Part shown: one piece after another, positions 1 through 33,090 of the stretch
How the letters are laid out: each line of letters starts with the position of its first letter
Position numbering within the stretch: the first letter of the stretch is position 1
DNA from: Catajapyx aquilonaris
Lineage: Eukaryota
Direction of reading: 5' to 3'
Length of the DNA stretch: 33,090 nucleotides
Assembly (NCBI GenBank): GCA_000934665.2
Contig: JYFJ02004338.1
Span: 1-33,090 of the forward strand
Program-made: the position numbers and the translations under genes
Notes under the pieces: generated by a model
The model's database searches: none
Seen by the model: the letters and a program-made list of their open reading frames with translations, nothing else
What the model was told of the DNA's origin: nothing

Positions 1-1359
1 CGTTTGGAGCCTGGGTAGAAAATATTGATGCGAAATTAGTCATTTCAAGGCACCGAGGGGGTAAATCCTGAGGGATCAAAGGGAGAGTTCTGCTGGTACA
101 TTCCGTGAAGCCTAATAAGAGATTAATGCTTATATGCAAGTCCCGTCATATGTAATAATCCGGAATTTTGGTGGAAGGCAGATAGAGTCAGTTTTTTTTT
201 TTTTACAAACGTGAGAAGCACGTTTTATAAGTCTCTCCCTCTTACATGCCCTGATTTCACGCTCTTTATAAAGCTCGAAGCTTTTTGCGCAAAAGGAAGG
301 AATTTTCATTAAGCAGACTACCTGAGCAGCCTTGCTTAAAAAGGGGGCAAATATTGGATGGCAGATTTTATTATTGCGTACCTTATGCGATTTGAATGTT
401 GATATTTGAAAGGAATATTTTTGGCCCAAATATTTTCCATATCATTGCTTATATTGGGAAGTGATGTAAGCACATTCGAAATGTCCATTGCAACTATGCA
501 AAAATTAGCCCATTAAATATGCTTGAATTAGTTATTGCTATTTTTTTTAATCATGAGCTAACGAATAACTATACTAGAAACAACTAACGGCTGCACAAGT
601 TATGTATTTCTTGGAAAATTATTAATTATTAACAGCGTGGCGTAAAAATCGTCAGCATCAAAATTTTTGCACGGTTTGAATTTTTTAAATATTCAAGTTA
701 GGATAACTACTATATTGGCTCACTTTTTAATATCACACACCGAACAGTTTCACCATTACGACCATGCAGGTGATGTAGGTTACACCCTCCAAAAAAATTG
801 TAGCCCCTAAGCACACTGTTTTTTTTGGTGGGAAAATATGGGTGTGCCATAAAAATGCGAGATAGACTTTGACGTAATGGCTCGTAAAAAATGTACTTTG
901 GGTAATGCAAGAGGATTGCAGTGATGTTCAAACTACGGCTTCCTCCTGGTCTGGTTTTCGCGCTTAAATTGCGCCATCCTAATGCATATCCGCGGAATAG
1001 GGAAAAGCTCAGCCGATTGCAAGAGGGCCCAAAAGCATGAGAGAGACGTTTGGGAACAGTTAATGGCTTTGCCCCCCTGGCATTTAGGGTTTAGAAACGT
1101 AAAACCCGCTTCGGAGTACCTTGTATAAAGGAAGGATGGGGATGGGTAGGAAAAAATAAATAAAACTTCTACTCCCTGTAAACATGTTTTGGGTCATGAA
1201 AATGGCGCTACATTAACCCTGGACTAATGTTTACATCCGTCACCTGCGAGAATTTCATAGGCAGGGAAATTACATGGGTAGGACATTAATAATGGTGTCG
1301 TACTGGTGGCGCCACGAGTCGCTTGCGGCAAAAGAGGGAAGCAATCGCAATATGCTGTG

Positions 1360-1540
1360 GGTACTGTGCACTTATTTCCAACGCTACGCTTGGGGAGGAA
1401 CAAAATGGCCGTTTGCGACGTTGACAAGGCTCTGTAACGAATATTGGTAGCTACGAATTTGGCTCATGGGGAGTAACTCTGGCAACAATGGAGCTGCGCG
1501 AGTATGGGTGCGCACTCGGTTGCGCTCGTAAACAAATTCG
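1360..1540. mobile_element. MITE family 1 (GCAACCGAGTGCGCAC), truncated type A copy
   Basis: gcacttatttccaacgctacgcttgg...gtgcgcactcggttgcgctcgtaaacaaattc is closely similar to 2730-2935. Confidence 0.8.
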
Positions 1541-1961
1541 ATTCGCTCTTTTTACGGCCCTTGTGGGGTCACTTTCTGTGAACCATTTGTGTAGGCAAAT
1601 AAACCCCTTTTCCACTAGCAATTCCCAGATTTTCCGGCGTTTCTGCCACTGCCAAATAGCTTTTAATAATAACAGTCTCCGTTTCCATTGGAGCCGATTC
1701 ACGTCGCTCCATCGGAGTAGCGTTAAATCTAAGCTAATTGCGTGTGAAAAGAGAACTTTTGGATACCTCTATGTACTGACAGACTAACTGTGAGAGCAAT
1801 TTAATTAATTGTGGATAAGAGAAAGTCTAGTCGTGCCGCTTTCCCCTCCCTTCTCAAGACGGAATCGATATTTTGGTGTGGACCAAAAGCACTTTCTCTG
1901 TAGGTGTATATGGGGTTGGAGAGACCTTAATGAGAACGGGCAGGAAACTAGATGGAGGAAC

Positions 1962-2225
1962 CTAGTTGGTCAACACTTGAGGAACCCGGTCTTCTGGAAG
2001 GTGTCCAAGTTCACTCTGCTTCGACATCTCCGGTTGGTTGTTTTCTTCACTGGGAGGGGGGTTCTTCCTCCTCTCAAACACTATATAGTAGGAAAGGGGC
2101 CAATTGCCTCTGGTGTAGATGGGAACCGATTCTAAGCCTAGGAGGATGGTGGCTCCCTGAAGATCCATCGGATGGAGGGGGGGAATGGCGGATCCGGATT
2201 GCCTTCTGCCTATTGACACTATGTC
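1962..2225 (-). other. Possible terminal exon (87 codons plus stop), product unknown
   Basis: Acceptor ttttatcctcctgtag followed by the open frame DIVSIGRRQ...VPQVLTN*. GC-richer than its flanks and phase-compatible with the 3997-4124 candidate. Confidence 0.22.
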
Positions 2226-2388
2226 CTACAGGAGGATAAAAGTCCAGGAAAATGACTGCCATTCCGTTTTATATGCTGTGCATAGGCGACAGAGAAGAGC
2301 TTGGTAAATGTACAGAGTGTTTCAGAGTGATTTGGATCCAAGATGTTTGGCCAGCCGAGGGGATGGAAGTGTCGTAGACTGTATCCGC

Positions 2389-2939
2389 GATGAATTTTTT
2401 TTTAAATGCAACCGAGTGCGCACCACAGTTTACGCAGCGTGTAGTTAGGTATAAGTGAATTTTTTTTACTAGCGCAACCGAGTGTGCATCCACATTCGCG
2501 CAAGTATCGTACATTGTTCCGACAACAGCGTTGCCACAATTGCATCTCATGGGCCTGTGAGGTTTGTTCCAGAGCCTTGACAATATTGCAAAAGTCGGCC
2601 ATATTATTACCTCCTTAATCTTAGGGTTGGAAATAATTTGCGCGAGCTGCGTTGCGCACTCGGTTGCACGTTGCACTCATTTAAAAAAATCCTCTATAGT
2701 ATATAGCACTATAGCGGGTGTACTGAGCTGCACTTATTTCCAACGCTACGCTTGGTGGAAACAAAATAGCCTACATTTGCGAAGTTGCCAAGGCTCTGAG
2801 ACGTACCTCAAAGGCTACATGTGTGAATTTGGCCCCTGCTGTGGAGTAACTCTGGCAAAATGGTTGTGTTTAAAATGTAGCCGCGCGAGTGTGGCTGCGC
2901 ACTCGCCGGTTACGCTCGTAAAAAAAATTTCATCTACAG
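2389..2939. mobile_element. MITE family 1 type A copy containing a nested type B copy (2450-2699)
   Basis: Outer inverted termini gatgaattttt...gcaaccgagtgcgcac and gcgcactcgccggttacgctcgtaaaaaaaatttcatc. Inner termini gtgaatttttttactagcgcaaccgagtg and cactcggttgc...aaaaaaatcctctatag. Confidence 0.8.
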
Positions 2940-3996
2940 CAGATAACGAGGCTGGTAATGAATGGAATGTACTGCAAAAGAAAGTGTGTTATAAACACTT
3001 TCACCCCTACGCATGATTATTGACAAGTGCGCTGTACAGTGAGGCGTGTATTACACTGCATACAGTGCAGTACAATCCTGTCATTGGAGCCTTACAGTAC
3101 GTGTTATCTAACAGGGGAAAGACGAACGTTTGACCTTTTCGCAGGGCAGGGGGGTGGGGGGCAAATATGATCGCACAATTTCAAGTCCGGGATGTCATGA
3201 AATATTCATGTGGATAAATGATGAATAATAAAGCAACTCCTTAGCATTTCTTGATTGCAACCGTTCCATATGCTGCCAGGAATTTTAAAGGCGTGTTTAG
3301 ACAGCGACATGTGGCCCTGATGAGACTCAGGCGAAACCAGTCTTAAATCAGCGAAAGGTGTTTTGTAACTGATACGCGACAAACTGTTGTTGTAATAACG
3401 AACACCTGAATATTTTATGCAGCATTCGTTATTATCGTATGCATTTTATAATATTGCAGTAGTACTGTAGGGCGTGTCATATTTTGTACACATATTCTGT
3501 TGATTATCATTATCATGTCAAATATTGTTTTACCTTGGTAGTACAGTACGACTAATTTATATTATAGTGCATGTCATAAATAGTTATAATAAACCGGTCA
3601 TAATTTGTTTTTGTACGACAGTACGACTAATATTGTGTATGTCACAAATTGTTACAATGAACAGGGTAATTATTTTATTAACCCACCAACATACCTGCTA
3701 ACTACTTATTTATTTCATAGTCTATTTTAATTTGTTTGCATATTATGTTTTATGCCACAAATAATTATGCTGACTAGAAAATAATGTTCATTCACCAATT
3801 TTTCATTTCTTTTATTATTATTTCTTTTTAGCTAATTACGTACGGTATTTATTTTTGCTCGCTTTTGTTTTTATTCCCAATAATATTGTGCGCCGTGGCT
3901 CTTAAATATAGAAGATTGACATTTTGCAAAGTAGTAGTCTATAACTGTAATAACGTGACGTCGCTGTCCAACTAACCACACGACCCTAAAAATAAC

Positions 3997-4124
3997 CATA
4001 AAATATTCTAGAAGTTTGTCCATTGAGTCAGGAATCACCCTGTAATAATGGCCCCCCTCTGCAGTAATAGAATTCAGTAGAGGCCCCCCATCTTTTCCTG
4101 AGAATTGCGCTGTTTGCACGGAAA
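3997..4124 (-). pseudogene. Candidate exon encoding the C-terminal part of a von Willebrand A-like domain (gene fragment or pseudogene)
   Basis: Acceptor cattcttttcag followed by SVQTAQFSGKDGGPLLNSITAEGGHYYRVIPDSMDKLLEYFM, which resembles the vWA pattern VxTxxF...LxxIAxxGGxYYxV...LxxxFxxI. The donor (GTTATT) is weak and the nearest upstream exon candidate has in-frame stops. Confidence 0.3.
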
Positions 4125-5226
4125 CTGAAAAGAATGATTAGACTTTCCCTCGCAAACTTTGTCTTCTTTTTTTGTGTGTGTACCTTTGAGAAGAAATGGG
4201 GATGATTCAGCAGTAAGAATATGTCAAGGAGCTCAATTTTTCTCCAGTTTTAATCCTATCTTCTTTTTTGAAAGAATAAACGAGTTTTTTAAAAAATGGT
4301 AATTCTTGTGGTGGAAATGGGTCAAGCGAGGTTTGGATCCATCTCCTTTATGGAGCTTCTCTGGCAGGTGAAGTCACTCTGAATCCACTCTATGTCCGCG
4401 AAACTAGAGTTGGGTATAACAAAAAAAGAAGAAGTTTGGGTGAGCCCCCAAAAGCCTTTCAGTGGGGGGGAAAAAGGGAAGGGGAATTTGGGAAGCTTCT
4501 TTTCTTGAGGTCAGAGTGCAGCAGCACTTGACTCGACAGCCACAGAAGCAATTTATGTAAAAGCGGAAGGAGGGACAGGTCCATTTTCAAAAATCCTGAC
4601 GTGTGTATATATGGAAGGCTCTTGGAATATTACTTTTCTGGTATTTTTAAAGGGGGGGAAAAGCCAGGAAGTTACTTTAACAATATTTTATGAGCTTGTG
4701 GGAGCCGTATATTATTTCAAACGTTAGTCTGCCTTTCCTCATGCAAGTCAATCTAGTGGACACCTCTTTTGCAATTGAACCCCCTTCCTATTTGTCTGAG
4801 GCTTCAAAGACTATCCTTTCACTCGAAATGAAATGCGACGGTCCTAGTCAAGACATAAAGGCCGAGTGACCAGAGAAGAATGATAAAAAAAGGAGTTGGA
4901 AAGAATAAGAAAAAAAGGCGAGGTCTTCTTTGTAGCCCACTTTCATTTCGACGTCATTCAAGTAAGGCTTCTTTTTTCTCTCTCTCTCTCTTTCTCCAGC
5001 TCTAGACTTTTCTAGTCTCTTTTATTGGCCAGGCGAGATGAAAGTCCGGATCGAACAAAATGTAGGTGCCTGCCCAAAACCTACGCACATCTGCAGGCCA
5101 CAAAGCCTCGCACTAAAAACCAGAGAGAGGACTATCTAACATCCTGCCAACAAGAGCACAGGGTCCTAGTGAAAGTTTCAAGGAGGCTTTTAAAACTAAG
5201 GCTCGAGTGAAAGAATGGGCTTCAAC

Positions 5227-5232
5227 TTTATT
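5227..5232 (-). promoter_or_regulatory. Polyadenylation signal AATAAA of paralog A
   Basis: Plus-strand tttatt about 20 nt downstream of the TGA at 5254-5256. Confidence 0.65.
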
Positions 5233-5253
5233 TCAACTTTGTAACCAAGCTGT

Positions 5254-7913
5254 TCACATAAGGCTGCACCTGTTGGCCTCTTCTGCTGCCTGGCACAGAC
5301 ACACTGCTTCGTCCATGGTCTTTCCAGGGATGTGACCTTCGCACAAGTCGCGAGAGTACATCAGGTCGTCGTGTGCCTCTTCACCTTCGTCGTAGTCCTG
5401 TATCTCGGCCGGGTACTCGCCCAACTCCAAGCTCTGAAATGTGGAAAAAAACGGACATTGGTCAGATGCACATTAATGTCCAGCACTGTTATACCCTCAC
5501 CTGGCAGATGCACTTGAGGCTTCTGGTGAAGGCCTGGTTCCTCTCCGGGGTGTCCTTGGCCGCCTTCTCGTTCTCCATGTGCACCAGGGCCTCCTTGAGC
5601 AGGCTGTACTGCTGGCGGTAGCGTCGAAGGCTTGGCTCTGGCATGACGTTCCCCTGCTTCTCCAGCCACTGGGGGTACCTCTCCGAGGCTGACAGCATCT
5701 GTGGGTAGATGACCCTGGAGATGAGGAGACGGACCAGGTCCTGCAGCCACAGCTCGAAGGCGGTCATGTCCCCTTCGTCCACATGTTCCTGGCTGAGTCC
5801 GATGTTGGCCAGCATCCTGCAGAGGACATCCTCTGAGGGCTCCTCCCTGTCCTTGTGCGCCCTGCGCTCCAGGAACTCGATCCCTTCAGCCAGGAGGACA
5901 GCCAGGGTCTTGGACCCCTCGACCCACTGGTGCGCGGCCCTCTTGGCCCCCTCCTTGAAGTAGACCCAGTTCTCGTTCAGCTCCTTCCGCAGCTTGTGCT
6001 GGGACCTCAGGTGCTCCCTGAACACTGCCTTCTCGTCGTATGGGTCCAGATCCAGCCCCACTGCGCCTCCAGGAGCCTCTTCCTCCAGGTCGTCCACTTC
6101 AGGCTGGCCAGTCATGGCCTGCAGCTCCTCGTCCCAGTTGTCCTTGTCCTCAGCTCCCTGTGGGATGTCCACTTTTCCGGTCAGACCTCGCAGGCTGTAC
6201 TCCACCTCCTGCAGCAGCGAGTCGGTCAGCATCCGGAGTCCCAGGCTCCCGTCCTGGAACCTGGCCGCCATCACCTCGTCTGACTCGTCCAGGGCATTGT
6301 AAGAGTGGTCACTGGCAGCAGCCACGACGGCCCCTTCGCCTCCGCCCTTCTCCTCTCGATGCTCTCCTGCAGGGGGCGCCACCGCCTCGTGGCAGACCCC
6401 TTCCTCGCTGCCCAAGTCCTCTAGGGGAGACTCGACACCCTCGCTGTCCACTTCCTCGCTGGGCGCAGGAGAGTCGCGTCCGAAGAAGGCCTTCTGGTCC
6501 GCCGTGTCTTCATACGGAGAAAAAGATGCGCGGTTCCAAAGTGTTTTTGGGTAAAGAAACTTTATGAGACTTACGCAATCCGATCAGGTTCCACAGAGCC
6601 TGCTCGAACTGGTAGACAGTCTGTATGATCAGCTCTTCTGCCAGGTTACCGGCTGAGACCTCCAAGTCCTCCAGGTTGCCTGAGGAAACGTGTCAAAAAG
6701 TACACGACGCAACATTAGTTATGGACATTGATAACCATCAGCACCCTAGCAAGGTGGATATTAATGGTGGCAAAAGGCTCCCGTCACCATTTACGTCTAA
6801 AGATCGGTCACGCTAAGAACGCAACCGAGTGCGCACACTAGTTCGCGCAAAACCTACAACGTTGCCACATTCATCGTGTGCTCGCCTCAGCTGTCCTTCG
6901 AGTGGCTCTGGCAACGCCGCAGAGGGGACCCACCAGTGTCAGAAATAAGCGTAACGTTCAACAGCTCATATCGCACGAAGCACTTCTCATTCCAGGAGTG
7001 CATCCTGTGCGCACACGGGATGCGCACTCTGTTGCGTTCTTATATTGACCGAATTATAACACTGTACTGTACATATATGGATGTAATGCGCACAAATTAG
7101 ATTTGTCCAAAATTATTTTATAAATGTTCGGCATTTGCTTTAGAAACGCGTTTCATCTGAAGCGCGTTTAGTCATTTCGTGGTGACCTTGTCCCATGGCA
7201 AGCATTTCCCCTTTTCAAGATGTTTCTTGGCTGGAATGGAAAAAGCTTCATCCTGTCCATTCAGGGCTACCCTCATGCCTCTCCTGCTTTGCGGATGCGT
7301 CTGACATACAGGATAAACTTTTCAAGGCGCCTCGCGTCAGCACCGCGAATTTTTATTTTTTATTTTTTAAATTGCCTGAATGTAGCAAAAATTGGGAAGA
7401 CATCCAGGTTGCTGCAAGTTGCTTTTTTTAATGCATTGTTGCCCATTTGTATTTTTTCCGGGCTTGAAACAGAAAACAACAATTGCAAAGTGTTGCCGTA
7501 AGTAGTAAACAACATGTTTAGCATGTTCGTATGCAATGTCCACTAACAATATGAGGTTCGGTTGCCAACCCTGCCGACCATTGTTGCTGATTATTGTCCC
7601 GATCGATTAGCATATTTTTGGGGGGGGCTTCCTTCAATCGATATGGACTCCACATGGCATACTTTTTTTTTGAACACATTACATGAAAAATTTGCATTAA
7701 AAGCACACGAATCAGGTGTTGCTAATTCGGATCTTATTTTTTTTGGCGAGTGCGAATCTGACCTGTTTCATGGGACAAATGGATGGCTTTGAGGCAATCT
7801 GAGAGTCGATCCTCGTCCAGAAAGATCCCCTTGATCTGCCTTGTCTCGCTGGTGTTTGTTCCGACCTGGACCGAATCCGCTTTAGTCTCCTGAACCTCTG
7901 CCGCCGACGCCAT
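5254..7913 (-). CDS. PEX19: Divergent, elongated PEX19-family peroxin, paralog A (480 aa, C-terminal CaaX CSLM)
   Basis: Hand-spliced exons 7763-7913, 6575-6679, 5501-6507 and 5254-5433. All introns are GT-AG with consistent phase; total 1443 nt. The C-terminal region SEDVLCRMLANIGL...LISRVIYPQMLSASERYPQWLEKQGNVMPEPSLRRYRQQYSLL...KCICQ|SLELGEYPAEI parallels Pex19 (SEEELTKAMEGLG...LLSKDVLYPSLKEITEKYPEWL...KYQEQ...MQQLQDLGHPPKEL). The protein ends ANRCSLM*. The first two exons are less certain than the last two. Confidence 0.88.
6804..7052. mobile_element. MITE family 1 variant in intron 1 of paralog A
   Basis: About 32-bp inverted termini: tcggtcacgctaagaacgcaaccgagtgcgca and tgcgcactctgttgcgttcttatattgaccga. 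Confidence 0.8.
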
Positions 7914-8455
7914 TCTCTTTAAAATGTCCAAAAAACCTACCACAACCTCACTTCCTATTACAACACAAAAAAATTAATAATCTTGTTGCGATTAGAAATT
8001 CAAACCTAAGCATCATACGAACAACAAAAGGGGGGTGCTGAGCTTACTTGAACCGATCACTGTTTAGTAATCTAAGAGCCCAAAGTGAGGCAGAGGAGCG
8101 ATAGAGATGGTTCGAATGGTGCTTCTCTCAAGAACATTCGGGGCTAGAGTGTTGACTCTTCCAAACCTGATTGCTTGGTCCTTGTCGAGTTACTTAGCGA
8201 CTTGGGTGGAAGTCAACAGTGTTTGGTTGCTATAGGATCAAGGATAGGTAGTTTTTTTTTCTCTTCGGGTAATGTTTGGAAGGGCTGTCGAATTGTGTGC
8301 AAATCAATGCCAAAATCACAGATTTTCACGAAACTGATTTTATACTTAATTGAATCCTGGTAAATGTTGGCAGTTATTAACAATTATTTTCGTCAGATAT
8401 GTGGACAGTAAATGAAAGCAGTAAATTGGTCTGATTTATTTGGTAGGCCTATACC

Positions 8456-8900
8456 GAGACATAACAAATAATTTCAAAAAATTTAAATTAATGCAAAATT
8501 TCTAAGTTGAATTTGAAGGCTTTTTATTAGACATAACAAGTAGTCTAATTTCAAAGAGTTTAATTAATGCAAATAATTACTAATTATTGAATTTTTGAGT
8601 TTTTTTTTGCAGTGTATTGGTATGTGAGGCATAACGAGTAATTTAAAAATTTAAGTTAATGCAAAATTTCTAAGTCGCATTTGAAGGCTTTTTATGAGAC
8701 ATAACAAGTAGTCTAATTTCAACGAGTTGAATTAATGCAAATAATCACTAATTGAATTTTTAAGTTTTTTTTGCAATATATTGGCATGTGAGGCATAACG
8801 AGTAATATCAAAAAATTCAAACAAGTGCAAAAACTTACTGAAGGCTTTTTGCAATTACTTGGTATGTGAGTCGTAACAAGTAATTTCAAAAATGTAAAAA
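8456..8900. repeat. Higher-order AT-rich tandem repeat (~70 + ~96 bp dimer)
   Basis: Unit starts (gagRcataacRagta-like) at 8456, 8528, 8626, 8696, 8790 and 8868. Alternate units are the most similar to each other. Confidence 0.85.
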
Positions 8901-9487
8901 AAACGCAAAACAAATTGAGTTTGAATTTTGAATGTTCTTTACAAATTTGCCATAGTACCATTTTGCCATTTTTTTGCCAACCTTTCTTTATGCCGGTGGC
9001 ACACTTTTTATTCATTACGCTGAGTTGCGGAATGTTCGTCTCTAATTAGATCTTTCATTTTTATTACAGTCCGCTACATTTTTGCACAATCAAATCACGC
9101 TGGAATATAATTTTTTGTTTGCCAATTTTTTTTTACTCGCGCTGATGGTACGGCATGTTTGACTTGTTATATCAACTCATCAAAAAAAGTCGTTTGCAAC
9201 ATTAATGTGGGTGGAAAAAAAAAAGTTGGACTGAACACAACTCATGCGAAAGGTTGTCACTGATTGTTGACGCGCATCTGAAGCAAAAGTTGGCCGCAAA
9301 ATTTTCTCCTCACAATCTGACGTCATCACTTTTAAAAAAATCGTTGTGAACCAAAATAATATTTTCTGCCAAATGTTTGGTCGAAATTACCAAATGATTG
9401 GTTCGACACAAATATATTTTGGTTGATTCACAACATTTGAATGATTTTTTTAAAGCACCACATTAAAATCACACCAGTAGCCTCTAT

Positions 9488-9618
9488 AAGGTTCATTCCA
9501 AAGCATTGGCAACGTCGCAAAAGTCGGCCATATTGTCACCCCCTTAAACATAGCGTTGGAAACAATTTGCGCGAACTGTGATGCGCACTCGGTTGAGCTC
9601 ATTAACAAATTCATATAT
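9488..9618. mobile_element. MITE family 1 type B, partial copy
   Basis: gcaaaagtcggccatatt...gttggaaacaatttgcgcgaactgtgatgcgcactcggtt matches 2588-2665. Confidence 0.75.
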
Positions 9619-9730
9619 AAATATGTTTGCTTTGTTAGAGCGAGCAATGATATTTTCAAATAATTGTTCTCAGCCAATTAGTTTGAACAGTGTCTAGGTT
9701 TTTTCATCCAGATATTTTCAAGACTGCCGG

Positions 9731-9731
9731 T

Positions 9732-9774
<43 letters not shown>
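9731..9774 (+). repeat. (TTTA)11 microsatellite
   Basis: Perfect 44-bp run. Confidence 0.97.
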
Positions 9775-9805
9775 CTAGCTGCGGCACCCGGCGTAGCCCT
9801 GGATA
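9775..9805 (-). mobile_element. Helitron-like 3' terminus
   Basis: The minus strand reads ccagggctacgccgggtgccgcagCTAG|t: an imperfect GC-rich hairpin about 10 nt before a terminal CTAG followed by T. The 5' end was not identified. Confidence 0.55.
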
Positions 9806-10568
9806 CACAGTCCGGTACATGCCTATGTACAACAAAATTCAATTCTTTTGTGGGTGTAAAAATAAAGTAGGTATGTATAAATTTCCGGACTATAAATGCA
9901 AGGTAGCTAATAAACATTTCCTTTGATTTTCCGCCTAGAAATCTCATACTGCAAAATCCCATTCCTATGGCCCCATTAAAGCACTTTGATTTCTCTAATC
10001 ACACCCTAGCTTTAAAGCGCAGCACCCCCTACACGAAAACTAAAGTGCAGTTAGCGCCGGGCTCCTGGTGCACACTGAAAGCATGGCCCTGTCTGAATTA
10101 GCACCGGTTCTGGGGCCTAGAGCTGAGTGCAATTAAAACGGATGTTGGTTCCGAGAGAGAAACGGGTTGAGGTTTTTGGGTGGGGTGGGGAAAGGGGGGG
10201 GAGGTGGTGGCCATTTTAGGCTTCATTTAATCAGGGCCAGAAGTGGCAGCAGGGGCCAGAGAAAATCAGTCGGAGACTCCAGAGGGAAAAGACATGCTTC
10301 AACTCTACTCTGTAATCAACGGTCATTATCATTTTGCAAAGGAGGGGAAAGGACCATGGAGACGACCTGTAATTTGCACGCCCGAGAGTCTCCCCCAGGC
10401 CATTTACTGCCAGTGTTTAGTCTTAGCGTTTCTCCAGGCTTGTTGCAAAAGTTGACCGTCGTATATGCACAGTTTATCCGACCATTTTACTGTACGGTTA
10501 AGTACTAAAGTGAGGTGTTGACATGTACCGACCCGAGAAAACATTATAGCTAGAAACATGACTAACAA

Positions 10569-10770
10569 CTAGATTTTATTTTTTAAATGAGCCTAACCGA
10601 GTGCGCAACATAGTTCGCGCAAATTGTTTCCAACATTGAGCTTGAGAGGGTAACAATATGGCCTACATTTGCGGTGTTGCCAATGAGACTCCGGAGAAGT
10701 AACTGTGGCAACAACGTAGTTGTCGGAACAATGGACTCGGTTGCGCTCGTTTAAAAAAATCAATCTATAG
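10569..10770. mobile_element. MITE family 1 type B, reverse orientation
   Basis: Inverted termini tttttaaatgagcctaaccgagt and actcggttgcgctcgtttaaaaaaatcaatctatag. The interior is the reverse complement of the 2450-2699 copy. Confidence 0.8.
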
Positions 10771-11140
10771 TCTGGATCATTTCTAGACAACAAATATTTT
10801 TTGGAGGCGACACAACCTGATTCCAAATATTTCAAAAATATTTTACGATTATGTCCCATACACTACTGTCATGTATGTAAAGAGACATATTCATGTGCTC
10901 ATTTTTGTGTTTATACAACTGCACTTTCGTTCGCGACAGTTACCGCCACAAATTCTGCGGATGAATGTGACCAAAATTTAATAAGGAGTCATCCCATCCT
11001 CTTTTCAGACTTTCCGAAATAAGATTTTCTTAATAGTGCTCGCAACTCAAAGGGCGTGGAAATGAACCGAGGAGATTTCCGCTTAGTTAGACGTGTCTCT
11101 GTAGGGATTGACTTGGATTAAGAGCCGCAGTCCCCCCCCC

Positions 11141-11148
11141 NNNNNNNN
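11141..11148. other. Assembly gap (8 N) between a C run and an A run
   Basis: nnnnnnnn in the sequence. Confidence 0.99.
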
Positions 11149-11224
11149 AAAAAAAAATCTACTTCCTCCTAGAAATTAGCACCGAGTAACCAGCTATTTA
11201 ATCATCTTAGTTAATCCGTCTTAT

Positions 11225-11230
11225 TTTATT
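11225..11230 (-). promoter_or_regulatory. Polyadenylation signal AATAAA of paralog B
   Basis: Plus-strand tttatt about 50 nt downstream of the TAG at 11280-11282. Confidence 0.6.
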
Positions 11231-11279
11231 GCTCAAACGAACTCTTTTCGAGGGGTGGGTTAAAAGGTTCGAACAGATC

Positions 11280-14200
11280 CTATGGCTTATAATTGCGGTT
11301 GGGGATTCGACCCATGCTCTTGCTGCGAGATAGACCAGTCTTCTTCATCAGGTTGATCTTACCCTTTGATGGACGCACATCTGGAGGAGGAAAAATATGT
11401 GGTGATTTTTTTTCTTCAAATTTGTTCACACATCCAGTGCTGTACTGTGTACTTGCCCAGTACAGTATAGTGCATTACCTGGCTTGATAGCAGGGGTGTC
11501 CGACTTGGATCGCTGTGGACCACGCTCCTCAAGAGTCTGGTACTTGGTCAGTTCCATGGCCATAAAATCTGAAATTAGTCAAAAAAAATGTAGCACACAA
11601 CCAGTCATGTTGCAAAACAGTCGCTATTTACCGTCAATAGGAGGCCTGACTGGACATCCCTTCTCGAGTTCCTCGGGCAGCTTTCCCAGGAGCTCAACCT
11701 TGATCATGTTCCTGAAGACACGAGCGTACCGAGCGTCCTTTTTGTCCTCCGTGTCCTCGTCCTTCTGCTGCGTTATCTCGTCCCATGCCGAGCACACAAG
11801 GTCCATCTGCTTCAGGCGCAAGGTACGCTCTTCTGGGGTTCCTGTATCGTTCGTGTCGTACGTCCTCAGCCATCCGGGAAACTGGAATTGCCAAAAAAGG
11901 AAAATGTTTCGGACACATGTTCTGATGCGACTGTGTGGCCCTTGGCACCGCACCTTCTGGGCGATGAACTGTATCTGGTAGTACATGGACACCATCGCGG
12001 TCCACTTCCACATCTGCCTGAAGCGACTCCACATCTCCTCCAGGCTCTTTCCTCGCAGGGCATCGTCGGACAGGCCGTACGCCATGCAGACCATTTGCAG
12101 CTCTTTCATAGAGTAGTAGTCCTGGAGAAGAAAAAAATATATATTATATTAGAATCACCTTTTAAATCTCGAGGTCCTTTCCCATCTCGACCTGACCTTT
12201 TGCAGCTCGTGTTCCGGCATGAGTAGGAAGGTCTTCCACGACAGCAGGGCAGCCGAGCCGTTCTTGTTTCCCCTAGCACCCCGGGCCATCCTGGAGATAG
12301 AGGACCAAACCTCGTCCTGGTCGCAAATCGACTCCTTCTTGACTGTGTGGAAGCACGAGTCAGTATACCACACACACACGCATTTAAAAATAAAATAAAA
12401 TAAAAGATGATTAGATTTACTCTTTTTGATGTACATGGTGAGGCTGTCCTGAAAAGCTCCTTTGAGCTGCAGGAGAAGGGCTTCTATCCTGACCCTGACG
12501 TCCTCCAGGTTGCTGGAATAATCTTTCTTGGGTGGTTTGCCAGGAACGGATGGCAAGGGTGGCTTCCTCCCGGCAGCGTTGGGTCCCTTCATGGCTGCCA
12601 AGCAAAGAGAGACTTTAATAACAAGGAAAAAGCCACCAGCAGAGCCAAACTCCGCAGCCAACTTGAAAATAGTTTCTCATAGCCGCTAAATGAATCCGGA
12701 ATCTTCAAAATCAAAGCCTGGAAGGGTTTTTTGTTGTTGTTGTTGTTGGAACACTGTACAGTGTGGTACAAAGTTTCAGGTGTGTGTTGGGAAGGTAATA
12801 AAGCTCGTCGGGAACATTGTCAAGGGCAGCTTGAATCGGCCCTTAAACGCAGCGAGTTTCCAGTAGCAACCAGCAGTTTGAAGTGCACAAGCTCATGTTC
12901 TCTGGTGTGGAAAAGTCATCGAACCTCACAAAGCCTAACATTTGGCCTAAAACAAAAAATCACTTCTAAAAGAGCAGCAACTAAAACGTAAAGAGCTTCT
13001 CATTTATAACCGCTACTTTAAGCCCTATTGGCGGAGAACAGTTATGCAAAGCGCTGCTTCTGGAGAACCGCTACCTTTATGAGTTATGCCCTGCGAGTTG
13101 CATGATCCTACAACAAATTTGTATTCAAAAAATTATTCACCTTTCCCCAGAGCGTTTCGGATCTTCACCTCGAATCGAGCCTGAGCCGTTTTGATGAACT
13201 TGTCCTCATGCTGGGGGGTACCTGCGGGTGGGGGAAAAAAAGAACGATGAAACTGTCGCAATATTTCAGTTTTCTTATTATAGAACCGCAAACCCGAAGC
13301 AGCGGGACGGAAAGGGAACGAAGTGAAAAGCTCGACGACAATGCAGATGAGCCCTGTCACTCATACGAGAGCTACAAGTGGGGGGAAAAAATGTATCCCC
13401 GCAGCACCTTCAAGAACCATTTGTTTTCCGCGAGTTGGGAGGATTTTAAATGCGGAAGTTTTTGGGTCGTCCATCTCATATATAATCTGGGTTTAAATGT
13501 ACTACGATCGAGCTAGTTGAACTGTAGAAACTGTAGAGAACACCGCAATCTTCAGTTTTTGAATGTATCTTAAGTCGGGACACCCTGTGAAACGTGCAAA
13601 ATTCTCCTTGTGTTGAGACATAAACTTTGTCCTGAACCACCGGCAGAACCCGCCCGCCCGCCTTTAAAACCGCGTCTATCTACCAGATCCGGGCTGTCTG
13701 GCACGACACGACATCTTATTAATCATAAACAGGCAAAGCAAGGCAAGGCAAGGAATTTTCATATGCCCCGACATGTTTGCTAGTAATTAATTTTACCTAG
13801 CGTCTTGAGCAGAGCCTGCTGCCTCAAAGCTCCTCCGACGTCTTTGACCGCCCTCTCGTAAGCTGTAAAGACACAAAACAATGTATTTTTTAAAAAATAT
13901 ATATTTCCAACATTTCTGCACATTATGTTTGATTGTTAAAGCATGGGGACAATTGGAGGGGCTTAGGCTCATCCATTACGAATAAAGCCAAAAACGGAGG
14001 GTATCTCCTGAGAGACTGGAGCCTGGGCTTTTGAATCGATCCCCCCAACCCAACCCCCACAAGCACAGGGGGTTTTCCAAGGGCAGTTATTCTGCATCCC
14101 TCCCCACCAACTATGGAGTCACACACACAGAGCCCAGGATGGAGAATTCCAGTCGGTCTCAACAGATGGAGTCGAAGCCATGTGTCTCTCGCGACTAGAA

Positions 14201-14830
14201 ATCGAGCCGGAATCGAACCCAAAAAATATATTTATTTTCCAATAGTCACAAATTAGGATTTTCTCAAAACTTCTAATACACCTAATCCACTTATCCACAA
14301 ATTTGTCGGGTCATAAACAAGTTGACCCTTTTTTTAAAAAAAAAACAAATTTGATAGTACCTCTCTGTGCAATTAGCCTGTAGTTGTACTCGTGCATTGC
14401 GATGCTGATTTGCACCGCGTACTCGGCGAAGGAAGGCACGAAGAAGTGTTCCTCCCACAGTCGTTCGGTATCGTTGCCTTTCAGAAGCTTCTGAACGTCC
14501 TTAGACAGGTCTTGATCTGGAACAGGGGAAAGAGCTATGTAAGGGTCAATAGGTCACGCGTCCCAGGTGAAAAATATATACCGTAGGTCATGAGCTCCCT
14601 GGTGGCCCTCTCGTAGTTGGACATGAGTTGCTTGACCAGTTCCACGACCCAAAGTGACACAATTCGTTCCACCTCTTCGTTCGGGGCGTCTAAGTAACAT
14701 TGACAACATTAAGTACAAGGTGATGCAATGAGGAATAATTGATGGACCTACTTATTTTCTTGGTGTCGCAAAGCATGTTGTACACAATTTGCAGTCTGTC
14801 TTCCTTCTGTGCTCCCATTGCATAAGCCAT
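11280..14830 (-). CDS. PEX19: Divergent, elongated PEX19-family protein, paralog B (472 aa, no CaaX)
   Basis: Hand-spliced exons 14752-14830, 14582-14689, 14361-14516, 13797-13862, 13141-13221, 12421-12594, 12197-12342, 11954-12121, 11632-11881, 11479-11568 and 11280-11380. All introns are GT-AG and the frame stays open; total 1419 nt. The segment MYYQIQFIAQK|FPGWLRTYD...LRLKQMDLVCSAWDEI...DEDTEDKKDARYARVFRNMIKVELLGKLPEEL matches the Pex19 C-terminal domain pattern. The protein ends GRIPNRNYKP*. Confidence 0.8.
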
Positions 14831-15006
14831 GATTTCACTCCTTTGGTTTTGTAAACTGATGGTGAGAACAATAATTTTAAACTGCAGTCAAGTAATTTGT
14901 TCTTAACTATTCGCCCTCACGGTTTTAAATATGTCCGTACAGCGCGTACTGACTTTAAACCCCGTATTTTTCAACGCCGTTCTCTGTTTCTGTCCCGGAG
15001 TTTTAC

Positions 15007-15090
15007 CTTCAACGGACGTCCCCTAGGACTTGCCTTAATCCAGATAAAGCCTTGTTGCGTCTCCTCTTCCCCGGACAACAGGCGGACCAG
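15007..15090 (-). other. Probable upstream (5' UTR or N-terminal) exon of paralog B
   Basis: GC-richer block bounded by an acceptor (ttttccag) and a donor (AAG|gtaaaa), about 180 bp upstream of the ATG at 14830. Confidence 0.35.
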
Positions 15091-18000
15091 CTGGAAAACG
15101 GAGCAAATGTTGTCCTTCCTTTATCTCGTCCGGAACAAAAAAAACAGACAGAGCAACAAACATCGCCCCTGGAAACCGATCAAAGTTGCCATCAGTTTGA
15201 GACGGTTTTAGCAGGAACCGTATGTACTGTACTGTATATAAACAATGCCATGGTTACGGGGAAAATATTACGGTTGCCGTATACCCTGACTGTTAATTGT
15301 TACTGGTAATGTCAACAATCCAGGTTGAGCCGGTGCAAATACGGCTTGAATCAAATCGATTGGAAATATCCATAACAAAAGCAGATCGGCCGCAATCAGG
15401 CCACATTATGGGTCGATTACACCGGTAATAATTTCGGAGTTAACCTCAATCATCAGCTAAACACGAAATTACATCAACCTGATGGCGCAACAGGCACCTA
15501 AAATAGGAATTTGCCCTAAACTGTCATGGCGGCGAAGCTTAACATCTCCATCAAGAGTAGTGCGGAAATTTGAAATACATAAATCACAAAAGTAAAGAGA
15601 AATACATAAATCACACAAGTAACATACAATAAAAATTAAAACTCGATGAACTAATTTTACTAAAGTATAATACACATTCTGCCGGCATAAATTCCACGCA
15701 TGCGTCGACTTCGCGCTAATCCAGGCGTGATGGCCACCTCAGATGAGACAATAAAATGTATAAGATATTATAATAAATATATTAAAATCTATTTAAAATA
15801 ATAAAACAAAGTATGTAAGACAAATAGAAATACAATCTATTACAATATATCGAAAATAATAAAACAACCTCTAAAATTAAAATCAAATATACGAAAATAA
15901 AACAATGTATATTTAATAATAGGCATATGTACTGTACACTATTACAAGAAATAGGATAATACATACAGTACAAATAATACATCATAGTACTCATGGCTCT
16001 ATATTGTTCATGTACAGTACTCTGCCCTAAAGTGTAATGGAAATTATTATTTTTCCCTCCAATAATGGCCACCACGCTTGCGTTCTTATATTTACAGTCT
16101 ATTTTATAGCTGTACATAACATAATTTTTTAAATGTTGTTTGTTGACACTTGTGCACTCTTTTGTTAGGCTACTTGAACTTAATTTTGTGCTTGCTTCCC
16201 TGTTAATAGAGTATACGAATTCTGAGAGGGGGGTATACCCAAAATGTCTCGAGAAGGAACGATCTAAATTGCCTGCATTTCCTGAGGAAATTCCATTCGA
16301 ATTGAGGGAGAGAGAAAGTTTTTTTTTTCTTCTTCTTCTTCTTCTTCTTATCCTTTCTATACTTTGGAGGAAGGGGAGGGGGAGGAAAGGGAAAATGAGA
16401 AAGAATGATTCGCAGATAGTGGATGTGACATTCCGACAGCAAAAGAGGTGACAGATGTGCAGAGGAAGGCGTTGAATAATTTAGAACGAACTACTTGCTT
16501 CGACCCTATATACATATAGCTTTCAACTTTGACCTTATCCTGAAAATTCGGGAGGGCCAAGAGATTTGATTTTTTAAAAAAGAGGTCAACATATGCGTGT
16601 TTTTGTGTTGATTAAAACCTACTCATTCGATTCAAGTATTTAATGCGTTTTGCAGTGAAAGCGTTAAATCTCGTCAAGGGTTCTCATTATTTCCTTGTTA
16701 ATTACTCCTTGCGCGTTAATTTTGATGTAAATTCAAATTTGATATTTCCTACCCCCCCTCGAAACTGTCACAAAGTGCCGGCAGATTAAGGACGCCTCCC
16801 CCAGCCTATTTTACCCCTCCCACATCCTCTTCCTTCCACATAATGCTCACAGAAATTTGCTTTTCCGAATCCATAACCCGTACCGAGTAAAAGCAATTCC
16901 CAAGACCTATGGAAACTTCCCCATAGCAATTACCTCACCCGCAACACGTACTCTCTAAAATAGTACGGAGAAAAATTTATTAATTATTCGAATTAAGAAG
17001 TTAGCAACACTTATGGAAATTTTAAGGGAAGCGAACCTGTCATTTGAATACAACTCAAATTGGCTTGAGTTTGTGCCTCTGTTTGTCTTGGGTTAGTATG
17101 CGCCATCTATGTGTGGAATGTAGCAGATCTGTCTGAATTATTTTTTGTAATTTAAAATATTTTTGAGCAAATAAAGAACTAACATAGTTACTAAAATATA
17201 ACAACTATATACAGTATGTCCTGTGTATAGGATGCTGGGTTTATCTGGTGCAATTTAAAGAGATGAACTTTATAATCATAATATATTCGACTTGAGTCAG
17301 TTATTAATTATTGCTGGTTGGCATGAAGTTACTCATAATATTCTGGAGCGTATATTTAACCTTCCTTTCATTTATAACCATCTAATTACAAACACACAGC
17401 TTTATTTCACCCCCCTCAAAAAAATTTCACCAGCTTCCAAAAATACTTCCACACCTTGCCTCTTTAAAAAATCAATCATCGGAAGTCATTGATCATGCCA
17501 GTTGATTATGTAATTAGGGGATTATTAGACCGCAGACTTGCCCCCCCCCCCTTTTTTTGGGGGGGGGGGATGTAGGTTGGCTTCATAAATATGGAAACTG
17601 ATTGTTTGACCCAATTTTGAGGGTGGAAAGGAGTAGTTCCCTCATTGCCATTAAAAATTTACATTGCGATACAGTGCAGCGAGCCTCCAGACCCTTCCTT
17701 GTTATAATGCATTGTTGGCAAACTTTGGAGCCGAACATTTGGGGAGTTTTGAGTCAACAGATGGCTTTTACGAGACTGCAGGTGCTCCCATGGAAAATGG
17801 AACCTACATTGCGAATAATATATTTCGCGAAGGAAAAAAAAAACCCTGAAAAAATATATGGCGCCAGGTAGTTTTTTGATCTTTATGTGTGCATTTCACT
17901 GCTGAAAATGGAAGCTAATGGGAGTCATTTTTAGTCGGAGGTATAGCTGGGAAAATGGCTTCCTTTCTATATAGGGTATGGGTTGTGTGTTTTACTGCAA

Positions 18001-19706
18001 AATATTGGCACTCGGTTGTGTGAATTAATGCATGGGGCTGGAATTTTTGCATTTTTTTTTTGAAATGTGGACAAACATGGGACCTGTTTTTTAGTTGGGG
18101 ATATATGGATGCATTTACATATGCAGCGTGTGCTGTGTGGACAGTTCTGGTAGTGTGCGGATGTGGACGGCCCCCCCGTAAAATATTTACAGCGGTTTTT
18201 GGTGCGGTATACCAGTGGCGTAGTAGCTTTAGGCCACGGACATAACCACTCGAGTTAGCTCGATCAGACAAACGGTTTTCTCATTTGAGTTCTCTCCGAG
18301 TTCGCGGTGATTTCTCGGGGGGGATTTCCTTCGACTTCCATGCATCAATTTTGTTTCCCTTACATTTTTTTCACCCTGTCAGTGTTTAATGTAGTTTTCA
18401 GTCAAAAGGTGCCATTTCGACATGCTTCATGCTACGGCAACAATGAGCGAACTTAACCGTTGCTAACAATGTGTGCCAGATTGCTTAAACGAAAATGAAA
18501 CTTTTTTTTTTCATTTTTCTGGATGAATTTTTCACATTTTTCTCAGGTACTTATGGATTACTATAAACCCCCATTAATTCAATTGATTCTAGGTCTACAT
18601 ACCTTTATGGAAAATTATTTGGGACTCAGGACTTCATGTTTGTTAGTATATTATTACAAAACACATGCAGAGTTACACCTTTTTTGCTCAAAATGTGACT
18701 CGTACTATATATGCAAGTTGCGGACACTCTATTTGCTGCTTAGGCATGGATATACAGCACCTTAAACATGTTCGTTCTGGCAAAAATTATTCAATCCCCT
18801 GCAAAACTCAGCACCAATTGTAAAACTGCACTTACAGCCGCAGCGGAAAATTATTTAGCAGGAAATGCATTGTGGAAATCGCAACTTTAGCACGTAGTAC
18901 ATGTTTGCCGATATACTTCGAGGCAAGGAAAAATTCTGACGAATATTGTGTGTGGTTCCTACACGGAAGCAGTGTTTGACAACAACAAAAAAAAGGAGGC
19001 AACCTTTTATAAATATCGCAGAGAACTGGAAGAACTCAAAAGGTTAGCCGCATGTCAATACATATAAACGTGGCAGAAATTCCTCTGAGGTTAACTTCGA
19101 TAGTTTACGAGCAGTTGTAAGCCAGTTGCCATTAGTGTGGTGAGCAAATCACTGCTACTTAAAATAGCAATAACTGTTACTCAGAGACCTTTCATTTTGC
19201 ATATCTTTCCGCGCAAAAAAGTTTCTATAGAGTCAATATTAGCTTAACCTTATATACGGTACTGTATATAAAATTTTGTCTGTTTTGTGCTGTCCAACCT
19301 TTTCCCTATGGAAGTGTCACAGGTCCTTCTTTCTCGATATGGGTGTGGTCTCACACTTTCTAGGGGGGGGGGGGGATCCAATATTTGCCTTCCTTGCTTC
19401 CTCCACTTGTGTCAGCAACTAAATTAGGATCGCGTTCAAGTTGGCGTCGTCGTCGGAAAATAAAAATGGGGAAAGGGAAGCTCTCAGTGATGCGGAATTG
19501 AATTTTGAATGTTTGGTATGGGAGAAAGCAGCGTAAGAGGAGAAAAAGGTCTAAGACTCAATCTTGGGAGCCAATTGTATTAGTCCCCAGATCAACATGG
19601 AGCTCGAAATGTATTGAGGGAGGAAAAAAAAACTGGAATATCAGCTACAAAAACATTTTTTTTTTAAAAAAAGCCAAAGCTAATCTGTTTGTCCTGAGTG
19701 AGTCAT

Positions 19707-19851
19707 CTATAGATGAATTGTTTACGAGCGCAACCGACTGCGCACCCACCCTGCGCGGCTTTGGCAACGTCGCCATTTTTCTCCCAAAGTGTAGCGTTGG
19801 AAATAAGTGCAGTGCACACATAGATTTCCTCAGTCGAAAAAATTCATCTAT
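19707..19851. mobile_element. MITE family 1 type A, internally deleted copy
   Basis: Termini atagatgaattgtttacga and tcgaaaaaattcatctat. The interior contains gtagcgttggaaataagtgc. Confidence 0.8.
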
Positions 19852-21113
19852 GCAGTAGCCCTACTGTTGAGAGGTAGCAGGCCATTTGCACTTGTTTTTT
19901 AATTTTAAAAAACGGGTTAAGCAGGTACTTCTCAGGCTGCACTTTTCCTGCTCTTTTGTCCGCAAAATGCGCACATTTGTAACCAGCAGCGAAAGCTCCT
20001 CTCTTTCCCCCCCCCCCGTCTCTCCATATTTCGGTGAAGTGGATAGAAGAGGAGGATTTTCAAGGGCTGAAAAACTGAAAAACGTTTCATCCTCCTCTCA
20101 AAAACCTATGGAGAAAAGTATGTTAGGACTGTTTTCTCCTGAGAGTCAAATCGCAGGATGGGCCAGAAATTATGCTTATTCTATAGCTCAAGCTGAGTTG
20201 AATCAATAGCTTGAATATTTTTTTGAAAAATAACTACTATTCAACAATAACTGCAGATTTAAAGTCCATCTGTTATTTCAATTGGAGAACACCCAGTAAT
20301 ATTATAAAATATGGCACCCACATTCCAGCAGCCTGTCAGCGCCAAACGGCCAGATTTTCGGAGATGAAAAGTTCAGCAGCACTTCGATCTTCCCAAGAAC
20401 TGGCCAATTCTATAGAATAGGGGAGGAACATAGTCTATAGGAATACTAAATAATAAAAAAGGATGGAGAGATCGATATCTCATGAGCTATTGGACTATAT
20501 ATAAAAGAAAGGAAGCTGGATATATGCATGCAAAAAAAAAGCATTGAGTAACAATGGAGTTATTCAGACGCGATATTATGAGAGGATGCTATTCTTGGAA
20601 TGGACTAATTAAGAGAGCTATCGTATTCATCGAGCTGACTAATGAAGTGTGAGTTTCCTTCTCTATTTTTTTGTTCGGATAGAAAAATAGGTCTGGAATG
20701 ACAGTGGGGCTGCTTTAAGATCTAGGAGAAAAATCGATGGGGAGGGAATTTTTCGCAAATAAATCGATGGAATGCGGTCCAAAAAAAAGAATAGGGTTTT
20801 TTTTTTCAATTAATGCCATTATCTCCAGGAGTTAGTGCCGGAGAAGAGATCTAGGATGATTTGCAAGGTTGTCGCCATTACAAACAATAAAAAAGTGAAG
20901 GTCACACTATGAACGCTGATTGTTTATTGTACACTATGTACAGTATCCCCAAAAACTGGAATATCCAGCTTGTATTCGAGCACGTTCAAAAATACTCAAA
21001 AAATAGCCAAACAATAATTGCCTGATTTTTCAAGTGCAAAATGGCATCATTATTGACGTAAGGCAATTTCAACAGCAAAATTGTTACAGCATTATTTTGG
21101 ACTCTGTAATAAT

Positions 21114-21463
21114 CATGTGAAACCTCGATTCATCGTTTTTGTCGGGGAGCTTTTAAAAATATGGCTGCATGAAAATGACAAATTGAGAAACGCCATAATG
21201 CATAAACCGCGATTTTTTAAAATAAAAAAACGATGAATGCGGGAAAACTATAATTCGAGAAACGCTAAATGCGTAAACCCTGCATGTGCCGTTTCTGTAT
21301 TATTTTTTAAACGATGAATGCGGGAAAACTATAAATCGAGAAACGATATATGCCGTAAACCCTGCATGTATCGTTTCTCAATTTACATTTTTTTAACGAG
21401 ATCGCAGGACTTAAAATATTGAACGAGGAATCCGGGAACGATAAATCGAGGTTTTACTCTGTA
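21114..21463. mobile_element. pogo/Tigger-like MITE with an internal 81-bp tandem duplication
   Basis: Inverted termini gtgaaacctcgattcatcgtt and aacgataaatcgaggttttac. The repeat aaacgatgaatgcgggaaaactataa...gtaaaccctgcatgt occurs at ~21228 and ~21309. Confidence 0.6.
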
Positions 21464-22075
21464 ATAACAGCAGGAATTTTTTCTTATCGTCTTTAATAGT
21501 GTGTCTTTTATGACATTGGTTGCCATCTGGTTGTATAGTACGCATAAATTCACAACTTTTAAATCAAAGATTCCGTACATTACTGTTGTTACAGCTTTTG
21601 TGACGGAATCACATTTATTCAAGTGTAAATGAGTATAATAATCCCCCAAGAACAGCAATTGACCTATACACAGTACAGAGAAAACACTGCTCCTCCATAT
21701 AGTGTGTATAATGTCCTGCAGCAAAACGCCGTATGCAAATGGAAGCATCTGCCTGTGCATGATCAGGTTATGGAGTATCCCTAACTCTGCACGCTTTTCG
21801 CACACAGAGGCTAAGTGACGGACACTCCGAATTGCAAAATTAGATTTTGTCTGCTTTCCACCATCACTGCAGGGCATGTGTATCGCCCTCCATATAACTT
21901 GATATGCATTTCTGGCGAGTAACACGAAGTGCAAACTGGGCAACCTTTGACCCAATTTTGCATCTCAAAAGAAAGGCGGAAAGGCTACTGGTTTTAATCA
22001 GATAGAGTATTATGCTATAAAGGTGTTGCGAATATTAGATTATTAAAAGTGCGTCACTTTTAAAAAGTGACATTA

Positions 22076-22644
22076 AATTTTTTGTGAGCGCAACAGGGTG
22101 CGCACCCACACTCGCGCAGCTTTGACAACGTCGCAAACGTTGCCATTTTGTTTTTCTCAAAGCGTAGCGTTGGAAATAAGTGCAGCACGCAGTACACCCA
22201 CTATACAGAGCTCACACTCTTTAAAAATATCTAGTGTATTTCCACTCGATTTTTGAGTGATTTTCATTCTTTCTCCTACTGGAATTGACTCCCATTCTTT
22301 TTGAATGGAAAATCACTCGATCACTCGAGTGAAATATTTTCAAACTGTACAATCATTAATTTCACTCAATCATTTGAACGAAAGACGATTCAGATTCGAG
22401 AGAAATACCACTCGAATGGACTGAAATGGGTTTCACTCACTGAAAGAGCAGTCTTTCAGTCATTTTAACAATTTCTTCGAGTAATTTTTCACTCGATTTG
22501 AGTTAAAGTAACTCTTTGCTGAAAAGAGCATGTGTGAAATTTTCACTCGATTTTTTTAGAGAGTACCACCTATATCATTGATAATGCCAACCGTGCACGC
22601 TGCGCGAACTGTGGTGCGCACTCGGTTGCGTTCGTAAAAAAAAA
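22076..22644. mobile_element. MITE family 1 type A copy (reverse orientation) split by a nested element
   Basis: The left part 22076-22205 and the right part 22590-22644 are the reverse complement of the two halves of the outer element at 2389-2939. Confidence 0.75.
22215..22563. mobile_element. Non-autonomous DNA transposon, possibly CACTA/EnSpm-like
   Basis: Imperfect inverted termini cactctttaaaaatatctagtg and cactcgatttttttagagag. Six internal CACTCGA motifs at 22243, 22314, 22322, 22409, 22490 and 22544. Confidence 0.6.
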
Positions 22645-23807
22645 CATACCGGTATATAATAATGTTGAAAAAGACTGAAAAATATATACAGAATTTCACG
22701 AAAATTGCGATTATTTTGCCAAAAATGACTATAGACATGCAATAGTCGGGACTAAAGTTTTATGTTAGCTGGGGCATATTATGCTAGCCTTCTGGGGATA
22801 ATAATCCGGTTGGGATGAGTCGCGTTTGGTCTCGGGACAATTTCTGCGTGTGAAGTCGAGCAGGCCCATATAGTCTATCTCGATAGTAGTCTTGATAGTA
22901 GTCCTGCTGCTGCTATGGAGGGTTGGTTCCTACATGTTTATGCGCACAGGCCCTGCAGTTACGGCTGGATCGACCCGGGTTTTCTGCCTTAAAACCGGGT
23001 CCCCCCAAAAAACTATAGACGTTTATAGTGTGGCACTAACAAGTACAGCCAGGAGGGCTGTAATGACTTATTTTAACAACTGTAATTAAACGTAATGAGT
23101 CGGTGATTTCACGCCACAACGTTGGATTATCTCATCAGCAGCCTTTTGTAATGATGTTTAGTACTTGAGAAAATCACTAAGCTTGTAACTAAAGTTGAGT
23201 CTCTCTCTCTCTAATAAACCGAATGCTAGGGTGAACAATCCTTTCCCATTTCCCTCTAGTGTTAGAAATTTGCAACCGCCATTATCCACGTACTTATGTC
23301 TGGAAAAACAATATATGCCTGGATATAGTTAAGCAGAAAATATTGGAAGTTGTTAAGTGCACCTGTACAGTACGTGGGCCATAATACCACGTTACAAAAT
23401 AGTTAATGCCATACCCTTACAGGTCAAGCCTGTTCCTAAAATAGAGCAACATTTATGCGGTTTATACATGTCAAAACCATCGCGACCACAATCGCCAGCT
23501 TACATCATGGTAATCTGTGGGTAATAATCCGACAAAATATCCAGGGGGCCTACGCTAATTGTGATTAGTGTTAAGCCTACCCACTTGACGTACGCATATC
23601 GCACTACCTGACACTGATGGGATCAAACACTGGCAGGTACTGATGCCCCTCCTGTGGTTATGCCCACATGTCGGTACCCATTTAACTCATTTAAAACTAT
23701 GTGGCATGTAATTGCAGTCCATTTACTCTTGAAAAGCCCTTTTATACATTAGCATAAAACTAGAGATGAATTTATTCGGGCAGCTTCAATGATAATTCCA
23801 ACCCTGC

Positions 23808-23840
23808 AAGCTGCGCGAACTGTGATGCGCACTCGGTTAC
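23808..23840. repeat. Solo terminal fragment of MITE family 1
   Basis: gctgcgcgaactgtgatgcgcactcggtta matches the family terminus. Confidence 0.65.
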
Positions 23841-24449
23841 TGATGGACTGACCCCGGACAAACAAATTCTCGCTATGCAAATCACTGGCTCCCAGTTTAC
23901 TGATAACAATTCAGCAATTTTCGCATTATGTTACACAAAGCAAAAAGGTCGATCCATCCGGTTTTAGAGGGAATATAGCAATATTTTGCCTCCCATTTTT
24001 CTACCCCCTCACTCCCACCACCCCACCCTATATAGTTTAATGTTGCATCCTTCGCCCCCAACACGTCACATAAAATATAGGAATTCGATGCAAAAAGCGT
24101 TAGCGGAAAATTGACAGACTCTGGTAACCCGACATGTGGAAAGAGGAATATTAGGTATTAATGTTTCATCCTGGTTGCTCTGCCAGAGAGTTATTTAGCG
24201 ATTGTGCAGCACTGTTGAGTTGATGAGTTTTTAAAATGCAAACAGTCGCAATCTATTATTATTATTATTAACAAAAAAATTAGAATACAAAAAATAAGCC
24301 TTAATCCAGATATGCCCTGGTAGAATTGTTATATTTTGAGTCATATCTGTTAAGTTCTTCATTTTTCAATATTTAAAAATTTCGCAAAAGTAAAGCTCCT
24401 GTCCTGATTTGAATATTTACAAAATTACGCGTTTTTTTGCAAAGAAAAA

Positions 24450-24864
24450 CTGTAGTTAGCGCTTGTTTGCAAGAAAAATCATATTTAACCCTTGGACATA
24501 ACTTTGGTTTAATCCTTCTGATTAGCCAAAACCTGAGCAATTATTTTGCAGATATTTTTTGTGCAAAATATGAAGTTTCCCTTTCACGGTCGGCTTTCTA
24601 ATTAAAATTAAAATTAAAATGCAAAAAATTAGCCTTCATTTCTCATAACATCAAAAAAATAATTCAGACATATCATCTGTTACTTGCAGCTTCGCAAAAT
24701 TGCGCATTTTAAATCTGTAGTTAGCGCTTGTTTGCAGGAAAAAAAATCAGCTTTAACCGTTGAAAATAACTTTGGTTTGACCCTTCTGATTAGCTCAAAA
24801 CTTGAGCAATTATTTTGCAGATATGTTTCGCAAAAGTGGAAGTTTCTCTCTCTCGGTCGCGGCT
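24450..24864. repeat. Direct repeat of ~145 bp with 265-bp spacing
   Basis: ctgtagttagcgcttgtttgca...tgagcaattattttgcagatat...cggtcg begins at 24450 and again at 24715. Confidence 0.85.
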
Positions 24865-26685
24865 TGCTAATCTGTGTTAATTGCAATGGCGATTATCCCT
24901 GCCCTGGGTTAGATCAATGCACATATCGCAATCTCAAGATCCGGTTGAGAGTTACCTCTTCCCCTCCCCCAAGAAACTTCCTCTAATGGTAATGACACGT
25001 CATTAGCGTCATTATGCGAGGCGAGAAGTGCTTAAGGTTTCCTCTCATGCGGCCCATTTCGAAGACCTTTTAGAAGAAGAAGAAGAAGATTTTTTTTTGG
25101 AGAAAACCCCCCTATAGACCCATTGATCCTCCTCACTCTTGTACTATCACTGTCTAAAAAGTCGGTTAAACCACCCATCTCGTCTTCTTCTTCTTCTTTT
25201 AAACCCAAGTTTTTTTAAAAAAAACAGTCTTACTGGTGGTTATTAGCCGGAAAAGGCTGAGAAGTCGGATAGGATTTCGGTTCGATTTTCGAGCAAGTAA
25301 AATGGATTGCTTGGGTTTGGAAAAAGAAGTTTCTCAGCAGACTACAGGGTGGTCCACAACTCCAATAAGATGATTATTTAGTCTAGCAACCGGTAGCAAT
25401 CCGGGGCAATGTTGCTTCTCATTAAGCGGGTATGACGGGCTAATTTGTCAGACTAAACCCTCTCATGTTTCCCGGTTGTACAGGGAAAGGAAGCTTTGAT
25501 TTATTTTTTCGAGAGGCTTCTAAATCAATGGTTTGCGAAAATACGGTCCTTTTTGCATTTACGAGAAATCTCATTTAAACACACTTTAGAAGCTTCATTT
25601 AGCAATATTTAAAATGTGCTTCTAAGACTCTCGTGCTCGACTTGACAGCTTTTTTTCTGTTGATGACCCAGGTCTATCTATAATATTAAAATCCTTGCGG
25701 GAGTTGGCCGAGCCCTCTGATTGGTCCTCTGCATATTGTTACCGCCACCTCCCCATTGGCCCGCGTTGTACTCATGCGCAATGGGGGTGTAAACAACTGT
25801 TGGGTTGCCGGGGAAACTGTCCATTCCCCGGCGATATGGTGCGCCGAATAGGTACCCCAGCAGGCCGCAGGCCTAGAAAAGAGCGAGCGTTTTCCTAGTA
25901 ATGTTTAAATCGGGTTACAGCATCATTGCAAATTTTAACATCCCGAATTTACATGAGAGCAACCCTGTAATGTTAATATGAATTTAGCATTTTTGTGTTA
26001 ACATACAACCATTACGCATTCCCCGAGCCTCCCAAAAATGGCGGATATAAAATCTGTTAATGTTCAGTTACCAAAATTCGCTCAACAAGCCCTAATTACA
26101 TTTCCTTTTTTTTACGTGTCCCATTAATTGATAGTCATTGACATAGAGATAGCAAATATTGGGGAGGGTCGTAAATCCGGGCATGGAGAACAACGCACCC
26201 GAGGAAAAAAAGAAAAAAAAAGAAAAAAAGCGAATTTCATGGCTCCGCAGACGCGACCGATAAAAATCCCGGGGCATTTTCATTGCTCCAAAGCTCATTG
26301 TTGGCTTTAAAAGCCAACAGATCCTAATCACGTTACTATAGTCTGAACATTTAGAAGAACATAAAAAAAGTTCAAGACGCAAAAATAATGTGTATGTTGG
26401 TTTGCACAAATTGAGCTTTTATAGGCCTATCTCTAATGTAGAAAGTAATGAAAAATCTATGATTATGCAGAAACATTCATAATGATTAATTGGAGATATA
26501 ACTTTGGTTTTAGGTAATATAACCTGGCTTTAATAACCAGAAAATTTAAGAATAACGCTAAGAGTGGAGGGCCGACATTGAAGACCTTCATTGTAAATAT
26601 TAGTTAATATTGCAAATTAAACATTAAACTGATATTTGGACAATAAAATTGAATGATATTAGAAAATACTTTGAAGGTCATTTAT

Positions 26686-26880
26686 ATTGAAATTAGAAGC
26701 TAATTTGTATAGAAATTAGAAGCTAATTTGTATTGAAAAATAATATTTTTGAAGATTAACTTTTAAATTAATTATTGAAAGTTGGAATATTTACATTTAA
26801 ATCAATTGAAAGTGGGAAAATGAAATTTGAAATTAATTGAAAGTGGGAAATTAAATTGAAATTATTTAACAATGGAAAAT
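26686..26880. repeat. AT-rich short tandem repeats
   Basis: The 23-bp unit gaaattagaagctaatttgtat(a/t) occurs twice, followed by recurring aattgaaagtKggaa. Confidence 0.7.
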
Positions 26881-29800
26881 TGAGGGGACAAAGTGTGATT
26901 ATAAAATGCCGTTCAAATCCTGTACCCTTCGTCAGTCTTAATTACCGTCTTAATTAATGAAAACATACGATTTATGAATGGATGCAAATTTTAAATTAGG
27001 CTCAAATTAAGCCTTGCGCCCTCTTTAACCAACAAAAAAATAACCAAAAATCTCTAGCCAAATAATTGCTCATTCGCATCAAACAATTTTCTTCCATTCA
27101 TCCAACCACGCATTAGTTTCAGTCGTGTAATTAATTAATACTTGTTTTTAAGAAATGAATAGGCCAGAAGGGTCAGTTAATTGCGGCCAATGTGCACTAT
27201 AATTTGACAGGTTTAATTAGGGAGCAAACCTTAGTCACCTGCAGTGAGATGTGAGTGTGGTTTAGTCTGCTGGTGGCAAGATTGCTGAAAACTACAGGGT
27301 GTTCCCTAAGTAAGTTCATGATATTGTTCACCTAATAAGCTTGTCATAAACTATTTGATTGCATTCTAATAGTGCAGTCGATATACACTGTACTTAGGCT
27401 CAACTATCGAGAGACCAATGTGCGTAATGCATGTGGGCGGTCCAAGTGCGGGGGAGTATATATGCGTGGGAGTTGCGGAAAGTTTTGCGAAATGCTGCTT
27501 ATCCCATGTGTGCCACGCCCATGCAAAATTCGCACGCCAAAATATCATACGTGTGCGTTACGTGTGTAGGTGTGGTTTGCATGCACCGTACAATAAGAGC
27601 CTGGAAATAAAAAACCTTAGTCCCGATCTATACTATGAGGTTTATTTTAACCTCCGGATTTGCCTCGAAATAGCTCCCGCAAAGTACTAATGATAACTCG
27701 CGACTCCTACTTTGCAAAATATCGATTTTAATTAAGCTGCACTGTCGCATAGCCGTGTAATTCAGCGATTTTTTTGGGGGGAACGGCAGGTTGCGTATTT
27801 TGACCAGTTATTTTTTTTAGAAAATTGCACAATATTAGCTGCTTATATTAGTCGACATGAAGATATCAATTTGAACAATTTTCTGAAATATGCGGAATCT
27901 GAAAAAGTGGATGTGTCCTAATTGTGCTAAGTACCTACTTTTTTTAAAAGTTTACTTAGGTTATAATTTTTTGCCAGCGCAGAGTTTTCTCACTGGATGC
28001 GAATCGTGAGGTATTTCCAACCCTTCTCTCTCCGGGAGAGAAGTGAGTCCAAGACAGAAATTGAGTCCGCAGTCGCGCTGTGACCTGCAGGCGGTACGTT
28101 TCTCCTGGTTTTAAGGCACAGGACATACCCAGTACTCTTATTCAAAAAAAAGTCCATCAAATTGACCTCGTAGCCTCCTAGAAAGATGGGTCGGGGTGGA
28201 GGTTAGGTCAGGTCAAATGGGGTCAGTTTTAATCCCTTGCTGTGTGCTCTCGAACTTTGACTTCTCCGGTGACATTGTGAGTTTTTTTTTAAACAAATTG
28301 TGTGGATTACTATAGTTTTGGCGTGTGCTTTTTTCGCATTTGTGTGTGTGTGTAGATAAGCATGTGTTGAGTGCTGAAAAGTTACGGAGAGTTTTTGTTT
28401 TAATTATGTATGGAAAGCAATGGGGGCTGCATTGTTTTAATTTTAGTGGATATTTGGTCGTGCTTGAGGGAGCGAAAATTTGCGGTGCAAATAAGTGTGG
28501 AGTGATGCGGAAACTCGGTTTTGCAAAATAATAATTCGTACCGGACATTACATACGGTACGTCACTGCGCTGCTTTTTTTTAAAAAAAATTGTGTTCAGA
28601 ACAAACAGGACATACCTGCAAGTTATTGATTGTTCACTCCAGCAATTGGTGAGAAGCAACATTCATAAGTATCTTTGCAGTTGTTGCTATAGTTAGCATT
28701 CAATAACTGAATTGAACTAAGTAAAAACTGTAAATCCCAGTTTAATTATAAGAAATTAGTTCGTTACAAATTTTCATTACAGTTCTTAATTTTTTTTTTC
28801 TCTAAATCGATTTCTGAAGTGGTTTCAAGTGGAGTGCAGGTCCTGCAATATTGCTATTTGCCAAGTGTAGTTTTAGTAACAGCCATAAAAAAAACCCGAG
28901 AAAGAAAAAAAAACCGTAGGGTATTGGGTTTTGGTGCAAACAACAGTAAATCGCGTTCGGGTCACAACTTCTAGGACAGTTAGTAGAGGTCGTCTAAACT
29001 TAAAGGCCGTTTGAAAATTTTTTTAGACACATTTAACAATTATTAAGCAAAACTTGAGCAATGTCTTACATCCTAATAGGCTTATTCTCTCCGTCTGATG
29101 TTTGTCCGACCTGATAGTATGGCTATCTCACGCACGAACTGAGAGTGGCAGGAGTGAGCAGAAGGAGTATGCGCCATCTGTGGGTTAAATATAATACTAT
29201 GTGGTAAATCGGCGGGCGATCTCATTAAATATTGTTTAATTGTCACTGTCAGGTTATGCCAATTTTGGCAACGGGTTCGCTAGTCACTGAATTGGCTTGT
29301 CCGCGGTAAGTCATCAGCAGTGTTGCCACGTTTTGCACTAAAGAAACTACAGTGGATGAATGTGACTCAAATATTGAGCCCTTACCGTACATCATCCAAG
29401 ACACGCGAACATAACTCTTGACACAACATTAACCACCCCAGCTGGAGGTCACCATCTAGCCAGGGGGAAAAAAAAACTCCTTGGGTTATTATCAGGATGA
29501 ACGAACCGAGCTCCCTTTAAGAATTTCCCATTGTCGCCTTCACAATAGACACTTGCCCGAAATGTGACGCGCGTCTGAATGCGAGAAAAGTTTGAGCGCG
29601 ATAAATGACTGCGCATTTTTTTTTTTTCCTTTTTAATTTTCTTGTCCTGTATAAGTAGATGTAGTACATCATTGTCCATCGCGTGCGTGGAAGGAGTTTA
29701 GGGGGGGTTCTATTACACCCAATAATGGCCATCCCTATTTTCCAATTAGGAAGTCGCACGAGTCCTGCGATGCTACCATCTGACCTTGAAAGAAAACGAA

Positions 29801-30504
29801 GCTTTTGGCCCACTTCCGAGGCGATGGAAGTGTCGTAGACTGTTATCAGCCTAATATTGCTGCGCACAAATCTTGTTCTTATAAATATCAATGGCTATAA
29901 AAATATTGGTTACTAATATTAGGTGTGTTTTGGAACACCTTGTACAGAGATGGAGCCAGAAAAATATGGTGGGGATATCTAGACTGAATGGATAGTTTTT
30001 GATGGGCCTCGGGGGTTGATATTAATGCTCGAGGGCCTTAAGCCTATTGCGATCCCCCACAGTAAGTTAGGCTTAACTATTGGTGTGAAAAATGTTGCCC
30101 ATCATGGAGTTAATCTCGCGGAAAATTTTAGTTACGTCACTGCTGTCGGAATATATTAGGTTTGCGAATCACGGGGAGTGAAAAAAAAAATTAGGGTGTT
30201 TTCATGATGGTGAGGACTTAACTTCTACCGTATAGAAAAGCCTAAAAGGTCATTTTGATGCAGACATTTGGTTTTAATCTGCAATATTTTCTGATCACTA
30301 TTGAAAATATTTGCAAATGCATTACAAAAGCCGGTGGTATGAAATTAAAATTTTTGAAAAATAACACTTAATTAAAATGCTTTAAAAATCACGAATTATG
30401 TTATTCAAAATTAATAATAAAATATCAACTCCCGATTTGTTATTTAATCAGATATTAATCGCAAATATTAACTGAATCAATATTGAGTAATATGTCATAC
30501 TTAT

Positions 30505-30745
30505 TATTATCATCTCAATAAATAAATATTATCAAGGCCTCAATAAATCAATATTGTTATCTCAATAAATCGATATTAGCAGGATATTAGTAATGTTCAA
30601 TTAAATATAAATATTATCAAGACCTCAATAATTAAATATATTATTCTCTCGATAAGTCGATAACTAAATATATTATTTTCTCGATAAGTCGATAACTATA
30701 TTATTCTCTCGATAAGTCGATAACTAAATATTATTATCTAAATAA
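30505..30745. repeat. Minisatellite with a ~28-32 bp unit
   Basis: tattattctctcgataagtcgataacta(aata) occurs three times at ~30640-30730, with degenerate ctcaataaat variants upstream. Confidence 0.8.
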
Positions 30746-32219
30746 ATAAGTATTAAATGGTGCACAAATAAATAAATAAATGCTAATTCGCGACAAAAAT
30801 TAATTTCGCCGTCTCTTATGGTATAATTATGCGATGCTATACGCGTAGTTTCCAACATTCCAACCAAGTATCGCTCAATATGGGTTAAATATTGTGAACA
30901 ATAATTCGTATGACCTTATTTTTCGTATTCCCGACCTCTTCTTCCCATAACATCTCNAAAAAAACCCCCAAAGAAAAACAAAAAAAAAATATGAGAGAAT
31001 AAGCGAAAAGTTTTCAAGACAACGTGAGATGAACTTTTCGAACGAATCTACCGGAAATATAGCGATGATATCAACAACAACAACATGAGAAAAATAATAA
31101 AAATAAAAAAAGGAAGGAAAAAGAGAAAAGAAAACGACGCTTGGTCTGGACGTAATTTATGGCACCCTGCTGCGAGCGAAATATATAACGCTGCGTGCTC
31201 CGGACTTTTACCCGGGGAAGAACCGGTTGTTATTGCATTCCCTTTGAGGATATACCATCGGAGAAGGAACCTTTCCCCCCCCGGATATATATACCTTGCC
31301 CTCAGTAAAAAAAAAATGCGATGTCCGATTTTTTTGATCTGACTTTGAGAGAAGGTCGAATTTCTAAAAATGTGTCAGGATGTATATCTTTGCAAATTAT
31401 TTGTGCGAACAAATTTTGCGATGGATATATGGGCAAAGTGTTAGAGATAAGTGGTGATCAACAAGGGGAATGGTGCCAAAATATGACCATGCGAATTCCG
31501 TGCGAAAATTGTGCACACGCAAACCTATATGCAGAACATTTTAGTGAAATACAGCGCTTTTTTAAACATGCACTGTTCATTTTTTTGGCTTAAATGAGCA
31601 ATAATTTGCTTTTAAAACTCCAAAAAATTTGGGGCATTTTCGTTGCGATTTTTTTTGATGCCTACGAAAGTAACGCATGCCACGATCTTTGATTTGTTTG
31701 TTTATTTGAGAGCAAAAACAATTTGCATATATGCCATTTTTTGAACGCCAGTTTTTTTAAGGGTGATTTTTGGGATTGTTTTGTTGGCCTGATAAATTTT
31801 TTTTGCAATTCAGGCCAGTATTATTGCATGTCTGTTTTGCACAACATTTTGTGTCGTTTTGTCGAGTTTTTGTGTGACCAATGTTTTTTTGTGCCATGAG
31901 AATATTTTTGCAACATTACATTGGTAGACAGAAGAATTTTTTGAGAGGCGGAGTGGGGAGATTTGCAGGAGATGGCAATGTGCACGGGAACTGTCCACCA
32001 CACTTTTTTGCGAATTTTTTGCCCAACTAATTCTGCACAAAAAAGGGTTGCCTTTTATTAGCCTTTTTCGCACATTACAAGTGGTCGTTGCATCGTGGGA
32101 AATATTTTATTGCTAAGAACCGGTTGCACCATGACAAAATATAATTATGATGAAATTAGTCTTGGGAATATCTTCCCCCAGAGTAAATTGTATTCGCCCC
32201 CATGCTTTTTGTGGTAGAT

Positions 32220-32650
32220 AATGGTGTTATTTTTATTTATTTTACTTTTATATTATTTTGTTAGGATTAATATATTTTTATATTTTGTTTTGTTTAAGTT
32301 ATTTTTAATTTGATAATTTATTAATTTGATAATTTCTATATTTATTACATTTTGTTGTATTACAATTTCTATATGATGCAGTGTTTTTATTTAATTTTAC
32401 TTTAATTAACTTTTAACTTTGATATAATTTGATGATGTAATAATTTAATTCTGTTATCACATACGGTACATATAATTTTTATTGTTACATGACATTAAAT
32501 TATGTTATAATTGATACTTTATTATATTGTTACATGAGATTATATTTATATAATTCATACTAGCATTTTATTTTTATACGTACGTATATTTATATTTATT
32601 TATATTTTATTATATTAGATGTATTTATTTTTATTTATTATTATTTATTA
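32220..32650. repeat. Extremely AT-rich low-complexity tract
   Basis: Mostly T and A, with ttta and ttat motifs. Confidence 0.8.
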
Positions 32651-33090
32651 GGTTGTTTTTCCAGACAAGTTATAACATGGTACATTGAGTGCATTGGTGC
32701 AACATGTAGTCTGTGCCGGTCTGTGCCAATGTTTGTCCACGTAGTTCCGCTACTCCTCTCACGACCTGAGAGTGGCAGTAGTGTGCAGAGATGGTGACCG
32801 TGCTAAGTCCACATGTGGACAAATTCTGACCACAGTATTGTCCCAAGGCTAATATACTATAAGGCGCCCCTTTTGTTTGAAACCCGTGCACATATAGAAG
32901 GGGTTCAAAGTACAGTACAGTAGGCCGAATAGCGCACTTCGAAAATCTGCATTTGCCAGACCGCAACCCTCCCTCGAAGCCCCTTTTAAGAGACGAAACA
33001 AACAGTCTTTTAAACCCAAATCTTTCCACTCTTTCTTTTTTTATTATTCCCCCCCTCCACCACCACCACCACGATGCCTTCCTCTTCTCC

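Follow-up and report, generated by a model that had tools for sequence, protein, structure and literature searches.

The minus strand of the analysed window (the whole stretch of DNA under study, 33,090 nucleotides) carries two PEX19-like genes in tandem. With moderate confidence, this locus represents two descendants of one lineage-specific, N-terminally extended PEX19: gene A, the presumptive working ortholog, and gene B, a fast-evolved, putative non-farnesylated chaperone. PEX19 is a chaperone that delivers membrane proteins to peroxisomes, and animals usually have one short, conserved PEX19 gene.

Locus and gene models

A first-pass annotation of the same DNA had described two genes on one strand, about 3.4 kb apart, each splicing cleanly into a protein of 470-480 aa. 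All of this was reproduced. The stop codon of gene B (11280) and the start codon of gene A (7913) are separated by a spacer of 3,366 bases. Splice models yielded proteins of 480 aa with the C-terminal end CSLM for gene A (4 exons) and of 472 aa with the C-terminal end NYKP for gene B (11 exons), and GT-AG boundaries were found in all 13 introns (3 in gene A and 10 in gene B). Exons and polyadenylation signals, in the order of transcription of each gene, were placed as follows.

7763-7913, minus strand: gene A exon 1; opens with the start codon (7913-7911) and encodes EDRL helix H1 (about 7764-7826)
6575-6679, minus strand: gene A exon 2; 35 codons between two phase-1 introns, with conserved helix H2 and its FEQA motif at about 6576-6647
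5501-6507, minus strand: gene A exon 3; 335 codons, encoding conserved helix H1' (about 6170-6265), an acidic linker and the larger part of the Pex19 C-terminal domain (about 5501-5788)
5254-5433, minus strand: gene A exon 4; last 59 codons and stop, CaaX box CSLM at 5257-5268
5227-5232, minus strand: AATAAA of gene A, 22 nt past the stop
14752-14830, minus strand: gene B exon 1; opens with the start codon (14830-14828) and encodes an EDRL helix
14582-14689, minus strand: gene B exon 2; 36 codons between two phase-1 introns, with a YERA motif
14361-14516, minus strand: gene B exon 3, from the splice model
13797-13862, minus strand: gene B exon 4, from the splice model
13141-13221, minus strand: gene B exon 5; stretch aligned by hhalign to the canonical PEX3-docking helix
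12421-12594, minus strand: gene B exon 6; ends in phase 1, 11 codons past F211, which mirrors the position of intron 2 relative to Y52
12197-12342, minus strand: gene B exon 7, from the splice model
11954-12121, minus strand: gene B exon 8; codes for the first half of the C-terminal domain, which is Pex19-like
11632-11881, minus strand: gene B exon 9; codes for the remaining half of this domain, from FPGWL onward
11479-11568, minus strand: gene B exon 10, from the splice model
11280-11380, minus strand: gene B exon 11; encodes a basic tail rich in serine, without CaaX, and includes the stop codon
11225-11230, minus strand: AATAAA of gene B, 50 nt past the stop

Both genes look intact and of coding-type composition, in agreement with the earlier claim that the copies had stayed intact: GC3 was 0.79 in gene A and 0.70 in gene B, as compared with a GC content of 0.32-0.50 in the introns. 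A model in which A and B form a single gene was rejected, as a separate start codon, stop codon and AATAAA were found for each. The spacer between the genes contains an 8-N gap (11141-11148). No third PEX19-like stretch was found within the 33-kb window. Pfam analysis of 21 other long ORFs of the window returned only one weak Ig-like match, and the neighbours were therefore uninformative with respect to context.

Homology to PEX19

On its profile and template matches, gene A is clearly a PEX19 homologue. It scored 48.6 bits (E 1.1e-12; gathering cut-off 22.2) against the Pfam Pex19 model (PF04614) and 84.1 bits against a custom profile of 24 canonical animal PEX19s. The PEX19 C-terminal domain in the PDB was matched by gene A itself (2wl8, E 1.8e-6; 5lnf, E 2.9e-6) and by the A-family profile (E 5.7e-10). 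Alignment of the A family with canonical PEX19 in hhalign (probability 99.5%, E 1.4e-22) extended from residue 116 to 480 of gene A over canonical columns 6-316, a span that includes the docking-helix consensus. Opposite this PEX3-docking-helix consensus, hhalign set the conserved block LGLRMLTDSLLQEVEY of gene A; the EDRL helix is a second, weaker candidate for the same role. At E values up to 10, the A-family profile did not match the PEX19 peptides of PDB complexes with PEX3 or PEX14. The spliced protein retains a C-terminal CaaX box, CSLM, which is a predicted farnesylation box.

Two long PEX19-like proteins, P0001 (541 aa) and P0052 (514 aa), were identified on transcript-like JGI/Logan contigs of 1.6-1.8 kb, and their alignments bridge all three exon junctions of gene A. 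Both share with gene A an EDRL-type helix, a QFE-AL helix, an LGLR-DS-LQEVEY block and an acidic linker, followed by the Pex19 domain, a VCLC motif and a CaaX box (CSIM in P0001 and CCVM in P0052). They differ from it by an N-terminus that is about 40-45 residues longer and by their source organisms; a counterpart of gene B was not found for either. Identity between gene A and P0001 was 35% overall and up to 69% in blocks. The best-kept blocks were H1' (22/32 identical) and H2 (15/25); the C-terminal domain was identical at 51 of 107 positions, and the linkers at only 3 of 54 and 11 of 80. In a fold model of P0001, block-mean pLDDT was 72-96 over about residues 390-510, corresponding to the C-terminal domain, and the top four Foldseek matches were PEX19 structures (probability 1.00, TM 0.59-0.78 on target).

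Among 1.84 billion representative proteins, one cluster alone resembled gene A closely; the other matches were proteins of 140-368 aa that aligned via the C-terminal domain only. A profile search of 8000 scored candidates for further relatives returned only P0001 and P0002, and none of 441 pattern matches in a scan of metagenome contigs was confirmed. Because it combines the Pex19 domain and a CaaX box with a module common to the CaaX-bearing long relatives, gene A looks like a working PEX19, and it is probably the lineage's own PEX19 ortholog.

For gene B, the claim of a Pex19 C-terminal domain, which Pfam upheld for gene A, failed by the curated model and stood by the custom one. Pfam Pex19 scores were 12.6 bits for an ORF with a retained intron and 13.5 bits (E 0.061) for exon 9, neither of which reached the cut-off. 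Against the custom profile of the 24 canonical sequences, spliced gene B scored 39.4 bits, a value reached by none of 2000 shuffles (best shuffle 9.7). The domain match (32.3 bits) placed residues 268-398 of gene B on profile positions 144-269, and exon 2 matched positions 72-114 (i-E 3.5e-4). In hhalign, gene B aligned with canonical PEX19 over residues 141-420 (probability 94.8%, E 5.3e-8) and was colinear with the A family over residues 7-432 (E 1.4e-4). Since the custom profile and hhalign matched while the Pfam score remained below the cut-off, PEX19 homology of gene B is supported and curated Pfam membership is not. The proposal that both genes are PEX19 homologues is supported.

The structural match to PEX19, which held for the P0001 model, was less clear for gene B. 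A fold model of a 163-aa piece, guided by an alignment of PEX19 domains and including 24 intron-coded residues, had a mean pLDDT of 68, rising to block means of 79-90 between about residues 91 and 150. Its top four Foldseek matches were 5lnf and 2wl8 (probability 1.00, TM 0.56-0.68 on target, rmsd 1.5-3.3 Å), at E values of 0.011-0.048, which lie above 0.001. The intron in question (11882-11953) has 72 nt and is in frame and stop-free. In alignment A4, its 24 residues stood opposite a gap in all 15 homologues covering that stretch, and its excision regained the canonical spacing ahead of the FPGWL motif.

No CaaX box was found at the end of the gene B protein (NYKP). Read-through of the exon 9 donor did not supply one, a stop codon following two codons on, and no remnant of a CaaX exon was found between B and A. 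Searches for homologues of gene B were negative: a word-indexed search of longer proteins gave none among 275 candidates, the ESM Atlas no usable match, and a scan of metagenome contigs with exon 9 produced 196 pattern matches of which none was confirmed. Gene B has the appearance of a paralog that evolves fast and offers no site for farnesylation.

Probable common origin of the two genes and their N-terminal extension

The first two introns of the genes occupy the same positions, as had been noted from the sequence. Intron 1 lies in phase 1, 13 codons past EDRL in both genes (codon 51 of A and codon 27 of B), and intron 2, also in phase 1, lies 11 codons from F75 in gene A and from Y52 in gene B. 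A 4-way MAFFT alignment placed both introns of A and B in identical columns and in the same phase. The low sequence identity noted earlier was also found, with a best BLASTP E value of 1.1 and identity at 83 of 396 aligned positions (about 21%), a level in line with the suggestion that the duplicates are old. In a phylogenetic tree, one branch (support 91/89) separated the A family and B from the 24 canonical animal PEX19s. Long-branch attraction in this grouping is possible, because gene B combines a very long branch (2.99 changes per column) with an odd composition. Taken together, comparison of the two genes supports A and B as old duplicates that share an overall architecture and two intron positions.

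The long branch and the lost CaaX box also bear on whether gene B is a decaying or unexpressed duplicate, with an 11-exon frame that arose as an artefact of choosing frame-preserving splice sites. The sub-threshold Pfam score and the lack of homologues in protein, ESM Atlas and metagenome contig searches point the same way, and since two introns (of 78 nt and of 72 nt) preserve the frame and contain no stop codon, parts of the gene B model are not forced by the frame. We nevertheless consider decay unlikely. All ten introns are of the GT-AG type with pyrimidine-rich acceptors, GC3 clearly exceeds intron GC, and a polyadenylation signal follows the stop codon. The two 5' introns match gene A exactly, the spliced product is colinear with gene A and canonical PEX19 over most of its length, and removal of the 72-nt intron restores the spacing of the canonical domain.

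The first-pass annotation had further proposed that the pair may be a repurposed system. In its full form, A and B would both be additional paralogs beside a separate canonical PEX19 of about 300 aa and would serve another organelle, tissue or set of clients. That the tree sets the A family and B apart from every one of the 24 canonical animal sequences is consistent with this, and an old paralog would be placed just as gene A is. The single close cluster for gene A among the representative proteins and the presence in both genes of an extra N-terminal module, which was not seen in the 24 canonical sequences, fit it as well. However, gene A keeps all sequence hallmarks of a working PEX19, including the Pex19 domain, the CaaX box and a conserved helix that aligns with the canonical PEX3-docking helix, and long CaaX-bearing relatives occur elsewhere; for these reasons it does not look repurposed. 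Animals, moreover, normally have one PEX19, and the window holds only these two PEX19-like genes. We regard repurposing of both copies as the less likely reading. Gene B alone, with its missing CaaX box and long branch, fits the proposal.

In both genes, the additional residues fall within the disordered N-terminal half, ahead of the cargo-binding domain, and they contain a second helix module that weakly resembles the PEX19 N-terminus. One explanation is that the additional 150-170 residues or so arose by partial tandem duplication of the PEX19 N-terminal docking module, comprising a PEX3-type helix and an FExAM helix, so that each protein would contain two modules. Scores against the N-terminal part of canonical PEX19 favoured this explanation for both segments: the N-extension profile scored 24.3 (shuffle maximum 14.1, 0/100 reaching the score; reversed 17.0) and the body segment 19.6 (shuffle maximum 17.1, 0/100; reversed 14.9). 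In a separate column-shuffle run, none of 200 shuffles reached the score. The column-shuffle null is lenient, because shuffling destroys helix periodicity. Introns 2 and 6 of gene B, both in phase 1, each lie exactly 11 codons past an aromatic residue aligned to the F of canonical FExAM; by chance, an intron would fall on one given codon and phase with a probability of about 0.007. The aligners also differed in which copy they paired with the canonical docking helix.

Direct comparison of the two modules did not bear the duplication out: the profile score of 12.9 was non-significant (reversed 14.7; 4 of 100 shuffles at or above the score), and hhalign probabilities were low (13% and 3%). Intron 1 has no counterpart past the second helix. 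In the P0001 fold model the N-terminal half was mostly below a pLDDT of 50, and at this low confidence the module reading gains no structural support. Insertion into a disordered linker, in which a new amphipathic helix then evolved, is an alternative route to the same layout. We place duplication of the docking module slightly below an even chance.

Proposed roles and comparison with known PEX19 systems

Under the favoured reading of two tandem descendants of one extended PEX19, A and B would share a layout that begins with a first module (the EDRL helix followed by the [FY]ExA helix) and a poorly conserved linker and continues with a second module, colinear with the N-terminal half of canonical PEX19, and the helical Pex19 cargo-binding domain. 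The analysis shows homology, architecture, gene structure and conserved blocks, from which we infer the binding, prenylation, expression and cellular roles of both genes. Gene A would act, like canonical PEX19, as a chaperone in the cytosol and as the import receptor of peroxisomal membrane proteins, binding clients through its C-terminal domain, which would also shelter the farnesyl group, and docking on PEX3 via an N-terminal amphipathic helix. The added module may provide a second docking or regulatory site. Gene B would have arisen as a tandem duplicate of the same extended ancestor and then evolved very fast, keeping many introns that gene A presumably lost and replacing the CaaX end by a basic, serine-rich tail. 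It may function as a non-farnesylated PEX19-like chaperone with altered or narrower clients or destinations.

A more far-reaching version is that an arthropod lineage duplicated the PEX19 docking module, giving two PEX3/PEX14-type helices, and then split the job between a farnesylated peroxisomal copy and a CaaX-less, basic-tailed copy delivering PEX19-type clients elsewhere, for example to lipid droplets, mitochondria or the ER. We consider this version improbable; if it holds, the two genes would form a naturally occurring separation-of-function system for the several roles of PEX19. One preprint reports canonical PEX19 to be active also at lipid droplets, mitochondria and the ER (bioRxiv 10.1101/2025.11.03.686288).

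The locus offers a natural PEX19 with an added conserved helix module, together with a sister copy that dropped the farnesylation box. The N-terminal half of PEX19 is a series of short docking helices, the individual roles of which are hard to separate. If both genes are expressed, the contributions of the farnesyl group and of the docking helices could be told apart by comparing the pair, which could also show whether PEX19 roles outside the peroxisome can be divided between paralogs. If gene A is the only PEX19, the finding shrinks to a fast-evolving extended ortholog and one odd duplicate.

Canonical animal PEX19 (human PEX19, 299 aa; PDB 2WL8 and 5LNF) has in common with gene A the helical Pex19 C-terminal domain, matched by sequence for gene A and by fold for the P0001 model, and probably shares it with gene B, of which the modelled piece gave a tentative fold match. 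Human PEX19 is described, in PMC5353646, as having a mostly disordered N-terminal half with amphipathic helices. The P0001 model and the block identities indicate a similar arrangement here, with conserved amphipathic helices in a largely disordered half, and the CaaX box of gene A ends in M as in canonical PEX19. Unlike the 24 canonical sequences used, which range from 270 to 370 aa, the proteins encoded here have 472-480 aa and an extra N-terminal helix module, and their identity to canonical PEX19 is 20-30%. Gene B lacks CaaX, and the locus has two tandem copies, whereas a single gene is usual in animals.

Arabidopsis PEX19A/PEX19B resemble the present locus in that one eukaryote has two PEX19 genes. 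Arabidopsis PEX19 is reported to be redundantly encoded, farnesylated and essential (PMC4733102); unlike those redundant duplicates, the copies described here are about 21% identical and one of them is without CaaX. Among the titles and abstract openings listed in searches of open-access papers and preprints for animal PEX19 paralogs, a PEX19 duplication was stated only for Arabidopsis. Trypanosomal PEX19 is named, in PMC5353646, as the exception to CaaX conservation, and like gene B it is a PEX19 homologue without a farnesylation site. It differs from gene B in being the single working PEX19 of a protist and not a tandem paralog beside a CaaX-bearing copy.

Gene models and locus structure

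The first-pass annotation had proposed two same-strand, multi-exon genes about 3.4 kb apart. Both were recovered on the minus strand, with 3,366 bases between the gene B stop and the gene A start.

PEX19-like genes assembled from the sequence
Gene A: 7913-7763, 6679-6575, 6507-5501 and 5433-5254, minus strand; four exons, 480-aa product with terminus CSLM
Gene B: 14830 to 11280, minus strand; 11 exons, 472-aa product with terminus NYKP

All 13 introns of the two genes (62-1083 nt) had GT-AG borders, and the majority of their acceptors were pyrimidine-rich. GC3 was 0.79 in gene A and 0.70 in gene B, against an intron GC content of 0.32-0.50, and AATAAA occurred 22 and 50 nt past the stops of genes A and B, respectively. 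Three PEX19 profiles, run over the complete window in all six frames, detected genes A and B and no third PEX19-like locus.

The spacer contains an assembly gap of eight Ns (11141-11148), with a T run on one side and a G run on the other, located 132 nt downstream of the gene B stop, and the adjacency of the two genes spans this gap; a lone N is present at 30957. An inverted repeat in the spacer (9504-9619 and 10570-10685; 116 nt, 81% complementary, arms separated by 950 nt) may represent two opposed short interspersed element copies or the two termini of a small transposon. Upstream of gene A, an AT-rich tandem direct-repeat array (8477-8891, period 164-168 nt) comprises one family of two 109-nt copies with 94% identity and another of three 75-nt copies with 61-79% identity to the reference copy. 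Open reading frames of 90-232 aa outside the pair include 15782-16480 and 21383-21964 (both minus strand). A Pfam search (E up to 0.01) of the 21 long frames outside genes A and B left 20 without a match; frame 31810-32106 (minus strand) gave a weak Ig-like match under the cut-off (PF24462, E 0.0024).

Relationship of genes A and B to PEX19

By sequence, gene A is a PEX19 homologue. The Pfam Pex19 model matched its exon 3 with 48.6 bits (cut-off 22.2), and structures of the human PEX19 C-terminal domain (2wl8, 5lnf) were matched at E about 2e-6, or 5.7e-10 when a family profile was used. When 1.84 billion representative proteins were searched exhaustively with phmmer (E up to 0.001), 47 were returned, with P0002 as the sole close relative (E 4.2e-33); the remaining 46 (140-368 aa) aligned via the C-terminal domain only. 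Named clusters looked up among the matches were annotated PEX19 from chiton, spider mite, starfish and lancelets. A word-indexed search yielded the relatives P0001 (541 aa) and P0002 (450 aa), and cluster look-up a third, P0052 (514 aa). All three originate from JGI/Logan contigs of 1.6-1.8 kb, a size compatible with transcripts. Their alignment with gene A crosses each of its three exon junctions, which supports the exon model by homology, and their C-termini include CSIM and CCVM. The presence of every sequence feature of the PEX19 cycle, among them a CaaX box (CSLM) and a candidate docking helix, suggests that gene A encodes a working PEX19, to which a docking or regulatory module would have been added.

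For gene B, Pfam alone argued against membership, with 12.6 bits (E 0.11) and 13.5 bits (E 0.061) both under the cut-off, and BLASTP of gene A against gene B gave no significant match (best E 1.1), in line with the little sequence identity noted initially. Because neither search was significant, a canonical profile was built from 24 of the 46 matches P0003-P0048, selected for a length of 270-370 aa and Cys at position -4; 22 fragments or sequences without this Cys were left out. Against this profile of canonical animal PEX19, the spliced gene B protein scored 39.4 bits (best among 2000 gene B shuffles, 9.7). The main domain match (gene B 268-398, profile positions 144-269) includes the K[FY]PxWL and GxxPxEL motifs. 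With hhalign, gene B 141-420 matched the canonical alignment (probability 94.8%, E 5.3e-8) and gene B 7-432 was colinear with gene A 31-460 (E 1.4e-4). The C-terminal domain originally assigned to both proteins was thus recovered by Pfam in gene A and by the canonical profile, not Pfam, in gene B.

A fold model of an unspliced 163-aa piece of gene B, guided by aligned short fragments from PEX19 C-termini, had pLDDT block means of 79-90 at about residues 91-150. Its top four PDB matches were again to 5lnf and 2wl8 (probability 1.00, rmsd 1.5-3.3 Å, 79-93 columns); with E-values of 0.011-0.048 and a model steered by the PEX19 alignment, they constitute support, not proof. In this alignment, the 24 residues from the in-frame 72-nt intron faced a gap in all 15 homologues covering the site, which supports removal of this intron. 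Two introns, 12343-12420 (78 nt) and 11882-11953 (72 nt), have lengths divisible by three and contain no in-frame stops, so that their retention would yield longer in-frame proteins. No gene B homologues were found in a word-indexed protein search, the ESM Atlas or a metagenome contig scan. The tail is basic and serine-rich and lacks a CaaX box; the predicted protein cannot be farnesylated, and its role is probably altered or reduced.

N-terminal extension and origin of the pair

The main addition to the initial reading is the position of the extra length, which is in the N-terminal region. With a profile of the A family (gene A, P0001 and P0052), gene A 116-480 aligned to the entire canonical protein, and its strongly conserved block LGLRMLTDSLLQEVEY fell on the canonical docking-helix consensus (ELDxLLDSALxDF). 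Upstream of this block, gene A, gene B, P0001 and P0052 share a module consisting of an EDRL helix and an [FY]ExA helix.

Identical residues between gene A and P0001
H1' (conserved helix block, exon 3): 22/32
[FY]ExA helix (H2): 15/25
C-terminal domain: 51/107
Linkers: 3/54 and 11/80

This pattern is that of a putative disordered region carrying binding helices. It agrees with the AlphaFold model of P0001, which showed low-confidence helices at the conserved blocks, was confident in the C-terminal domain only and had the PEX19 domain as its top PDB matches.

Whether the upstream module duplicates the N-terminal part of PEX19 received mixed evidence, and we consider duplication possible rather than probable. 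Against the canonical N-terminal part, the upstream module scored 24.3 (column-shuffle maximum 14.1, reversed 17.0) and the following segment 19.6 (maximum 17.1, reversed 14.9); neither score was reached in 100 shuffles, nor was the observed score in 200 shuffles of a separate run. Moreover, introns 2 and 6 of gene B have the same phase (1) and the same offset, exactly 11 codons past the residue equated, from profile alignments, with the F of canonical FExAM. These observations speak for duplication. Against it stand a direct comparison of the two modules, whose score of 12.9 did not exceed that of the controls (reversed 14.7; 4/100 shuffles at or above), low hhalign probabilities and the absence of an intron 1 counterpart from the second module. 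The alternative is that inserted sequence gave rise to a new helix.

As first described, introns 1 and 2 are common to both genes: intron 1 is in phase 1, 13 codons past EDRL, and intron 2 in phase 1, 11 codons from F75 (gene A) or Y52 (gene B), each pair in identical MAFFT columns. None of the further introns (one in gene A, eight in gene B) is shared. In a maximum-likelihood tree (LG+G4, 28 rows, 302 columns; near-copies P0002 and P0049 and 22 fragmentary matches left out), gene A clustered with P0001 and P0052 (support 99/98), and the A family plus gene B split from the 24 canonical rows (91/89). The position of gene B is unsure, given its unusual composition and a terminal branch 2.99 changes per column long.

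Based on shared introns, architecture and tandem position, the simplest reading is that one ancestral PEX19, already N-terminally extended, would have given rise to genes A and B by an old tandem duplication. The locus represents a PEX19 lineage with an extended N-terminus and a tandem paralog devoid of the CaaX box. Of the old, possibly repurposed expansion envisaged earlier, the age is retained; repurposing would fit gene B only. The weight of this finding hinges on expression of both genes and on gene A being the genome's sole PEX19.

Comparison with known PEX19 systems

In human PEX19 (299 residues), PEX3 and PEX14 are bound by the disordered N-terminal half, and peroxisomal membrane proteins by the folded C-terminal domain, which also bears the CaaX box (PMC5353646). 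The farnesyl group is buried in this domain and enhances client binding, and the farnesylation site is conserved, trypanosomes excepted (PMC5353646). Among the titles and abstract openings returned by searches of open-access papers and preprints, none described an animal PEX19 paralog pair. Peroxin content differs among copepods (salmon louse preprint, 10.1101/2021.03.15.435234), which is relevant only if the present lineage is close to them. Duplicate PEX19 genes are reported for Arabidopsis (PMC4733102).

Follow-up and report, generated by a model that had tools for sequence, protein, structure and literature searches.

Two genes of the Pex19 family lie head-to-tail, both on the minus strand, within the 33,090-nt stretch of Catajapyx aquilonaris DNA that was analysed as a whole (the window). 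The explanation that we favor, with slightly better than even confidence, is that the N-terminal arm of one of them, gene B (11280..14830), was lengthened when a symmetric phase-1 exon was duplicated in tandem long ago. By this account B would be a strongly diverged Pex19 duplicate that arose at the DNA level beside the long Pex19 gene A (5254..7913). Its C-terminal half would be an ordinary Pex19 cargo-binding domain in which two canonical intron positions were retained, and the duplicated exon would encode the helix that directly follows the Pex14-binding motif in canonical Pex19. Three copies would still be recognizable as the last part of exons 2, 5 and 6, where each stops at one common point of the motif, at a phase-1 intron, and the intron position at the helix end would be common to A exon 2 and absent from the sampled canonical genes.

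Gene A, the long Pex19 paralog, has four coding exons on the minus strand (exon 1, 7763-7913; exon 2, 6575-6679; exon 3, 5501-6507; exon 4, 5254-5433) with intron phases 1,1,0, and encodes 480 aa ending in CSLM, a CaaX box. It reached 83.2 bits against the canonical Pex19 profile and matched the PDB PEX19 chains 2wl8 and 5lnf, and exon 3 alone scored 48.6 bits against Pfam PF04614 (cut-off 22.2). The end of exon 3 falls at model position 252/253, a canonical intron position. Exon 2 (105 bp, phase 1-1) carries the helix in its last 20 codons (6576-6635); the match to a helix-specific model was weak (5.7 bits, E 0.0016), and the exon ranked 2/461 with a canonical position matrix (described below) and holds the best 27-residue window in A. 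Although A is as long as B, its additional length sits elsewhere, inside the one large exon of 1007 bp. Relatives of A formed a single cluster in a protein search, and the 131 matches of a full HMMER search comprised one long form, the remainder being canonical. A metagenome scan using the long-form alignment gave 441 pattern matches, none of which was confirmed. Among 180 more open frames of the window compared with Pfam, no domain was detected but for one weak Ig-like match.

Gene B, a diverged Pex19 paralog, consists of 11 coding exons on the minus strand and encodes 472 aa without a CaaX box. Exon 1 (14752-14830) is followed by five exons of phase 1-1, namely exon 2 (14582-14689, 108 bp), exon 3 (14361-14516, 156 bp), exon 4 (13797-13862, 66 bp), exon 5 (13141-13221, 81 bp) and exon 6 (12421-12594, 174 bp), and then by exons 7 (12197-12342), 8 (11954-12121), 9 (11632-11881), 10 (11479-11568) and 11 (11280-11380). 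The last 20 codons of exons 2, 5 and 6 (14583-14642, 13142-13201 and 12422-12481, respectively) encode the putative helix copies 1, 2 and 3; exons 3 and 4 have no clear origin. AG and GT border every internal exon, and splicing yields an open frame through the 11 exons, with the junctions between exons 3 and 4, 4 and 5, and 5 and 6 as well as exons 10 and 11 defined by the open frame and the splice consensus only. The coordinates, lengths and 1-1 phases that a sequence-only reading had assigned to exons 2-6 proved exact, all five being open and AG/GT-flanked, and the peptides quoted there were the last 20 residues of B exons 2, 5 and 6 and A exon 2. The intron phases of B are 1,1,1,1,1,1,0,0,1,1, and the six consecutive phase-1 introns (introns 1-6) are compatible with duplication of a symmetric exon.

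The assignment of both A and B to the Pex19 family is supported by the sequence comparisons. Spliced B gave 47.4 bits (E 1e-16 for one sequence) with a profile of 66 canonical Pex19 proteins, whereas a B single open frame scored only 12.6 bits against PF04614 (cut-off 22.2), and separate Pfam searches with exons 1-6 returned no family with an E-value of 1 or less. Exons 7 and 8 of B end at model positions 140/141 and 193/194, two sites at which split matches in metagenome loci also place introns of canonical genes. The best BLASTP E-value between A and B was 1.1, and a word-indexed protein search detected no relatives of B at longer or similar lengths. Toward the N-terminus, residues 29-77 of B aligned with model positions 59-107, which cover the Pex14-binding motif and then the helix, in a weak match (6.4 bits, E 3.3e-4 for one sequence). 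A W-x-x-x-L string in exon 2 and a W-x-x-x-F string in exon 3 (residues 82-86) had weak scores of 1.3-2.8 bits, the exon 3 string 1.3 bits. A sub-model of alpha-a, the Pex3-binding helix, found no match in exon 1 of either A or B, the likeness there being by eye only. Exon 6 contains a Pro/Lys-rich linker and, after it, a unit of 31 residues that resembles A exon 2 in its entirety; the protein also has a basic tail of 63 residues. No CaaX-ending frame was reachable from the gene model of B; the sole candidate CaaX exon overlaps the end of exon 9 in a different frame and is unreachable.

The exon-end helices share a register. When a position matrix built from 65 canonical Pex19 proteins alone was scanned across B (453 windows), ranks 1, 2 and 3 went to the 20-residue ends of exons 5, 6 and 2, with 11.5, 5.3 and 5.3 bits, respectively, and the next window in B scored -1.3 bits. 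A 27-residue version of the matrix left the outcome for these B exon-end windows unchanged. Each of the four exon ends (B exons 2, 5 and 6 and A exon 2) gave one sharp peak at offset 0 and no second within 8 residues, and none of three control exon ends peaked at offset 0. The alignable helix with an intron at an equal offset, noticed earlier from the letters alone, is borne out by the matrix ranks and the peaks at offset 0. In HMMER, B residues 62 and 221, where exons 2 and 6 end, were both placed at model position 92 in separate domain alignments, and A exon 2 also ends at this position. The exon 5 helix was the top matrix match in a six-frame scan of the whole window and ends at a donor site; among six helix models, exon 5 was best matched by the model for the exon-2-type helix (4.8 bits, E 0.003). 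Because the alignment of B exon 2 was already known when model position 92 was chosen as the matrix end, only exons 5 and 6 and A exon 2 give independent evidence of the register. All eight informative canonical genomic loci (L030, L037, L073, L047, L052, L063, L045 and L055) read through position 92 without an intron, so this intron position looks special to A and B.

The same observations have to be weighed against the possibility that the segments in exons 2, 5 and 6 are unrelated helices typical of the Pex19 N-terminal arm, which would have an acidic and hydrophobic pattern in common and introns at their ends since introns often mark module borders. We consider this a serious alternative, if one held at well under even confidence. 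It agrees with the direct comparisons inside B, which were not significant: identities among the three copies are 3, 3 and 2 of 20, Smith-Waterman comparison within B did not connect the exons that carry them (P 0.06-0.99), and with a free offset unrelated 20-mer pairs in B score up to 24 compared with 13, 5 and 4 for the claimed pairs. It agrees as well with E-values of 0.05-0.7 per protein from short models of the exon-2-type helix alone, and with the 5-16 bits that the canonical matrix gives to other Pex19 helices. The specificity of the matrix is low, the third-best window reaching at least 5.3 bits in 43/66 canonical proteins; these third-best windows correspond to different Pex19 helices, namely alpha-1, alpha-d and alpha-a. 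What unrelated helices would not lead one to expect is the identical register of four exon ends with single peaks, the phase-1 position of all six introns around the repeat exons, and an intron at the helix end that no sampled canonical gene has. Among 66 pairs of exon-end 20-mers, the top four, and six of the seven best, fall within the set of four segments, and the highest-scoring 3+1 subset of real exon ends consists of B exons 2, 5 and 6 plus A exon 2 (T=74). This score was reached by 0/5000 random sets and 0/3000 helix-like sets, and by only 3/600 null sets when the null allowed shifts of 3 residues either way.

Comparisons between the two genes also argue against unrelated helices. With A exon 2 as the Smith-Waterman query, the three top matches in B were exactly exons 6, 2 and 5 (P 0.040, 0.036 and 0.044), all three running to the exon ends, with a summed P of 0.015 (1000 shuffles). 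The match to exon 6 scored 33, and the tail of B exon 6 in turn had A exon 2 as its top match in A (P 0.032); at the nucleotide level, the exon 6 unit and A exon 2 begin with a stretch in which 19/23 positions are identical (E 0.02). Units of exon plus intron had no DNA similarity apart from one 23-nt match inside exons, and no introns matched. We infer that the helix copies are probably homologous, more than merely alike. The proposal of amplification by duplication of symmetric exons is favored by the common register and the phase run and weakened by the lack of significant similarity among the B copies.

Much less probable is an error in parts of the B gene model, or decay of B itself, whereby some of exons 3-5 would be chance open frames between AG and GT and the array would not exist as protein. 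Such an error could account for the lack of any homolog backing exons 3-5 in the protein search and for the length of the three introns that flank exons 4 and 5, 498-575 bp compared with 62-98 bp for the others. B also lacks the CaaX box that a comparative study describes as present in all animal PEX19 (PMC8172628). However, the 11 exons form one open frame with AG/GT at each junction, G+C is higher in the exons (0.42-0.59) than in the introns (0.32-0.50), and the best six-frame matrix match in the window, exon 5, stops at its own donor. The two canonical intron positions retained in B likewise speak against this reading.

Under the favored explanation, duplication of a symmetric exon, only part of the extra length of B would be a helix array. 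That is so for exons 2, 5 and 6; it does not extend to exons 3-4, which do not fit the unit, or to the basic tail, and the repeat-bearing exons are unequal in length. A further copy proposed at the start of exon 4 was at chance level (P=0.41; matrix rank 17). A candidate copy across the exon 3/4 junction scored 24-26 against exon 5, inside the chance range, and was rejected. Over 17 residues of the vertebrate PEX19 helix (P0040 residues 72-88), A exon 2 has the 7 identities first counted and B exon 2 has 8, one more than claimed; exons 5 and 6 have 4/17 and 3/17. The description of the helix as amphipathic fails for exon 6, which scored -0.6 bits by the helix-specific model and, with a hydrophobic moment of 0.19, is not amphipathic. 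As for a helix that contacts cargo or membrane, no support was found in the literature consulted, in which the motif adjoining the canonical Pex19 helix is described as binding Pex14 (PMC4819957) and the helix with a demonstrated role in cargo release is alpha-d, distinct from the exon-2-type helix (PMC10995880).

Canonical PEX19 (PF04614; human C-terminal domain 2wl8, 5lnf) resembles A and B in its C-terminal helical domain and in the order of its N-terminal helices, and it shares intron positions 140/141 and 193/194 with B and 252/253 with A. The canonical proteins compared here are ~300 aa in length, with one helix copy and no intron at the helix end, whereas B has 472 aa and three look-alikes. 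The long PEX19-like protein P0001 shares 43% identity with A exon 3 and, like A, has an exon-2-type helix and a CaaX end. B appears not to be close to this long-form group, since a profile of A, P0001 and P0003 gave it 19.6 bits, over the C-terminal domain only, compared with 47.4 bits for the canonical profile.

Splice variants of human PEX19 without exon 2 or exon 8 were reportedly described by Mayerhofer et al. in 2002. These variants would provide a precedent for isoforms made by omission of whole exons, and the symmetric exons of B would likewise permit in-frame isoforms, skipping being possible by arithmetic. Human PEX19 has no known repeated helix. The human gene has eight exons (PMC11705544), and the position of its exon 2/3 border was not found in a literature search. 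A second comparison is with PEX5, since its N-terminal arm and the arm of Pex19 or B are both disordered with short helices. The PEX5 arm carries several copies of a WxxxF/Y motif. These motifs bind the Pex14 N-terminal domain (PMC4819957); in B the W-motifs are weak and Pex14 binding is putative.

Most often one gene of ~300 codons encodes Pex19, whose disordered N-terminal arm guides the delivery of membrane proteins to peroxisomes. The case for B concerns a single sequence in a single genome, from which the predicted product would be a Pex19-like protein with no CaaX box and with several protein-binding helices that make its arm multivalent. We think it unlikely, though worth stating, that B is a working non-farnesylated Pex19 relative whose multiplied helix forms a multivalent adaptor arm like that of PEX5, with helix number set by skipping of symmetric exons, and that it is part of a small undescribed long Pex19-like family in this genome. 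If true, B, with a repeated arm helix and without a lipid anchor signal, would illustrate growth of the arm by exon duplication, and could hint at a second job for a Pex19-like chaperone.

The window is eukaryotic DNA and carries two Pex19-family genes, both on the minus strand, head-to-tail and 3.3 kb apart: gene A (5254-7913), with 4 coding exons for 480 residues and the C-terminus CSLM, and gene B (11280-14830), with 11 modelled exons, 472 open codons, and AG and GT at every junction. The large exon of A alone matched Pfam PF04614 at 48.6 bits, and A also matched the solved C-terminal domain of human PEX19 (2wl8 and 5lnf). For B, one single open frame gave only 12.6 bits in Pfam, while the spliced protein scored 47.4 bits against a purpose-built profile of 66 canonical Pex19 proteins taken from a representative search. 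The alignment of B to this profile stayed colinear from exon 6 through exon 9, across the intervening junctions, with exon 7 ending at model position 140/141 (a column of the profile) and exon 8 at 193/194, and split matches at the same positions were also found in canonical Pex19 genes of metagenome contigs. B is therefore a true Pex19 relative derived from an intron-bearing gene and not a processed copy. An assembly gap (a run of 8 N, 11141-11148) lies ~130 bp downstream of the B stop codon.

Gene A is as long as B for another reason, with ~160 extra residues inside one 1007-bp exon (5501-6507), where G+C is about 0.55-0.57, compared with 0.30-0.47 in its surroundings. Model positions 140/141 and 193/194, intron sites in B and in canonical genes, both fall within this exon, so A seems to have lost those introns; the intron at 252/253 is retained. 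Elsewhere, the window contains two families of short interspersed repeats (1367-1434, 2710-2798 and 22118-22205 for one; 2560-2666, 9489-9610 and 10578-10685 for the other), 50-110 bp long, 82-90% identical and on both strands in gene-poor parts, as well as stretches duplicated locally in tandem, about 90-195 bp long and 83-89% identical (8456-8814, 21228-21399 and 24446-24871).

The sequence-only reading proposed that a helix is repeated at the ends of B exons 2, 5 and 6 and of A exon 2. The place, length and phase that it gave for B exons 2-6 were all exact, and the peptides it quoted are the final 20 residues of the four exons named. Every one of B introns 1 to 6 is phase 1, and exon 10 is likewise phase 1-1. 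Because the lengths of exons 2-6 are all multiples of three, skipping of these exons would preserve the reading frame, as would retention of intron 6 (12343-12420, 78 nt) or intron 8 (11882-11953, 72 nt), both multiples of three with no in-frame stop. Introns 3 to 5 (within 12595-14360), which flank exons 4 and 5, are 498-575 bp long and the other seven 62-98 bp. Exons 3 and 4 do not match the repeated unit, and a further copy suggested for the start of exon 4 did not rise above chance level by matrix or local alignment.

A matrix of 20 positions, with its end at model position 92, was derived from 65 canonical sequences, none from the window, to score the helix just after the Pex14-binding motif. 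Among the 453 windows of B, the top three were the ends of exons 5 (11.5 bits), 6 (5.3) and 2 (5.3), with the fourth at -1.3 bits, and a 27-position matrix picked the identical three. Each of the four exon ends (B exons 2, 5 and 6 and A exon 2) gave one sharp peak at offset 0, a register that is independent only for B exons 5 and 6 and A exon 2, since the matrix end was set after the alignment of B exon 2 was known; three control exon ends gave no peak. When all 33 kb were scanned in six frames, 14 windows exceeded 2 bits, nine of them inside genes A and B, with B exon 5 at the top. Two separate HMMER domain alignments also placed B residues 62 (exon 2 end) and 221 (exon 6 end) at model position 92. 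With A exon 2 as the query, the best three local alignments in B were to exons 6, 2 and 5 (scores 33, 27 and 24; shuffle P 0.040, 0.036 and 0.044; sum P 0.015), each reaching the exon end if extended. The tail of B exon 6 shares 11/31 residues with A exon 2 (hand count, one 4-residue gap) and 19/23 nucleotides at the unit start. Finally, a set statistic, in which the top-scoring combination of three exon ends from B and one from A is selected by computer, chose the same set as the sequence-only reading (T=74), a value attained by 0/5000 random sets, 0/3000 helix-like random sets and 3/600 null sets in which each window was free to shift by up to 3 residues. In A, the Pex14-motif half of the canonical matrix found its best match (11.8 bits) in a W-x-x-x-L string at residues 206-217 (6113-6148). 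This string is a long way downstream from the exon-2 helix and is not kept in P0001, a long PEX19-like protein related to A.

Other comparisons spoke against the copies. Pairwise, those in B are identical at only 3, 3 and 2 of 20 residues, local alignment within B detected no link among exons 2, 5 and 6 (P 0.06 to 0.99), and pairs of unrelated windows in B reached scores up to 24 under a free offset, where the claimed pairs had 13, 5 and 4. The best BLASTP match between A and B had an E of 1.1, and short helix models gave per-protein E values of 0.05 to 0.7. The 20-position matrix is also unspecific for this helix: the median score of the true helix in canonical proteins was 22.7 bits, and the second- and third-best windows, with medians of 10.4 and 6.5, corresponded to other Pex19 helices, namely alpha-d, alpha-a and the C-terminal-domain helix alpha-1, the third window reaching at least 5.3 bits in 43/66 proteins. 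With six helix-specific models, B exon 5 favoured the helix after the Pex14 motif (4.8 bits, E 0.003, next -1.5), as did A exon 2 (5.7 bits); for this helix B exon 2 was weak (0.8) and B exon 6 undistinguished (-0.6).

The best reading, a plausible one that we place just on the probable side and that owes more to register and phase than to sequence similarity, is that a symmetric phase-1 exon for the Pex14-adjacent helix would have been tandemly duplicated long ago, with strong divergence of the copies thereafter. By profile alignment, exon 7 and the end of exon 6 occupy the canonical place directly before the next canonical helices, this stretch is matched a second time by exon 2 and the start of exon 3, and exon 5 would be a third copy, limited to the helix. 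When metagenomes were scanned with 20 canonical proteins, 77 loci were obtained, eight of which have split matches, hence introns, and also span the helix (L030, L037, L073, L047, L052, L063, L045 and L055); as the first three are mutually close, and likewise the last two, these represent approximately five lineages. None of the eight has an intron at model position 92, each reading through in one frame, and thus the helix-end intron appears special to A and B. L030, L037, L073, L047, L052 and L063 have introns in common close to model positions 112, 141, 193 and 253-270, and in the first three a single exon spans positions 60-112. A general habit of introns falling at helix ends fits less well with the apparent restriction to A and B and with the three occurrences in B, which are as expected from tandem duplication of one exon together with its introns.

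Gene B has no CaaX box, the C-terminal farnesylation motif that a comparative study describes in all animal PEX19 (PMC8172628). After exon 9, two more phase-1 exons within 11280-11660 encode a basic tail, rich in Ser and Lys and ~63 residues long; a Cys-x-x-x-stop string at 11605-11619, considered as a CaaX end, is in another frame and unreachable by the gene model. A narrow full-text literature search found no paper describing repeated helices in animal Pex19 or an animal Pex19 paralog that lacks the CaaX box. The hydrophobic moment is high for B exon 2 (0.63), moderate for A exon 2 (0.47) and B exon 5 (0.41) and low for B exon 6 (0.19). In human Pex19, residues 66-77 are described as binding the Pex14 N-terminal domain, and additional amphipathic helices in the N-terminal part have been implicated in the insertion of membrane proteins (PMC4819957). 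The cargo or membrane contact suggested for the repeated helix was not borne out: the helix reported to act in cargo shielding and release is alpha-d (~F125-L136; PMC10995880), and its counterpart in B by profile alignment is exon 7, not the repeated unit. On this mapping, the repeated unit is better described as the helix adjoining the Pex14-binding motif.
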